Shown here: positions 1 to 59,361 of the stretch, piece by piece
Layout of the letters: each line of letters begins with the position of its first letter
How positions within the stretch are numbered: position 1 is the stretch's first letter
Virus genome (UHGV): UHGV-0259576
Reading direction: 5' to 3' (one strand)
DNA: 59,361 bases
Origin: a virus
Notes under the pieces: generated by a model
Told to the model about the DNA's origin: nothing
Databases searched by the model: none
Seen by the model: only the letters and a program-made list of their open reading frames with translations
Position numbers and translations under genes: made by a program

Positions 1-272
1 CGATCACCGTTAAATTTTGCCCGGCGACTAATTCCGGCCCGGCGTTTATGCGCGCTTATTCCTGGCTGTTCCCGCGCGGAATTAAAGTAAATTATTCCCC
101 CCGTGTGGCGGATGGTTCCGATATTCAGGCAAATGCTCGCTATGCCGCCGGAATTATGCTTGACCAGATTAACGAGTCCTGTAAAGAGCACAGCGATATG
201 CGCGGTTATAAACTGGCGGATTATGTCCAGCTGTATAACGGGGATCGCCTTTTTGTTCTCATTCCGGGTTAA
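1..272 (+). CDS. hypothetical early protein, C-terminal part; 5' end lies in ORF 59094..59361 if the genome is circular
   Basis: Frame is open from nt 2 to the stop at 272. No SD precedes the internal ATG at 48. Reading 59094..59361 across the junction continues in the same frame. Confidence 0.4.
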   Translation, partial: ITVKFCPATNSGPAFMRAYSWLFPRGIKVNYSPRVADGSDIQANARYAAGIMLDQINESCKEHSDMRGYKLADYVQLYNGDRLFVLIPG

Positions 273-282
273 CGGGGGAGCT

Positions 283-480
283 ATGCTGGTCATTATGTTT
301 ATCGGCTATTTCATTATCGGCGTTTATATCGGGGCGGATATCCGCCGCGTTTTAAAGCGTTGCCGCATTGAACGCCGCCCGTGTTTTGGTCGTATGACTA
401 TTTATTTGCGTGAACGTAAGACCGGACGTCTGATCGGCTGTTCCAATAATATTTTTACTTTGATTTTGCAAGCCGCATAA
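283..480 (+). CDS. small hydrophobic protein (65 aa)
   Basis: ATG preceded by GGGGGAG SD. Hydrophobic N-terminal segment MLVIMFIGYFIIGVYIG. The ORF track's longer version starts in upstream out-of-frame junk. Confidence 0.4.
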   Translation: MLVIMFIGYFIIGVYIGADIRRVLKRCRIERRPCFGRMTIYLRERKTGRLIGCSNNIFTLILQAA

Positions 481-491
481 GGGGAATAAAA

Positions 492-1115
492 ATGCGTACA
501 TTAAACGTTTTCACATTTAACGAATTATCTGACGCCGCAAAAGAAAAAGCCGTTGAATGTTTCCGCTCTTACCGTAGCGGCTATGACTTCGACTATTCAG
601 AATATAAAGCCAGTCTGGAAGCATTTGCGGAGGATATCGGGATCACTATCAAAGATTGGTCCTACGGCCTGGACGGTTGCACGGTTAGATTCGATTTTGG
701 CGACCAGGAGGGACTGGATACAATGACGGGCGCGCGGGCTTACACGTGGATCGTGAATAATGTAAAAGGATTGCGCCCCGGTCCGCGGGTTTACACCATA
801 TCACGGGAAGTAAATCGACACGGCTTTACCCGTAATGAAAGGATCGTAAAACGTGTAAGCGGCGTTTATCGTGCGGATGATTGCTGCAATTATACCGGCG
901 TGTTTTGTGACGAAAATTTAATGCAGCCATTCCGCGAATTCCTGTCAAAGCCGGATAACCGCACTATTGCGGACCTGATAAATGAGGCTATCGATAGCTA
1001 TTGCAGCTCTTTACAGGCGGATCTTGAGTATCAGGAAAGCGATGAATTCCTAACCGAAGAATTGGTCAACGGTGATACACCTGAATTTTTCGAAAACGGC
1101 ACAATTTACGCATAA
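492..1115 (+). CDS. hypothetical early protein (207 aa)
   Basis: ORF with AAGGGGA SD 7 nt upstream. Tightly packed with neighbouring same-strand genes. Confidence 0.6.
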   Translation: MRTLNVFTFNELSDAAKEKAVECFRSYRSGYDFDYSEYKASLEAFAEDIGITIKDWSYGLDGCTVRFDFGDQEGLDTMTGARAYTWIVNNVKGLRPGPRVYTISREVNRHGFTRNERIVKRVSGVYRADDCCNYTGVFCDENLMQPFREFLSKPDNRTIADLINEAIDSYCSSLQADLEYQESDEFLTEELVNGDTPEFFENGTIYA

Positions 1116-1126
1116 GGGGGTTTATC

Positions 1127-1756
1127 ATGTTTACCGTTAATTACGAAAACGCCGCTACTTATAAAACGATGTTTATCGCCGCTTGCCATTGCAACGTTGA
1201 CCAGTGGCGACAATTGTTAGCCCTGGCGGATGATAAAGCCGCGTTTTATTGCCACCGTACAACGCAATCTAACGACACGGGGATCATTGTTCGCCTTGAT
1301 CCTATTGGCGACGATATCGGCGACACGTTAGCCGCCGCCGGGATTGATGACGAATTGATCGAGCTATTGACCGATATCCGCGAAAACGGACTTGACGCCG
1401 TACATTTTGACGCGGACGCCGATTTGCTCGCGTATAAACCCTGGTACACGGACGACGGCGCGAAGGTTATCCCGCTGGCGTATGAGCTGGACTATGTGAG
1501 CTATTACGATTTAACGCCAGAACAGCGGGAACAGGTATATCAGGATCGCGACGGTACCGGCGACGAATATATCGAAAACGAATATTTTGACCTGAGCGGC
1601 CAGGTTTATTGTATGGCGGATTTTATGCGCATAGGTGACGGCGGAATGGCTGATTATGGTTTCATCGGTGTAATGGGTGAACCCAATACATCGGCGCTAT
1701 ATATCTCATTATCCGATAATAGCGATTTTGTGAACGTTGTACGCGTGATCGGATAA
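1127..1756 (+). CDS. very acidic hypothetical early protein (209 aa)
   Basis: AAGGGGG SD. Translation is rich in D/E throughout (DDIGDTLAAAGIDDELIELLTDIREN...). Confidence 0.6.
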   Translation: MFTVNYENAATYKTMFIAACHCNVDQWRQLLALADDKAAFYCHRTTQSNDTGIIVRLDPIGDDIGDTLAAAGIDDELIELLTDIRENGLDAVHFDADADLLAYKPWYTDDGAKVIPLAYELDYVSYYDLTPEQREQVYQDRDGTGDEYIENEYFDLSGQVYCMADFMRIGDGGMADYGFIGVMGEPNTSALYISLSDNSDFVNVVRVIG

Positions 1757-1765
1757 GGGGGCGCT

Positions 1766-2092
1766 ATGTCAATTTTAATCACCATCGATTCAATTAGCCG
1801 CCGCGATGACTTGACGACGTTTCCACGGGTGACGCTTAAACCCTGGAATGGCGCCTACACCGTATCGCAGCTGTTACAAAAGGCCGCTAACGTATACAAG
1901 GTCCGCAACGGCTTAAAGGGCGCTGTACGCTTTGACGCGCTGGACTTTCCGAAGAGGATATCTTACGCCGGGGTGCCTGTTTTCGTGGTAGTGGGACGCG
2001 TTATGGCGGAACGTCGTCATTATGTCAAAGATATATCCGGCGTGGTCGAGGTGCGGATCAGCGGCATAATTCCGGAGGACTTGAGATCATGA
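1766..2092 (+). CDS. hypothetical protein (108 aa)
   Basis: AAGGGGG SD. Stop overlaps the next start (ATGA). Confidence 0.55.
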   Translation: MSILITIDSISRRDDLTTFPRVTLKPWNGAYTVSQLLQKAANVYKVRNGLKGAVRFDALDFPKRISYAGVPVFVVVGRVMAERRHYVKDISGVVEVRISGIIPEDLRS

Positions 2093-2301
2093 ATAGTGAC
2101 GCAAAAAAGGCCGTCGTAAAGTTCTCCGCGTGCGGCCTTATCGCTGGCTTTACCGTGATCGCCATTATCGCGGGCGACGGGGGCGGCCTGTTCCGCCCGA
2201 TACTTTACACCGTGGCTGGAGGGGTATGCTGTGGGCTGATATGGCCCACACAGGACCAGGGCGACGCCCTGCTGGACTGGATCAAAGAAGGGCGGCGATA
2301 A
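2089..2301 (+). CDS. small membrane protein (70 aa, 2 predicted TM)
   Basis: GGAGGA SD. Hydrophobic stretches LIAGFTVIAIIAG and VAGGVCCGLIW. Confidence 0.5.
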   Translation: MNSDAKKAVVKFSACGLIAGFTVIAIIAGDGGGLFRPILYTVAGGVCCGLIWPTQDQGDALLDWIKEGRR

Positions 2302-2345
2302 GCCGCCTTTCTTATTGGCGCTGATACCCGAACCGCGAAAACCGG

Positions 2346-2448
2346 GGTGACGCGGACAGCAAAAATGAAATAAATCCGGCTAAGGGGGTTGCACTCGTTA
2401 CGTGTGCATATTATGTTTATCGGACCCGGCGGGGAAACGCAGACAACA
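2346..2448 (+). repeat. copy 1 of duplicated ~100-bp promoter/leader block (second copy 58696..58798)
   Basis: Near-identical to 58696..58798: GGGGTGACGCGGA(C/A)AGCAAAAATGAAATAAATCCGG...GGGGTTGCAC...GTGCATATTATGTTTATCGGACCCGGCGGGGAAACGCAGACAAC. Confidence 0.75.
2389..2417 (+). promoter_or_regulatory. sigma70-like early promoter (TTGCAC-N17-TATGTT) with AT-rich upstream element and TGCAC-N9-GTGCA dyad
   Basis: -35 TTGCAC at 2389-2394, 17-nt spacer, -10 TATGTT at 2412-2417. Upstream AAAAATGAAATAAAT. Dyad TGCACtcgttacgtGTGCA overlaps the spacer. Identical architecture at 58740-58768. Confidence 0.5.
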
Positions 2449-2464
2449 ACAAACGAGGTTCAAA

Positions 2465-3280
2465 ATGACACACGACGAAATCACCGCAAAAATCAACGCT
2501 TTCACCCTGAAAGATGGCGTAAAGGTTAATTATAACTTTGACCAGTACGGATCCACGCAAGTCGAATTCCGCGAAGAAGGCGGCTCTCTCATCTGGCGCG
2601 GCTGGTCCTTTGAGGCGGATTTTGCTTTCTACCTGGATCGCGAGCTGGACCGCTACGGCGTGAGCAAATCAGCGGAGGAAATCGCAGAACAAGCCGCCGC
2701 CGCCCGCGCCAGCCGTTTACGTAATGACGCGATTTTTTGCCAGGACAACGGATTTGAAGCGCTTATATATTCCGAGTTCACCCGCGAAGAGATAGACGCG
2801 GAGATCGCCGCGATGAATCGTGACCTGGCCGCCGTGGAGGCGTATTGCGTCGCTGATAACCGCCGCCCGTCTCACGTACACCGCGCGGACTACGCAACGG
2901 ACGCCGAATACAGCGCCGCGAAGGTGGCGTTTTATGCGCATATCCTCCGATCCCTGTGGACGGTACGCGGGAACAGCGTTTACCGTCGCCAGGTAAAGAA
3001 AACCATTAAATCCCTGCGAGACTGGAAAGCGGTTGCACGCAAGGACGCGGACGCCGCCGGGGTGGCGGCGGTATCCGGTAACGCTCTCATGGTTAAACCC
3101 GTAAAAATAACCACGGCGGGCGGGATGACGTTGATCGCCTCGCAAGGCGACATAAAGATTTACCCGGCATTGATGCGCCTTAATGCTCTGTGGGATATGC
3201 GCCACGGCCTGACCCGTGACACTCACTACAACCATTCGCTGCCGTTCCACTGCATCGCGGGGATTGAATATGCGGGCTAA
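2465..3280 (+). CDS. hypothetical early protein (271 aa)
   Basis: First gene after promoter copy 1. AACGAGG SD. Start chosen at the ATG with an SD rather than the upstream in-frame ATG at 2402. Confidence 0.6.
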   Translation: MTHDEITAKINAFTLKDGVKVNYNFDQYGSTQVEFREEGGSLIWRGWSFEADFAFYLDRELDRYGVSKSAEEIAEQAAAARASRLRNDAIFCQDNGFEALIYSEFTREEIDAEIAAMNRDLAAVEAYCVADNRRPSHVHRADYATDAEYSAAKVAFYAHILRSLWTVRGNSVYRRQVKKTIKSLRDWKAVARKDADAAGVAAVSGNALMVKPVKITTAGGMTLIASQGDIKIYPALMRLNALWDMRHGLTRDTHYNHSLPFHCIAGIEYAG

Positions 3281-3521
3281 AGATATGCGACACGCGCAAG
3301 CCCGTTACACCGCGGAAAAATGGTGCGGGCATATCACGGCAAAAGGCTTTAAAGCGGCGGGCGATCTTCGCTTTACGCGGGTGGATGCCGATCTAACGTG
3401 GGATGACAAGGCCCGCGCCTGGTCGGTGACTATCTGGACCACGGAGGGGCGGGACCGTCTCAAAGTGCTTACCATTCGCAAAAATCCGGTTCTACCGGCC
3501 TTGCTTAAATCATTCTTTTAG
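3270..3521 (+). CDS. hypothetical protein (83 aa)
   Basis: ATG with GGGGA upstream. Overlaps the stop of the previous gene. Confidence 0.45.
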   Translation: MRAKDMRHAQARYTAEKWCGHITAKGFKAAGDLRFTRVDADLTWDDKARAWSVTIWTTEGRDRLKVLTIRKNPVLPALLKSFF

Positions 3522-3671
3522 GGGGTATCTATGTTCGCTTTCCGTGATGTTCTGGAAGTCGTTTTCCCGGCGGTAATGTTCGCCGTGGCGGTTGTCATCA
3601 TTTCCAGCGACTACCGTCGCAAACTCCGCGCAAGCGGTCGTAAATTCAAAAAGTAAGAAGGGGGAATTATT

Positions 3672-3878
3672 ATGGCTTCGGTATGGTTTTTAGTGGTGAC
3701 ACTGTGCACCGTTAACCCTGGTGCGCTGGCATCGGATTGTGATGACTACGTGATCGACGGCGATTTGTCGTATACCGACTGCATCCAGTCTATTGCACAA
3801 TTCCCGGAGAAGGCGGCATTGTTCGCTATCAGCTGTAAGCGCGGGGAACCACTGGACGGCGTAGGGGGTGAGGAGTGA
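3672..3878 (+). CDS. small secreted or membrane protein (68 aa) with N-terminal signal-like segment
   Basis: AGAAGGGGGAA SD. N-terminus MASVWFLVVTLCTVNPGALAS resembles a signal peptide. Confidence 0.45.
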   Translation: MASVWFLVVTLCTVNPGALASDCDDYVIDGDLSYTDCIQSIAQFPEKAALFAISCKRGEPLDGVGGEE

Positions 3879-4063
3879 AAAATTTTACAGTGTTACTCCA
3901 GGGCGGAACCACTGGCACAGTCCTTGCCGATAGCGTGGAGGTAGGTGACGTCGTCACCATAACCGGACACGATGAAAACGGCATGGTCTTTACTCTTACT
4001 GGTGTTGTGGAAGAAGTCCTGATAGAACACGACTAGCCGCCTGCCGTATTCCCGCCCCATAAG

Positions 4064-4088
4064 GCCCGCCATTGAGCGGGTCTTTTTA
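4064..4088 (+). terminator. rho-independent terminator closing the rightward early block
   Basis: Stem CCCGC/GCGGG with loop ATTGA, followed by TCTTTTT. Confidence 0.5.
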
Positions 4089-4848
4089 CGTCTGCCTTAT
4101 ACCCGAACCTACGTATCGCAGCCTATCGCCCTGGCCGCTGGCATAGCCCCCGGCGTGACCAGTGGATGAAAGAAGTTGCACTCACCCCGTTTCATAAAAT
4201 ACCCCTTTACGCCGTCCTAACAGCCTTTCTGAAATCCGATTAATTGCACGCGGTGCAGGTGCATCCCTGCCAGGTGGCGAGCGCGTTATATCGTGCTGTG
4301 GGCTTTCGGTATTGCACACGGGGAGTGTGTTATAGGCGCTGCCCTTGTGTGACCGTATCAATGCACCTGATGCATGTTCAATGAGGCCGCTTATCGCAGT
4401 GATCAGGCGTGTTTTTGTGTCGGGGTGGAGGTGTGACCGTGTGACCTGGTGCCGGTATGCCGATTCTGCCGCCGCTACGGGGGCTAGACGGGGCGATCGT
4501 GGGGGTGGTATGTAGGGGTATACCATGATCGAGGTTGCGCCCGTCTGCGTGGCGCTGGCGAAGGAATCCGGATCGAATTCAAAAAGGTACTTCCCGGGGG
4601 TCCTGGCGTGCCGGGGGTGCGCAGCGCGGTGGAAGAAAATGCGGCGAAATCCCCATAGCCCCACTTCGGAAATACATGATTTGCAGGCGTTTTTTCGAGT
4701 TTTGCCCGTAGGGCAGACGTGATTTTGCGTTCCAGGGGTGGTGCCATAAAGGCCGTTTTAGCCCCGCAACCGATTGATTGCATTACGTTTTGGGGTGGTG
4801 CTCTTACAAGGCCGGTTATCGACTTACGACAGCCCGAGTAACAATTTT

Positions 4849-5103
4849 ATTTGTTACCACGTTTGTTACCACGTTTGTTACCTCACTATCTTACTGTATT
4901 TCTTCTACTTTTCTCTTACTAAGACTAAAGGTAACAAATAAAAGCGATATTAAGTATGAAAGGTTTTTAAAGTTGAGTGTATGAGGTACATATTATTATA
5001 CATGTATAGAGTGAACCCCGTTTGTTACCTGCGTTACCTCGTCGTAAACCACTGGTACGCAAGGCAAAAACTCGGTAACAGACCGTGGTACTCGTTTGTT
5101 ACC
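4849..5103. repeat. iteron array (TTTGTTACC, 5 direct + 2 inverted copies) flanking an AT-rich palindromic core; candidate origin of replication
   Basis: Three tandem 12-mers GTTTGTTACCAC at 4849-4884. Inverted GGTAACAAA at 4931-4939. Further direct copies at 5021-5029 and 5095-5103. TGGTAC repeats at 5053-5058 and 5087-5092. AT-rich core 4940-5010 contains the palindrome ATACATGTAT. Confidence 0.5.
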
Positions 5104-5132
5104 AGCCAAAAATCGTGATTTTTTGAAAACCC

Positions 5133-5170
5133 GCAAAAACGGAAAAAGGGGCAAACGCCCCTTCGATTTT
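5133..5170. terminator. bidirectional hairpin terminator downstream of the prim-pol/helicase gene
   Basis: GGGGC-AAAC-GCCCC stem-loop at 5148-5161, flanked by an A-run (5133-5147, a T-run on the minus strand) and TTCGATTTT on the plus strand. Confidence 0.55.
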
Positions 5171-5185
5171 CCCCATTTTTGGAAA

Positions 5186-7777
5186 TTACACCTCGTCATC
5201 GTCTTCATAATCGAACGGATTTTTCGCTTTTCCGATCTTGTTTTCGACGATCTGGTTATGGTCTTTTAGCGTCTTAACGGCCCAAACGGTGTTCAGTTTT
5301 CCGTTCTCTCTTTTGGCCGCTCTAACGTTTCTTCTGGTGAAGCACCGGCCGGTAACGCCATCGATTTTTAGCAGTCCACCCGGCTCAAAACCGAGGTCCA
5401 GGAGAAGGTTTTTTAGTCTGTTCGTCTTCGGCATTTCGACGTCCGGCATCTCCATAAAAGCGTCCTTTAAAGCGGGCGAGAAAATAATGTCTTTGCACAC
5501 GCCTAGTGTCTCGTTCTCCCTGATCATGGTGGCTAACATCTCGCCGACGCCATCGCTGGAAGCCTCCATCATTACCTGGAAAGCACGGGTGTCCTGCGGG
5601 GCATGGCCCTTATGGTTGAAGTCCGGGGAGATCTCCCATTCTAGGAACCATTTCTTAATGGCAGGACCGTGATTTTCGATAGCCCGATAAACGTTAGAGA
5701 AGAACTTCTCGCGTTCCTTAGCCGAACCGTAAACGCGGTCCATGTCCATGTGGTTTTCGGCCTGCGTGGAGACGACCAGGTAGCGGCGCTGGTTCTCGTC
5801 CAGCGGCAGCGCGTTGATGTGGTTGGTGAACATCAATTTCGAGCTGGTATTCACCACGTCACGCGGCTTGACGCCTTTCCCTTCCACCTGGAAGCGGTCG
5901 TTCGAGATAAATTCCTTCTGCTTATCGACGGCGCTGTACCGATCGCCTTTGTCATACACCTCTTCCACGATTTTCAGGATGTGGCCTTCCGCCCAGTCGG
6001 TGAAACGGCCATTCATGACGGAGTTAGAGACGTATCCGATGTTCTGCGCCCCCAGCATTTCGCGCATAAGCACCCCGATCGTGGATTTACCCGAACCGTG
6101 CGCCCCGCGGATGAGCAGCGAATAGTTGATGCGCTTTGTCGGGTGCTGGACGATGTGCGCCAGCCAGTCCATGACGTACGTCCGCTCTTTCGTGTCAGGG
6201 AACAGCACGATAAATAGGTCTTTGACGATAGAAATGGCTTTTTTGTCCAGTTTTGACAGCTTTTCTGCTGCTTTTGGGATGCTTTCAGGCGAAAACGTGT
6301 TCAAACGTAGCAATCCGGAGTCGTCATAGAAGAATTCCGGCCCTAAAAGACCTTCTTTTTGCGTCCATTTCGTCTCCTGCATACCGCCATGCATCTCCGG
6401 ATAGTACATAACGTCGTGAATAATCGGGATTTTTACGACGTCCGTGGCGAACTTATTCGGCGATAAACCGCCTTCCACGTCGCCGATATCACGCCCATGG
6501 GACGAATCAAACGCGCTTTTTGACAGTAAAATCCCGGTTTTACGGCTAACAAAGGCGTCCTGGGCCTGGGCAAAGACGTATTCTTTCAGCCAATTCGGGG
6601 TATCCGCACGGGAAAAGTCGAAACTGAGGTACTCTTTAACGGCTTTGTTAGTCAGCGCGCTTTCGTTCAGGCGTTTGTAGGCTTTCTTGGCCGCGTCAAT
6701 AGTCGGCTGGCGCTCAATGCCGAAAACCCGCAGCTTACGGAAGTCGTCTGCCCAGGCTTTCCAGTCCGCCATGGTGGTGACTTCGTTGAATGCCTCGGTG
6801 AACTCGGAAACCTGTTCCCGGGCTTCCTTCTCTTCGATTTCGTGGACCGTTTTGATGATGGTGCCGATTGTAACCAGCGTCTGGGCATCATGGGTAAAGC
6901 CTTTTTCCCACTTGTACTCGAATTCTGACTCGTCATAGTTATCCGCCTGCATGGACCAGTCGCGGGCGATCTCTTTCGCTTCATCCTGGTCACGGCATGA
7001 CACCTGCAGCGCGGCCATTACCCGGATCCAGTTTTCATAGTTCTCCGGGTCAGGGTATTTCATGACGATATCGCGCAGCTCGTCGTAGGTGCCGTCCCAC
7101 TTGGTGACGGTGGCCATTGCCGCCCAGTCGTCATCGTCCGCTTCGCCTTCCGCCGCCCGTCCGTTAATGGCCCGTGCGACTTTCATCCATCCCTGTTTTT
7201 CGGCATAGGCGTCGAACGCGTCGGCGATATCGCGGGCGATCTCCAGCGTGATTTCAGGCAGGTCCATGGCGGCCGCGCAGTTCACCGGGGTATCATCGGT
7301 GATCCAGGTGTATTCCTTGCGCGTATCCGGGTGGATACCGAAGGCGACGAACTGCTGGCCATCACCCAGGATTTCGACTGCATGGCGCTGTCCGAAGTCA
7401 TCTTCCCAGGTGGCGGACTTGACCTTTTTGAACGGCTCGTCGGTATGGCAAAGCACCAGTTTTTTCGGTTGACGGCCAACACGAACCGGGCCGGCGCCGA
7501 TTTTCTTTTCGACAACGGCCATCATGTGCTTAACCCCGTCTTTGTCGTAGACGTCAATGTCTACCGCGGGGGTGTGCTTGGTCAGGATGCCGATGCCAGA
7601 TGACGCGTATTTCTTCACGAAACCGTTAATCTGGCCACGGGTGTTCTCGATTTTCTGCCAGTCTTCGAACGCAGGCCGTTTTCCTGCTTTTGGCCTGGGC
7701 GAGTCAGGCGGAATGATGGGAACGACGGTGAAGCCGTTTTCCCACAGCGCTATTCCGTATTCGTTCCAGTAGTTCAT
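5186..7777 (-). CDS. bifunctional primase-polymerase (prim-pol N-domain) fused to D5-like SF3 helicase (863 aa); C-terminal acidic tail ...YEDDDEV
   Basis: N-terminal prim-pol signature (VVPIIP...KRPAFEDW...AVDIDVYD...GIHPDTRKEYTW). Walker A GAHGSGKST in the C-terminal half. No competing ORFs over its length. Confidence 0.85.
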   Translation of the reverse strand: MNYWNEYGIALWENGFTVVPIIPPDSPRPKAGKRPAFEDWQKIENTRGQINGFVKKYASSGIGILTKHTPAVDIDVYDKDGVKHMMAVVEKKIGAGPVRVGRQPKKLVLCHTDEPFKKVKSATWEDDFGQRHAVEILGDGQQFVAFGIHPDTRKEYTWITDDTPVNCAAAMDLPEITLEIARDIADAFDAYAEKQGWMKVARAINGRAAEGEADDDDWAAMATVTKWDGTYDELRDIVMKYPDPENYENWIRVMAALQVSCRDQDEAKEIARDWSMQADNYDESEFEYKWEKGFTHDAQTLVTIGTIIKTVHEIEEKEAREQVSEFTEAFNEVTTMADWKAWADDFRKLRVFGIERQPTIDAAKKAYKRLNESALTNKAVKEYLSFDFSRADTPNWLKEYVFAQAQDAFVSRKTGILLSKSAFDSSHGRDIGDVEGGLSPNKFATDVVKIPIIHDVMYYPEMHGGMQETKWTQKEGLLGPEFFYDDSGLLRLNTFSPESIPKAAEKLSKLDKKAISIVKDLFIVLFPDTKERTYVMDWLAHIVQHPTKRINYSLLIRGAHGSGKSTIGVLMREMLGAQNIGYVSNSVMNGRFTDWAEGHILKIVEEVYDKGDRYSAVDKQKEFISNDRFQVEGKGVKPRDVVNTSSKLMFTNHINALPLDENQRRYLVVSTQAENHMDMDRVYGSAKEREKFFSNVYRAIENHGPAIKKWFLEWEISPDFNHKGHAPQDTRAFQVMMEASSDGVGEMLATMIRENETLGVCKDIIFSPALKDAFMEMPDVEMPKTNRLKNLLLDLGFEPGGLLKIDGVTGRCFTRRNVRAAKRENGKLNTVWAVKTLKDHNQIVENKIGKAKNPFDYEDDDEV

Positions 7778-8055
7778 TCAAGAATTTCCCCTGTATCCGG
7801 GTCGATTTTTATCCAGTCCGGGTTAGTGAACCAATGTGGTCGGATGCCAGAAGTTTTAGCGGCCTCACAAATTTTGACGGCCATCTGCCCGGAAACGGTG
7901 TTGCGGATATTCCAGATCATAGTGTCGTAATTTACGCCGGCCGCCTTCGCCAGTTTGGTAAGGTTGCCGTCCGGATCTACCTCCAGGGCAGCGATACCAG
8001 CGAGGTAACGCGGTCTTAGGGAGTGGTCTTTAATAGCCCACGGTGGGAATTTCAT
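7774..8055 (-). CDS. Cro/YdaS-like HTH transcriptional regulator (93 aa)
   Basis: ATG with GAGGA SD. HTH-like segment LTKLAKAAGVNYDTMIWNIRN. First gene of the leftward unit from the divergent control region. The TTG-extended ORF (to 8226) was rejected. Confidence 0.5.
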   Translation of the reverse strand: MKFPPWAIKDHSLRPRYLAGIAALEVDPDGNLTKLAKAAGVNYDTMIWNIRNTVSGQMAVKICEAAKTSGIRPHWFTNPDWIKIDPDTGEILE

Positions 8056-8093
8056 AGATGATCCTCGCGTGTGTGTGCGTGTAAGTAAAACGG

Positions 8094-8122
8094 ATATTAG
8101 TCTCGCGCTGCTACAAAGTAAA
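8094..8122 (-). promoter_or_regulatory. putative leftward promoter for the cro-like/prim-pol unit
   Basis: Minus strand reads TTTACT-N17-TAATAT about 40 nt upstream of the 8055 start. Confidence 0.4.
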
Positions 8123-8207
8123 GAGGGCGATACCCGGCGACCCCCGGTCATTTCACAAAGATCCCAGAAAAAACCAATGGGTGCCGAAAAATATTTTTGC
8201 GAAAGTG

Positions 8208-8236
8208 TTGACACGGGATGCGGCAATGGCCATACT
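8208..8236 (+). promoter_or_regulatory. putative rightward promoter for the replication/structural arm
   Basis: TTGACA at 8208-8213, 17-nt spacer, CATACT at 8231-8236. AT-rich upstream element AAAAATATTTTTG. Sits 50 nt upstream of gene 8286. Confidence 0.5.
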
Positions 8237-8285
8237 CCAAACCGTCAACACGACAAACCCAAATTAACCGAACGAGGATTTAACT

Positions 8286-8678
8286 ATGTCAGGTATTTTT
8301 GAACAGCTGCTGGCCGAACAACAAAAAACCAACTCCCTGCTGGAACAGCTGCTGGCGAATGGCGGTGCTTCTTCCGCTGCAGCAGGTGAAGACGCTGGCG
8401 CCGGTAAGACCACCGCCAAAGGTAAAACCACCGCCAAAGGCAAATCCACTGCTGCGGCAGACAAGCCGAAACACACCAAAGACGAAGTAGTCGCTGCGGT
8501 CGTAGCGGTGAAAGACCGCTTTGGCGCACCGGAAGCCAAAAAGATCACCGCTAAATTCGGCCTGGCCAAAATCGCCGAAGCGAAAGAAGAACACTTCGAC
8601 GCGATTTTCGACCTGTGTGAAGCCAAACTGGCCGAACCGGAAGAGGATGAAGGCAACTCCGAAGAAGACGACGTTTAA
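8286..8678 (+). CDS. acidic low-complexity protein (130 aa) with in-frame 18-bp tandem repeat; C-terminus ...SEEDDV
   Basis: GAACGAGGA SD. Contains GKTTAKGKTTAKGKSTAA repeats. First gene of the rightward arm. Confidence 0.6.
   Translation: MSGIFEQLLAEQQKTNSLLEQLLANGGASSAAAGEDAGAGKTTAKGKTTAKGKSTAAADKPKHTKDEVVAAVVAVKDRFGAPEAKKITAKFGLAKIAEAKEEHFDAIFDLCEAKLAEPEEDEGNSEEDDV
8403..8456 (+). repeat. 18-bp tandem repeat (x2 perfect + 1 degenerate) inside CDS 8286..8678
   Basis: GGTAAGACCACCGCCAAA / GGTAAAACCACCGCCAAA / GGCAAATCCACTGCTGCG. Confidence 0.7.
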
Positions 8679-8696
8679 TCGTCGATCGTGTAACTC

Positions 8697-8717
8697 GGCC
8701 CCTGCGGGGGCCGTTTT
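8697..8717 (+). terminator. intra-operon hairpin+T-run (terminator or attenuator)
   Basis: GGCCCC-TGCG-GGGGCC followed by GTTTT, between genes 8286..8678 and 8733..9083. Confidence 0.45.
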
Positions 8718-8732
8718 AGCAGAGAGGTTATT

Positions 8733-9083
8733 GTGAATAAGTTTGGAACGGCAATAGCTATGACTACCGGCGGCGGAGAGGAAGTGCCTATGTGGGCAGA
8801 GTTCCGCTTCGAAATTGGCGACCGTAACCCCTTATTCAGAGTAACTTCCCCCACACGTGGCCAGAACGGCCGGCGGATTAACGGGGAATTCCGTTTCGTC
8901 GTAACCCATGTTGGGTCCGGGTATCGTTTCACCGATTTCCGTTTCGACCTTTTAGCGAAAGCCCGTTACAACCTGAAACGGAACAACTACGGAAGGGCCG
9001 GCGCAATGGCGGTTAAAAAGACAATCGATGAAGTAGGCATTGAACGAGTTTTACGCGCCATAAAAGGCTACCCGGATGAGTAA
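8733..9083 (+). CDS. hypothetical protein (116 aa, GTG start)
   Basis: GTG preceded by AGAGAGG SD. Stop overlaps the next gene. Confidence 0.5.
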   Translation: MNKFGTAIAMTTGGGEEVPMWAEFRFEIGDRNPLFRVTSPTRGQNGRRINGEFRFVVTHVGSGYRFTDFRFDLLAKARYNLKRNNYGRAGAMAVKKTIDEVGIERVLRAIKGYPDE

Positions 9084-10425
9084 GTCTTTCCTGGTTCGTG
9101 TTATGCAGGAGTTTGCGGGCGGCGGGCATTCGATATTCGCGCCGTCTGCCTCTGCGATGTGGACGGCCTGCGGAGGAAGCCTGCTGGCCAACCTTTTCGA
9201 AGAGGACGAGTGCAGCTATGAAGCGGCGGAAGGAACCGTCGCCCACGGCATCGCCGAGCAGTGGCTGAAAACGGACATCCGACCGACGCATCTTATCGGA
9301 ACTACGCAGGTCATCGAGGAAAAAGGCGTTCGGCATGAGATTGTCGTCACCCGCTCTATGATCGACTATGTTCAGGATTACGTTGACTGGTGCCGGTTCG
9401 AAGAAGGAATGATGCTGACGGAAATCCGGGTCTGGTTCACCGACCTGATGCCGCCAGCCAACGCTGACGAGCTGGAGGAAGACCCGGATGCCGAAGTAGT
9501 GCCGTTTCTCCCGCAGGGCGGTACCGCGGATAACATCATCATTCGTGACCGGGTGCTGATTGTCACCGACCTGAAATACGGAACCGGCGTCCAGGTTTTC
9601 GCGGAAGGAAACCCCCAGGCGTTGCTCTATGCATACGGGGCGTACCGCGCATTTAGCGACGAGTACGAGTTTGACCGGGTCATCATCCGGATCGCACAGC
9701 CGAGGTTTGAGCATTTCGACGTTTGGGAAGTGACTGTCGACGAACTGCTGGACTTCGCCGAGTTCATCCGCGAGCGTGCAGCGGCCGCCTGGTCACTCAA
9801 AGCCAAACGCAAGGCGACTCTGAAAGGGTGCCGGTGGTGCCGGGCCGCGCATCATTGCGCAGCGGTGGCGTACATGATGGAATGCGCCGTCGGTGCCGAC
9901 CTCGAATTCCTGGACACTGAATTCGGAGATTATGAGATGTCGCAGTTACGCGCCGCCCTGGCGGAAGAATACAAAATGCGGAAGGCAAAGTTCGGCGATC
10001 TGTCCGTTGCCGAGATGGCCAAGATCCTGCCGTACCGCAAAGTGATTGAAAACTGGTTCGCCCGCCTGGACCTGGAGCTGGAGCGGGCGGCGAAAGACGG
10101 TAAGCCGGTTCCCGGGCATAAGCTGGTGGAATCACGCTCTAACCGTGCGCATACCAACGTCGAAAAGGCTAAGGAGCTGTATGATTTCCTCGGCCTTGAC
10201 GAAAAAGACTATATGAAAACTGAATTGCGCTCGCCGGCGCAGATGGAAGAAGTTCTTCGGGATAAACTTGGACTGTCACGCGCCGGCGCGCCAATGGTCA
10301 TCGAAAGCGTCGTATGGAAGCCGGAAGGCAAGCCGACCCTGGTACCACTGACTGATAAGCGGCCACCGCTGGATCAGAAATATTCCGGCGCCTATGACGA
10401 CGAAGATGACGACGATGACGTGTAA
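9076..10425 (+). CDS. PD-(D/E)XK nuclease of the DUF2800/Cas4-RecB-like family (449 aa); C-terminus ...DDDDDV
   Basis: Motifs IIIRDRVLIVTDLKYGTG (D..D.K) and QALLYAYGA (QxxxY). Four-Cys cluster ...CRWCRAAHHC... typical of Cas4-like Fe-S nucleases. Confidence 0.75.
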   Translation: MSKSFLVRVMQEFAGGGHSIFAPSASAMWTACGGSLLANLFEEDECSYEAAEGTVAHGIAEQWLKTDIRPTHLIGTTQVIEEKGVRHEIVVTRSMIDYVQDYVDWCRFEEGMMLTEIRVWFTDLMPPANADELEEDPDAEVVPFLPQGGTADNIIIRDRVLIVTDLKYGTGVQVFAEGNPQALLYAYGAYRAFSDEYEFDRVIIRIAQPRFEHFDVWEVTVDELLDFAEFIRERAAAAWSLKAKRKATLKGCRWCRAAHHCAAVAYMMECAVGADLEFLDTEFGDYEMSQLRAALAEEYKMRKAKFGDLSVAEMAKILPYRKVIENWFARLDLELERAAKDGKPVPGHKLVESRSNRAHTNVEKAKELYDFLGLDEKDYMKTELRSPAQMEEVLRDKLGLSRAGAPMVIESVVWKPEGKPTLVPLTDKRPPLDQKYSGAYDDEDDDDDV

Positions 10426-10471
10426 ATCGGTAAGATGGTAAACCCGTAAATTCGTAACCCGGAGTAGAGAA

Positions 10472-11092
10472 ATGGCTGAAAAATTAATTCCCATTAAGAA
10501 AGTTAAAAACGGCGTTCTGTATAAGAGCGGTCACATCAAAGTTTCCAACGTACGCGCTTCATATCCGCACCTGGGCGCACCATACGGCGGAGACGGCGAA
10601 GGCGAGCCTAAATACGGTATCGTCGGGCTTCTGCCGAAGAAAACGCACAAAGAGATTTACCTGCTGCTGAAAGAGCAGATCGAAGTCGCCAAAAAGAACC
10701 ACAAAACCGGTCCGCTTAAAGTTGCTCCGGCCATGTTGTTCCTGAAAGACGGCGATGCAGATTATCCGGATAAGCCGGATTACGCAGGCATGTGGGTTGT
10801 TTCTGCGCGCGAGAGCAAAAAGCCCGAGGTTTTTGACATTGATCGCGATGAGTTAACGAGTAAGGCTGAGATTGAGGAAGAGATTTACGGCGGTTGCTGG
10901 GTCTCCATGGTTATCCGTCCGTGGACCCAGGAGAACAAATACGGCAAACGCGTAAACGCTAACCTGATCTCTGTTTTAAAGCGTAAAGATGACGAACCGT
11001 TCGGCGAAGGTCGTGTTGATACCTCCGACGCGTGGGATGACGACGAAGACTGGGAAGACGACGACGCCGGCGATGAAGACGACGACGTTTAA
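10472..11092 (+). CDS. DUF2815-family phage ssDNA-binding-like protein (206 aa); C-terminus ...DEDDDV
   Basis: GGAG SD. Conserved DUF2815-like core (IYGGCWVSMVIRPWTQ...GKRVNANLISV). Long acidic tail. Position between DUF2800 nuclease and DNA polymerase is typical for this family. Confidence 0.65.
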   Translation: MAEKLIPIKKVKNGVLYKSGHIKVSNVRASYPHLGAPYGGDGEGEPKYGIVGLLPKKTHKEIYLLLKEQIEVAKKNHKTGPLKVAPAMLFLKDGDADYPDKPDYAGMWVVSARESKKPEVFDIDRDELTSKAEIEEEIYGGCWVSMVIRPWTQENKYGKRVNANLISVLKRKDDEPFGEGRVDTSDAWDDDEDWEDDDAGDEDDDV

Positions 11093-11158
11093 CCCCCAGC
11101 CCGTCGGGCATTGAAACCGGAAGCCCGCCTAGTGCGGGCTTTCTCATAAGAGGACACC

Positions 11159-13201
11159 ATGGCCGATATTATTAACCTTGACTACGAAAGCCGGGCGCGC
11201 GTCGATTTGACGAAGCAAGGCCTGGACCGTTATTCACGCTGTCCGGATGCTAAAATCCTGATGGCAGCATATTCTGTTAACAATGGCAAGGTACAGCATG
11301 CCGACCTGTCCCGTGGCGCGAAGATGCCGGCAGAGCTGAAAGAAGCGCTGCTTGACCCTCACGTGGAGAAGTGGGCGTTCAATGCGCAATTCGAAAGGGT
11401 GATGACCCGCCGAGTTCTTGGCCTGAAAACCCCGTATAAATCCTGGCGATGCACGATGGTTCTGGCTTACATGCTGGGCTTTGCTGGCGATCTTCTGCAG
11501 GTAGGTAAGCAGATCGGGCTGAAAGAAGACCAGCTGAAAGACCCGGATGGCAAGCGGTTGATACGGATGTTCTGCATGCCTCAACGCGTCACCAAAAATA
11601 ACCCTTTTGAGTGGCGTAACGAACTTACGGATCCCGAAGAGTGGTGGGGCTTCTGCCGGTACAACATTCGCGACGTTGAAACTGAAATGCTGATTAAAAA
11701 TCGGCTTATCAAATACCCCATACTGCCGCAGGAATGGGACTTATACGCGCTTGACCAGCTTATCAATGACCGCGGCGTAATGATCGATACCGAATTCGCG
11801 CAGGCCGCACTGGACTTGGCTGACATGCGCAAACCGCAAATCATCGAAGAGATGAAAGACCTTACCGGCCTTCAAAACCCTAATTCCGTCTCACAATTGC
11901 TCCCGTGGTTACGCGAACGCGGATATCCGTTTGACGACCTTAGAAAAGACACGGTCGAGAAGGTTATCAGGGAGCAGGAAGAGAACGGCATTGATAGCGA
12001 AGCCATTCCCATTCTTAGCCTCCGGCTTAATAGCGCAAAAAACTCGGTTGCCAAATACCGGACTATGAAAAATGCGGCGGGTCACGATGGTAGATTCCGC
12101 TACTCTCTGCAGTTCGCCGGTGCCAGCCGGACGAACCGCTGGGCGGGACGAAAGATCCAGACGCAAAACCTGCCACGTACTCCAAAATTCCTGGAAGCGG
12201 TTGAAGACCTCACTATCGCGAACCGGTTCATCGCGAATAGGGAACTGGACAACCTGGCACTTTTCGTAGGTGAACCGATGGATGCGCTTGTCGGATGCAT
12301 CCGGTCTGCGTTTATCCCCTCGCCCGGTCACAAGTTTATCGTTGCCGACCTTGCTTCGATTGAGTCGGTCGTGATCGGGTGGCTGACAGACTGCAAATGG
12401 TTCATGGATACGCTGGCGATAAAACATGACCTGTATCGGTCGTTTGCGGCCCACTGGCTCGGATTGCCATACGAGGAGACAATCCCTCATCGTACTAAAG
12501 CGAAACCCGCCACCCTGGGTGCAGGTTATCGCCTTGGTGGCGGCCACCTTGGCGACGATGGGAAGAAAACCGGTCTGTGGGGATACGCGGAGAACATGGG
12601 CGTTCATATGACCCAGAAAGAAGCCGCGGATTCGGTGAAAGCGTTTCGTGAACTTTGCCCGGAAATCGTGGAGGCATGGAAACAGCTGGAAAACTGTGTC
12701 TTCCAGGTTATCCGTACGCATCGCCCGGTTAAGTGGAAGTGTCTGACTATCGAATACACCAAGCCATTCCTGACTATTAAGTTACCGTCAGGCCGCAAGA
12801 TGTACTACTTCCGCCCGCGCATCGTAGAACGCCAGATGACGGTTCAGAGCGGTGAACGTAAAGGCGAAAAGTACACCACTCTGAACTTCCAGTACGAAGG
12901 GAAAATCGAAAAAGCCAATGGTTCGTCCTGGGGCAAGGTGTTCAGCCACGGCGGCAAACTGGTGGAAAACATAGTTCAGGCCCTGGCGCGTGACGTCCTC
13001 GCCGAAGGGATGAAGAAGGCACACCGCATGGGCTTTAAGATCGTCATGCATATCCACGATGAGATCGTTACCGAAGTCCCGGAAGACAGCCCGTTAACCC
13101 TTGCTGACCTGATCGGCTGCATGGCGGCTAAACTGCCATGGGCGCCCGGATTACCGCTTGGCGCCGCCGGATGGGAAGGATATTTCTACAGGAAAGACTG
13201 A
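11159..13201 (+). CDS. family-A DNA polymerase with N-terminal 3'-5' exonuclease domain (680 aa)
   Basis: Exo I LDYE. Pol motif A (IVADLASIES), motif B (RTKAKPATLGAGY), motif C (MHIHDEIV). AAGAGGA SD. Confidence 0.9.
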   Translation: MADIINLDYESRARVDLTKQGLDRYSRCPDAKILMAAYSVNNGKVQHADLSRGAKMPAELKEALLDPHVEKWAFNAQFERVMTRRVLGLKTPYKSWRCTMVLAYMLGFAGDLLQVGKQIGLKEDQLKDPDGKRLIRMFCMPQRVTKNNPFEWRNELTDPEEWWGFCRYNIRDVETEMLIKNRLIKYPILPQEWDLYALDQLINDRGVMIDTEFAQAALDLADMRKPQIIEEMKDLTGLQNPNSVSQLLPWLRERGYPFDDLRKDTVEKVIREQEENGIDSEAIPILSLRLNSAKNSVAKYRTMKNAAGHDGRFRYSLQFAGASRTNRWAGRKIQTQNLPRTPKFLEAVEDLTIANRFIANRELDNLALFVGEPMDALVGCIRSAFIPSPGHKFIVADLASIESVVIGWLTDCKWFMDTLAIKHDLYRSFAAHWLGLPYEETIPHRTKAKPATLGAGYRLGGGHLGDDGKKTGLWGYAENMGVHMTQKEAADSVKAFRELCPEIVEAWKQLENCVFQVIRTHRPVKWKCLTIEYTKPFLTIKLPSGRKMYYFRPRIVERQMTVQSGERKGEKYTTLNFQYEGKIEKANGSSWGKVFSHGGKLVENIVQALARDVLAEGMKKAHRMGFKIVMHIHDEIVTEVPEDSPLTLADLIGCMAAKLPWAPGLPLGAAGWEGYFYRKD

Positions 13202-13497
13202 TGGCCGAATGGGGAACCCCTGTCGTCAGGGAATCGAAGGTCGAAGGCCGCTGCTGCGAGTATGCGCAGGGCCGCGGCTGGTGGGTGTCGAAGTTCACGG
13301 CACCTGGGAAAAAGGCCGTTCCGGATCGCGTTTTTATCCGGAATGGCGTTGTGCTTTTTGTGGAATTCAAGCGCCCTGGCGAAGAGCCGACGCTGCAGCA
13401 GCGCAACCGCCATCGGCAGATGAAAGCCAAAGGGGCTAACGTGACATGGGTGGACAATTTTGAAGACTTTAAGAACTACCTTATCGCCTTTGAGTAA
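13201..13497 (+). CDS. VRR-NUC domain nuclease (98 aa)
   Basis: ATG overlaps the polymerase stop (ATGA). The ~100-aa sequence matches the VRR-NUC pattern (E..VEG.C..YA...GWWVSKFTAPGKK..PDRVFI.NG.VLFVEFKRPGE.PT..Q...H.QM.A.GA). Confidence 0.75.
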   Translation: MAEWGTPVVRESKVEGRCCEYAQGRGWWVSKFTAPGKKAVPDRVFIRNGVVLFVEFKRPGEEPTLQQRNRHRQMKAKGANVTWVDNFEDFKNYLIAFE

Positions 13498-15031
13498 GGC
13501 AATTGCGTATTGCCAGCGCAACGTGATTCGCCAGCGGTCGGACATGCACGGCTACCAGGACGAGGGCGTCGGCTTCATCAAAGACACGCCGTTCTGCGGC
13601 CTGTTCGTCGACCTTGGGCTGGGAAAGACGGTGATGGCCGCTACCGCCGCGCTGGACCGTATCGTCGACGGGAAGGTTAACAAAGTGCTGATCGTCGGGC
13701 CAAAGCGCGTTGCGAAAGTGGGCTGGCCGAGCGAATTCGAGGAATGGGGGCATCTCTGCTTCTGGAAGATATCGGTCATCGACGGTGATGCAGCGCAACG
13801 CGAGCGCGCCGCACGCGAGGACTGCCATTTCTACACGGTGAGCGTGGATAACCTCGCGTGGCTGTGTACGCTGTTCAAAAAGAAATGGCCATACGACATG
13901 GTTATCCTGGACGAGTCCAGCATGTTCAAGTCGCATACCTCGCAACGGTTCAAGCTGCTGCGACGCTGCCGGCCGTACATAAACTACCTGGTGGAGCTGA
14001 CTGCCACCCCTGCCGCCGAAGGGTACATGGGCATTTTCGCGCAGACGTACCTACTGGACGAAGGCGAGCGCTTTGGCACCACGATCACCGGGTATCAGGA
14101 AAACTATTTCATCCAAAACAAGTACAACTTCAAGTTCAAGTTACGCAATGGCGCCGAGGAAGAAATCATCCGTAAGATCTCCGACATCGTCATGGTGATG
14201 AAGGCGGAAGATTATCTTGACCTTAAAAAGCCGACCCCGGTTCCGATACCGGTCGAACTTGACCCGCATTCCGCCGACCTGTACCGGCAGATGGAAGAAG
14301 AATCCCTCGTCGAAATAATGCCCGACGAATTTGACGAATATCTGGATGACCCATTGACGATTGAAGCCGAGCAGGCCGCGTCCCTCCAGGCCAAATTGCT
14401 GCAGCTGGCGTCCGGATTCATCTACGACACCAAAATCGTCGGGATCACCAGTGACGATAAAGTCGTGAAGCAGAAAGACGCTTATCGGATTCACGACCTG
14501 AAATTCGATGCGCTGGAAGAATTACTGGACACCACCCTGGAGGGGAAAAACGTCTTTCTGGCCTATCACTTTAAGCCGACTCTGGCCCGCCTGCAGGAGC
14601 GGTTCGGGAAAAGGGGTCTGGTCGTCATGGATGATGACGGCAAGGCGATTAAGAAGTGGAACGCCGGCAAGATAAAGCTGCTGGCGGCGCACCCCCAGTC
14701 CGCCGGCCATGGGCTTAACCTGCAGCACGGTGGTCACATCATCGTATACGTCGATAACCCGTGGTCGCTTGAACGGTTTCTGCAATTCAATGGCCGCCTG
14801 GCGCGTCAGGGCCAGAAGCACCCGGTGACGGTCTATCAGATGAAAGCGATGATCCGCCATCCGAAAACCAAGGAGCTGATCGACACTGTCGACGGCACCG
14901 TCATCGAAGCGCTAAATACTAAGAGTGATGTGCAAGATGCTTTTTTTGATTTGCTAAACCGCATCAAAGGCCGCATAACTAAGCGCATGAAGGCTAAGAA
15001 AACGGAGCTATGGGATGACGAAGACGACTAA
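13460..15031 (+). CDS. SNF2-family DEAD/H helicase (523 aa by ORF track; true start uncertain)
   Basis: Walker A LGLGKT. DExx box ILDESSMFK. Helicase C-domain motifs present. Start is either TTG 13460 (GGGTGGA SD, overlaps VRR-NUC) or ATG 13544. C-terminus is acidic ...WDDEDD. Confidence 0.8.
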   Translation: MKTLRTTLSPLSKAIAYCQRNVIRQRSDMHGYQDEGVGFIKDTPFCGLFVDLGLGKTVMAATAALDRIVDGKVNKVLIVGPKRVAKVGWPSEFEEWGHLCFWKISVIDGDAAQRERAAREDCHFYTVSVDNLAWLCTLFKKKWPYDMVILDESSMFKSHTSQRFKLLRRCRPYINYLVELTATPAAEGYMGIFAQTYLLDEGERFGTTITGYQENYFIQNKYNFKFKLRNGAEEEIIRKISDIVMVMKAEDYLDLKKPTPVPIPVELDPHSADLYRQMEEESLVEIMPDEFDEYLDDPLTIEAEQAASLQAKLLQLASGFIYDTKIVGITSDDKVVKQKDAYRIHDLKFDALEELLDTTLEGKNVFLAYHFKPTLARLQERFGKRGLVVMDDDGKAIKKWNAGKIKLLAAHPQSAGHGLNLQHGGHIIVYVDNPWSLERFLQFNGRLARQGQKHPVTVYQMKAMIRHPKTKELIDTVDGTVIEALNTKSDVQDAFFDLLNRIKGRITKRMKAKKTELWDDEDD

Positions 15032-15584
15032 AACTGCCCCGCTGGCGACCCGCAATCGGCGGTCGAATGCGCCGGACGCTGATACCGAGGCGATGATTTT
15101 TCAGGGATGCAACATAACGCAACTGGCGAAGCTGTTCCGCATGGAGCGCCGGGACATCACGCCGAAGATCATGGATATCCCGCCCGTCGGGGAGCGCGGC
15201 GGGTACCCGATTTACGCAGTCCACGAAGTCGCGCCGTACCTGGTGAAACCGCTGTACGACGTCGAGACGTATCTGCGTCGCATGAACTTCAAAGACCTTC
15301 CCAAAGAGCTGTCGAAGGAGTTCTGGAACGGCCAGCGCGCGAAGCAGGAATATGACCTGCGCGCAGGGAACCTGTGGCCAACGGAAGACGTGGTCAGTGT
15401 ATTCGGCGAAGCAATCAAAACGCTGCGAATGAGTCTGCTGCTGATCCCCGACACATTATCGCGGCAGGTAGGGCTTACCGAAACGCAGCGCAACGTGGTG
15501 CAGTCATCGGTGGATTCAATACTGGATGACCTCGCGAATACACTGGAAAAACGGTTCGCGGAGGAAGAAGACGATGAAGTTTAA
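15015..15584 (+). CDS. putative terminase small subunit / DNA-packaging protein (189 aa); C-terminus ...EEDDEV
   Basis: ACGGAG SD. Located immediately upstream of, and overlapping, the GpA-type large terminase. Confidence 0.45.
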   Translation: MTKTTKTAPLATRNRRSNAPDADTEAMIFQGCNITQLAKLFRMERRDITPKIMDIPPVGERGGYPIYAVHEVAPYLVKPLYDVETYLRRMNFKDLPKELSKEFWNGQRAKQEYDLRAGNLWPTEDVVSVFGEAIKTLRMSLLLIPDTLSRQVGLTETQRNVVQSSVDSILDDLANTLEKRFAEEEDDEV

Positions 15585-17649
15585 ATCGTTAAACCACATC
15601 ATCCGGTCGGTCGGCAGTCAGCTGCGGCCGCCAATGCGCATGACGGTCGCCGAGGCGGCCGCCAAATACCGTTACGTGAATCAGCCCGGCGCATATGTCG
15701 GGCCTTGGCTTAATATGACCACGCCGTACATGGTCGAGCCGATGAATACGCTGAATAGCCGCCACTACAACAAAATGGCGTTTGTCGGCCCGGCGCAGAG
15801 CGGGAAAACGGATGCGCTGATCCTCAACGGTATTACCTATTCGGTGAAAGTGGACCCCATGGATATCATGGTGTTCTGCCCGACTTCTACCGCCGCACGC
15901 GACTTCTCCATGCGACGCGTGGACCGACTCCATCGGCACAGCCCGGAAGTAGGCGCCATGCTGATGAAGAACCGTGATGCCGATAACAAATTCGATAAAC
16001 ACTACACCACCGGGATCATTCTGACGCTTAGTTACCCATCGGTTACGGAACTGGCGGGGAGGCCGGTTGGCCGTATCATCATCACCGACTATGACCGTAT
16101 TGACGATGACATCGGCGGCGACGGTAACGCCTTTGACCTCGCGTCAAAACGTACAACGACCTTCGGGTCGTTTGCCATGTGCGCGGCAGAATCATCGCCG
16201 TCCCGCCCGGTAAAAGACCCAAACTGGATCAAGAAAACGCCGCATGAAGCGCCGCCGTGCGACGGCATTGTCGGGCTTTACAATCGCGGCGATCGCCGGC
16301 GCTGGAAATGGCCATGCCCCCATTGCGACCAGTATTTCGAAGGAACGTTCCAGCTGATGAAGTGGGACACTAAGTCAGCCGATGGCCGAACGCTCACCAA
16401 CCTGGAAAAAGCAGAAACGGCCAGAATGGTCTGCCCATGCTGCGGCTGCGAAATCGCGCCGGAAGAGAAGTACGAGATGAATTTGTGGGGTATGTGGGTA
16501 CCGGAAGGATGTACGGTAAACGAGAAAGGGCAACTGGTCGGCGAGCCGGTTCGGGCGACATTCGCGTCTTTCTGGCTGCGCGGTACGGCGGCGGCGTTTA
16601 TCTCATGGCAGACGCTGGTGCTGAACTACCTCGATGCATCCGACGACTATGAGCGCACGATGTCGGAAGAGTCGTTGAAAAAGTTCTGGAACAACGACAT
16701 GGGAGAACCCTATGTGCCGAAGTCGATCGAGTCGGTTCGTGTTCCGGAAATGCTGAAAGCCCGGGCAGAGCCATGGGCGGAAAAAACGGTCCCGCCCGCC
16801 GTACGTTTCCTGGCGGCGACGGTGGACGTCCAGAAACACCGCTTTGAAGTGGCCGTATTCGGCGTGGCGCCGGGGTACCCGTTCGATATTTACCTGATTG
16901 ACCGGTTCAACATCATCAAATCAGAGCGTCTCGATATAGACGGCGAGCGGGAGAAGTTAAGCCCGGCGGCGTACCTGGAGGACTGGGGTTTGATCGAGAA
17001 GCAGGTCATGATGAAGACCTATCCGCTGGCCGATGACCCCAGTCGCGTGATGCAGGTCAAGATGACAGCCTGTGACTCCGGCGGTGCAGCAGGCGTAACG
17101 GCCAATGCGTACGAGTATTATCGCAAGCTGCGCCGCGAGGGGAAAAACGGGCGATTCATCCTGGTCAAAGGCGACCCTATGCCGAAAAGCCCGCGTACCC
17201 ATATCGCGACACCGGACTCTAACCGGAAGGACAAAAACGCGATCGCTCGCGGCGACGTTCCGGTGCTGATGATAAACTCCAACATGGTGAAAGATATGCT
17301 TAACGGACGACTCGATGTGACGGTCCCCGGCAAAGGCATGTATCATTTCCCTACGTGGCTTCCCGACTACGCATACGGCGAGATGTGCGCCGAGCACCGC
17401 GACGAAAAAGGCTGGCAATGCCCGCAGGGTACCCGAAACGAAACGTGGGACTTGAGTTACTATCTGATCGGGATGTGTATCAGCGGGCGTGTCCTCGCGA
17501 TGGAAGCAATAGACTGGGATAACCCGCCCGTCTGGGCTGACGAGTGGGATAAAAACCCGCTGGTGGTCACAATAGATAAACCGGAGGCCATCGCAGAAAA
17601 ACCAGATACAGGTTATAGTTTTGCGCAACTGGCCGAAATGTTAGCATGA
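15574..17649 (+). CDS. terL: terminase large subunit, lambda GpA family (691 aa)
   Basis: ATG with GGAGGAAG SD. Length, N-terminal ATPase region and overall similarity are consistent with GpA-type terminases. Followed by W-portal-protease order. Confidence 0.8.
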   Translation: MKFKSLNHIIRSVGSQLRPPMRMTVAEAAAKYRYVNQPGAYVGPWLNMTTPYMVEPMNTLNSRHYNKMAFVGPAQSGKTDALILNGITYSVKVDPMDIMVFCPTSTAARDFSMRRVDRLHRHSPEVGAMLMKNRDADNKFDKHYTTGIILTLSYPSVTELAGRPVGRIIITDYDRIDDDIGGDGNAFDLASKRTTTFGSFAMCAAESSPSRPVKDPNWIKKTPHEAPPCDGIVGLYNRGDRRRWKWPCPHCDQYFEGTFQLMKWDTKSADGRTLTNLEKAETARMVCPCCGCEIAPEEKYEMNLWGMWVPEGCTVNEKGQLVGEPVRATFASFWLRGTAAAFISWQTLVLNYLDASDDYERTMSEESLKKFWNNDMGEPYVPKSIESVRVPEMLKARAEPWAEKTVPPAVRFLAATVDVQKHRFEVAVFGVAPGYPFDIYLIDRFNIIKSERLDIDGEREKLSPAAYLEDWGLIEKQVMMKTYPLADDPSRVMQVKMTACDSGGAAGVTANAYEYYRKLRREGKNGRFILVKGDPMPKSPRTHIATPDSNRKDKNAIARGDVPVLMINSNMVKDMLNGRLDVTVPGKGMYHFPTWLPDYAYGEMCAEHRDEKGWQCPQGTRNETWDLSYYLIGMCISGRVLAMEAIDWDNPPVWADEWDKNPLVVTIDKPEAIAEKPDTGYSFAQLAEMLA

Positions 17650-17912
17650 GGATGACCACCATGACCCCAGATGAATGCCGAGCCAAGTACCAACAATGGC
17701 TGAATGACGCTATGGACGCCTATAACCAGCTGAACGTCGGTGGTTCGGTGCGTGTTGTGGTGGATCAGAACGGCGAACGCGTAGAGTATACGGCGGCCAA
17801 CCGCCAGAGCCTGTGGGCGTATATTCTGCGACTGCAGAACGCAATTAACTCACCCGACCCGTGCAGAGCCTTCTTCGGCACGCCGAGTCGCCCAGCGAGG
17901 TTTATTTTCTGA
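17646..17912 (+). CDS. head-tail joining protein, lambda gpW-like
   Basis: Small protein between terminase and portal. C-terminus ...GTPSRPARFIF resembles lambda W ...RRRGPAGFYV. Alternative start at ATG 17661 (GAGGA SD). Confidence 0.55.
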   Translation: MRMTTMTPDECRAKYQQWLNDAMDAYNQLNVGGSVRVVVDQNGERVEYTAANRQSLWAYILRLQNAINSPDPCRAFFGTPSRPARFIF

Positions 17913-19576
17913 TGAGCGAAGTCAAGAAAGCCACTCGCGCGCGCAAGAAAACCGCGGTTGCTACGGTCGACGCCTCTCCGGCGAAACCTGCAGCGGGCGG
18001 CGGCCTTGAGGGCGCTGAACGAAACACCCGCGCAACCTTCAACTGGAATCCTGCGATAATCTCGCCTGACCAGCAGATCGCCCGTGATAAGGACATGGCG
18101 GACGCCCGAGCACAGGACATGGTGCAGAACGACGGCTATGCCTTTGGCGCCGTGGCGATCCACCGTGACAGTATTGTCGGGTCGCAGTATAAGCTGAACG
18201 CAAAGCCGAATTCCCTGATACTTGGCGCTCCTGACGGCTGGGCAGAGGACTTCCAGGCTATCGTCGAATCGCGGTTCAATATGGCGGCCGAGTCACCGGA
18301 AAACTGGTTCGACGCCCGGCGCGTCAACACGTTTACCGGCCTGGTTCGCCTCGCGGTCGGCGGATTTTTGATGACCGGGGAAGTGCTGGGGTCTGCCGAG
18401 TGGGTCAAGTCTACCGGGCGTGGCGCATTAGGCCGCCGGCCATTCGGTACCGCTATTCAGTTCATCTCGCCGTATCGTCTGTCGAACCCGGACATGCAGA
18501 CGGATACCGACCGGATCCGTAAGGGCGTCGAGGTTGACGAGTATGGCGCCCCGCAGGCGTACTGGTTCCGCGAAGCCTTCCCGGGAGACCACACCAACAT
18601 TGAAGGCCAGTGGCGCTGGAAGCGCGAGCCTGCGCGATTCGACTGGGGCCGCCGGCGCATTATCCACATCATTGAACAGCTGCTACCCGGGCAGACCCGA
18701 GGTATCAGCGAGATGGTGTCGGCGTTGAAGCAGATGCGGATGACCCGTAATTTCCAGGAGGTCACGCTGCAGAACGCCATCGTTAACGCGACGTATGCCG
18801 CCGTTATCGAATCCGAGCTGCCTACGCATGAAGTCTTCTCGCAGCTGGGCATGGGGCAGACCGCCTTTTCGGACTACTTCAATGCCTACATGGCGAGTAT
18901 GGCCGAGTATGTCGCTGCGTCGAAGAACATCATGATCGACGGCGTTAAAGTCCCGCACCTCTTCCCGGGAACGAAGTTCAACCTGAAACCGGCCGGCACA
19001 CCGGGCGGCGTCGGTACCGACTATGAAGAATCGCTGCTGCGCAATATCGCCGCGGCGCTCGGCCTTTCCTATGAGCAGTTCAGCCGCGATTACACGAAGA
19101 CTAACTACAGTTCTGCGCGTGCGTCGATGGCGGAAACGTGGAAGTTCATGGAGAGCCGTAAGAAGCTGGTGGCCGACCGCTTCGCGTCCATGGTCTATAC
19201 GCTGTGGCTGGAAGAAGAGATTAACGCCGGCAATGTGCCGCTGCCTCCGGGCAAGACCTGGCGCGACTTTTATGACCCGATGTTCCGTGATGCGATTTGC
19301 AACGCTGAATGGATCGGTGCCAGCCGTGGCCAGATTGACGAGAAGAAAGAAACCGAAGCCGCAATCCTGCGTATCAAGAATGGCCTGTCGACATACGAAG
19401 CCGAAATTGCGCGCCTGGGTGGCGATTTCCGTTCGGTGTTTGAGCAGCGTGCGCGGGAAGAAAATCTGATTAAATCGCTGGATTTGGATTTTTCAGGTAA
19501 AGTTGTCGAAGGCGCAGAGACGACATCATCTTCCTCGTCGGCGACCGATAACCCTGATAAGGAACAGAACCAATGA
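17912..19576 (+). CDS. portal protein, lambda gpB-like (554 aa)
   Basis: ATG overlaps the W stop (TGATG). Size and position after terminase/W fit a portal. Confidence 0.8.
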   Translation: MSEVKKATRARKKTAVATVDASPAKPAAGGGLEGAERNTRATFNWNPAIISPDQQIARDKDMADARAQDMVQNDGYAFGAVAIHRDSIVGSQYKLNAKPNSLILGAPDGWAEDFQAIVESRFNMAAESPENWFDARRVNTFTGLVRLAVGGFLMTGEVLGSAEWVKSTGRGALGRRPFGTAIQFISPYRLSNPDMQTDTDRIRKGVEVDEYGAPQAYWFREAFPGDHTNIEGQWRWKREPARFDWGRRRIIHIIEQLLPGQTRGISEMVSALKQMRMTRNFQEVTLQNAIVNATYAAVIESELPTHEVFSQLGMGQTAFSDYFNAYMASMAEYVAASKNIMIDGVKVPHLFPGTKFNLKPAGTPGGVGTDYEESLLRNIAAALGLSYEQFSRDYTKTNYSSARASMAETWKFMESRKKLVADRFASMVYTLWLEEEINAGNVPLPPGKTWRDFYDPMFRDAICNAEWIGASRGQIDEKKETEAAILRIKNGLSTYEAEIARLGGDFRSVFEQRAREENLIKSLDLDFSGKVVEGAETTSSSSSATDNPDKEQNQ

Positions 19577-20913
19577 ATGCACATGTTCGATCCAGCTTAA
19601 TGCAAGCGGTTCAGCGCATGAACGGGTCGCCGGTAGCTGTCCGTGAAAGCGACACCAATTTCCTGCTGAATATCCAGTCGGTGTTCCAGATGAGCGCCGA
19701 CGAGGACGACTTTGACCTCGATGCCGAAGAACGTATCGCCACGGAGCGCAATCGCAATCTGTGCGCGGCGTACGGCATGGCACCGTCGAGCGGAAATAAA
19801 CCTTTCGCCTTTTCCGGCGGCTTCGCCATCATCCCGATCCACGGCTCCCTGATTAACCGCTATGGCGGCTATTACTATGGCTACGTGACCGGCTACAATT
19901 TCATCCGCTCGCAGATGAACGCCGCACTGGCAGATCCTGACGTGGAAGCTATTATTTTCGACGTGAACTCTAACGGCGGCGAAGCAGCGGGCTGTTTTGA
20001 GCTGGCGAACGAGATTTTCGCATCCCGCGCAGTGAAGCCGTCATTCGCTGTCGTGGACTCCAATGCCTACTCTGCGGCTTACGCCCTGGGCAGCGCAGCG
20101 ACGAAAATGGCGGTCATTCCGTCGGGCGGCGCCGGGTCCATCGGGGTTATCTCGATGCACGTCGATATCAGTAAGATGTTGGAAGACTTCGGCGTTAAGG
20201 TTAGTATTATTAAATCTGGTGCGCACAAAGCCGACGGCAACCCGTTCGAATCGCTTTCCGATGAGACAAAGGCCCGCTGGCAGGCAGATGTCGACACCAT
20301 GCGTGAAGACTTCGTCAATCTTGTCGCACAAAACCGAAATTTAGATCCGAAAGTCGTGCGTGACACCGAGGCATTATGCTATAACGCCCCAGAAGCACTG
20401 GCCCTCGGACTAATAGATGCGGTCACAACGCCGGCGAAGGCAGTGGCTGAATTCCTAAACGGGCCGTCCGGTGGCTCGGATGAACAACCAGGAGCAAACG
20501 CGATGTTTACCCAAGAACAAATGGACGCTGCCCGTCAAGAAGCAGCAGACGAAGCAACTGCCACGGCGACCGCGGCAGCGACTACGGCGGAACGAACTCG
20601 CATTTCCGGAATTCTGGGATGCAAAGAGGCCGAAGGCCGTTTCACCCTGGCTTCACATATTGCGTTCAATACCGCAATGAGTGTTGCTGATGCAGAAGTT
20701 ATGCTGCGTGCTTCTGCGGTCGAGCAGGCACCGGCACCCGCGGCGACTAAAAATCAACCGGAAAAAGGGGCGGACAGCCCGTTCAAGACGGTGATGGATA
20801 ACGCCGACCACCCGAATATGGGTGCGGAAAACGAACAGCAGGCTGAACCCGGTAAAGGTGATGGCCTGATGGCTGCGATGGCCGCTGTAGCTGGCGACTC
20901 GTTCACTAAGTAA
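19573..20913 (+). CDS. prohead protease (S49/ClpP-like, lambda gpC-like) with C-terminal scaffold-like region (446 aa)
   Basis: S49 peptidase core (...IPIHGSLINRYGG...DVNSNGGEAAGC...SNAYSAAYALGSAATKMAVIPSGGAGSIGV...). Ala/Glu-rich, helix-prone C-terminal third. Confidence 0.8.
   Translation: MNAHVRSSLMQAVQRMNGSPVAVRESDTNFLLNIQSVFQMSADEDDFDLDAEERIATERNRNLCAAYGMAPSSGNKPFAFSGGFAIIPIHGSLINRYGGYYYGYVTGYNFIRSQMNAALADPDVEAIIFDVNSNGGEAAGCFELANEIFASRAVKPSFAVVDSNAYSAAYALGSAATKMAVIPSGGAGSIGVISMHVDISKMLEDFGVKVSIIKSGAHKADGNPFESLSDETKARWQADVDTMREDFVNLVAQNRNLDPKVVRDTEALCYNAPEALALGLIDAVTTPAKAVAEFLNGPSGGSDEQPGANAMFTQEQMDAARQEAADEATATATAAATTAERTRISGILGCKEAEGRFTLASHIAFNTAMSVADAEVMLRASAVEQAPAPAATKNQPEKGADSPFKTVMDNADHPNMGAENEQQAEPGKGDGLMAAMAAVAGDSFTK
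20503..20913 (+). CDS. possible nested in-frame scaffolding protein (Nu3-like) from an internal start
   Basis: In-frame ATG at 20503 with a strong GGAG SD 8 nt upstream, inside the protease gene. Arrangement mirrors lambda C/Nu3. Confidence 0.4.
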   Translation: MFTQEQMDAARQEAADEATATATAAATTAERTRISGILGCKEAEGRFTLASHIAFNTAMSVADAEVMLRASAVEQAPAPAATKNQPEKGADSPFKTVMDNADHPNMGAENEQQAEPGKGDGLMAAMAAVAGDSFTK

Positions 20914-20925
20914 GAGGCGACTAAC

Positions 20926-21315
20926 ATGTCTTTGATCTCCCTGATGGCAAGCCTCCCGAACTATCTCGCTGGCAACGGCGACCTCGGTTCGTGGGATCCA
21001 ACTCAGCTGTTTGCTGGTGAAGCTGATATCGTAACCGACGGCGGTGAAGTCGCAGTCGCGTTTGCGCGTTATCAGGTCATCGCCAAAAACGCAGCTGGCA
21101 AACTGGTACCTTATGACCCGACCATTCAGGCCAACCCGGAAGCGACGGCCATCGGTATCGCTAACGAAGCTGGTGTCGTGGGAACCTACGCACCGTATTA
21201 CATCGGTGGTGTGTTCAACCACGAAGCACTCGTATGGCCGGCAGCAGTCGACACTCTGCTGAAACGTCAGGCGGTGTTCGAACGTACGAACATCCACATC
21301 GGCAACCTGTACTAA
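20926..21315 (+). CDS. head decoration protein, lambda gpD-like (129 aa)
   Basis: Size and position between protease/scaffold and major capsid. Resembles lambda D. Confidence 0.55.
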   Translation: MSLISLMASLPNYLAGNGDLGSWDPTQLFAGEADIVTDGGEVAVAFARYQVIAKNAAGKLVPYDPTIQANPEATAIGIANEAGVVGTYAPYYIGGVFNHEALVWPAAVDTLLKRQAVFERTNIHIGNLY

Positions 21316-21327
21316 GGAGCAGCAGAA

Positions 21328-22392
21328 ATGGCTGGATTGTACGAAACTACCGTCCTGATGGGAGTGCAACGCAAGGTTAAGTCCCTGCCGGCGTTCTTCC
21401 TGCAGTGGTTCCCGCGCCAGATTAACTTCGAGGAAGACCAGATCGCGTTCGATAAGGTCATCCAGGACGTTACCCGCGTCGCGCCGTTTGTCGCACCTAC
21501 CGCGCAAGGCCGTGTGATCAAGGAACAAGGTTACAACACCAAGACCTTCAAACCGGCTTACGTTAAACCGAAGCACGTCATTGACCCGAACATGATCGTT
21601 CCGCGTCAACCCGGCGAAGCGCTCGGTACCGGTAGCCTCTCTAACGAGCAGCGTCGTGACCGTGTTATCGCATTCCTGCTGATGAAGCACCGCGCGATGC
21701 ATGAAAACACCTGGGAGTGGATGGCCGCGCAGGCTGCGCAGTACGGCTATGTTGACGTGGAAGGGCAGGATTACCCGAAAACCCGCGTAGACTTTGGCCG
21801 TGATGCGGCGCTGACCATGACTTCCGACTGGACCGCCACCGGCGTTACCCTGATGGACATGATCGCCGACCTGCGTGATGGCCAGCGTCTGGTGTCCGAT
21901 AAGTCACTTTCCGGCACGGTGATCCGCGATTACGTGTTCGGCGGCGACGCATGGGACCAGTTCGTTAAAGTCGGCGGCGCAGAGCTGTGGGGCAAAGACG
22001 GCCTAATGGATGGCAATATCCGCGGGTCCGACTCCAGTCTGACCCGTCTGTGGGACGATGTCGAAGGCGTTCAGCTCATGGGTGAACTGGTAGGCATCAA
22101 CGGCGCCGGCCGTATGCGTTTCTGGGTTAACACTCAGAAATTCCGCGACTGGAAAAATCAGGAACAGTACCTGATGAACCAGAAGGCCGTCATGGGCATC
22201 TCGTCTGCGATCGAAGGCGTTAAGTGCTTCGGTGCAATCATGGATAAAGCGGCCGGCTATCGGGCGCTGGAATACTTCCCGAAAATGTGGGAAGAAGAGG
22301 ACCCGAGCGTAGAATACCTGATGACTCAGGGCGCACCGCTGATGGTCCCGGCAGACCCGAATGCGTCGTTCCTGCTGACCGTCGTTCCGTAA
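21328..22392 (+). CDS. major capsid protein, lambda gpE-like (354 aa)
   Basis: AGGAG SD. Highly expressed-type codon usage. Position after the decoration protein. Confidence 0.8.
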   Translation: MAGLYETTVLMGVQRKVKSLPAFFLQWFPRQINFEEDQIAFDKVIQDVTRVAPFVAPTAQGRVIKEQGYNTKTFKPAYVKPKHVIDPNMIVPRQPGEALGTGSLSNEQRRDRVIAFLLMKHRAMHENTWEWMAAQAAQYGYVDVEGQDYPKTRVDFGRDAALTMTSDWTATGVTLMDMIADLRDGQRLVSDKSLSGTVIRDYVFGGDAWDQFVKVGGAELWGKDGLMDGNIRGSDSSLTRLWDDVEGVQLMGELVGINGAGRMRFWVNTQKFRDWKNQEQYLMNQKAVMGISSAIEGVKCFGAIMDKAAGYRALEYFPKMWEEEDPSVEYLMTQGAPLMVPADPNASFLLTVVP

Positions 22393-22442
22393 CCACCTGC
22401 AGGCCCGTCAATAATGGCGGGCCAATTTAAAGGACAGAGATT

Positions 22443-22712
22443 ATGCCACAACGTAAAGTAGTCCAGACGGTCATCGTTTTCCGCGACGGCCAGCGTATCC
22501 GCCCGGCGATCGGTGAAATCTTCAACTTCACCCAGAAAGAGCTGGAATCCATTAACAGCATGAACCCGGGCGCCCTTGACCGTCCTGTCATCGAAGTCGA
22601 TGCGGAAGAGCAGGCGGCGAAAGAAAAAGCGCCTGCGCAGGAAGAAAAGCCTGACGCGAAGGCTACCACCAAAAAAGGCGGTAAGGCCGGCGCAGCGGAC
22701 GACGAGGTCTGA
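22443..22712 (+). CDS. hypothetical protein at the lambda FI position (89 aa); C-terminus ...AADDEV
   Basis: AAAGGACAGAG SD. Lies between the major capsid and FII-like genes. Lys/Glu/Ala-rich linker followed by the acidic tail. Confidence 0.5.
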   Translation: MPQRKVVQTVIVFRDGQRIRPAIGEIFNFTQKELESINSMNPGALDRPVIEVDAEEQAAKEKAPAQEEKPDAKATTKKGGKAGAADDEV

Positions 22713-22713
22713 T

Positions 22714-23079
22714 ATGGCCTCTAACTTCGCGGCAATCAAAGCGAAGGCACGCAGGGACGTTCACGCGTCCCTGTCTGTATCTGCGCGGTATGAAAGCTAT
22801 TCGCAGGAAGTCATTGTCGACGGTCTTAGCGTGCGCTGGCACAACAAGCAGCAGCTGGTCGGCGATCGGGATAGCGGCGGTTACGCCCAGATTATCGATG
22901 GCATCGAGCGAATCGTTTTTATGCAGGACGAGCTGCAGGCGAAAGGTGTCACGCTGGAAGGCGGTGACGTGATTATCATCAAGGCGGAAGGATACGGCAA
23001 CGTTGGCCTGGTGCTGCAGACGCAGGAACCGATTGTCGGTCCGGTCGAAGTGATCTGGCAGGTGTCGAGGAAGAACTGA
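22714..23079 (+). CDS. head-tail attachment protein, lambda gpFII-like (121 aa)
   Basis: ATG with GAGG SD. Position and size fit FII. Confidence 0.5.
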   Translation: MASNFAAIKAKARRDVHASLSVSARYESYSQEVIVDGLSVRWHNKQQLVGDRDSGGYAQIIDGIERIVFMQDELQAKGVTLEGGDVIIIKAEGYGNVGLVLQTQEPIVGPVEVIWQVSRKN

Positions 23080-23699
23080 TGGCCGTTAACGTTATTTCCG
23101 TTGGCGACCTGGAGCTGCGTGACTACCTCAAGCGGCTTCCGGAAATAACTGAACTGGCGATGCAGATGGCCATCAACACCGTCGCATCGCGCACCGGCAT
23201 GTCGTTGGTCAAGAAAAACATGCTGAACGAGGTGGCCTTCCCATCCGGGTATCTCAACCCCGACCGCCTGAAAGTCACCAAGCGCGCCACCAGGTCCAAC
23301 CTCGAAGCCACCATCACCGGACGTAAACGGGCGACCTCCCTGGCCCGGTTCGTGACGAGTAACAGCGTCGTGAATAGCCGGCGAAAGGAAGGGGTATCCG
23401 TTCGGGTGAAGCGTGGTAAGACCACGTACCTGAAAAACGCCTTTCTCGTCAGGCTGAAAAAAGGCGCCAGTCTTTCCGAAGACAACTACAACATCGGCCT
23501 TGCCGTAAGACTTTCCACCGGGGAGTCATTATCGAACAAGCGGACGCAGCATAAATCATGGCTGGTCCCGGGCAAGGTAGCGTTGCTGTATGGCCCTTCG
23601 GTAGACCAGGTATTCTCGGAGGTGGCCGAGAAGGTCGGGCCGCAAATTGCTGACATGGTGGCGACGGAGTTTTTCCGTAATTTCGAGAGGTTATCATGA
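23079..23699 (+). CDS. minor tail protein, lambda gpZ-like (206 aa)
   Basis: Overlapping start/stop with FII-like. Size and order fit Z. Confidence 0.5.
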   Translation: MAVNVISVGDLELRDYLKRLPEITELAMQMAINTVASRTGMSLVKKNMLNEVAFPSGYLNPDRLKVTKRATRSNLEATITGRKRATSLARFVTSNSVVNSRRKEGVSVRVKRGKTTYLKNAFLVRLKKGASLSEDNYNIGLAVRLSTGESLSNKRTQHKSWLVPGKVALLYGPSVDQVFSEVAEKVGPQIADMVATEFFRNFERLS

Positions 23700-24199
23700 G
23701 TAAGCGCCTCGATGTGCTGAAAGCATTAACGGATTTCCTGGAAGGCATTTCCCCGGATAACGGGTATCCGTATGACTTCCGGGGAAAGGTGTACCGCGGT
23801 CGGGACCGATTCGGCGCGGAATACGTGGCAAAGATGCCATTCCTGTCTATCCTGGAAGCGAAAGCAACCGACTACGGGAAATTCGCTAACGAGGAACAGA
23901 CCGTCCGGATGGATGACTGGGTGCTGCTGGTTCAAGGGTGGTGCGCAGACGACGCGCGCAATCCAACGGACCCGATCTACGACATCGTGGCAGTCGTCGA
24001 AAAGCGCCTGTCAATGCTCATCTCGAAGGATGAAAATGGAAACCCGGAATTCCCGGGGGTCTATCGGTTGAAGGGAATGATTGCTACACTGACACTCGCA
24101 CAGCCGGTTGTTCGTCCGCCCGAGGAAGGACTATCGGATACGGCGTTTTTCTTCCTGCCTATTAGGGTAGGACTAAAAGTAGATATTCGGAATCCCTAA
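23696..24199 (+). CDS. tail terminator, lambda gpU-like (167 aa)
   Basis: Gene order Z-U-V. Overlapping start. Confidence 0.45.
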   Translation: MSKRLDVLKALTDFLEGISPDNGYPYDFRGKVYRGRDRFGAEYVAKMPFLSILEAKATDYGKFANEEQTVRMDDWVLLVQGWCADDARNPTDPIYDIVAVVEKRLSMLISKDENGNPEFPGVYRLKGMIATLTLAQPVVRPPEEGLSDTAFFFLPIRVGLKVDIRNP

Positions 24200-24212
24200 C
24201 AGGAGATGAAAG

Positions 24213-25352
24213 ATGCAAAGCGATTTCCAGAACGACTATACAATCGGACGCGGGAAAACCTATTTCGATAAGTTCTTGCCGAACTCTAACCGCAAGACTG
24301 GCGAAATGTACTTCGGCAACGGTCCGGAATTCACGATCACCACTGATACGGAAAACCTGGACCACTATGCGTCGGATTACGGCCTGCGCGTAAAAGATGC
24401 CTCCGTCCTGCTGGAAGCCGGCATGACCGGGACTTTCACCTGCGACAACATCGCGGCAGAGAACCTGGCGCTGTGGTTCCTTGGCGATCTGGTTAACATG
24501 ACCCTGACCGACCAGACCGGCGTCAAGGAAGTGTTCAAGCCGGTACTGCGTGGCAAGTATTACCAGATCGGTACCAGCGACGACACCCCGACGGGCCTGT
24601 TCAACGTGGATAACGTTGTGGTGGGCGTGGCAGACGGCGACGCTGAAATCGTCCCGGGCGCTGGCGACATTAGCACCCTGCCGGGCGTTACCGTCGTTAC
24701 CGCCGCTGGCAACTACGAGCTGGACCTGGCGCAAGGCCGTATCTACATCGAGCCGGACTCCACCGAGTTCGCGGGCAATAAGCAGATGATCATCCAGTGT
24801 GATATCGCTGCGCAGAACCGCAACATGGTGATCGGCAAGACCAACCAGATCTACGGCGCCCTGCGTTACATCGCGGACAACCCGGTCGGTACCAACAAAA
24901 ACTACTACTTCCCGAAAGTGGCGCTGCGCCCGGACGGGGATTACGCACTGAAAGGCGACGACTGGAACGTAATGTCGTTCTCGTTCGAAGCGCTGCAGCT
25001 GAACAACATCACCCAGCGTCTGTACATTGACGTGCTGCCGTCCGCGGCAACCGTTGACCCGGCGACGCTGCGTACCGTGTCTGTATCGCTGGCGAGCACT
25101 ACCGCTACGGCGGGCGGTGCGGGTATCGTAGCTACCGCTACGGTTCGTGACGGCAACGGTACCGTGGTTCAGGGTGAAACTGTAAACTTCACCACGGACA
25201 CCGGCGCTACCGTTACTCCGGCGAGCGCGTCCACCGCAAGCACCGGCCTGGCAACTACCACGCTGAACCGCGCGACGGCCGGCACTGCCAAAGTTACCGC
25301 AACGCTGGCGAACGGCAAGTCCGCAGTATCGCAAACTGCGACCTTCTCGTAA
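24213..25352 (+). CDS. major tail protein, lambda gpV-like, with C-terminal Ig-like (Big_2) domain (379 aa)
   Basis: AGGAG SD. C-terminal ~100 aa is Thr/Ala/Val-rich and Ig-like (ATVDPATLRTVSVSLAS...TATLANGKSAVSQTATFS). Followed by a strong terminator. Confidence 0.75.
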   Translation: MQSDFQNDYTIGRGKTYFDKFLPNSNRKTGEMYFGNGPEFTITTDTENLDHYASDYGLRVKDASVLLEAGMTGTFTCDNIAAENLALWFLGDLVNMTLTDQTGVKEVFKPVLRGKYYQIGTSDDTPTGLFNVDNVVVGVADGDAEIVPGAGDISTLPGVTVVTAAGNYELDLAQGRIYIEPDSTEFAGNKQMIIQCDIAAQNRNMVIGKTNQIYGALRYIADNPVGTNKNYYFPKVALRPDGDYALKGDDWNVMSFSFEALQLNNITQRLYIDVLPSAATVDPATLRTVSVSLASTTATAGGAGIVATATVRDGNGTVVQGETVNFTTDTGATVTPASASTASTGLATTTLNRATAGTAKVTATLANGKSAVSQTATFS

Positions 25353-25376
25353 GAGCAGACCGCAGTCACACCGGAA

Positions 25377-25400
25377 AGCGCCTACGGGCGCTTTTCTTTT
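25377..25400 (+). terminator. rho-independent terminator after the major tail gene
   Basis: AGCGCC-TACG-GGCGCT followed by TTTCTTTT. Confidence 0.6.
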
Positions 25401-25458
25401 ATGCTTTTCTGCCGACGTGCTACATTAACGACGTCAACCAACGAAGAGGATAAACCCC

Positions 25459-25917
25459 ATGTCACTGTCAGATTTCACTCCGGATACCGAAGAAATCATC
25501 GTTAAGCGCGCTAAAAAAGGCGATATGACATTCGAGGTCCGCGGCCTGTCCTTCCAGGACATTTCGAAGATCGTCCGCGTCCACTATGACGACCTGGAAG
25601 GGCTGTTCGACCTCTATGAAACCCACGGCGGCAGCGACCTCTCCTACGTGGCCATGGGCAAATTCGCCATGGGGCTGATTAACGATGCGCCCGGCCTGGT
25701 AGCGCATATCATCGCGCTGGCGGCGGACGACGAAGCCAACCTGGAGAAAGCCCAGCGCCTGCCGCTGACCGCCCAGATTGACGCGCTGAAAGCCGTTGGC
25801 CGCCTGACCTTCTCGGACGTTGAAGATATAAAAAAGATGCTACGAAAGGCCATGGACCTGATGAGGGAAACAAAGGCAAGCCGGACACCCGCGTCTACAG
25901 CAAAAGGGAAAAAGTAA
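25459..25917 (+). CDS. tail assembly chaperone, lambda gpG-like (152 aa)
   Basis: Position before tape measure. Contains a slippery heptamer near its 3' end. Confidence 0.7.
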   Translation: MSLSDFTPDTEEIIVKRAKKGDMTFEVRGLSFQDISKIVRVHYDDLEGLFDLYETHGGSDLSYVAMGKFAMGLINDAPGLVAHIIALAADDEANLEKAQRLPLTAQIDALKAVGRLTFSDVEDIKKMLRKAMDLMRETKASRTPASTAKGKK

Positions 25918-26156
25918 TCAGGTTTCACAATGAGCTGCGGGAAGGCGTGTCCTTCCTGATGTCTCAGGGACACCCAGACGCACGCCGGTACCCGCTGGGG
26001 TACCTGTGGTCTGAAATCAAGATTGCCCGGCGCCGCGTGAATATGCACCTGGTGACGGAAAGCACGTTACTGCAGGCGCTACTGGCCTCCGTCATGAACG
26101 GGAAGAAAGGTGGCCCGCACTACAAAAAACTGATTAAGGGCTTGAGCGATGGCTAA
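25459..26156 (+). CDS. G-T fusion tail assembly chaperone made by -1 programmed frameshift at A_AAA_AAG (25830-25836); T segment is 25836..26156 in the -1 frame
   Basis: The -1 frame is open from the stop at 25821-25823 to 26156 (stop overlaps the TMP start). The classic slippery heptamer A AAA AAG lies in register with the G frame at 25830-25836. Confidence 0.6.
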
Positions 26157-29100
26157 CAGCAAAGACGTCGAACTAAGGATCCGGGCGAGGGATTTCAGCC
26201 AGAAACCCCTTAAAGCCGTGGCCTCCGCGATTGAAGCAATGGCGAAGGCGCAGGACGACCAGCGTAAAGCGGCAGAACGGGGCGAAGTCTCGACGCGTCA
26301 GCTGGAAGCCTCGTACAAAAAACTTGAGCAGGCCGGGCAGCAGCTGTTAAAGCTGAATGCCCTTGTGGAGCTGTATAAACGTCAGAACGCCACGATGGTT
26401 GAAGCGGCGCAAAAGACGGAAGCCTTACGGGCCAAGCAAGCGCAGCTGCAGCAAGCGTATGACTCCGCGGCGAAGGTAACTAAAAAACAGGAAGCCGAAC
26501 TCGCCCGGGTTAACCGGCAGGTAGAGCGTGCAGAGCGCACCGAGGCGTCGCGGGCGGCGCAGGTGAGCCGGACTACCAAAGAACTGCAGCGATACGGTAT
26601 TGAGACGAAAAACCTTGGTGCCGCGCAGTCCAGCATCGTTAACAGCGTGGCGAGCGTTAATAAGGTACTGCAGCAGCAGGAAAACATCATCGCTACCGCG
26701 CCTGCGGCGGCCGCCCAAAATAAAGTCATACAGGGGCTGCAGCAGCAAGCGCAGCAGGCCCTGGCGGCGGCAAAAGGGTATTCAACCCTGGGCCGGGTCG
26801 TACAGACCACCACATCGCAGATGGGGCCGCTGGCGTCGCAAATCCAGCAAATCGTAAGCCCGTCAGACGCTGCGCGCCGGACGCTGTCTGGACTGCAGCA
26901 GCAGGTGACATCCCTTGCGACGGAGATAGCGAATAGCGGCAAAAAGATTACCGATATTACAGGCAAGATCCGCCAGCTGAATGACGCGAATAAGAGCGTC
27001 TCGGCCATGGCGCAGCAGATCGATATGTACCGTCAGCAGGTGGCAGCGATCCGGGCAGCGCGGGCGGAATACCGCACAGCAATGGGGGCGGTACAGGGTT
27101 TAGCGCAGCAAATGCGAACGGCCACTACCGACACGGGTGAATTGTCGGTCCGGATGCAGGCGGCACAGCAGAGACTTGCGGCGGCCGCCCGGTCATTGCG
27201 GGACACCGGAACTGCGGCCCGTACGACACAATCGGCTTTGCGGGCGGCGGGCATTGATACCCGTAATTTGGATAGCGCAGAACAAGCGCTGATTTCTACG
27301 AGCCGGCAGACTACCAGTTCGATAAACTCCTTAACGCAGGCGTTGCGGAATAACTCAGGTGCCACGCGCGACGGTTCAAAAGCCTTCTCCCTTTTCCGGG
27401 ATGAGGGACGAACCACCCTATCCATGCTGCAGCGTATCCGCGGCGAGGTCCTGGGGCTGGCCACGGCGTATGTAGGCGTTCAGGGCGCGCTTAATCAGGC
27501 ATCGGGTGCGGTGAATGCGTATAAGATGCGCCAGCAAGCCCTGGTTAAGATCTCCACCGTTGTTGGGGAAAGCCAGGCGGCACTTAACGACGAATGGCGA
27601 TATATGCTCGGTCTTTCCGACAAACTGGGTATTGATATCGGCGTGGTATCGAACTCGTATACCCGGTTCGCGGTAGCGGCGAAAGCCGTCGGCCTGTCGT
27701 TGCAGGACTCAAAATTCATATTCGAAAGCGTGGCGAAAGCCGGTCGTGTTTTCCACCTCTCCGCGGATGATATGAACGGTATTTTCCGCGCACTGGAACA
27801 GATGCTGTCGAAAGGGCAGGTTTACGCCGAAGAACTGCGCGGCCAGCTGGGTGAACGTTTACCCGGGGCGGTGGCGCTGTTCGCGAAAGGCATGAACATG
27901 ACCACGACGGAGCTGATGAAGGCGATGGAAAACGGCGAGGTTTCAGGTGAAGCGGTTATAAACTTCGCCCGTGAACAAGCCAAGGCTATTGATGCCCAAC
28001 TGGAAACCGCAAGCAAAGGCGTAGACGCGATGGAAGCGCGTACCCGTAACGCGATGAATGCATTCCAGCTGGCGTTAGCGGACTCCGGTTATATCGATGC
28101 ATACGTTCAGCTGCTGCAGAAGGTCACGGACTTCCTTAACAGCTCGGATGGGAAGGAGGCCGCGGTAAAACTGGGTGCGGCATTCAGCTACGTGGCGGAT
28201 ACCCTCGGATATCTGATTGACAACCTGGACACGGTTATCACGGTGCTCGGCGTCCTGGCCGGCCTTAAAATAACGCGGATGGTCCTGGGGTTAGTCGGGT
28301 CTATCCGTACGATGTTGCCAATGCTGAAAGAAGGCGTCGTTCTCATCCGCGGGGTATACACCGGCCTTCTGTCATGGGCGTCAGGTCTTGCAACGGTTGA
28401 AGGTGCGGTCGGGCTTCTAGGCGTCGCGTTACGCGGGCTGCTGCGTATCATCCCGTTTGTCGGTGCAGCGCTTATCGCGTACGACATCGGCTCAATCATG
28501 TACGACCAGTCGTCGACCTTCCGGCAGGGGGTGGATGAGGTCATCCGTGATTACAAAAACCTAGGCAATCAGCTGCTGGCGGTTGGGGAGTCAATCCCGA
28601 CGATGCTGTACGACATCCTGATCGGCTGGGTGCGCCCGGTCACGACGCAATTCGCCACGGCCACGAAGATGATCATGGGCTGGATTGCGGATGTGTTGCG
28701 CCTGATCCCCGGTGTCGGCGAAACGCTGGCAAACTGGGCGGATAGCCTGGCCGAAGACATGACGAAAGAACACCGCGACTTCCTGGAGTCCACGGGCAAG
28801 GTCTGGGATGACGTCGATAAAAAATGGGCCGAGTTAAATAAAAACATGGTCGACACCAACAAGACTGCGGTGGATGTTATCCGTGGTCAGGTGGCGACGC
28901 TGATGGCCGATATTAAGGCGATCACAAACCCTCAATTCCAGTACACCGCTGACCCGGAAACTGGAGTCACCCAGCGCGACCGCGACATCAAAGGCATGAC
29001 GAAAGATCTTGCCAAGATGGAAGAACAGGCGAAAAAGGCAGGGGTGGCTGCGCAGAAAGCGTTGCAGCGTAAAAACCTACCCGGCCGCCTGGCGATTATC

Positions 29101-30456
29101 GACGAGGAATTCGCTCCGCAATACCAGCGCGCCAAGTCGATCGGCGGTGATGAAGGGGCTACGATGGTCAAGCGTCTCGACGCGATTGTGGCCGCGCGGA
29201 AGAAAGCCGAGACGGATTCGTATAACGCCATGGACAACGGCAGCAAGGCCCGGGCGAATGCCGCGAAGCGCGAGGAAAACGCCCTGGCGGCGCTGACCTC
29301 GCAGTATGAAAAACTGGATGACGCTGTCGGGGTCAAGCAGTCTAAGGTCGACCCGAATGCCACGTTTGATGACCGACTGCAGGCGAAACTGCAGGCTGTT
29401 AATACCCAGTACGACCAGCTGATCGCCAAGGCGAAGAAACTCGGTTCGGGCGGGGAAGAACTGGCCGGCAAGTTCGAAGACCTGCGCAAGCGGAATCTCG
29501 AATACACCACCACGCAGGCGAAGCTGGAAGAAATCAAGCGCGTGGAAGACCAGCTTAACGCGGTCCAGGAAACGAAGAAAAGCCTGCTGGACGAGATTAA
29601 TGCCAAGCGTCAGGCGGGCATCATCTCCGAAGATGAGGCGGTGAAGCAGACGTCCGAGCTGTATGCGACGATGAACGTGAACCTGCAGCAGTCGGCGAAC
29701 ACCCTGGACCAGCTGGCGCAGAAATTCCGCAATGTGTTGTCGCCGGAAGACTATGCGGCGCTCATGGCCAAAATTGCGCAGATCCGCGCGGGCCTGAATG
29801 ACGTCACCGGCACATTCACCCAGATGGATAGTACGGTGGTGCAGGGCGTTCTGGATGGCCTGGCGACGGGGCTGCAGTCTGTTACGGATAGCCTTGTCCA
29901 AGTCCTTAGCGGCACGATGTCCCTGCAGGATGCATTCCGGAGCCTCGGCGCGACCGTAACCAAGTTCTTCGCGGACTTCCTGATGAAGATTGCGCAGGCG
30001 ATTCTACAGCAGATGGTACTAAACTCCCTGGCAGGGATGGGCGGCGGCATCGGTGCGGCAGCGGCATCCCTCGGTGGCGTAGCGGCGAAACACAATGGCG
30101 GCATCATCGGCAGCAAAACGACGGGCGGCCAGCAGCGGAAAAACTCCGTCAGCCCGTCGTTGTTTGTCGGGGCGCCGCGCTTCCATGATGGTGGCCTGCC
30201 GGGTCTTAAATCAGATGAGGTACCAATCATCGCGCAGAAAGGCGAACAGATCCTGTCCAAAGATGACCCGAATAATATAATGAACCAGGGAAGCGGCGGT
30301 GGTTCAGGGTCATCGAATCCGCAGGATATCCGGGTTATCAATACGATAGATTCGGCATCGGTTGTCGCCGCTGGGCTAACCGCCCCGGAAAATAGTAAAG
30401 TGATCCTTAACTACATCAAGGCCAATAAACAGGCCGTTAAACAGGTTCTGGGGTGA
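26149..30456 (+). CDS. tail tape measure protein (1435 aa)
   Basis: Very long protein rich in Ala/Gln/Leu coiled-coil sequence, with hydrophobic glycine-rich segments and a Gly-rich C-terminus. Located after G/G-T. Confidence 0.9.
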   Translation: MANSKDVELRIRARDFSQKPLKAVASAIEAMAKAQDDQRKAAERGEVSTRQLEASYKKLEQAGQQLLKLNALVELYKRQNATMVEAAQKTEALRAKQAQLQQAYDSAAKVTKKQEAELARVNRQVERAERTEASRAAQVSRTTKELQRYGIETKNLGAAQSSIVNSVASVNKVLQQQENIIATAPAAAAQNKVIQGLQQQAQQALAAAKGYSTLGRVVQTTTSQMGPLASQIQQIVSPSDAARRTLSGLQQQVTSLATEIANSGKKITDITGKIRQLNDANKSVSAMAQQIDMYRQQVAAIRAARAEYRTAMGAVQGLAQQMRTATTDTGELSVRMQAAQQRLAAAARSLRDTGTAARTTQSALRAAGIDTRNLDSAEQALISTSRQTTSSINSLTQALRNNSGATRDGSKAFSLFRDEGRTTLSMLQRIRGEVLGLATAYVGVQGALNQASGAVNAYKMRQQALVKISTVVGESQAALNDEWRYMLGLSDKLGIDIGVVSNSYTRFAVAAKAVGLSLQDSKFIFESVAKAGRVFHLSADDMNGIFRALEQMLSKGQVYAEELRGQLGERLPGAVALFAKGMNMTTTELMKAMENGEVSGEAVINFAREQAKAIDAQLETASKGVDAMEARTRNAMNAFQLALADSGYIDAYVQLLQKVTDFLNSSDGKEAAVKLGAAFSYVADTLGYLIDNLDTVITVLGVLAGLKITRMVLGLVGSIRTMLPMLKEGVVLIRGVYTGLLSWASGLATVEGAVGLLGVALRGLLRIIPFVGAALIAYDIGSIMYDQSSTFRQGVDEVIRDYKNLGNQLLAVGESIPTMLYDILIGWVRPVTTQFATATKMIMGWIADVLRLIPGVGETLANWADSLAEDMTKEHRDFLESTGKVWDDVDKKWAELNKNMVDTNKTAVDVIRGQVATLMADIKAITNPQFQYTADPETGVTQRDRDIKGMTKDLAKMEEQAKKAGVAAQKALQRKNLPGRLAIIDEEFAPQYQRAKSIGGDEGATMVKRLDAIVAARKKAETDSYNAMDNGSKARANAAKREENALAALTSQYEKLDDAVGVKQSKVDPNATFDDRLQAKLQAVNTQYDQLIAKAKKLGSGGEELAGKFEDLRKRNLEYTTTQAKLEEIKRVEDQLNAVQETKKSLLDEINAKRQAGIISEDEAVKQTSELYATMNVNLQQSANTLDQLAQKFRNVLSPEDYAALMAKIAQIRAGLNDVTGTFTQMDSTVVQGVLDGLATGLQSVTDSLVQVLSGTMSLQDAFRSLGATVTKFFADFLMKIAQAILQQMVLNSLAGMGGGIGAAAASLGGVAAKHNGGIIGSKTTGGQQRKNSVSPSLFVGAPRFHDGGLPGLKSDEVPIIAQKGEQILSKDDPNNIMNQGSGGGSGSSNPQDIRVINTIDSASVVAAGLTAPENSKVILNYIKANKQAVKQVLG

Positions 30457-30459
30457 TGA

Positions 30460-33249
30460 ATGGCGGGATTAACCGACAATGATGCACTGGTCAGCAGCGA
30501 TGGACTGGTAGCGCACAGCCTTACTGACTCGACGACTGACGCATCGGGCATTAATCCGGCGGCGGGAACGTCGTCGGAACAGTTCCGGATGGTGACGGGA
30601 CTTCTGCGGGCGCACCGTATCGATCCCCGCCCGGCGGCTGTACAGCTGGCCAATCGCATCCTGACTGCAGCCGTATCCTATCTCTACCGTGGTCAGTCGT
30701 CAGAAACCGGGACGTTTATCCCGCACTACCTTATCGGCGTCCGCCATAACTTCACGTTGAGCAATGGCGACGTGGTGCAGCCCGGTGATGCATACCGTAT
30801 CGCCCCGACGATGGAGATTGAGCCGAGTACCGATACCGACTCGGAAAACCGTGCTTTTCGTGATGCGTATGAAGCCTTCTCGACCGGCTCCGACGTAATG
30901 GGGGAGAACGCCTGGACAAAAGGGCGGGACGCTACGGTAAATCAGGTCAACGTCTCGATGCAATACAGTGGCCTGATGTATACGCCCGGCGCCGTGCCGG
31001 TAATAACGCAGTTCACTCCGGGCGATAACGGCTGGCGGTCCCCGGCGTATGTCGGAAAGCAGATCGGGAGCCAATGGGCCGCACAGGGCAATACTACGGC
31101 GACGGGTAACGTTCTGTCGCTGATGCAGGCCGCGCAGGAAGCATGGGCGTCCAGTTACCCAACGCGAGTGGCCGGCTTGTTCGTCCCGGTGTTCTATTTC
31201 GACGCGCCCGGGTCGACGGCGTACGGCGCAGCCAATACATTCGGGTGGGGCGGTCCGCTGGACTCAAGAGGCATGCTCGACCAGCTGGTAGCGATGCGGG
31301 ATGCCGCTGATATCGCTCGACTGACGAACAACGCCAGCCTCAAGACGCAGGCGCAGAACATCGCGACTAACGCGCTCTACTGGTTCGCCAATGACCGCAA
31401 CTGGATCCCGTCAAACCCGGGCATCGCAGACGCCTGGAGCGCGGCGATCCGCAAAGCGGCCGTTCTGGGGTACCAGGAGGGTGATACCGTTACGCTGCCT
31501 GAACTCTGGTTCACCGTCCCGAACCGCCTGAATACCGACGGCTCATTCCCCACGCCTGTCTATGAGCCGGGGCTACTGGCGGTGGCGCTGCAGGCGGCGA
31601 TCGCGGTGGATAAGCTGCAGCGGCCCAACAACGCCGCCGGTGCGCTGTCTACCGAAGTGGCGCGTGTGGTAGAAAAGTGCGTCCAGATGTTCGACTTCAC
31701 CTACGTTACCAGCGGCGTAATGGCCGGAACATTCAGTCCGGACCCGGCGAATCTTAAATGGCAAGGGCGCTGGCATGCGGAGCTGCTGAATGCCATGGTG
31801 GACCTGTATAACTGGTGTGGGCAGTCGAATAATAACTACACCACCACGCGGGCGAAGGCGCGGGAGTGGATCACGGGGCTACTGGACTCGGCGGAAGGGC
31901 TATCGGCAGATCAGTCAGGCGGGTTTATCTATGGTCGCTCCATGTGGCCGCTGCAGCCAAACTGGAAAGATGGCATGACAGAGGCGTTTGAGTTCTCCAC
32001 GCAGATCATCACGGCAGATAGCGGCAGAGAGCAGCGCTTGTCCCGTCGCACTAAACCGCGCCGGGCGTTGTCCATGCGCCATACGCTGACGACCGCCGAC
32101 GAGGCTGCGCAGTACCAGGCCATCATCCGGAAGCGCCAGTGGCGGCCAATGCTCGTTCCGCAGTGGCACATGGCATCTCGCACGCTGGTAGCAGGGAAAG
32201 TCGGCGATACCACCCTGACCCTGGACAAAGAACCGCCGGCCACCTGGGGCGTGGTGAAAGCACTCTATCTCGTATCCTGGGATGACCGCCAGCTGCTTAA
32301 CGTGCTGCGGGTATCCGGGACGACGGTTATGCTGCGTGATTCGCTGATGTTCCCCGTACCGCGAGGGTCGGATATTATGCCGGTGCAGTACGGGCTGCTG
32401 AACAATGACCTGTCGTCTTCCAGGGCGACCTCCACTACGGTCGAAGCGCAGGTCGGCTTCACGATCCTGCCGCAGACGGACTCGTTTACCGTGCCGGCAG
32501 TATCATCGTACAACGACCTGATTTCGTTTATCGCGGAACAGGGTCATCGCTGGGCTAAATACATCCGACTGGCGGCGTTGCTTGACCCGGCAGTCTGGCC
32601 GACATGGCCGCCAATGCCGTCGAACTATACGACGCGAATGACCTTCGAACTGAATGGCGATACCCGCATGGTCATCACCCGTAAGCCTAACTGGGTATCC
32701 GCGGTGACAGTGGCCGATGCCTGGCAGTACGACCTGATCGACTACTACAACTCGGCGGTTACGCCTGGGTATGCGGAGAACGCTGGGCGCCGTACATTCC
32801 AGGCGCAGTGGACCGCATTCACGTATGATGAAGTTATCGACATCCTCTCGGTGTTCTACGCGCTGCGTGGCGCGCAGGTGGTCTGCTGGGTGCCATCATG
32901 GTCGCACGACCTGACGGCGGCCGCCGATATGCCGGCACCGAATCAGTTACGGGTGGAGCGGAATGCTGTCATTGATGAAGAGATTTTGCTGGACGACCCG
33001 AGTATCGCATTGATGGTTGAAACGTTTGACGGCCGCATGTATTGCGCGGCTGCTACCAGCGTAACAACGTCAGTGGGGGTGTCGACGATCACACTGGACC
33101 GCGAGTTTTTCAGCGCGCTCAAAAAGACGGACATAATGCGGATCAGCCTGATGTACCGCGTACGGCAGGCCAGTGATTCGGTTGAACTTACATGGCATGC
33201 CCGCGGCATCGCCGAATTGCAGACGGCCTTTATCACCGTCCAGGAGTAA
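30460..33249 (+). CDS. large tail protein (929 aa), possibly distal-tail/baseplate with N-terminal enzymatic-like extension
   Basis: Immediately follows the TMP. C-terminal ~200 aa resemble distal-tail (GTA g12/DUF2460-like) proteins. N-terminal 700 aa are unrecognised. Confidence 0.55.
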   Translation: MAGLTDNDALVSSDGLVAHSLTDSTTDASGINPAAGTSSEQFRMVTGLLRAHRIDPRPAAVQLANRILTAAVSYLYRGQSSETGTFIPHYLIGVRHNFTLSNGDVVQPGDAYRIAPTMEIEPSTDTDSENRAFRDAYEAFSTGSDVMGENAWTKGRDATVNQVNVSMQYSGLMYTPGAVPVITQFTPGDNGWRSPAYVGKQIGSQWAAQGNTTATGNVLSLMQAAQEAWASSYPTRVAGLFVPVFYFDAPGSTAYGAANTFGWGGPLDSRGMLDQLVAMRDAADIARLTNNASLKTQAQNIATNALYWFANDRNWIPSNPGIADAWSAAIRKAAVLGYQEGDTVTLPELWFTVPNRLNTDGSFPTPVYEPGLLAVALQAAIAVDKLQRPNNAAGALSTEVARVVEKCVQMFDFTYVTSGVMAGTFSPDPANLKWQGRWHAELLNAMVDLYNWCGQSNNNYTTTRAKAREWITGLLDSAEGLSADQSGGFIYGRSMWPLQPNWKDGMTEAFEFSTQIITADSGREQRLSRRTKPRRALSMRHTLTTADEAAQYQAIIRKRQWRPMLVPQWHMASRTLVAGKVGDTTLTLDKEPPATWGVVKALYLVSWDDRQLLNVLRVSGTTVMLRDSLMFPVPRGSDIMPVQYGLLNNDLSSSRATSTTVEAQVGFTILPQTDSFTVPAVSSYNDLISFIAEQGHRWAKYIRLAALLDPAVWPTWPPMPSNYTTRMTFELNGDTRMVITRKPNWVSAVTVADAWQYDLIDYYNSAVTPGYAENAGRRTFQAQWTAFTYDEVIDILSVFYALRGAQVVCWVPSWSHDLTAAADMPAPNQLRVERNAVIDEEILLDDPSIALMVETFDGRMYCAAATSVTTSVGVSTITLDREFFSALKKTDIMRISLMYRVRQASDSVELTWHARGIAELQTAFITVQE

Positions 33250-33252
33250 AAC

Positions 33253-34101
33253 GTGTCATATCCTCAACTGGAAGATAGCGTTGACCGCGGGAAACCGCTG
33301 TATTTTTACGAGTTCATTTACGGTGATGCAGCGACCAATGCGTACCGTTACGTCGCCGCGCTGGACCTCACTATCTACGGCGGCCGACCATGGACACCTT
33401 TCCCGATAAAACACAGTGAAATCGTCACATCGGGGTCACTGGATAAGCAGACACTGACGGTGACGGCGAGGGAGGACATCGATATTACAGGTCTGGTAGT
33501 GACCCGCGCGCCAAGCCGCATCACGACGCTGAATATCTACCGTGGCCATGCTGGCGATGATGACCTGCGGATGATCTGGACTGGGCGCGTCCTGTCCGGC
33601 AACATGATAGAGTCGTCCGAGGTGGAACTGGCCTGCGAGTCCATAAGCACATCGCAGCTGAATATCGGTCTGCGGCGTAAGTATCAACGCGGATGCCCGC
33701 ATGCACTTTACGGTCGGGCCTGTTCAGCGGATAAGTCGCTGCATTCGGAGTCCGGTTCGTCCACGGCGGTCGCTAATTCAATGACGGTATCCGTTACACT
33801 GACTAGTGAAGACCGCGGGCTGACCGAGGCTACCCTGACTGGTGGTATCTTCCGCATCACGTTGAAGAACGGCCTGACCGAAATCCGGGCGATCTCGTCT
33901 GCGATAAACAACGGTGGCCGCAACTGGACGTTGAATATCATCGCGCCTATTTCCGACATGACCGCTGGCCGTCCGGTTTCAGTATCGAAAGGTTGCCTCC
34001 ACACCTTCGATGCGTGTAAAAACGTGTTTAATAACGCGGATAATTATGGCGGATGTGCCAATATCCCTGTCAAAAACCCGTTCAATGCAAACCAGTTCTA
34101 G
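33253..34101 (+). CDS. tail tip protein of the DUF2163 (phage BR0599/TIGR02218-like) family (282 aa)
   Basis: N-terminal KPLYFYEFIYGD...YRYVAALDLTIYGGRPWTPFPI and C-terminal Cys pairs (GCPHALYGRAC, GCLHTFDACK) match this family's pattern. Confidence 0.5.
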   Translation: MSYPQLEDSVDRGKPLYFYEFIYGDAATNAYRYVAALDLTIYGGRPWTPFPIKHSEIVTSGSLDKQTLTVTAREDIDITGLVVTRAPSRITTLNIYRGHAGDDDLRMIWTGRVLSGNMIESSEVELACESISTSQLNIGLRRKYQRGCPHALYGRACSADKSLHSESGSSTAVANSMTVSVTLTSEDRGLTEATLTGGIFRITLKNGLTEIRAISSAINNGGRNWTLNIIAPISDMTAGRPVSVSKGCLHTFDACKNVFNNADNYGGCANIPVKNPFNANQF

Positions 34102-34109
34102 GGGGCGCC

Positions 34110-34337
34110 ATGCCAGATTGGGTCGTTTATATAATCATTTCCATCGCGATGTCGCTGGCCAGTTACGCCCTGACTCCGCGGGCCAAAACGTCCAGCGCTA
34201 ACCAGTCTCCGCAGACGGTCGATGTGCCGACGGTCGACGCTGGACGATCCATTCCGGTAGTCTTCGGGACGGTGCGTGTGAAATCGCCTAACCTGTTATG
34301 GATGGGCGGACAACTGACAACGGAGATCAAGAAATGA
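34110..34337 (+). CDS. small membrane protein (75 aa)
   Basis: GGGGG SD. TM segment WVVYIIISIAMSLASYAL. Confidence 0.4.
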   Translation: MPDWVVYIIISIAMSLASYALTPRAKTSSANQSPQTVDVPTVDAGRSIPVVFGTVRVKSPNLLWMGGQLTTEIKK

Positions 34338-34540
34338 GTGATATCCGCGTATTACCTACCGACCTGCCGACGGCGGGTCTTTGCGTTAATGGCGCTCGCG
34401 ACTGGTTCGCGAAACATGGGCTGGACTTTCGGGATTTCATTAAGAACGGAACTCCGGTAGAGGTCATGCGGGCGACCCGTTGCCCGCTGGCGGAACGTGC
34501 TTGCCAGGCCGCCGAGAAGCGCGTCAACGGAGATAACTGA
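34334..34540 (+). CDS. small hypothetical tail-module protein (68 aa)
   Basis: GGAG SD. Overlapping start/stop with its neighbours. Confidence 0.4.
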   Translation: MSDIRVLPTDLPTAGLCVNGARDWFAKHGLDFRDFIKNGTPVEVMRATRCPLAERACQAAEKRVNGDN

Positions 34541-36825
34541 TGGGCGGGAAAAGCAAGAAAAAATCGGTCGTCGGCTATAAGTACAATATCGGGCTTCATT
34601 TCGCCATTTGCCATGGGCCGATCGCCAAGCTGCAGGAAATCTGGTGGGCCGATAAAGTCGCCTGGTCCGGCAACGTGGAAAACCCGGGCGACGAGTCACA
34701 GGCGCTTGTGGCGGTGGACAATACCGGCCTGTTCGGCGGGGACTCATCGGAAGGCGGCGTAAAGGGCCTGGTGGAAATCGGCTTCGGTGGCTGGGGGCAG
34801 CGCTGTATCGGCGTTGGCTCTGACGGGTCGTATTCCGCGCCGGCCATCCTGGCCTGGTTCATTTCCAAAGGGTATAACTGGAAGCCGCAGGTTAAGGTGC
34901 CGGACCTCGGCCTGAATTACCGTGGGCTGGCGGTCGCGCTGATGCATGACCACTACATCGGGAACAACGCCTACCTGAAAGATGTGTCGTTCAAGGTCAG
35001 CTGCTTCTGGGCCGACTGGCACCCTGAACTTTGCTACATCGGCGATAACATGAACCCGGCGCACATCATCCGCGAAGGATTGGTGAACACGGAATGGGGT
35101 CTGGGGTACGCGCCCGCTACGATCGATGACGCCGCATATCTTTCTGCCGCGCAGACTCTGTATAACGAGGGCTTCGGGCTATCCTTCGTCTGGGATGACG
35201 ACAAAGACCTCTACACCTTCATTGACGATGTGAAGTCGTGCATTAACGCCGTGACGTATCTCGACCCGCGTTCCGGGTTATGGACGATTAAACTTATCCG
35301 GGCGGGTGAGCCATCGGCGCTGACCATTAATCCGGATAACGCCAGTCTGAAATCCTTTACCCGGAAAGCGCTGGGCGAAACGTACAACGAGATAAGCACG
35401 AAGTACACGAATCCGGAAAATGAAGAGTACGAGACTGTCACCGTTCAGGATCCGGCTAACATTGAGGCGCAGGGCCGCGTCGTGTCTACGACAAAAGAGT
35501 ACGTCGGCGTGCGGGACGCAAACCTGGCCATTCGGCTTACCGAACGTGACCTGCAGGTGGCCAGCGCGCAGCTGTGTACAGCCGAGGTGACGGTGAACCG
35601 CGAAGCGTGGGCCATCGCGCCGGGGATGAACGTTACCTTCAACTGGCCGAGGCACGGCATCTCGAACATGGTCATGCGTGTCGAAGAGGTGAGCATTGCC
35701 GCGGTCGGGGATGACTCGATCTCCCTGCGCATCGTGGAGGACGTCTTCTCGCGGTCCTCGGCGACCTTCGCCGGCTCGCAGGATAACGGCTGGGTCGACC
35801 CGGCACAACCGGCAACGTTGTTCCCGTACCGCCATACCTGGGAGTATCCGTTCTGGTATCTCATCCGTGCTGCAGGTCTGCCAGCAGACGTCCTGCCGAC
35901 CTTTGCGGGCTTCTCGACCGAGATTGCTACCGGCGGCAACGATAACGCGCAATCGGTCCAGCTGTTCTCCTACATCACCACGGAAGCCGGTCCATCGTGG
36001 CAGCTGGTCGCAGTTGGACCGCTGACGCCGAAATCCGCGTTGTCCGATGCTCTGGTTCCGGAAATTACCTCCCTGATGAAGCTGAATACGTCGGCCAGCT
36101 ACCGCCTGGCAGACATGGAGACGAACAGCTTTGCGCTTCTCACGGATGGTACCAACGAAGAGATCGTCCAGGTGACGAATTTCGCGGACGTCTCGCAGCA
36201 GGCTACCATTACCCGCGGTCTGATGGATACACAACCGCGTAACTGGCCAGCGGGTACCATCGTGTACTTCATCGGCTCCAGCTCCTTCCCGGAAGACGAG
36301 TCAGTCAGGTCATTCGGCGAGACGGTGCAATACCGGCCGGTGATGCAGACCTCCATTGACCAGATGGACATTAACAACGTTACGACGGATACCATCACCC
36401 TGCGCGGGCGGTACGAACTGCCGTACCCGGTTGCCAATGTGAAGATCGGCGGCACATACTGGCCAGGGTTGGTAAACGTCAATGGCATTGACCTCGCTGT
36501 CACCTGGGCCAACCGAAACCGCCTGCTGCAGGACGCGGCGACCCAGGTACCGTGGGACGCGGGCAATATCATTCCGGAAGACGGAACCACGGTGACGATC
36601 GAGCTGTGGCGTAGCGGCTCAATGGTATACCAGCAGCAGGGCATCACCGGCACGTCGTTTAACATCCCCGTGGATGCCTTATCGACCGGGTCCCATGAGA
36701 TCCGCATTTACACCGTGTGTGACGGTCGTCGGAACTACACGGATTTTCAGCACACCTTTAACGTCATCCTCCCGTCTCGCGATACGGGGTATGGCAATAG
36801 TTACGGATTCACTTACGGAGTATAA
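34540..36825 (+). CDS. tail tip / host-specificity-like protein (761 aa)
   Basis: Large protein in the tail-tip cluster. ATG overlaps the previous stop. Confidence 0.6.
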   Translation: MGGKSKKKSVVGYKYNIGLHFAICHGPIAKLQEIWWADKVAWSGNVENPGDESQALVAVDNTGLFGGDSSEGGVKGLVEIGFGGWGQRCIGVGSDGSYSAPAILAWFISKGYNWKPQVKVPDLGLNYRGLAVALMHDHYIGNNAYLKDVSFKVSCFWADWHPELCYIGDNMNPAHIIREGLVNTEWGLGYAPATIDDAAYLSAAQTLYNEGFGLSFVWDDDKDLYTFIDDVKSCINAVTYLDPRSGLWTIKLIRAGEPSALTINPDNASLKSFTRKALGETYNEISTKYTNPENEEYETVTVQDPANIEAQGRVVSTTKEYVGVRDANLAIRLTERDLQVASAQLCTAEVTVNREAWAIAPGMNVTFNWPRHGISNMVMRVEEVSIAAVGDDSISLRIVEDVFSRSSATFAGSQDNGWVDPAQPATLFPYRHTWEYPFWYLIRAAGLPADVLPTFAGFSTEIATGGNDNAQSVQLFSYITTEAGPSWQLVAVGPLTPKSALSDALVPEITSLMKLNTSASYRLADMETNSFALLTDGTNEEIVQVTNFADVSQQATITRGLMDTQPRNWPAGTIVYFIGSSSFPEDESVRSFGETVQYRPVMQTSIDQMDINNVTTDTITLRGRYELPYPVANVKIGGTYWPGLVNVNGIDLAVTWANRNRLLQDAATQVPWDAGNIIPEDGTTVTIELWRSGSMVYQQQGITGTSFNIPVDALSTGSHEIRIYTVCDGRRNYTDFQHTFNVILPSRDTGYGNSYGFTYGV

Positions 36826-36827
36826 CC

Positions 36828-37610
36828 ATGGCGCAGAAAACAGCCCCGAACCTGGGCATGACCTACGGCTGGGATTTAGGCGAAAGCGGGTGGAAGCCGG
36901 GCATGGATGCCAACATGAAAAAACTGGATGCAATTGTGGGCGCCGCGGTGCTGGCCATTGCGAATAGTCCGTCAGTCACGGATGACGGAACGCGCTACAT
37001 TGTCGGGACGTCGCCGTCCGGCGCCTTTGCCGGCCAGGCGGGCAAGCTGGCCGTACGTGTTGAAGGCGCATGGGAATTCTATACGCCCCGGGCGGGATGG
37101 ACTATTTACAACCTGGCGAATAGCACGGCGTACCGGTACACCGGTTCTGCATGGATTATCCCGGCGATTGCGATCCCCGCACAGCCATTCCTGGAAGTAT
37201 CCGGGCCGGGTACCGAAACCTTTGATAATACTGCGTGGGTGAAAGTCCCGCTGACCGTCATCGCGTCAGATACGGCAGACGGGTGGGACGCAACGGCCAA
37301 CACCGACTACGTCATCCCGCAGGCCGGCATGTACCAGATTCAGGGAATTGTCCGCCCTGCGCGAACCGTAAGCAATCCGTTCCCGGACTCAACGGCATTT
37401 GCCGCAGGGGTAGGGACGACGGCGGCAGACGGGGATGATGTGGCGTGGACGGTTAGCCCGGATGTAGCCGGAGCGCATTTTACCCTGCAGGTGGCCGCAT
37501 TGCGGCGCTATAATGTGGGGGACCGGGTATCTCTTTTTGTAAAGCATTCTGCGACTTCACCTATCGCTATCTCGCGCGCCCGCTTACAGGTTTTGCGTTT
37601 AATAGATTAA
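36828..37610 (+). CDS. DUF2793-like tail fibre-associated protein (260 aa)
   Basis: N-terminal ...APNLGMTYGWDLGESGWKPGMDANMKKLDAIV matches the DUF2793 N-terminal pattern seen in GTA-like tail modules. Confidence 0.45.
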   Translation: MAQKTAPNLGMTYGWDLGESGWKPGMDANMKKLDAIVGAAVLAIANSPSVTDDGTRYIVGTSPSGAFAGQAGKLAVRVEGAWEFYTPRAGWTIYNLANSTAYRYTGSAWIIPAIAIPAQPFLEVSGPGTETFDNTAWVKVPLTVIASDTADGWDATANTDYVIPQAGMYQIQGIVRPARTVSNPFPDSTAFAAGVGTTAADGDDVAWTVSPDVAGAHFTLQVAALRRYNVGDRVSLFVKHSATSPIAISRARLQVLRLID

Positions 37611-37655
37611 GGCCGGATGCTATATTGTGCAAATGGTTAATCGAGGGTAACTAAA

Positions 37656-40600
37656 ATGTCAGATATGGACCCGTTGTACGAATCGATGAAAGACTCCGCG
37701 GAGGATATGTCCAAGGCGGCGGTTGAAATGAAGGACATGATGACGGCGGACCAAAACACCGACGTCAATGTCGAAGGGTACGGCCCGAAGCCTTCTTTCA
37801 GCAAACAGATCAAGGGGCTGGTTCAGCCCGCGATTGACGCGTTTAACACGTGGTACGAAGCCACCCGTGGCTCATGGGACACATGGTACCTCTCAACGAA
37901 GACTATTTGGGGGAATTGGTTCAATTCTGCGAATGACCAGTTTGACGCGCAGATAACGGGTCAGAGGAAGGAATTTAATGACCTGCTTACCGCATCCGGT
38001 TATTCTTGGCTTGCGGACTATGTCGAAGGTCCAGTTACATTTACAAACCGCAGTCAGGTCACGGTTTATAATGGCGTGGCATATCGACTTGCTGAAAGTA
38101 CGCCTATTGGGTTTACGACTACGGGCACTGATGCAACGAGCTGGGATACCGATTCTCAGTATCTTGTCCCTATTGGTGACAATGATATCCGTCAGCAAGT
38201 TCAGTACCAGTTAGGTCAGTGGATGCCATCTGTGTCAGCTGTGCTCAGTTCGACCGATACGTACTCATCGATTCGCGTTCGTGGGTTTTATACGCCTAAT
38301 GATGGGGGGGAGGGAACGTGGGTAGCTACTGGAAATACTGATGCCTCAAAAGCTGGAACCCACGTCATCACCGAAGCGAAAATCTATAACGCCAGTGGTG
38401 TTGAATACCAGTTGCAAGTTGGTGTTGGGATGGGCGTCATAAGCCCCAAGGCCAACGGTGCGAAAGAAGCGGCCAACTACACAGAAACGCAACTCGACAC
38501 CGATAATTTTGTCTGTCTGGGGCAGGCAATCAACGGCATTATCAGCGCTCTTCCGCTGTGGATGCAGCCGGGTAATAACATCAATGACCAGAGCACCTAC
38601 GCTGTAATCACCTTCAATATTTCATCTGGTATTTGGCGTATCGGGAAAGAAGCTGCGAAGTTGCGCTCGAACGTCGTCTATAATCTTGGCGCGTCCACCA
38701 TTTATGTTAAGGCCAGTGCGTCTCGGAAATTCCAGGTTACGGGTGAGTACCTTAACGGCTTTGAGCACTCTGTAGAAGATGTGGAAGAAGTGTACGCAGC
38801 ACTTGGAAACCAGCTCTACTGGGAGTCAGTAAGTCTTGGGTTCACCCAGATGACCGGGGGGAAGATCATTGGTGATCATGTCCCTGGAACGCTGGATGCG
38901 GACTGTACTGCCGGTGTGGGTATCCTGGCGCTTAACCCCTGGTACTGTTCTTTTGAAGACAGCCGCGTAGAAAATTTCCGTGTCAACCTCGTCGGGATGC
39001 AGGTTCGCATTGAGGAAGATGGCGTGATGTCCAGCGATATCATCCCATACAAATCTAGCGTTCTCCCCGAGAAGATTGGCAACTTCTACGGGTGTACATT
39101 CAAAAATATGTATATCAGTACAGCACGTTATTGCTGTGCGCGACTACATATTGACTGGTGTCAGTGGATTGGTGGGACTATCTCCAACAACGGGCGCTGG
39201 GCCTCTTCGCCAAGCGGCCAGCAGTGCGACTACTATTTAATCGAAACTGGTCATGGCTTCCATTGCTCAGGCGCATATCTCAGCATCCCGGCGTACAACC
39301 CGACCGGACGCAAACCGAACAAGTCTGTTATCGCAACCGCTGCCCGTGGCTCCGTCTACACTGCGTGCTACATGGAAGACACTCCTTCCTATGTCACCAT
39401 CCTGAACAAGTGGTGGAACGACGGCAACGAGAAGGGATTCGGCTTAAATATCGACTGTATTGGTTCGCAGTACCGTCCTGACCGAACCTATAAGTACCTG
39501 ACTTTCGAGCCAGGCGCATTTGGGTATTATGATGCTAATGAGAACTGGGTGCCGCCAGCCGGATACGGTTCGTACCCGTCAACCAACGGCATTGACTTCG
39601 TTCGCTTCGGTAGTCCGACACACGATACTGGTGCATTCCCACATGGCGGGTTTGACTTCAAGTACGGTACCTATGGTGTGATGTACAGCACAAACACCAC
39701 TTATCCAAATCCGCCAGATGTGGATAGTATGCGCGGTCACAAAACCACCAAGGAGATGTTCTCTCCGTATGGGCTGATGGCGGCGAATGGTATCCTGCAA
39801 CTGCCTGTGTTGTCGCCTGCAATGCACAGCAATATCTGTATCTGGTATAAAGACTTGACCGGAAGTTTTGACCTGTCCAACATCGCTATCTGGACTAATG
39901 CCAACATTGACCAGAATTCCGCAGATGCCGGGTACAACCAGAACCTGTTCTTTGCCCGCGCGGAAATGGCCATTGATTATGGTAATGGCTATAAAATGGC
40001 GATTATCCAGAACCTGAAATGGAACAACAATGACGGCGTTGGTACAGCAGGAAGCCAGCAGTCATTGCAGTTTACTATCCCCGACACCACTCCGATTATT
40101 CTCAAGGCGGTCCAGGCATTCACTGGGGGTATTCCAGTTTTTCCTGTCGGACTGGATTATCGCCCAGAGACGTCAGATTTATGTGTGTGGGGTCACGTCA
40201 ATCCGAGTAACGGGTTTAAATATAACCTGTTCAAAAAGGTTGGCGGCGGTATCTTCATGCCAGAGGATGTCATTTATCCCTGGACGGCACACCAGCGGGC
40301 GAACACAGATTATAAGTTTGCGACCACTGTTTACGAGGATTATGGCTTTACGAATCTGCCGTTAATCATCAAAGGCGGGAATAGCATCGGTGCCTTCTTC
40401 GCTAAAGAGTTCACTGTATCGATCGTTGAGGTTGACTCCACCAATGGCAGGACAACCGTAGACGTACCTGCTGCGTATAAGCCATACGTTTTCATGGGGG
40501 TCCCTCTTAATATTACCGGGGGGTCTTCTACCGGATACACAGGGGAAGTTCGCATTCATAAGCGTAACCTGAAAACTGATGGATCCCTCAGTGGGCAATA

Positions 40601-41441
40601 TGTTCTCGATGCGGTTGTTGGTGCAGTTGGCGATACTCTGAATATTAACCAGCGAACGCTCACGGCACGGACTTATCGCCGTGACTATACCGCTGACGCC
40701 TTGACAGCGAACGGCAGCTTTACCCTGCGTGGTACCACAATGAGATTCGGGTATAACGCTGGGTCGACAGGCACGCGAACAGTTGAATTTTATGTCGGAG
40801 GTGGCACCACTAAATCCGCCGATATAAACGCATACGGAACCTCACTTGGTTTTAATGCCTCGGCTCTTGTCTTCGGTGGGAATATCGGTTTCAGCGCGAC
40901 AAACACCTGGGATATAGGCTCCCCGGGTAATACGGTCAAAAACATCTACGCCCAGAATGCGGTAACTGTTGTTTCAGACCGCGACCGTAAGCCTGTACGG
41001 GAAGGGATACCGGATAAGATCCTTGATATCTGGGGGACAATCGGCATCAAACGGTTTAAGTATGACTGGGCTATTGCTAGGAAGGGTGAAGATAGTGCGC
41101 GCTGGCATGTTGGCTACATTGCTCAGGACATTATTGAAGCATTCGAAGCCGCAGGGGAGGACGCTACCGAATGGGCGTTGCTTGTACGCAATGAATGGGA
41201 CGCGGTTCCGGAGCAGGTGGAGTCATGGGACGATGAGTACGAAACCATTCCGGCGCAGTACGATGAGCAGGGGGTTATGATCTCAGATGAGATGCAGGTC
41301 CTTGTGCGCCCGGCAGGATCGCGAGTTACCAAAGAAGCGATACCGGCAGGGGGTGAATGGCGACTTGTTATGGATGAGTGTAATGCTATGGAGGCTGCGT
41401 ATCAGCGCCGGAGACTTGAGCGCATAGAGGCGGCGCTTTAG
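37656..41441 (+). CDS. tailspike/tail fibre (1261 aa) with C-terminal intramolecular chaperone (peptidase S74) domain; possible depolymerase
   Basis: C-terminal ~150 aa (...VVSDRDRKPVREGIPDKILDIWGTIGIKRFKYDWAIARKGEDSARWHVGYIAQDIIEAFEAAGEDATEWALL...) matches the S74 chaperone of endosialidases and the T5 L-shaped fibre. AACTAAA-ATG with GAGGG upstream. Confidence 0.8.
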   Translation: MSDMDPLYESMKDSAEDMSKAAVEMKDMMTADQNTDVNVEGYGPKPSFSKQIKGLVQPAIDAFNTWYEATRGSWDTWYLSTKTIWGNWFNSANDQFDAQITGQRKEFNDLLTASGYSWLADYVEGPVTFTNRSQVTVYNGVAYRLAESTPIGFTTTGTDATSWDTDSQYLVPIGDNDIRQQVQYQLGQWMPSVSAVLSSTDTYSSIRVRGFYTPNDGGEGTWVATGNTDASKAGTHVITEAKIYNASGVEYQLQVGVGMGVISPKANGAKEAANYTETQLDTDNFVCLGQAINGIISALPLWMQPGNNINDQSTYAVITFNISSGIWRIGKEAAKLRSNVVYNLGASTIYVKASASRKFQVTGEYLNGFEHSVEDVEEVYAALGNQLYWESVSLGFTQMTGGKIIGDHVPGTLDADCTAGVGILALNPWYCSFEDSRVENFRVNLVGMQVRIEEDGVMSSDIIPYKSSVLPEKIGNFYGCTFKNMYISTARYCCARLHIDWCQWIGGTISNNGRWASSPSGQQCDYYLIETGHGFHCSGAYLSIPAYNPTGRKPNKSVIATAARGSVYTACYMEDTPSYVTILNKWWNDGNEKGFGLNIDCIGSQYRPDRTYKYLTFEPGAFGYYDANENWVPPAGYGSYPSTNGIDFVRFGSPTHDTGAFPHGGFDFKYGTYGVMYSTNTTYPNPPDVDSMRGHKTTKEMFSPYGLMAANGILQLPVLSPAMHSNICIWYKDLTGSFDLSNIAIWTNANIDQNSADAGYNQNLFFARAEMAIDYGNGYKMAIIQNLKWNNNDGVGTAGSQQSLQFTIPDTTPIILKAVQAFTGGIPVFPVGLDYRPETSDLCVWGHVNPSNGFKYNLFKKVGGGIFMPEDVIYPWTAHQRANTDYKFATTVYEDYGFTNLPLIIKGGNSIGAFFAKEFTVSIVEVDSTNGRTTVDVPAAYKPYVFMGVPLNITGGSSTGYTGEVRIHKRNLKTDGSLSGQYVLDAVVGAVGDTLNINQRTLTARTYRRDYTADALTANGSFTLRGTTMRFGYNAGSTGTRTVEFYVGGGTTKSADINAYGTSLGFNASALVFGGNIGFSATNTWDIGSPGNTVKNIYAQNAVTVVSDRDRKPVREGIPDKILDIWGTIGIKRFKYDWAIARKGEDSARWHVGYIAQDIIEAFEAAGEDATEWALLVRNEWDAVPEQVESWDDEYETIPAQYDEQGVMISDEMQVLVRPAGSRVTKEAIPAGGEWRLVMDECNAMEAAYQRRRLERIEAAL

Positions 41442-41590
41442 CGGTTGCAGACGTAGATGCATTGCCCGAGAATGGATTCTCGCGGCACACCACCTAAAGC
41501 CCAGTATTAACACCGCCCCAGTAGGAATTTCCACCAAAAGTGTACAGAATAGTCTTAGTGATCCGCTAACCTGACTACAGGACTATTCTT

Positions 41591-42013
41591 ATGACTGAAC
41601 CCGTTACCACTGGTACCGTACTTACCGCCAGCGCCGCCGGAATCGGGGCGCTCGGCTGGTGGGCCGGACTTGACCCAGGAGTTGCTATCGGGGCTTTCTG
41701 GGGCGCCATTTTCTTCGTTCTTTCTTCCAAAGAGTTAACACTGATAGCAAAAACAGGTTTTGGCGGAGTGAGTTTCTTTTTCGGAATTATCTGCGCGAAC
41801 TGGGCCGCCGAACTGATAACATGGGGCGTGCATAAGTTTGCGTCAGGCGCCAGCGATGCGCCATCTGCAATGGGAGCGTTCATTGCGGCCGCCGTGGCGA
41901 TCCAAACCCTCATGGCCATCACGACGAAAGATTTCACCAAGGCACTACTGGACCGGTTCCTGGCATGGCTGAAAAGTGCGCTGGTGAAGTCGGATATCGG
42001 AGGACCGAAATAA
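41591..42013 (+). CDS. holin-like membrane protein (140 aa, ~4 TM)
   Basis: First gene of the lysis cassette. Multiple hydrophobic helices. Confidence 0.45.
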   Translation: MTEPVTTGTVLTASAAGIGALGWWAGLDPGVAIGAFWGAIFFVLSSKELTLIAKTGFGGVSFFFGIICANWAAELITWGVHKFASGASDAPSAMGAFIAAAVAIQTLMAITTKDFTKALLDRFLAWLKSALVKSDIGGPK

Positions 42014-42345
42014 TGTCTACCTTCGCATTTTCGGATACCATCATTACTACATTGCCGGATAGCCCGGTATCCCTTTTCATCACCCATACATTCGCTATTT
42101 TCAACGTTCTCCTCTGCCTGTCTATCGTGTGGCGGTTGTTCACTTTCCAGCGGAAAGGGTCGCGCCACCGTTTAGCCGGCGGCGTGATCGCCATGCATCT
42201 CATGGGGTTTTATATGTGGACCCCGATACTCTTCGTACTGGGGCGCGTGGCCATTGTGGACTGGGCAACGGTCGGTATTAACTGCATCGTCTTCATCGCG
42301 ATATTCCGGGCGCGGGGAAATGTGATGCAACTATTCAAGTCGTGA
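42013..42345 (+). CDS. second holin/antiholin-like membrane protein (110 aa, 3 TM)
   Basis: GGAGGA SD. ATG overlaps the previous stop (ATAATG). Three hydrophobic segments. Confidence 0.45.
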   Translation: MSTFAFSDTIITTLPDSPVSLFITHTFAIFNVLLCLSIVWRLFTFQRKGSRHRLAGGVIAMHLMGFYMWTPILFVLGRVAIVDWATVGINCIVFIAIFRARGNVMQLFKS

Positions 42346-42351
42346 GGGCAT

Positions 42352-42897
42352 ATGGCTACTGCAGACCAGATCATTGAAGGCGTGCTGGGCAAGGAAGGCG
42401 GCTATGTGAATAACCCGGCAGACAAAGGAGGCCCGACTCGCTGGGGCATCACGCAGAACACCGCGCGGGCGTACGGGTACAAAGGCGACATGAAAGACCT
42501 CCCACGGGAAACCGCCAAAGAGATCTACATGAAGCAATACTGGCTGGAACCCAAGTTCGATAAGATTGCCGAGCTGTCACCGTCGATCGCCGAAGAGTTA
42601 TGCGACACCGGCGTTAATATGGGGCCGCGGGTCGCCAGCACTTTCCTGCAACGCTGGCTGACCGCCCTGAACCAACGTGGCAAACTGTATCCCGACCTGA
42701 AACCTGACGGGGTCATCGGGAACATCACGATCGCCGCGCTGCGCAGTTATCTCGCCGTACGGGGTAGCGCCGGCGTAACGGTGATGCTGAAAGGGTTGAA
42801 CTGCAGTCAGGGCGCACGGTATCTAGAACTGGCGGAAGCGCGGGAAGCCAACGAAGAATTTCTCTTCGGCTGGGTGCAAAACCGGGTCAGCTTATGA
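42352..42897 (+). CDS. endolysin, GH108 lysozyme-like domain + peptidoglycan-binding (PG_binding_3) domain (181 aa)
   Basis: N-terminus ...ILGKEGGYVNNPADKGGPTRWGIT... is the GH108 signature. C-terminal region matches PG_binding_3. Confidence 0.8.
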   Translation: MATADQIIEGVLGKEGGYVNNPADKGGPTRWGITQNTARAYGYKGDMKDLPRETAKEIYMKQYWLEPKFDKIAELSPSIAEELCDTGVNMGPRVASTFLQRWLTALNQRGKLYPDLKPDGVIGNITIAALRSYLAVRGSAGVTVMLKGLNCSQGARYLELAEAREANEEFLFGWVQNRVSL

Positions 42898-43283
42898 CGC
42901 CGGCCGCTATTAAAACCGTAGTGGCGGCGGTCATGGCCGCCGCTGTCGTCTTCGCCCTGGTGTGGCTGCATAACACGCTTGCCGAGCGCCACTACCAGCC
43001 CACCATCGATAGCCTGAATAAAACCCTGGGCAGCGTGAAGCAGCACAACGCTAACCTGACTGCCCAGCTGCAAGCGCAGAACGCCACCATCTCGGCTATG
43101 GCGGTACAAAGCGAGAAAGACAAGCAACGTATCGCCGAGCTTGAGAAAGCCGCGCAGCGGGGCGCTGGCGAGGAATACGGCAGGGCAAATGAAGTCCTGC
43201 AGGAGCGCACCACCGGACCCGACGTCTGCCGGGCGGCCAGTGATGCCTTCGACGCCGAGCTGCGGAAGGAGCGAGCAAAATGA
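42894..43283 (+). CDS. i-spanin (Rz-like; N-terminal TM + coiled coil) (129 aa)
   Basis: N-terminal TM AAVMAAAVVFALVWL followed by coiled-coil sequence. Located after the endolysin. Confidence 0.6.
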   Translation: MTPAAIKTVVAAVMAAAVVFALVWLHNTLAERHYQPTIDSLNKTLGSVKQHNANLTAQLQAQNATISAMAVQSEKDKQRIAELEKAAQRGAGEEYGRANEVLQERTTGPDVCRAASDAFDAELRKERAK

Positions 43284-43543
43284 GAAAGCTGATCGTGACC
43301 ATGGCCATGCTGCTTGTCGGCTGTTCCGCCCGAACCGAAACGCCGCCGGCCGTCGTGGAAGTCAAAGTGCCGGTGCTGCAGAAGTGCGATATACGCCAGC
43401 CTGACGCGCCGGCATTCGCGGTGGACTCGTTACCCATAGGCGCGCCGATCGACGCCCAGATGCGCGCCCTGCGAGCGGAACGGCACCAGCGGCAGGGGTA
43501 TGAAATATTACTGCGAGCCGAGATAGACAAGTGCAAAAAGTAA
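43280..43543 (+). CDS. o-spanin (Rz1-like outer-membrane lipoprotein) (87 aa)
   Basis: Signal peptide plus lipobox MRKLIVTMAMLLVGC|S. Separate gene, not embedded in the i-spanin gene. Confidence 0.65.
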   Translation: MRKLIVTMAMLLVGCSARTETPPAVVEVKVPVLQKCDIRQPDAPAFAVDSLPIGAPIDAQMRALRAERHQRQGYEILLRAEIDKCKK

Positions 43544-43566
43544 GCCCGGGAAACCGGGCTTTTTCG
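43543..43566. terminator. bidirectional terminator at the convergent junction of rightward and leftward arms
   Basis: AGCCCGG-GAAA-CCGGGCT followed by TTTTT. Genes converge from both sides. Confidence 0.65.
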
Positions 43567-43767
43567 TTACTGGGATTTGCGTTTACGCCGCTGGAGCATC
43601 CGGTATTTGAACTCGTCCCATCCCCACTGGATTAAGACCAGCATTATCGCCAGCGGCCAAAAGATAACCGCGAAGAACCGACCGACTGACTCGTCCTCTG
43701 ACGTTATGCCGGCCATGAGCGCCATACCCAGAATCCAGACCACCACTAACATGATGTCATTCAGCAT
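43567..43767 (-). CDS. small membrane protein (66 aa, 2 TM)
   Basis: Hydrophobic helices. Last gene of the leftward block. Confidence 0.45.
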   Translation of the reverse strand: MLNDIMLVVVWILGMALMAGITSEDESVGRFFAVIFWPLAIMLVLIQWGWDEFKYRMLQRRKRKSQ

Positions 43768-44534
43768 TCTTTACCCTCCACGCGCCGCATAACGACTTTG
43801 AAAATTTCAGCGTAGTGGTAGCGTTCGGATGTACCGTTAGCCCAGTTCAACTTAATGATTAGACCATCAAGCTGTTCGGTGCTGTTAACGACATCGCCGC
43901 TACTTAACACGTCGCCCGGGCGCAGGTTAACTGCGGCGACAGGGGTTTCAGTTAATGTCGCCAGTACACGGTCTTCCAGTTTGGAGAATTCCTGTACGGT
44001 CAAAGGCCCATCGGTATCCCACGCCTTACCTGCGCCCGGAGACATTTGCATGAAACGCCGGTGGGTTTCTTCTTCGTTACGGCGCAGGAGTTCATACATT
44101 CCCTGCAGTCCGGTACGGTCCGGGAGGATCAGCTGAATCGGCAGACGGACGACCTGGTTTTGCTGCGCGGCCCGGCGTAACGCGTCAAAACTGCGGTATA
44201 CCTGGATGCCCAGCTGGTACGCGCGGTGGACTTCCGCCTTTGTGCCGCTACTCACCTCGTCCGCATTTGGCATGGTCAGCAGCACGGCATCGCAACGTTC
44301 CAACCTGGACATCGTTCCGTCCAGGAAATACTGGTCGTCATTTTGCTCCACCTGATTTTCGAAGTCCCGGGTATTCAGGTGCGGTACCACCGGGAACAAG
44401 CCGAGATGGCCTAGTTCATTTACTAAGTTGACCGCGGTTACTTCGGCGTTACGGATGTTCATTGACGTCTCTACCCATGTGCCGTCGGCGCAGGTGTACG
44501 GTCGGTACGGCCCGGCAATGTAGATCAGTTTCAT
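43761..44534 (-). CDS. DUF4406 (nucleoside 2-deoxyribosyltransferase-like fold) protein with ~130-aa C-terminal extension (257 aa)
   Basis: N-terminal KLIYIAGPY ... RCDAVLLTMPNADEVSSGTKAEVHRAYQLGIQVY matches the DUF4406 pattern. Confidence 0.5.
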   Translation of the reverse strand: MKLIYIAGPYRPYTCADGTWVETSMNIRNAEVTAVNLVNELGHLGLFPVVPHLNTRDFENQVEQNDDQYFLDGTMSRLERCDAVLLTMPNADEVSSGTKAEVHRAYQLGIQVYRSFDALRRAAQQNQVVRLPIQLILPDRTGLQGMYELLRRNEEETHRRFMQMSPGAGKAWDTDGPLTVQEFSKLEDRVLATLTETPVAAVNLRPGDVLSSGDVVNSTEQLDGLIIKLNWANGTSERYHYAEIFKVVMRRVEGKEC

Positions 44535-44857
44535 TGGCCGTCCCCTTTCATCGCGCCGATCGATACGGTTTCCGGAATGGCTTCTGGCGGCAGGTCATCG
44601 AACTCCACTGCCTCCACGATATCCTCGCCGGCGCGCCGCTTGATCTTGCGCAGGTAGCGGCTGTCATTGGTCAGCACCACGGCTTTAACGCCACGCTCGG
44701 CCAGGTAGCCCAAGGCATCAACGCTGATACCGGACATCCGCACATCGTCTTCTTCCAGAACGCAATGCGCATCAAAATACGCCCGGATAGACTCTGCGTT
44801 ACGGGTCTTTCCGCAGCCGCGCGGGCCAATAACAACAACAATTTTTCCGCTCATCAT
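44531..44857 (-). CDS. small P-loop NTPase (108 aa)
   Basis: Walker A VIGPRGCGKT near the N-terminus. Overlapping start/stop with neighbours. Confidence 0.5.
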   Translation of the reverse strand: MMSGKIVVVIGPRGCGKTRNAESIRAYFDAHCVLEEDDVRMSGISVDALGYLAERGVKAVVLTNDSRYLRKIKRRAGEDIVEAVEFDDLPPEAIPETVSIGAMKGDGQ

Positions 44858-45150
44858 TTCATACCTTTGAAGTTTTTAGGGTGGCCGATGTTACTCTGAA
44901 CATCGATAGTGATTTCATCCATGAAGCAGGACACGTAGATCCGCACCAGCGTTTTTGCGTTTACCATGTCCACCAGGCAAGTCGTTTGCCCGGTCACTAC
45001 GGCGTTAACCCGTTCATGGCCCTTCACCTTCGCTAACTCGCTATACGCGGCAACCGTATCGGCGACCATATTGGCCATGAAGTCCCACTGGACCTCGTTT
45101 ATCTTCCGCTGGATGTGATGGGGAATGACCGCTTTATTCGCTTTGAACAT
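44854..45150 (-). CDS. hypothetical protein (98 aa)
   Basis: ATG with GAGGAA SD. The longer ORF-track version has no SD. Confidence 0.45.
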   Translation of the reverse strand: MFKANKAVIPHHIQRKINEVQWDFMANMVADTVAAYSELAKVKGHERVNAVVTGQTTCLVDMVNAKTLVRIYVSCFMDEITIDVQSNIGHPKNFKGMK

Positions 45151-45817
45151 CGTCGAATTCCTCGCATAACGGGATGAAGTGACTATGCCCGCCACCGGAC
45201 CCCGGGAACATTTGATATAACGCCTTGTCCTTCAACGTCAGTTTGTCTTTCGAGAGGCAGCGACGATAGTAATCTGCGGCGCCGTCCGAGTAAGTTCGAT
45301 CCATCCCTTCTTCTGGGTCGTGAGGGCAGAAGTGAACCGCTAAGACCTCTCTCCAGTCCGGGCGGTCTATGCGCGAGATCATCATGTGCTGATTAGATAC
45401 GCGGCAATACCCCGACAAGAGATAGTGTTTAGAGTTTGCACGTTGGTCTTTTGACAGGTGCGGTATCTTCCGGTTTAGCCAATTACGGCTATGCACACTG
45501 CCCGGATACTGGATGAAAATAGATACCGGGTCGCGGAGCACAACGCCGTACTTCGCGCGGCCATACCCGGATACCAACTGGTAAGCATCGCAATGGCGGA
45601 GCAACATGGCATCGGTTATCCTGGCGTTCTCCGGGTCTTTCTTTTTCCACCAGTTATACACGTCGATCAGGCGACGAATACCTTCCGGTCCGAACCACAC
45701 ACGGGCGCACGGGTGTTTAGAGAACTCAAAATACTGCGGGTCCAGGTCTTTTTCGACGAACCAGATCTGCCCGTTTACCGTGAAATGCGGCTTTATATGC
45801 CGGTCTTTTGCGCGCAT
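45134..45817 (-). CDS. hypothetical protein (227 aa) with His/Cys-rich C-terminal region
   Basis: Start at the ATG with strong GGGGAGGAAATAAG SD. HFCPHDPEEG...HSHF may be a metal-binding site. Confidence 0.5.
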   Translation of the reverse strand: MRAKDRHIKPHFTVNGQIWFVEKDLDPQYFEFSKHPCARVWFGPEGIRRLIDVYNWWKKKDPENARITDAMLLRHCDAYQLVSGYGRAKYGVVLRDPVSIFIQYPGSVHSRNWLNRKIPHLSKDQRANSKHYLLSGYCRVSNQHMMISRIDRPDWREVLAVHFCPHDPEEGMDRTYSDGAADYYRRCLSKDKLTLKDKALYQMFPGSGGGHSHFIPLCEEFDDVQSE

Positions 45818-45818
45818 C

Positions 45819-46028
45819 TTATTTCCTCCCCATGGGGCGATGTGAGCCAATTCCTTTCCGGTGGCCGATATGGATCTTCCCGCACAGTTTGCAGTGATAG
45901 GCATCCATCGGCCCGCTGTACCCGTACGTCCGCTGGATATGCCTGATGCCTACCATGGCGGACGGGATGTCCGGATAACGCTGCTTCCCTTCGCATGACT
46001 TCCGGCGCAGTCTGCGCTTACTGGCCAT
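45819..46028 (-). CDS. small zinc-ribbon protein (69 aa)
   Basis: CEGK...HCKLCGK Cys/His arrangement. Basic. Confidence 0.45.
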   Translation of the reverse strand: MASKRRLRRKSCEGKQRYPDIPSAMVGIRHIQRTYGYSGPMDAYHCKLCGKIHIGHRKGIGSHRPMGRK

Positions 46029-46030
46029 GG

Positions 46031-46378
46031 TTACAGGCTCCAGTTAGGCAGGATGCCCATGGCGGCCAGGATGGCTGCGATGACGAACAGCGCAGACAGC
46101 AGGCAGAAGATAAATCCGGTGCGGCGGTTCGTCTTGTCGCCATCCAGCGGTAAAGACTCGATGTACTCTTCCGCCTTCTTACGGCCAGCCTCCCAGCGCC
46201 AGTATTCCCGGCATTTCTCCCCGGTGCCGGTCGGCTGGTGCAAGTAGGGGTTACTCTTTTCGGTAGCGCCCTGCAGTCCCGCCAGCACGCCTTCCGCCTC
46301 TTCCAGAGTACGGGCCGGGATGAATTCCTGCGCGCCGGGTACCGGTACTTCAAAGCCTTTCTCGCTTTCGTTGATCAT
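46031..46378 (-). CDS. tail-anchored membrane protein (115 aa)
   Basis: Single C-terminal TM IFCLLSALFVIAAILAAMGIL. Confidence 0.5.
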   Translation of the reverse strand: MINESEKGFEVPVPGAQEFIPARTLEEAEGVLAGLQGATEKSNPYLHQPTGTGEKCREYWRWEAGRKKAEEYIESLPLDGDKTNRRTGFIFCLLSALFVIAAILAAMGILPNWSL

Positions 46379-46381
46379 GGG

Positions 46382-46894
46382 TTAACCCTCGTAGTTAGTG
46401 TTAAAGGTGATGCGTATTACTGACTTAATGCCCAGGTGGTCGGTGATCGCCCGGTAATTCGGCGGCTCGCTCATCATGGCGAATTCTTTTACCGCCATGT
46501 ACCCGGGGCTTAACTGCCGCCACCTGGCCCTCATCCCGGTTTCATAGGCGGAGATGAACACTTTCGCGCTAACGATCTTACGGTCCAGTACAAACCCCCA
46601 TTCCATGAGCAAGGGGTAGCGTGGTGGTGCAGTTTTGGCCGTCGGCTTATCAGCGAATCTACGGCGGCTGCAAGAAACGCCATACGGGGTGCGGAATGTC
46701 CGACAAATTCCGTGATAGCGCCCCAGTTCTTCCAGCCCATAGAAGGTGTTGCAGCTGATATCATATTCGCGTTCGCCGTCCATTAAGGCTGCAACCGCGG
46801 CTTTCAGTTCGTAGTAATACTGGAACCACTGGTGGTGGCGGTTGACCACGTTCGACACGATCTGCTGGTCAATCCGGTGAACAATCTGGCTCAT
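46382..46894 (-). CDS. hypothetical protein (170 aa)
   Basis: First gene after the conserved leftward promoter at 46928-46956. SD GGGAG lies inside a leader hairpin. Confidence 0.55.
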   Translation of the reverse strand: MSQIVHRIDQQIVSNVVNRHHQWFQYYYELKAAVAALMDGEREYDISCNTFYGLEELGRYHGICRTFRTPYGVSCSRRRFADKPTAKTAPPRYPLLMEWGFVLDRKIVSAKVFISAYETGMRARWRQLSPGYMAVKEFAMMSEPPNYRAITDHLGIKSVIRITFNTNYEG

Positions 46895-46927
46895 AATGAA
46901 AAACTCCCGTCGTTGCCTTCGGGAGTA

Positions 46928-46956
46928 ATATTAGTTGCACACGAATCGTATGTCAA
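46928..46956 (-). promoter_or_regulatory. conserved leftward promoter/operator copy D (minus strand TTGACA-N17-TAATAT, with dyad CATACGATTCGTGTG in the spacer)
   Basis: One of four near-identical ~32-bp elements (others at 49280-49308, 54355-54383 and 58183-58211). Confidence 0.6.
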
Positions 46957-46968
46957 ACGTTTTTTAAG

Positions 46969-47727
46969 TTATTCATGCTCGGGTTTCAGCCGCGGGAATC
47001 GCTCCAGCCAGCCATGATCGATAATCACCATGTACGCCTGGCGGTAGGCATCCCGTATGGCAGTGTGTTGCGCTAACGGGCAGCGTACTTCCGCCTGTGC
47101 GTCAGCGAGTTCCCACAAGCCGCCTTCTCCCGGTCTGAGACGGCTCCAGCGCTTCATGAGGGTACGGGTGTCGTTCTCCTGACGGAAATTCCATGGCCCT
47201 TTACCTTCACCGCCGAACAGAACGTTTTCCAATTGGATAATATCTACGCGCGGTGCATGCCCCCAGACCTGCAGGTCCAGTTCTGCGAAATAATCTGGGC
47301 GGCCATGCTGCTTTAACTTGGTATCCCGGACGAAGTTCATTTCCTCCGGCCTTACTTCAACATAATCGCGAAGGGTTTCGTTCAGCCAGTTCCCGAACTG
47401 GAATGCGGCGGCGTCAATCGACCACGTATCGTCATCTGACCGAGTGAAGTTGAACGTTTCCATTGCGGCTTCCGGGTTTTGCAGCGCCTGCATGATCCAC
47501 CATTTAACGGTGTCCGGATCGATATGGCCGTTCGGCTTCCCGCGTTCCTGTTTAAGCGAAAAGCTGACATCTTCCATCCAGCCTTCGTCCGCGTGGAACA
47601 TGACGCACGCAAATGACAGCAGGTGGCCGTTGGTCATGCATGACAGGTTTTCCACGTCGAATACGAGGTGGATTTTGCCGATATGTTCTGGTTTTGCTTT
47701 CATAGGTGTTCCCCTTCTTTGGTCCAT
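46969..47727 (-). CDS. DnaQ-like (DEDDh) 3'-5' exonuclease (252 aa)
   Basis: Exo I HLVFDVE. Exo III H-x4-D (HTAIRDAY). N-terminal extension. Confidence 0.65.
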   Translation of the reverse strand: MDQRRGTPMKAKPEHIGKIHLVFDVENLSCMTNGHLLSFACVMFHADEGWMEDVSFSLKQERGKPNGHIDPDTVKWWIMQALQNPEAAMETFNFTRSDDDTWSIDAAAFQFGNWLNETLRDYVEVRPEEMNFVRDTKLKQHGRPDYFAELDLQVWGHAPRVDIIQLENVLFGGEGKGPWNFRQENDTRTLMKRWSRLRPGEGGLWELADAQAEVRCPLAQHTAIRDAYRQAYMVIIDHGWLERFPRLKPEHE

Positions 47728-48020
47728 TCTCCGCTGCCGTCGGCGCGGGTCACTTTAATAATTTCGTCTTTTTCCACGTGCATCACCGGCAGCGGTGGAA
47801 ACGCTACGGTACCGTCGGTGTGGCATACCCGCACTTCCACCCGCCATGGCTTCCAGAAAATCGGGATACCATCGCAATGTCCGAGGACGATGCCGGAGTA
47901 TTCCCGACCGTTGTATTTGTCACGAAAGCGGATCATATCCCCATAGAGCGGGTAATCAGGGTCCGGTGGCATCGCTGCGTATTTCTCCGCGATACTCCGG
48001 GCTACGTCGAACATTGACAT
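47700..48020 (-). CDS. hypothetical protein (106 aa)
   Basis: ORF with overlapping start/stop with neighbours. Confidence 0.5.
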   Translation of the reverse strand: MSMFDVARSIAEKYAAMPPDPDYPLYGDMIRFRDKYNGREYSGIVLGHCDGIPIFWKPWRVEVRVCHTDGTVAFPPLPVMHVEKDEIIKVTRADGSGEWTKEGEHL

Positions 48021-48134
48021 GTTAATCTCCCATAAATGGTTCGCAGCTGGCCGCGCATCCTTTCAGGATCCGGTATGTCATGTAAGCGGAGGTACGACCC
48101 CCGCTGAACAGCACCAGTAAGCGCGGCTTTGCCT

Positions 48135-49244
48135 TTAGAGGTCGATCTCGTCAGGGTCATCGGCACGGCCATACATCTCTTCGAACAGGATCATAGCTGC
48201 GGCGTACACCAGCGTCCCGCGAAGTTCGTTGATCCGGGCCTGTTTAGTCGGCAGCGACCGGGCCTCAATGGTTTTCTTGATAACCTGCTGCGCCAGGCCG
48301 GCGTCGCTGTCCAGCATCTGCGCCATGGTCAGGATCGGCTGCTCGATGAACGGCAGGTCATTGGCATGACGCTCACGGCCTTTACCGTACGCCGCCTGTT
48401 CCAGCGCGCCGAGGAAGGTGCGCAGCAACGGCAGATAGTCATCCCGGTCTTTCTTGTTTTTGAAACGGAACATTACCGACGGGAAGCCGGACTCATCGGC
48501 TTCCATCGTCAATTCGTATTGCTGCTGTTTAGCCGCCTTAACGCCGTACGGCGCGGCCATAGCGGGCGACGTACCGACTTTACGACCCTCCCACGCGAAG
48601 GCCGCCGGTTGGTTATTCGCTTTTATCATCTTCGCGATGTTTTCCATGGCATCCTGGGCCGTACCTCCGGTGATCCTGACTTCGGTTACGGCATCCCAGC
48701 AGCGCTTAACGAGAAAATGGACGGTGGAGATAATCGTATCTGCCGGGGCATCCGGGTCGAGTTTTAATTCTTTCGCGACCGCCTCAATCGTTTTTTCCTG
48801 TTCGACGGCCTGCGCCTTCACCGCACCTACCATGGCCAGCATTTCGTCCCAGCTGCGGCCGGTGACGCCCATCGCTTTCGCCAGCTGGTCACGCATTTGC
48901 GAATCAATGCTGACCAGTTCGTCAGTGGACGGGTTACGCAGCGAAAGGAGTTTATGCCCGTTGAGATGCGCGAACATGAGATAGTTCATCGCGTCGATCA
49001 GCTTACCTTTAGCCAGCGAATCGCGAATGCAGGTGCGGCATTCATGCTCGGTCAGTTCTTTCCACGGTTCGGCTGTCGCCCAGTCTTTACGTTTTTTAGC
49101 GCCGTGGTAAAGGCGCGATAACATTTCATCGAAGACGACGTTTACGGTACGAAGGAATTCCAGGGAAAGGTAGCCCCCAATATTGCCTTCAACACTTTCG
49201 ACGGTGAGGCGCACGGCAGGCACAGTGGTATTAAGATTTGACAT
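48135..49244 (-). CDS. hypothetical protein (369 aa)
   Basis: CGGAGA SD. First gene after conserved promoter copy C. Confidence 0.6.
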   Translation of the reverse strand: MSNLNTTVPAVRLTVESVEGNIGGYLSLEFLRTVNVVFDEMLSRLYHGAKKRKDWATAEPWKELTEHECRTCIRDSLAKGKLIDAMNYLMFAHLNGHKLLSLRNPSTDELVSIDSQMRDQLAKAMGVTGRSWDEMLAMVGAVKAQAVEQEKTIEAVAKELKLDPDAPADTIISTVHFLVKRCWDAVTEVRITGGTAQDAMENIAKMIKANNQPAAFAWEGRKVGTSPAMAAPYGVKAAKQQQYELTMEADESGFPSVMFRFKNKKDRDDYLPLLRTFLGALEQAAYGKGRERHANDLPFIEQPILTMAQMLDSDAGLAQQVIKKTIEARSLPTKQARINELRGTLVYAAAMILFEEMYGRADDPDEIDL

Positions 49245-49279
49245 GGTATATCTCCGGGTTGTTTTGTTGTTCGATTAGA

Positions 49280-49308
49280 ATACTAGCTGCACACGTTCTG
49301 TGTGTCAA
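49280..49308 (-). promoter_or_regulatory. conserved leftward promoter/operator copy C (TTGACA-N17-TAGTAT; dyad CACACAGAACGTGTG)
   Basis: Same ~32-bp element. Overlaps the stop of the C5-MTase gene. Confidence 0.6.
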
Positions 49309-50489
49309 ACGTTTTCCAGAAAATCTACAGTTCCCACCATAAAGTTTCGGATGAACTGGGCGGCGACTTGCGGGACGATGGCGTTTCCGTATCCGCGCAG
49401 TCGCACCACTCGGGCGGGTACCCCATTAGCCAGCGGGAATGTGCCGGATTCAACGGGCCGGAAATTTCCATCCCTGCATAGCAGCCAGTCAGCATTTGAC
49501 CATGCGCCGTGATCCTGATCGGGAAGTCCGGAACAGGCGTACACTTCTCCATACCCTTCCTGTAACTCCCCGATAGCTGCCCCCTCGATGCCGGCGAGTC
49601 CGGTACCGTCAGCGGTGTCGGGTAGCTGGCGAGACGAACAGCGCCGCCCAGGGTCGTCGACCGATCCGGATGGCCCGCTGCGCCCGCCTCCCCGCGTACC
49701 TGATTGTTGTCGATCGTCGTCACCGTTGGCCATCCCGCCATCCCCGCGATGTCCTGCAGGCGGATATGCTTCTTCGTCCCGTCCTCCCGGAACCATCCCG
49801 CCCGCGCGTAGTCCGGACATGGGCTGCGGTCGTTGCAGGTGTTCGGCGTTGGGTAGGTCGCCAGCTGCGCCGCCACGTCCAGCCGGTCGACGGATAGTTT
49901 GCCATTCCTTATCCGCCCACCCGCGTAGCCGCCTTTCCAGTCCGTCGCTGACGAGGTCGGCCAGGTCGATAGCGCCAAAGAAAAGGCGATCTCTTTTGTG
50001 CGGGGCGCCGACGCTGCACGCTGGCAATACTGCCGATGCGCAGGCGTAGCCTTCGTCTTCCAGCTCAACGAATAGAGCATCGAGCCACAGTTCTTTAATT
50101 GCTGCGCTAACCTGTTCGCCAAAAATAGCTGGAGGTCGCAGCTCTGCGATGAGGTCGAGAAAGGCCGGAGCCAGGTGACGGGAGTCGTCCCGCCCGCCTC
50201 GTTTTCCAGCCACACTAAAAGGCTGGCACGGCGGACTTCCCGTACACACTGGCGCATCTGCCGGCCATCCGGCGAGTTTAAGGGCCAGCGGCCAGCCCCC
50301 GATCCCGGCGAAGAAATGGTGTTGGGTGAAGCCTTTGAGGTCTTCCGGTGCGACTTCTGTGATTGATCGTTCATCGACAATTCCATCTGGCAGGTGGCCG
50401 CGCCTGATTAGTTCACGAAGCCACGCTGCGGTTTTTGGGTCCCACTCGTTAAAATAGTGGAACGGTTTAGAGCCGTTTATGTATGCCAT
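49305..50489 (-). pseudogene. DNA (cytosine-5)-methyltransferase gene read across two frames (two compensating frameshifts: pseudogene, sequencing error, or recoding)
   Basis: Frame A (49305..50489) carries motifs [26 protein letters not shown] and [13 protein letters not shown], then G/R-rich junk, and ends with motif [14 protein letters not shown]. The overlapping frame B ORF (49325..50386) carries the TRD-like WPT(P/S)...D and YPTP repeats and motif IX-like [10 protein letters not shown]. Shifts map near 49977-49985 (AAAGAAAAG tract) and 49388-49405. Confidence 0.6.
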
Positions 50490-50634
50490 TCTGCGCCTTT
50501 TCCGCGCGTTGCTTGAACACGCATTCGACATGGATGGTTCGCCATGACCCGGCATAGCGTTCGTAATGGCCGGCGCCGGCCGGCACATGCTTTTTGCAGT
50601 AGTAGCAGACGCCCGCGTATTTATTTCTGGCCAT
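50467..50634 (-). CDS. small Cys/His-containing protein (55 aa)
   Basis: ATG with GAGGG SD. CYYCKK...H...ECV. Only the last 55 codons of the 160-aa ORF-track entry look real. Confidence 0.35.
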   Translation of the reverse strand: MARNKYAGVCYYCKKHVPAGAGHYERYAGSWRTIHVECVFKQRAEKAQNGIHKRL

Positions 50635-51013
50635 CTTTGACCCTCGCGAAACAGGCATACGGCCCATCGAATTCCGTCGGCGCCGTATACAGGAGAAACC
50701 AGCCGGACCCGTTAAGCGATGTCGGGCGAGGCATCCAGGTACGCAGCACGGAGGCACGCATATCGTCCGTCTTTGCGTTGTCGTACGCCACCCGCAGCGG
50801 CACTTCCAGCGCTCGCGGATAGCCTTCGCCCAGGTAGAAGCCCTCGCACTCCAGGTGGTATGCGTCCAGCAGCGCGTCGAGATTGGACCCATCGTAGTTA
50901 TTACTGGCGTGGAAGAAGACGGGGTGGTGGTACCAGGCGTCCGGGTCATACCCGTCCGCCAGGCTTACCTGCTCGCCAATTACGCCATCGTTATACACGT
51001 TTGGCTTTGGCAT
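50621..51013 (-). CDS. hypothetical protein (130 aa)
   Basis: ATG with GAGGAAGGAAAGA SD. The upstream extension in the ORF track is out-of-frame junk. Confidence 0.5.
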   Translation of the reverse strand: MPKPNVYNDGVIGEQVSLADGYDPDAWYHHPVFFHASNNYDGSNLDALLDAYHLECEGFYLGEGYPRALEVPLRVAYDNAKTDDMRASVLRTWMPRPTSLNGSGWFLLYTAPTEFDGPYACFARVKDGQK

Positions 51014-51254
51014 TCTTTCCTTCCTCTTCGGCGACTGACCAGACGACCTCGGTGAACGGGTCAGGATTGATTTTCTTTCCGACCTTATTCTGGTCGAGGT
51101 ACCAGTCGTCGCCGCACCACAGCTTGACGCCGTGGGCGTCACGGCGGACTTCCACGTCGAACGTTTTCACCTCGGTGATCTTGCCGTTACGGGTTACAGT
51201 TTTGGTTAATTTCATGGTCTTGGCCTCACGTTTATGAACACGAACATCTTTCAT
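50991..51254 (-). CDS. hypothetical Lys-rich protein (87 aa)
   Basis: ATG with GAGG SD. ATGA overlap with the Dam stop. Confidence 0.5.
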   Translation of the reverse strand: MKDVRVHKREAKTMKLTKTVTRNGKITEVKTFDVEVRRDAHGVKLWCGDDWYLDQNKVGKKINPDPFTEVVWSVAEEEGKNAKAKRV

Positions 51255-51255
51255 C

Positions 51256-51969
51256 TCATACCTCGTCCCACTGGGCGATCCACTTCTCGCGGATGTCCTG
51301 CATGATGTTGGCCATGGGCAGTCCGATGTCCATGAGCGCTTCCCGGGAGATGTACTCCGGGGCATGTTTTTCTTCGTCTTCCGGGTCGAAGATGACTATC
51401 GCGGCGCCGAAGCCCGCGGACGTGGCGCCAGCGGCATCCTTCTTCGCTTTGAACCATACCGGCGGTTCGAAACCGATGCGCCCTTTGATGAATATGGTGC
51501 GCGTGGCGATGGTATCGGGCCACCATGTTTCAGCCGTTGCCGCTTTGATCACCCAGACCGTACCCGCGCCTTTCTTCCGTTCCTCTTCCGCCTTGGCCAT
51601 GATGTTGACCATGCCGGTTAGCGGCACTTCCACAGCACGGTTACGGCTGTATGGCGGGTTGCCGAAACCCCATACCCGCCGAACGTGGTCGGCGACATCG
51701 TACACTTCCGCCTCGGCCTCCAGTTCCGCCTGTATCCTTTTCAGCCGGCCCGCCCAGTCCTGGCGCAGCGCGTTGTCCTCGGCAGTGTAATAGCGCGGGC
51801 ATTTGGCGTTCTGGCCATCGGTGAACAGGTCCAGCACCAGCGGGCCGAACAGCTTGTCCAGCGCAAAGAACAGCCAGTCCGGTGTCCGCCACTGGTCGCC
51901 TATCTCTTTCAGGTCATGCGCTTCCCGGGCTTTCAGCGCGATGAGGTTGTCAACGTATTCAGAACTCAA
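51256..51969 (-). CDS. phage-type DNA N6-adenine methyltransferase (Dam family) (237 aa)
   Basis: DQWRTPDWLF near the N-terminus, LDLFTDGQNA, DWAGR, catalytic motif IV WGFGNPPYS, GRIGFEP. This is the phage Dam (pfam05869-like) pattern. Confidence 0.85.
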   Translation of the reverse strand: MSSEYVDNLIALKAREAHDLKEIGDQWRTPDWLFFALDKLFGPLVLDLFTDGQNAKCPRYYTAEDNALRQDWAGRLKRIQAELEAEAEVYDVADHVRRVWGFGNPPYSRNRAVEVPLTGMVNIMAKAEEERKKGAGTVWVIKAATAETWWPDTIATRTIFIKGRIGFEPPVWFKAKKDAAGATSAGFGAAIVIFDPEDEEKHAPEYISREALMDIGLPMANIMQDIREKWIAQWDEV

Positions 51970-52294
51970 CTTGATGCCTCCATGTGATGATTTCGTTCTC
52001 CTGGGTGGTAGCAGTTACGAGGATGAAGCCGCTGTCAGCGTCCATCCGTTTAGTTTCGACAAAACCCGGGAGCGCTTTGAAAAACCCATCCACGTCCAGG
52101 TGGTTGAAAGCGCCAATGGAGACGCTGCATTCCATATTTTTATCGCCGCCGGCCATGTGGCTTACGGAACGAAGACTGGTACCGGTATGTTCCCGGAACC
52201 AGCGGTCAACGGACCGCAGGAATACCCCGTAATGCTCGGTGAGGGTATCGCACATAACTACGACATTTGTAACTCTACTCATGGTCATCACCAT
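51959..52294 (-). CDS. hypothetical protein (111 aa; start uncertain)
   Basis: ORF overlapping both neighbours. No clear SD. Confidence 0.4.
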   Translation of the reverse strand: MVMTMSRVTNVVVMCDTLTEHYGVFLRSVDRWFREHTGTSLRSVSHMAGGDKNMECSVSIGAFNHLDVDGFFKALPGFVETKRMDADSGFILVTATTQENEIITWRHQVEF

Positions 52295-52685
52295 TTAGTA
52301 TTTTCAGGACTGACTCACGGTTCGCCCGCAAGACGGCCATGATTGTCTTTGCATAGCTGGACTCGCCGTCATGCGATTGGCTGAACGTACGCCGAAAAGT
52401 TTCTTCCCGTACTAAGATCCGTTTGTGTTCAGGCGCGGAGGCACCGGCATACGCGCGGGATACCGGAACGATGTGTAATTCAATAGACACAAAATACTGG
52501 CCCAGCTCATTACGGTTGCAGAGTAGCTTGGTCGAATGTACGTGGTCTTCCGGACTTCCGTCGAAAAGCCCCTTCCTCACGTTCAGGTAACTTGTGATAT
52601 TAAAGGCATCCGGTATAACGCCGGCTTTCATAATATCCACACAGATTTCCCGAAGGGTATTTGGATCTGTGATGTACTTTATCAT
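52275..52685 (-). CDS. hypothetical protein (136 aa)
   Basis: ORF within the tightly packed leftward unit. Confidence 0.5.
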   Translation of the reverse strand: MIKYITDPNTLREICVDIMKAGVIPDAFNITSYLNVRKGLFDGSPEDHVHSTKLLCNRNELGQYFVSIELHIVPVSRAYAGASAPEHKRILVREETFRRTFSQSHDGESSYAKTIMAVLRANRESVLKILNGDDHE

Positions 52686-53164
52686 TTCCGTTTTTCCTTC
52701 TGTCGTGACACGAACTGGACCGGGGTGACGACCTCACCGAAATTCGGGTAACAGCTGCGCACCAGCTCCAGGGTCAGTGGGTTGATCTCCGCACGCGGCG
52801 TCTTCACGTCGTACGCGCGGTCCGGGATGTCGATGCGGCGCATGTACGTCGGTCGCATCCCGACGCGTACGGCGTAGTTATACGCTTCCTTCGGGCCGTT
52901 CGCCCAGACCACGAAGCCGACCCCGCGGCGCTGCAGATAATATGCCTGCGCCGTATTGGAGTCATCGCGAGGCAGATTTTGTGGTATCGCAGGAAAACGG
53001 GCGCTACTTCCTTTCACGGTTCCGGTATACCAATTGGTCGAAGCATGGCGTTCTTCCGAACACTCCGGCGGGTACGGGTCATTGATATCCCACGTCTTTC
53101 CGCACCAAGAACAGAACACCTGGTCCGATTGCTGGATAGCGTTTTTGTGGCCGTTAGTTTCCAT
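52682..53164 (-). CDS. hypothetical protein with N-terminal CxxC (160 aa)
   Basis: CSWCGK...PPEC. Basic C-terminus. Confidence 0.5.
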   Translation of the reverse strand: METNGHKNAIQQSDQVFCSWCGKTWDINDPYPPECSEERHASTNWYTGTVKGSSARFPAIPQNLPRDDSNTAQAYYLQRRGVGFVVWANGPKEAYNYAVRVGMRPTYMRRIDIPDRAYDVKTPRAEINPLTLELVRSCYPNFGEVVTPVQFVSRQKEKRK

Positions 53165-53561
53165 CGGTGTCCTCCATCATCCACGATGGCCATACGCCAT
53201 CGCGGATCATCTGGCGCTGGGCCTTCCAGTCAGCCTGCGCGAGTTCTTTAACCCGGGTCCGGATGACAGCGTCAGGCATAAACGCCGTCATTACTTTCGT
53301 CAGGAAAACTTTGTTGTAGGGGTCTTCCACGCGGCGGTTTAACGCCTGCGCGCAGGACTGGATCGCCGCCTTGTCATTGCCGTGTTCTTTCATGCACAGC
53401 ATGAGCGTAACGATCATGTCTATCGCCTCGGCGATATCCCGGCACGCTTTCTTTTCTGGCCCATGGACCTCAATGGAAATGCTGGTCGCCGGGAATAACA
53501 GGTGGTCTTTGTACGGGCGCAGCCAGTCCGCTTTTGCCCGGTCTTCTGCGCTGGTGGTCAT
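53154..53561 (-). CDS. hypothetical helical protein (135 aa)
   Basis: ATG with GGGAAGAGGA SD. The longer ORF-track start was rejected. Confidence 0.5.
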   Translation of the reverse strand: MTTSAEDRAKADWLRPYKDHLLFPATSISIEVHGPEKKACRDIAEAIDMIVTLMLCMKEHGNDKAAIQSCAQALNRRVEDPYNKVFLTKVMTAFMPDAVIRTRVKELAQADWKAQRQMIRDGVWPSWMMEDTDGN

Positions 53562-54325
53562 ACTTCGATGTCCTCTTCCCGGATAAGCTGCAGGGCGTTG
53601 CCGTTCACCGCCCACGGTTGCCACACGTCCACCACCAGCGCCGCACGGAATGACCGGTTGAAGCAGTTCTCGATCATCGCCCAGTTATCGTCCGGACGGT
53701 CTGACGCGATGCCATTGCGCTCCCAGTGCCACTGGCGTGGCGCCTGGGCCAGCTCGCGGAGGGGCGGGCGTGGGTGTGAGTAGGGGTTGCACAGGCCGGA
53801 ACGCAGCAGGCCGCGCTGGAGCCATGAGCGCTGCCACCAGAGGTCACAGCGGGTCGACCCGACGGCGTATTCCTCTTCCAGCATGACGCACATGATCAGC
53901 GCGCACACAGTATCGCGTGGCGCCGGCGCGCCGATGAGGTCGAAATCCTCCAGCCTCTTCGCCAGGCGGTCGGCGGACCCTTCGTCCTGCCCGTTGCCGT
54001 CGGTACGGTCATGCAGAATTACATCGAGGATGATGGCCGGAAAGACGACCTGTTTGCCGTTGCGGGTGAAGCGGGGGTCAGGCTCATTGAAGAGGGCGTG
54101 ATACAGCCGCCCGAACCACTCCGACAGGTCAGGCACGAAGTCGGCGATATCCGGCCAGCTGCGTTCCTCTGTGTTGTGGATGCGCACGGACGTCTCTTCC
54201 TCTATCGGGTCATACTCGACGCGGACGATGCAGCGCGGGCCGTGCGGGAGGGGGAAAATGTAGATGGTCTGTTTGCCGATTCGATTCTGGTCAAAGCGGC
54301 CAAACGACATTAAGTGCTTCTTCAT
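53558..54325 (-). CDS. hypothetical protein (255 aa); C-terminus ...IREEDIEV
   Basis: ATG with AAAAAGGAA SD directly downstream of conserved promoter copy B. The ORF-track TTG start was rejected. Confidence 0.55.
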   Translation of the reverse strand: MKKHLMSFGRFDQNRIGKQTIYIFPLPHGPRCIVRVEYDPIEEETSVRIHNTEERSWPDIADFVPDLSEWFGRLYHALFNEPDPRFTRNGKQVVFPAIILDVILHDRTDGNGQDEGSADRLAKRLEDFDLIGAPAPRDTVCALIMCVMLEEEYAVGSTRCDLWWQRSWLQRGLLRSGLCNPYSHPRPPLRELAQAPRQWHWERNGIASDRPDDNWAMIENCFNRSFRAALVVDVWQPWAVNGNALQLIREEDIEV

Positions 54326-54354
54326 GGGATGTTCCTTTTTGTGGACTCCCAAGA

Positions 54355-54383
54355 AATGTAGCTGAACACGATTCGTGTGTCAA
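54355..54383 (-). promoter_or_regulatory. conserved leftward promoter/operator copy B (TTGACA-N17-TACATT; dyad CACACGAATCGTGTT)
   Basis: Same ~32-bp element. Preceded on its upstream side by a strong terminator. Confidence 0.6.
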
Positions 54384-54396
54384 ACGCTTTCTGCAG

Positions 54397-54430
54397 GCAA
54401 AAAAGAAGCCCGGACAAAGCGTGCCGGGCT
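54397..54430 (-). terminator. rho-independent terminator (minus strand) separating leftward units A and B
   Basis: Minus strand reads AGCCCGG-cacgctttgt-CCGGGCT followed by TCTTTTTT. Confidence 0.65.
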
Positions 54431-54481
54431 TTAATGTCAGTGGAACACCGAGCATGAAGATTTCATCCCATGTCCCGATCA

Positions 54482-54754
54482 CTATACGTCAGGATTGCGA
54501 TAAATCAAATCCCAGTAGATGAATGTTTCCAGGTCGACTTCCGTCCAGTCCGGGTCATCCCGGAACGACAGGCAGGTGCCGGCATCCTCCGCGCAGACCT
54601 GCCCGGCGGCCGCGTTATGCAGCAGGCGGACTTCCCGGAAATAGATGAACCACTCGCGGCATGGCGTATAGGACTCGGGCTGACGGGTCTTGATGATCTG
54701 GCCCGTCTTTTTGTCCTGCCAGTACGCCGTCCGTTTCTTCGCCAGGTAGCCCAT
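54482..54754 (-). CDS. hypothetical protein (90 aa)
   Basis: Last ORF of leftward unit A. Confidence 0.5.
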   Translation of the reverse strand: MGYLAKKRTAYWQDKKTGQIIKTRQPESYTPCREWFIYFREVRLLHNAAAGQVCAEDAGTCLSFRDDPDWTEVDLETFIYWDLIYRNPDV

Positions 54755-54755
54755 A

Positions 54756-54983
54756 TCAGCCCACCCTCATGACGCGGGATCCCATGCGGCCGTAAATCGG
54801 GTCGCGCAGCACCCAGCGGATAGCCAGCTTATATCCCAACTGGTACCCCAGGCGCCGCACGTAGCCCAGGTCCGCAGGCCGCTTGCCGCTCACGAAGAAG
54901 GACTCGCCGACAGCCATAGCGCCAAGCAGGCGTTTATGCTCGGCGATATGGGGATTCGGTTTAGCGTGTTTACGGCCTGCCAT
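54756..54983 (-). CDS. small basic protein (75 aa), possible DNA-binding
   Basis: ATG with GACGAGGTG SD. Basic, helix-prone. Confidence 0.45.
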   Translation of the reverse strand: MAGRKHAKPNPHIAEHKRLLGAMAVGESFFVSGKRPADLGYVRRLGYQLGYKLAIRWVLRDPIYGRMGSRVMRVG

Positions 54984-54984
54984 G

Positions 54985-56076
54985 TCACACCTCGTCGTCG
55001 TCTTCCAGCTGCGCGTCGACCTCAACCGTGATGTCCATCTTATCGCGGAAGACGTCAATGACGTCCTGCAGCGACAGCACCGTCTGGAACAGGTTGGCCA
55101 TGTAGGTCAGGAACGTACCGCTGTCATTGTTGTAGCGCTCCAGGGTGGCCTCGTAATTGGCGTCAACGTCAGCCTCGCCGATATGGATCCCGGAGATGAT
55201 CGCCTTGTCGGTCAGGCGGAAGAACACGTTGCCCACGCCCGGGCGCATCTCGCCTTCGTCGATTCGCATGTTCAGCGCCCGAACCGTGTAATGCCGCGCC
55301 AGGTAGTCGAGGACCACTTCGTCCTTGTGGATGTCAATGTCCTTGAACTTCACGTCATCGCCATCGTCGTGCTTGATGTGGATGAAGTCGTCGCCGGTGA
55401 CACCCTCGATGTCGCCGCGTACGACCTTCTCCATTGACTGACGCAGCACGAAGTCATTGATCAGCAGGTGTTCCACTGGCCAGGTACCGAACGCGGCACG
55501 CAGCAGGGAGTTAATCTCTTCGGCGGTCTTGGCGCTGGTGGTGAACACGTAGACGTACGGGACGGCGATGATCACGTTGTAGCGGGTTGGGCGGATAGGC
55601 GCGGTTTTCAGCATTTCGGCTTCAACATCGTCTTTCAGCTGCGCCCAGTCTTTCCGGGTCGGCTCCCAGCCTTCAATCTCTTTCTCGCGCCAGGTGTCCA
55701 TACGCTTCGTCACTTCGTTGCGCACGCTGACGCCGGGCAGCACGCGTTCACGCTTTTCGGCCTGCAGCACGATCGCGTTGGTACCGGGGATGCCCATGGC
55801 GAACTTGCCGCCCACGTAGTCCGCGTACGGCGCAAAGCCAATCGTCTTATAGCCGATCGGGTCTTTCACTTCGTGCTTCGCCAGCAGGTCGCTCACACGG
55901 CCGGCGGCGAATTCATGGACCGACATTTCATCCAGATTCGGCGTGTTCAGCAGCGTGCGGTGGAAACTTTTTACCGACTTCTCGCCAGCGTTTGCGGCGC
56001 CAAAGAGCGCGCCGAGATGCAGAATGATGACTTTCTCAAAGCCTTTAACTTTCATTGGGGTTATCTCCGTTTGCAA
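54985..56076 (-). CDS. rdgC: RdgC-like recombination-associated protein (363 aa); C-terminus ...LEDDDEV
   Basis: By-eye similarity to E. coli RdgC over its length (e.g. ...IVLQAEKRERVLPGVSVRNEV vs ...[21 protein letters not shown]). Size fits. Confidence 0.55.
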   Translation of the reverse strand: MQTEITPMKVKGFEKVIILHLGALFGAANAGEKSVKSFHRTLLNTPNLDEMSVHEFAAGRVSDLLAKHEVKDPIGYKTIGFAPYADYVGGKFAMGIPGTNAIVLQAEKRERVLPGVSVRNEVTKRMDTWREKEIEGWEPTRKDWAQLKDDVEAEMLKTAPIRPTRYNVIIAVPYVYVFTTSAKTAEEINSLLRAAFGTWPVEHLLINDFVLRQSMEKVVRGDIEGVTGDDFIHIKHDDGDDVKFKDIDIHKDEVVLDYLARHYTVRALNMRIDEGEMRPGVGNVFFRLTDKAIISGIHIGEADVDANYEATLERYNNDSGTFLTYMANLFQTVLSLQDVIDVFRDKMDITVEVDAQLEDDDEV

Positions 56077-56377
56077 ACAGATTCAGGAATGGCGCACGCA
56101 CAAGAGCGGCGGTTAGATGGGCCAGCAGCACACGGTTCGTCTCCCGGGCGCTACGCAGGTCTGCCGCCATTTCGGCGTACTCTTTATCGACTTTGACAAA
56201 GGCGCCTTCGTCAGCGTTAGGGTCGATCACCGTGTTGCCGAGGACTTCGGTATACACCCGGGTAGCTTCATCCTCGATGTCGGCAATAATGCTGTTCAGG
56301 ATAGCGATCTTACTGCGTACCTGGTCGAGCCGGTCGGCTCGGGTCTTCGCGTACGCCTGCAGTAATTCGGTATTCAT
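56045..56377 (-). CDS. hypothetical protein (110 aa)
   Basis: ORF overlapping its neighbours. Confidence 0.5.
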   Translation of the reverse strand: MNTELLQAYAKTRADRLDQVRSKIAILNSIIADIEDEATRVYTEVLGNTVIDPNADEGAFVKVDKEYAEMAADLRSARETNRVLLAHLTAALVRAPFLNLFANGDNPNES

Positions 56378-56688
56378 CCGCGTGCTCTCTTTTCGTTACG
56401 GCGGCGCTGGCGGTCTTCCTTACGCTTCTCCACCTGTGCATTCCAGCGGTCGCGTTCCTCTGCCTCCGCCCAGTGTTTACGCCAGCGTTCTTCCCGTTCG
56501 CCAAGCGCTTTACTGACCGCACCGTCGATAACTTCCATGGCCCGGACCAGCTCGTCTTCCGTCATCTCGGCAGCGGAGCACTTCCCGATCTCCGTCTGCA
56601 GCAAACGGACAACGGCAGAGATGCCGATCGCGTCGATGGCGATACGCGCCTTTTGCGCATACAGTAGTCTTTGGTTAACCTGCATCAT
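56374..56688 (-). CDS. hypothetical protein with highly charged C-terminus (104 aa)
   Basis: ORF with ATGA overlap to the next gene. Confidence 0.5.
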   Translation of the reverse strand: MMQVNQRLLYAQKARIAIDAIGISAVVRLLQTEIGKCSAAEMTEDELVRAMEVIDGAVSKALGEREERWRKHWAEAEERDRWNAQVEKRKEDRQRRRNEKRARG

Positions 56689-56921
56689 TTCGCCCCCGTT
56701 GTCAGGACGACATAAAGGACCGCCACGCAGGCGACCAGCTCGATCAGTACCATGAACAGGATGGACGCCAGCAGCAGTTTCGCAAATGACGGCAGGTACG
56801 GCGTCAGGCGTATGCGAGCATGACCGTCAAGCGCTTTATGCTTCATTGGACGTCGATTGCGTTTGGTCCAGCGGCGCGCCCAGTTTTCTCCGCGGCGGCG
56901 GGATAAGCTATCAAGCGACAT
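56685..56921 (-). CDS. small membrane protein (78 aa)
   Basis: C-terminal TM segments LLLASILFMVLIELVACVAVLYVVL. Confidence 0.45.
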   Translation of the reverse strand: MSLDSLSRRRGENWARRWTKRNRRPMKHKALDGHARIRLTPYLPSFAKLLLASILFMVLIELVACVAVLYVVLTTGAK

Positions 56922-56933
56922 GGGGTTTCCTTC

Positions 56934-57278
56934 TTAGTGTTTTTCGCCAGCAATGTCAGCCAGTACGGCTGCGACTTCCGGCGTGGGCATGTGGGTATTG
57001 GCCCAGTACAGCAGCCCGATGATGTAGTGGATCATCTGGCCGACCTCTGCGGCGCCGCGCGCTTTTCCGCCTTTGGCTTTCGCATAATCGCCTTCGCTGA
57101 ACAGCACTTTGCCGGTACCGCGGTAGCCAACAATGGCCGAACCGGTATGCGTGACATAGATGGCCACCGCATATTTGTCTTCCAGGGAGCGGAACGCCGG
57201 GCCAGCGTCGAGTCGTTTGCGCGGCGCCGCAACGCGGTTCACCGCCAGCGCGACATTACTCGGTGTCGGGTTTTCCAT
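56934..57278 (-). CDS. hypothetical protein (114 aa)
   Basis: ORF. GAGAGG-type SD upstream. Confidence 0.5.
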   Translation of the reverse strand: MENPTPSNVALAVNRVAAPRKRLDAGPAFRSLEDKYAVAIYVTHTGSAIVGYRGTGKVLFSEGDYAKAKGGKARGAAEVGQMIHYIIGLLYWANTHMPTPEVAAVLADIAGEKH

Positions 57279-57705
57279 TGAGAGGCTCTCCGTTCAGGGT
57301 GTAGATGACGACGCCCGGCACGCTGACGTCGATCGACAGCGATGGCACAAAGCCGGACATAACGTTCTGCGGGGTGATGGTGGCGCGTTTCAGGCCGTTC
57401 TCGTACATGATGTTCGCGATGCCTGCCATGACGGACTTCTCCATGAGGTTCAGGGTCGTCTCTTCGCGCATCTCCAGTAGCAGTTCCAGTTCGGCGGCGC
57501 GGTCAGGGATATCGAACGCCCGCTGCAGCGCAGCAATCAGCACAATGGCGTCATCACGGGTAAGGCGGCTGATAGCGTCAATATCGCCATTCGGGCTTTC
57601 GACCCTGATGGACCCGCGCTGTTCATCGTAGCCATACTGACGGGAAACCGTGGCTTCACGGCCATCGCTAAGGTCAAGTTCTTCGAATGCTTCTGCTGTG
57701 GTCAT
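57256..57705 (-). CDS. hypothetical protein (149 aa)
   Basis: ORF. GGAGACACC-ATG. Confidence 0.5.
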   Translation of the reverse strand: MTTAEAFEELDLSDGREATVSRQYGYDEQRGSIRVESPNGDIDAISRLTRDDAIVLIAALQRAFDIPDRAAELELLLEMREETTLNLMEKSVMAGIANIMYENGLKRATITPQNVMSGFVPSLSIDVSVPGVVIYTLNGEPLNGKPDTE

Positions 57706-57764
57706 GTGGTGTCTCCGGGGGAAAAGGGTGGTACGGCAAAAAAGAGGTGCCGCGTCCTACAGGA

Positions 57765-58142
57765 TTAAACTTCGTCGTCTTCCTGGGTGCCGGCGCCATC
57801 ATCAACGCGCTTGATCGCCACCTGGATAAACGCACGGCCCGACGGGTACATGACCAGCGCCGTTTCCAGTGAGAACTGACTATTGCAGGCCCGTTTGGCG
57901 TTACGCAGGGAAGACGACACGCCGTTACGCATTTTGTAGCGCAGCGCCGTGGCTTCGGTCTGCAGGTCCGCCAGCGCCTTGCTGCTGTCCAGCTCCTGCG
58001 CATAAACGTAGACCTCGCCAGGCTTGAGGCCGATCAGGTTGCCAGTGATACTGTTAGCCCGGATACCTGACGGCAGTTCCACGTCCGTCTCCATGGTCAT
58101 CATGGCCGGCGTCAGGTCATCCAGGATAATCGCGTCGTTCAT
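57765..58142 (-). CDS. hypothetical protein (125 aa); C-terminus ...QEDDEV
   Basis: First gene after conserved promoter copy A. GGAGAATACCG-ATG. Confidence 0.55.
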   Translation of the reverse strand: MNDAIILDDLTPAMMTMETDVELPSGIRANSITGNLIGLKPGEVYVYAQELDSSKALADLQTEATALRYKMRNGVSSSLRNAKRACNSQFSLETALVMYPSGRAFIQVAIKRVDDGAGTQEDDEV

Positions 58143-58182
58143 CGGTATTCTCCGTCGTTAAATTTGCGTATCTGTCACGCTG

Positions 58183-58211
58183 AAAGATAGTTGCATACGT
58201 TCCGTGTGTCA
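58183..58211 (-). promoter_or_regulatory. conserved leftward promoter/operator copy A (TTGACA-N17-TATCTT; dyad CACACGGAACGTATG)
   Basis: Same ~32-bp element as at 46928, 49280 and 54355. Confidence 0.55.
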
Positions 58212-58224
58212 ATCGTTTTCACTG

Positions 58225-58500
58225 AACGACAACCTGCCAGCTTTTTCAAGTAAGAAATTTCAGCCGGCTAACTTTTTGAAGTAAGACCCGAACCGTTATG
58301 GCGCCGGCCATGGTTATTATGGGATGGCCACCGTGGCGCCGCAGGAATTTTACCTCGAGGATTGCCGGGCATGGCCACCGGTCAGGCCCATGGCGCCGAC
58401 CTGGCTGGCGCGGCCCGCCGCCGGGTTTCAGCCTGCCAGCTTTTTCAAGTAAGCGCGCACCGCTAAAAATTTTCAGCCCGCTAGGTTTGCCAAGTAAGGA
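58225..58500. repeat. repeat-rich non-coding region: two copies of a ~60-bp unit (CCTGCCAGCTTTTTCAAGTAAG ... AAATTTTCAGCC(G/C)GCTA ... TTGAAG/CCAAGTAAG) flanking a ~150-bp GC-rich inverted-repeat island
   Basis: 17-mer CAGCTTTTTCAAGTAAG at 58236 and 58436. Related 12-mers (TTGAAGTAAGAC at 58277-58288, TGCCAAGTAAGG at 58487-58498). GGCGCCGGCCATGG / CCATGGCGCCGACC inverted repeats and ATGGCCACCG direct repeats in the core 58290-58440. Confidence 0.6.
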
Positions 58501-58695
58501 AGTCCAAAATTTTTATAGAAAATCCGGATTTCGGCGTCACCATGGATCCCGAAAAAGGTGCGATTTTTGTAAACCATTGATTTTATCGGTTTCGCGGGGA
58601 TGGCGCCGATGGGGCGGAAAGGCCCGCAAGCCAGGCGTGGCGCGGGTTGCAGGGGTATAGATCCCCGTTGGGTGACGGCGTGGCGGCGCGCCCTG

Positions 58696-58798
58696 GGGTG
58701 ACGCGGAAAGCAAAAATGAAATAAATCCGGTTAAAGGGGTTGCACACGGAATGAGTGCATATTATGTTTATCGGACCCGGCGGGGAAACGCAGACAAC
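58696..58798 (+). repeat. copy 2 of duplicated ~100-bp promoter/leader block
   Basis: See 2346..2448. Confidence 0.75.
58740..58768 (+). promoter_or_regulatory. sigma70-like early promoter copy 2 (TTGCAC-N17-TATGTT; dyad TGCACacggaatgaGTGCA)
   Basis: Same spacing and hexamers as 2389-2417. Confidence 0.5.
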
Positions 58799-58822
58799 GA
58801 AACAACATAAACGAGGTACACA

Positions 58823-59080
58823 ATGGAAAGAGTCTATAACACCCTTAAAGGCGAAACGCTGCAACACTGGTTGACCATCGTTATCAAGCGCGACGAAAAC
58901 GGCGACGCCACCGTGACAACTAACAGCACGATCCACGTTAACAAGGTGCATCCGGTTAGCTTTTCGTGGGGTCCGGAATACTCGGACGCGGATATTTTGA
59001 ACGACAACGATCTGCTGCGTGTTGTGTATCAGCGTTTCGGGCGTGAGATTTTCACCGCCGATCATACTCGTAAATTTTAA
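58823..59080 (+). CDS. hypothetical early protein (85 aa)
   Basis: AACGAGG SD, identical context to gene 2465. Confidence 0.55.
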   Translation: MERVYNTLKGETLQHWLTIVIKRDENGDATVTTNSTIHVNKVHPVSFSWGPEYSDADILNDNDLLRVVYQRFGREIFTADHTRKF

Positions 59081-59093
59081 GGGAGGTACGATC

Positions 59094-59361
59094 ATGCAAA
59101 CTATCACGACTAAATATGTATGTTCTGCCCAGGGCCAAGGCCGTGTTAGCGTTATTACCCAGTACGGAAATAAACGCGTGCTGTGGGATGACGCTTTGAA
59201 CAGTGAACAGAATCACCGCGCCGCCGTTGAAAAAGTGATCGCCGGCATTAACGCCGCCCGGGGGCTGCGATTCCATGTTGTTAACAGCGCGCCGTTACCC
59301 AATTCAAGCGGATGGGCATTCATGATTGACCGTGTCCCGGAGGTCGCGCCGCTGCAAATGT
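59094..59361 (+). CDS. hypothetical early protein, N-terminal part (3'-truncated by window end; continues in frame into 1..272)
   Basis: GGGAGG SD. No stop before the window end. One leftover nt plus nts 1-2 keep the frame of the 5'-end ORF. Confidence 0.5.
   Translation, partial: MQTITTKYVCSAQGQGRVSVITQYGNKRVLWDDALNSEQNHRAAVEKVIAGINAARGLRFHVVNSAPLPNSSGWAFMIDRVPEVAPLQM

Follow-up and report, generated by a model that had tools for sequence, protein, structure and literature searches.

A methyltransferase locus in the virus genome UHGV-0259576 (59,361 nucleotides, the whole stretch of DNA analyzed here and referred to below as the window) appears, from its sequence and by analogy with a characterized enzyme, to hold two overlapping translated genes that most likely specify a single C5-cytosine DNA methyltransferase built from two subunits, as M.EcoHK31I is. 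An initial interpretation of the DNA letters, referred to below as the sequence-only reading, had described the locus as a methyltransferase whose parts are split over two frames and whose working form needs two changes of frame. The split itself was borne out; the need for frame changes was not, since the outer frame (gene A, alpha) has 0 stops against 211 expected where it would be skipped and the nested frame (gene B, beta) is conserved upstream of the proposed shift.

Results

Two intact ORFs occupy the locus, one nested within the other

Both ORFs that the sequence-only reading had placed on the minus strand are present in the ORF list at the coordinates collected in Table 1. Gene B is in the +1 frame relative to gene A because the two starts are offset by 103 nucleotides (50489 - 50386 = 103 = 3 x 34 + 1), and the third frame of the locus is full of stops. 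An upstream ATG offers an alternative 5' end for gene A at 50588, and the likely starts of gene B are the ATG at 50386 and the ATG at 50374.

Table 1. Positions of the two genes, their blocks, and their motifs in the window
Feature	Position	Strand	Description	Basis
Gene A (alpha)	49305..50489	minus	394-aa C5-cytosine methyltransferase ORF: catalytic large domain, spacer, motif X segment	ORF list
Gene B (beta)	49325..50386	minus	353-aa ORF lying entirely within gene A, +1 frame	ORF list
A residues 1-175	49965..50489	minus	Conserved catalytic domain	Conservation profile, 84 sequences
A residues 176-320	49530..49964	minus	G/R/A/D-rich spacer, nonconserved, stop-free	
A residues 330-380	49350..49502	minus	Conserved C-terminal segment including motif X	Conservation, 84 sequences
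Motif II/III-like segment	50421-50459	minus	Gene A, ahead of motif I	
Motif I, FFAGIGG	50295-50315	minus	Gene A	
Motif IV, PPCQPFS	50214-50234	minus	Gene A	
Motif VI, FGEQV	50109-50123	minus	Gene A; EQV replaces ENV	
Motif VIII, APHKRDR	49986-50006	minus	Gene A; H replaces Q	
Motif X, GNAIVPQ	49368-49388	minus	Gene A	
B residues 1-83	50138..50386	minus	Leader overlapping A motifs I-IV; sequence nonconserved, frame open	
B residues 84-130	49997..50137	minus	Conserved block overlapping A motifs VI-VIII; proposed anchor to alpha	
B residues 140-264	49595..49969	minus	Four WPTP-type modules; proposed target-recognition cassettes	
WPTP-type modules of gene B	49865-49969, 49829-49861, 49700-49738, 49595-49630	minus		
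B residues 288-338	49373..49525	minus	Conserved C-terminal block with motif IX-like sequence	
Motif IX-like sequence	49406-49453	minus	Gene B C-terminal block	
CTTTTCTTT tract (T4CT3)	49977..49985	minus	Ordinary coding sequence: RLFFG in A, AFSLA in B	

Stop codons and substitutions fit selection on both frames

Chance falls far short of explaining the double ORF. Across 84 loci, the nonconserved middle of frame A contained 0 stops against 211 expected, and the third frame contained 407. When the codons of gene B were permuted synonymously, using the window's sequence alone, frame A stayed open in only 1.4% of trials. Frame B had 212 stops upstream of B's ATG (157 expected), 5 over A residues 49 to 100 (47.5 expected), where 82 of the 84 loci were open, and 0 in the conserved block at 49997-50137 (130 expected).

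The positions of substitutions were informative as well. Among close relatives, variable sites fell at A's third codon position over A residues 1 to 100 (17/40 and 17/60) and at A's first position (the third position of B) over A residues 181 to 220 (17/32) and 261 to 300 (21/40). Over A residues 101 to 140, variable sites were nearly absent (2, 1, and 0 of 40 by codon position). In a set of 59 diverse sequences, entropy over A residues 322 to 362 was 0.73, 0.46, and 0.54 bits at the successive codon positions, and A's third-position entropy elsewhere was about 1.4 to 1.5 bits. The third-position value over the B leader was 1.36 bits; therefore, there is little amino acid constraint on B there. 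As judged from these alignments, the substitution pattern fits two coding frames with purifying selection in both, and the sole constraint detectable in the A spacer is freedom from stop codons. The comparisons establish dual coding at the level of sequence; that the two products assemble as subunits of an active enzyme is an inference.

The nested pair is widespread and maintained among relatives

The same two intact ORFs were present in all of the sequenced close relatives (11/11), which were sequenced independently and come from at least six countries and several sequencing projects, and no broken frame was found among these 11. Searching with gene B recovered 169 loci, 168 of which have the nested pair (all 89 from phages or viruses and 79 of the 80 from bacteria); in every locus with the pair, B is in A's +1 frame and A has motifs I, IV, VI, VIII, and X. 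Comparison with orthologues, which the sequence-only reading had recommended, returned the same nested intact pair at these 168 loci. The relative L096 bears an HNH insertion, and both of its frames are open through about 470 extra bases; in this locus, B's motif and A's motif are kept in different copies of the 3' block. The nested arrangement is held by selection in thousands of phages.

Literature searches found no published description of an overlap in this phage methylase family. M.BatI (PMC8936443, which also cites M.H2I) is an unrelated Bacillus prophage enzyme.

Gene A looks like the large domain of a C5-methyltransferase

In C5-methyltransferases, motifs I to VIII and X make up the large domain, and the target recognition domain (TRD) and motif IX make up the small domain (PMC3404938). 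The sequence-only reading had noted motifs I, IV, VI, VIII, and X around a G/R/D-rich middle in frame A. We found the same layout, and across 84 homologues the motifs are all conserved and the middle (A residues 176 to 320; pLDDT, 25 to 35) is not. Pfam PF00145 matched gene A at 67.1 bits (cutoff, 22) but covered only profile positions 64 to 161, corresponding to motifs IV to VIII; the score with the NCBIfam model TIGR00675 fell short of the threshold (41.6 bits; cutoff, 100.65). Gene A also matches phrog_363. In hhalign, it aligned with M.HhaI residues 2 to 171 (E = 2e-14; probability, 98%), and no alignment was obtained beyond M.HhaI residue 171.

Structure prediction gave a similar division. 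AlphaFold, applied to gene A alone, predicted an alpha/beta fold for residues 1 to 197, assigned residues 198 to 369 a pLDDT of 25 to 35 and the C-terminal helix a pLDDT of about 70, and left the conserved segment before motif X unfolded. A Foldseek search with this model placed a C5-carboxymethyltransferase, M.HhaI, DNMT1, DNMT2, and M.HaeIII on top, with E values down to 3.5e-6 and about 170 columns aligned, consistent with a large-domain fold. No small domain (TRD plus motif IX) was found between motifs VIII and X of the gene A polypeptide. Judged from model and motifs, A by itself resembles a large domain and nothing more. The core of the family seems to be permuted, with motif II/III preceding motif I.

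Gene B has conserved blocks around a variable array of modules

Homologues of gene B called as separate proteins number more than 1,161, and the family comprises 21,648 clusters at 50% identity. Gene B matches phrog_1008; sequence and profile searches gave no match in Pfam, NCBIfam, or PDB sequences. The AlphaFold model of gene B alone was poor (mean pLDDT, 56; pTM, 0.25), and a Foldseek search of PDB folds with it returned only noise (e.g., cyanase; E = 0.25). Within this model, residues 84 to 130, which are conserved as protein in 84 sequences, are predicted as a helix plus a hairpin with pLDDT values of 73 to 93.

The repeats and the motif IX-like sequence that the sequence-only reading had described in frame B could both be located, as four WPTP-like repeats and a C-terminal segment with a weak hhalign match to motif IX. 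The WPT motifs are conserved in gene B homologues. Among 290 proteins, the number of WPTP modules ranges from 1 to 9, with 4 here, and module content varies even between close relatives; length differences among these relatives in the WPTP region are multiples of 3, and the lengths of A and B shift together. When the modules were clustered into types by BLAST single linkage, all collapsed into one cluster.

The C-terminal block, residues 288 to 338, is the most conserved part of B and includes the invariant residues R291, G296, L299, G301, G310, L312, P314, W319, M321, G322, and W327. When the B profile was compared with M.HhaI in hhalign, the sole match was to motif IX (RKLHPRECARVMGYPDSYK, residues 272 to 290), with 19 columns and a weak E value of 0.16. 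Pfam did not detect motif IX in B in scans that included artificial A-B-A chimeras and chimeras of the B C terminus with the A C terminus; the chimeras brought no gain, and PF00145 was still confined to motifs IV to VIII.

Gene B has its own start codon

An ATG for B is present at A codons of about 30 to 49 in 81 of 84 loci. In many members, it is preceded by a candidate ribosome-binding site written in the codons of A: an AGGAG composed of A's Arg41 (AGG) and Ser42 (AGT) lies 8 nt upstream of B's ATG, which is itself composed of A's Asp45 (GAT) and Val46. This AGGAG occurs in 27 of 61 loci with that ATG versus 0 of 23 without it (p = 4e-5), and Arg41 is encoded by AGG in 33% of loci, compared with 4.4% AGG use elsewhere in the domain (p = 1e-13). 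The AGGAG/ATG signal is absent from the window's own lineage, where there is a weak Shine-Dalgarno match (-3.5 kcal/mol).

Discussion

In the model that we favor, alpha would have two parts, the catalytic large domain and the motif X helix, with a spacer between them that may merely tether the helix back to the catalytic core. Beta, translated from its own start codon, would bind alpha through a proposed anchor at B residues 84 to 130 and would supply the small domain, i.e., target recognition and motif IX, that alpha is missing. The complex would then methylate phage DNA, probably evading host restriction, and the module array of beta may decide which sequence or sequences are methylated. A bolder form of this model, which we offer tentatively and would not ourselves bet on, is that beta is a detachable specificity subunit with shuffling cassettes (1 to 9 WPTP modules), that one alpha methylates several sequences, and that the 145-residue middle of alpha is only a stop-free tether whose length and sequence are dictated by the nested gene.

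The closest precedent is M.EcoHK31I from E. coli HK31 (Lee, Kam & Shaw 1995), a two-polypeptide C5-methyltransferase of a rare type known since 1995; PMC2836561 and PMC3404938 describe a beta gene that is fully contained in the alpha gene but read in another frame, with motifs I to VIII and X on alpha, motif IX on beta, and both polypeptides needed for activity. The N-terminal part of its beta mediates association with alpha; the first ~40 residues are dispensable, and deletions of at least about 42 residues weaken the association (PMC2836561). Internal Met codons of that beta are usable as starts. Going by the published description, the pair reported here is alike in having a beta ORF inside alpha in another frame and an alpha with motifs I to VIII and X, and the order of a dispensable N terminus and then an association part resembles B's unconserved leader followed by its conserved block. 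M.EcoHK31I is part of a restriction-modification system; the gene described here comes from a phage, and no restriction enzyme was identified adjoining it. The literature also puts the TRD of M.EcoHK31I in alpha, whereas here the variable region of alpha shows no conservation and has a prediction of disorder, and it is beta that has the repeat modules.

A natural split into two polypeptides that must assemble is also known for the C5-methyltransferase M.AquI from Agmenellum quadruplicatum (Karreman & de Waard 1990); PMC3404938 describes a single split in the variable region, with motifs I to VIII and half of the TRD on alpha and the rest of the TRD and motifs IX and X on beta. The enzyme proposed here would likewise be a split C5-methyltransferase assembled from two polypeptides. 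In M.AquI, however, the subunits are consecutive segments, whereas here one subunit gene lies inside the other and motif X stays on alpha.

Two further systems share single features with the locus. The Bacillus phages SPR, phi3T, rho11s, and H2 encode multispecific C5-methyltransferases with several tandem TRDs between motifs VIII and IX, and module content differs between related phages. Like these enzymes, the pair described here is phage encoded and has several modules (4 in the window) whose content varies among relatives, and any multispecificity here is hypothetical. Unlike these enzymes, which are one polypeptide in one frame, it carries its WPTP modules off the catalytic polypeptide. 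In phage lambda, Rz1 is nested in the +1 frame of Rz. The Rz/Rz1 spanins are presented in PMC6139136 as a case of one gene wholly within another whose products act as a complex. A fully nested +1 gene pair and a proposed joint complex are common to both loci; the spanins differ in function, and the locus described here has two long stretches with strong conservation of both frames, as well as a spacer-like stop-free stretch in the outer gene.

The foremost competing explanation, to which we give a minor but real share of credence, is that B is an unrelated overprinted gene (serving, e.g., anti-defense or regulation) and that A alone is a compact working methyltransferase whose 50-residue C-terminal segment recognizes DNA. 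The dual-coding statistics fit this explanation as well as they fit the subunit model, and B family members in other contigs are fused to unrelated domains. Such an A would nevertheless have to work without a small domain or motif IX, given that its M.HhaI match ends at residue 171 and that residues 198 to 369 are predicted to be unfolded. Although B has no significant match to a methyltransferase profile, a PDB sequence, or a fold, and only 19 aligned residues (E = 0.16) connect it with motif IX, that best local M.HhaI match falls exactly on motif IX, and the B modules fill exactly the interval from motif VIII to motif X, the usual place of a TRD. Of the 169 loci that the B search recovered, 168 also have B nested within A in the +1 frame, and the M.EcoHK31I precedent shares the architecture. 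These points incline us toward the subunit model.

Programmed frameshifting is far less probable. Here, a +1 shift near 49977-49985 and a -1 shift near 49388-49405 would stitch together A (motifs I to VIII), B (TRD and motif IX), and A (motif X), possibly as an on/off switch, and the spliced order of I to VIII, TRD-like, IX-like, and X would be canonical. Frameshifting would leave the middle of A, which shifted ribosomes skip, free to gain stops, yet frame A is open for another 220 codons past the proposed site, with 0 stops against 211 expected; this route is therefore unsupported. It would also leave B untranslated upstream of 49985, yet the block at 49997-50137 is conserved as protein with 0 stops against 130 expected, and B has its own ATG, with AGGAG in many members, so the route lacks support there as well.

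The proposed slip site itself points the same way. CUU-U at 49985 resembles the prfB +1 slip codon, but no more than 6 of 84 loci have the CTTTTCTTT tract, 17 of 84 have an A or T run of at least 4, and the residues at the site vary by lineage (RLFFG, RAYWV, and RLWFV). The sequence-only reading had raised slippage-based on/off switching; the rarity of the tract, together with its constancy among relatives, speaks against this. The longest homopolymer run in the tract at this locus is T4, and nearby length differences among the 11 relatives are multiples of 3. Rare database proteins (P0382, P0386, P0384, and P0381) do join A to B just past motif VIII. With a chimera as the query, however, the search for natural single-frame relatives turned up nothing but singletons in which A is fused to B at differing junctions, and none of them regains frame A; these fusions are indels, errors, or mutants and not a canonical single-chain subfamily. 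Moreover, we know of no system with two opposite shifts in one gene. On the sequence comparisons, two separately translated polypeptides are a better model than frameshifting.

Sequencing or homopolymer errors and a decaying methylase, which the sequence-only reading had also considered, can be set aside for practical purposes, because nothing speaks for them except that the middle of frame A looks like nonsense at first sight, and the identical frame structure recurs in 11/11 independently sequenced close relatives and 168/169 distant loci, with both ORFs intact, indels in multiples of 3, and a substitution pattern of purifying selection in both frames.

The nested two-polypeptide design is already known but obscure, and the family described here is very large, with no Pfam or NCBIfam match for B. 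A reader or annotation pipeline that meets the nonsense middle of frame A may wrongly call the gene broken. The family also provides a very large natural data set on a fully nested gene pair for the study of overlapping-gene evolution, in which some stretches are constrained at every codon position, the outer codons supply a ribosome-binding site, and an outer stretch is seemingly selected only against stops. If beta does set specificity through swappable modules, the arrangement would give phages of Proteobacteria and other bacteria a widespread and adaptable means of restriction evasion and would be a source of new m5C specificities. A split multispecific anti-restriction methylase, if real, would resemble Type I systems in having a subunit of its own for specificity. 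Tools for targeted methylation have already been built on a naturally split methylase (PMC2836561), and a large family of split methylases would widen that toolbox.

Existing annotations of the locus are uneven. GenBank phage records call frame A, frame B, or both "methyltransferase," with the overlap unmentioned. K1ind3 labels its frame-B ORF "Mte8," a label for which a literature search led to nothing. Member names of the gene B clusters are uninformative ("hypothetical" and one "restriction enzyme"), and gene A is labeled methylase in the phages SAKp02, MAG26fr, Soft, and Seifer.

Nested reading frames in the methylase region

The window derives from a phage of Klebsiella that falls in the Yonseivirus group (Casjensviridae) and whose closest relatives are 92 to 97% identical across the methylase region. 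In this region, a C5-methyltransferase open reading frame (ORF), frame A, encloses a second ORF, frame B (see table). Frame A carries the motifs FFAGIGG (I), PPCQPFS (IV), FGEQV (VI), APHKRDR (VIII), and GNAIVPQ (X), and its Pfam match (PF00145) is confined to the motif IV-VIII portion. Frame B contains four WPTP-like repeats and a motif IX-like segment (49406-49453); it had no matches in Pfam, NCBIfam, or PDB sequences. PHROGs splits the two frames into phrog_363 and phrog_1008, each labelled "DNA methyltransferase." The ORFs, the motif positions, and the PHROGs assignments thus confirm the sequence-only reading that methyltransferase motifs and repeats occupy two overlapping frames. Most relatives (SAKp02, MAG26fr, and Soft) are annotated with the 50489-type start of frame A, and the Seifer record places it 15 codons further upstream. 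With the Dam-type gene and the C5 gene, the phage has both adenine and cytosine methylases.

Features of the methylase region (window positions)
Feature	Position	Strand	Length	Remarks
Frame A	49305-50489	minus	394 aa	
Frame A, long form	upstream ATG at 50588	minus	427 aa	far larger overlap with the ORF at 50467-50949
Frame B	49325-50386	minus	353 aa	wholly within A, +1 frame relative to A
Segment aligned with M.HhaI motifs II-III	50421-50459	minus		A residues 10-36
Upstream ORF	50467-50949	minus	160 aa	no Pfam hit; 23-nt overlap with start of frame A
Dam-type N6-adenine methyltransferase gene	51256-51969	minus		PF05869, E 6e-33; ~770 bp upstream of frame A start codon, same strand
Promoter-like site	49280-49308	minus		TTGACA-17 nt-TAGTAT, 10/12 matches, 1 expected by chance in region; overlaps frame A stop codon, just upstream of next gene
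Next gene	48135-49244		369 aa	no Pfam hit
First proposed frame-change site, CTTTTCTTT	49977-49985			
Second proposed frame-change site	49388-49405			

Selection on both frames

In a conservation profile of 84 non-identical sequences, frame A was conserved over residues 1 to 170 and ~322 to 380, with an unconserved interval between them, and frame B over residues ~84 to 130, the WPT motifs, and residues ~288 to 338. Stop codons were then compared with the number expected from permutation of synonymous codons. Where B alone is conserved, frame A had 0 stops versus 211 expected, and the third frame had 407. Over A residues 5 to 45, upstream of where its ATG usually lies, frame B had 212 stops versus 157 expected; the counts were 5 versus 47.5 over A residues 49 to 100, and 0 versus 130 over A residues 101 to 172. 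Among close relatives, substitutions fell on A's third codon position over A residues 1 to 100 (17/40 and 17/60 sites) and on A's first position (B's third) over residues 181 to 220 and 261 to 300 (17/32 and 21/40 sites); variable sites were nearly absent over residues 101 to 140 (2, 1, and 0 of 40). For the 59 sequences of <80% identity, A third-position entropy was 1.4 to 1.5 bits where A alone is conserved, compared with 1.07 bits across motifs VI-VIII and only 0.54 bits for the 3' block. Constraint in this block was equal at all three codon positions, the hallmark of genuine dual coding. Frames A and B are dual coding and independently selected.

A putative two-polypeptide methyltransferase

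[quoted passage not shown] Judged by profile alignment and modelling, frame A looks like the large domain alone. It aligned with residues 2 to 171 of M.HhaI (hhalign E 2e-14); AlphaFold predicted folded residues 1 to 197 and a C-terminal helix (373 to 393), with pLDDT of 25 to 35 for residues 198 to 369; and Foldseek aligned ~170 columns to M.HhaI, DNMT1, and DNMT2. The B profile had one local match to M.HhaI, in which 19 residues of B align with RKLHPRECARVMGYPDSYK of motif IX; the match was weak (E 0.16). In M.EcoHK31I, whose beta gene is contained in the alpha gene in another frame, alpha carries motifs I-VIII and X, beta carries motif IX, and both are required (PMC2836561). Given this precedent, the large-domain-like frame A, and the motif IX match in B, frame A would be the alpha and frame B the beta of a two-polypeptide C5-methyltransferase, which by analogy is the most likely reading. 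We infer that alpha and beta assemble, that the enzyme is active, and that it serves an anti-restriction role.

M.EcoHK31I is the one known enzyme with such an architecture, and it is likened here by its published description. N-terminal truncation of its beta beyond ~42 residues weakens association (PMC2836561), a tolerance that parallels B, where an unconserved leader precedes a conserved block modelled as a helix plus hairpin (AlphaFold pLDDT 73 to 93). In contrast, the TRD of M.EcoHK31I is assigned to alpha in the literature, whereas here the repeated modules sit in beta and the variable region of alpha, without conserved sequence, seems to be a mere stop-free tether. It is unlikely that B is instead an unrelated overprinted gene; this explanation keeps some probability because the AlphaFold model of B alone was poor and a fold search with the modelled B gave no matches.

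A residues 10 to 36 also aligned with the M.HhaI motif II-III segment CVYSNEWDKYAQEVYEMNFGEKPEG (hhalign E 0.0013), and the main A/M.HhaI alignment omits precisely that segment (M.HhaI residues 33 to 68). The core of this family thus seems to be permuted, with motif II/III before motif I.

Frameshifting, switching, error, and decay

A double frameshift joining A and B into one enzyme is not the answer. Under such a model, nothing would keep the middle of frame A stop-free, and the conservation of B upstream of the tract at 49977-49985 would go unexplained. That tract, CTTTTCTTT, is present in just 6/84 loci, which also argues against a slippage switch, and the residues there vary by lineage (RLFFG, RAYWV, and RLWFV). 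Fusions of A to B do occur in a small number of database proteins (P0029, P0045, P0078, P0102, P0382, P0386, P0384, and P0381); however, these are singletons with differing junctions, none regains frame A, and all resemble indels, errors, or mutants. Sequencing error or a dead gene is contradicted by both ORFs being intact in 11 named relatives and nested at distant loci. The split of enzyme parts between frames stood, while the mechanism of frame changes or switching offered for it did not: orthologues have the same nested pair, with both frames open and under selection.

Distribution and annotation of the nested pair

Both ORFs are intact, with B in A's +1 frame, in SAKp02, MAG26fr, Soft, Seifer, PIN1, PIN2, N137, RAH2, OU509537, S9a, and Salado. 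The lengths of A (counted from MAYING) and B (stop to stop) co-vary among relatives (394/360, 353/319, and 288/253 codons). When the middle part of frame B was searched by tblastn, 216 phage records matched at 30 to 45% identity, among them N15 gene 58, BcepC6B g33, epsilon15, Pseudomonas phage Haboob, and Rhodobacter phages. The matching frame lies one base off that of the annotated methylase ORF in N15, K1ind3, Haboob, and BcepC6B. We also sampled 80 viral and 80 bacterial contigs encoding a frame-B relative. Over the full B match, the frame lying one base upstream was open at 89/89 viral and 79/80 bacterial loci, and the third frame was broken. Most loci had methylase motifs in the open frame (all five at 76/89 viral and 63/80 bacterial loci), and a few had incomplete sets. 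Hosts included alpha-, beta-, and gammaproteobacteria, Desulfovibrio, Acidobacteria, and Planctomycetes. With 21,648 clusters for B (at 50% identity) and >7,400 hits for A, the pair belongs to a very large family, for which Pfam and NCBIfam gave no match.

This large family is annotated inconsistently. GenBank records mostly choose frame A; PIN1 and PIN2 (PQ803401/PQ803402) choose frame B, labelled "DNA methyltransferase," and Escherichia coli phage K1ind3 (GU196281) has both, with frame B labelled "putative Mte8-like protein." A literature search traced no source for the name Mte8.

Start of frame B

A frame-B ATG lies at A codons ~30 to 49 in 81/84 loci. The commonest is made from A's Asp45 (GAT) and Val46 (GTN), and the Asp45 codon is GAT in 62 cases versus GAC in 8. 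Eight bases upstream, A's invariant Arg41-Ser42, often AGG-AGT, gives AGGAG, which was found in 27/61 loci with the Asp45/Val46 ATG versus 0/23 without it (p = 4e-5). At Arg41, 33% of loci use AGG, compared with 4.4% for the rest of the domain (p = 1e-13). The window's lineage lacks this signal, and its candidate B starts (ATGs at 50386 and 50374) have a weak Shine-Dalgarno match, so B output in this phage is uncertain.

Modules and unusual relatives

WPTP modules numbered 1 to 9 across 290 relatives and differed even among close relatives. This variation hints at exchangeable recognition cassettes like those of multispecific Bacillus phage methylases. Among proteins from other contigs, P0288 (572 aa) has ~ten modules, P0243 a ~190-residue Cys-rich insertion within the leader, and P0276 a ~470-residue C-terminal extension, and P0241 fuses a frame-B relative to a Dam-like domain. 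In Seifer, an endonuclease VII gene (L004:1617-1988) directly follows the methylase gene, whose product has a divergent C terminus; this insertion is missing from the window and other relatives. A close relative on a Logan contig (SRR23883189; L096:1501-3075) has a ~470-nt insert in the doubly coded 3' block, corresponding to window ~49400-49460. The insert encodes an HNH endonuclease in frame B, frame A is open across it too, and its ends are unlike canonical intein ends. B's motif is kept in the copy upstream of the insert and A's in the downstream copy, so duplication has partly resolved the overlap. Such variant proteins had 21 and 30 member sequences and are thus not a one-off.
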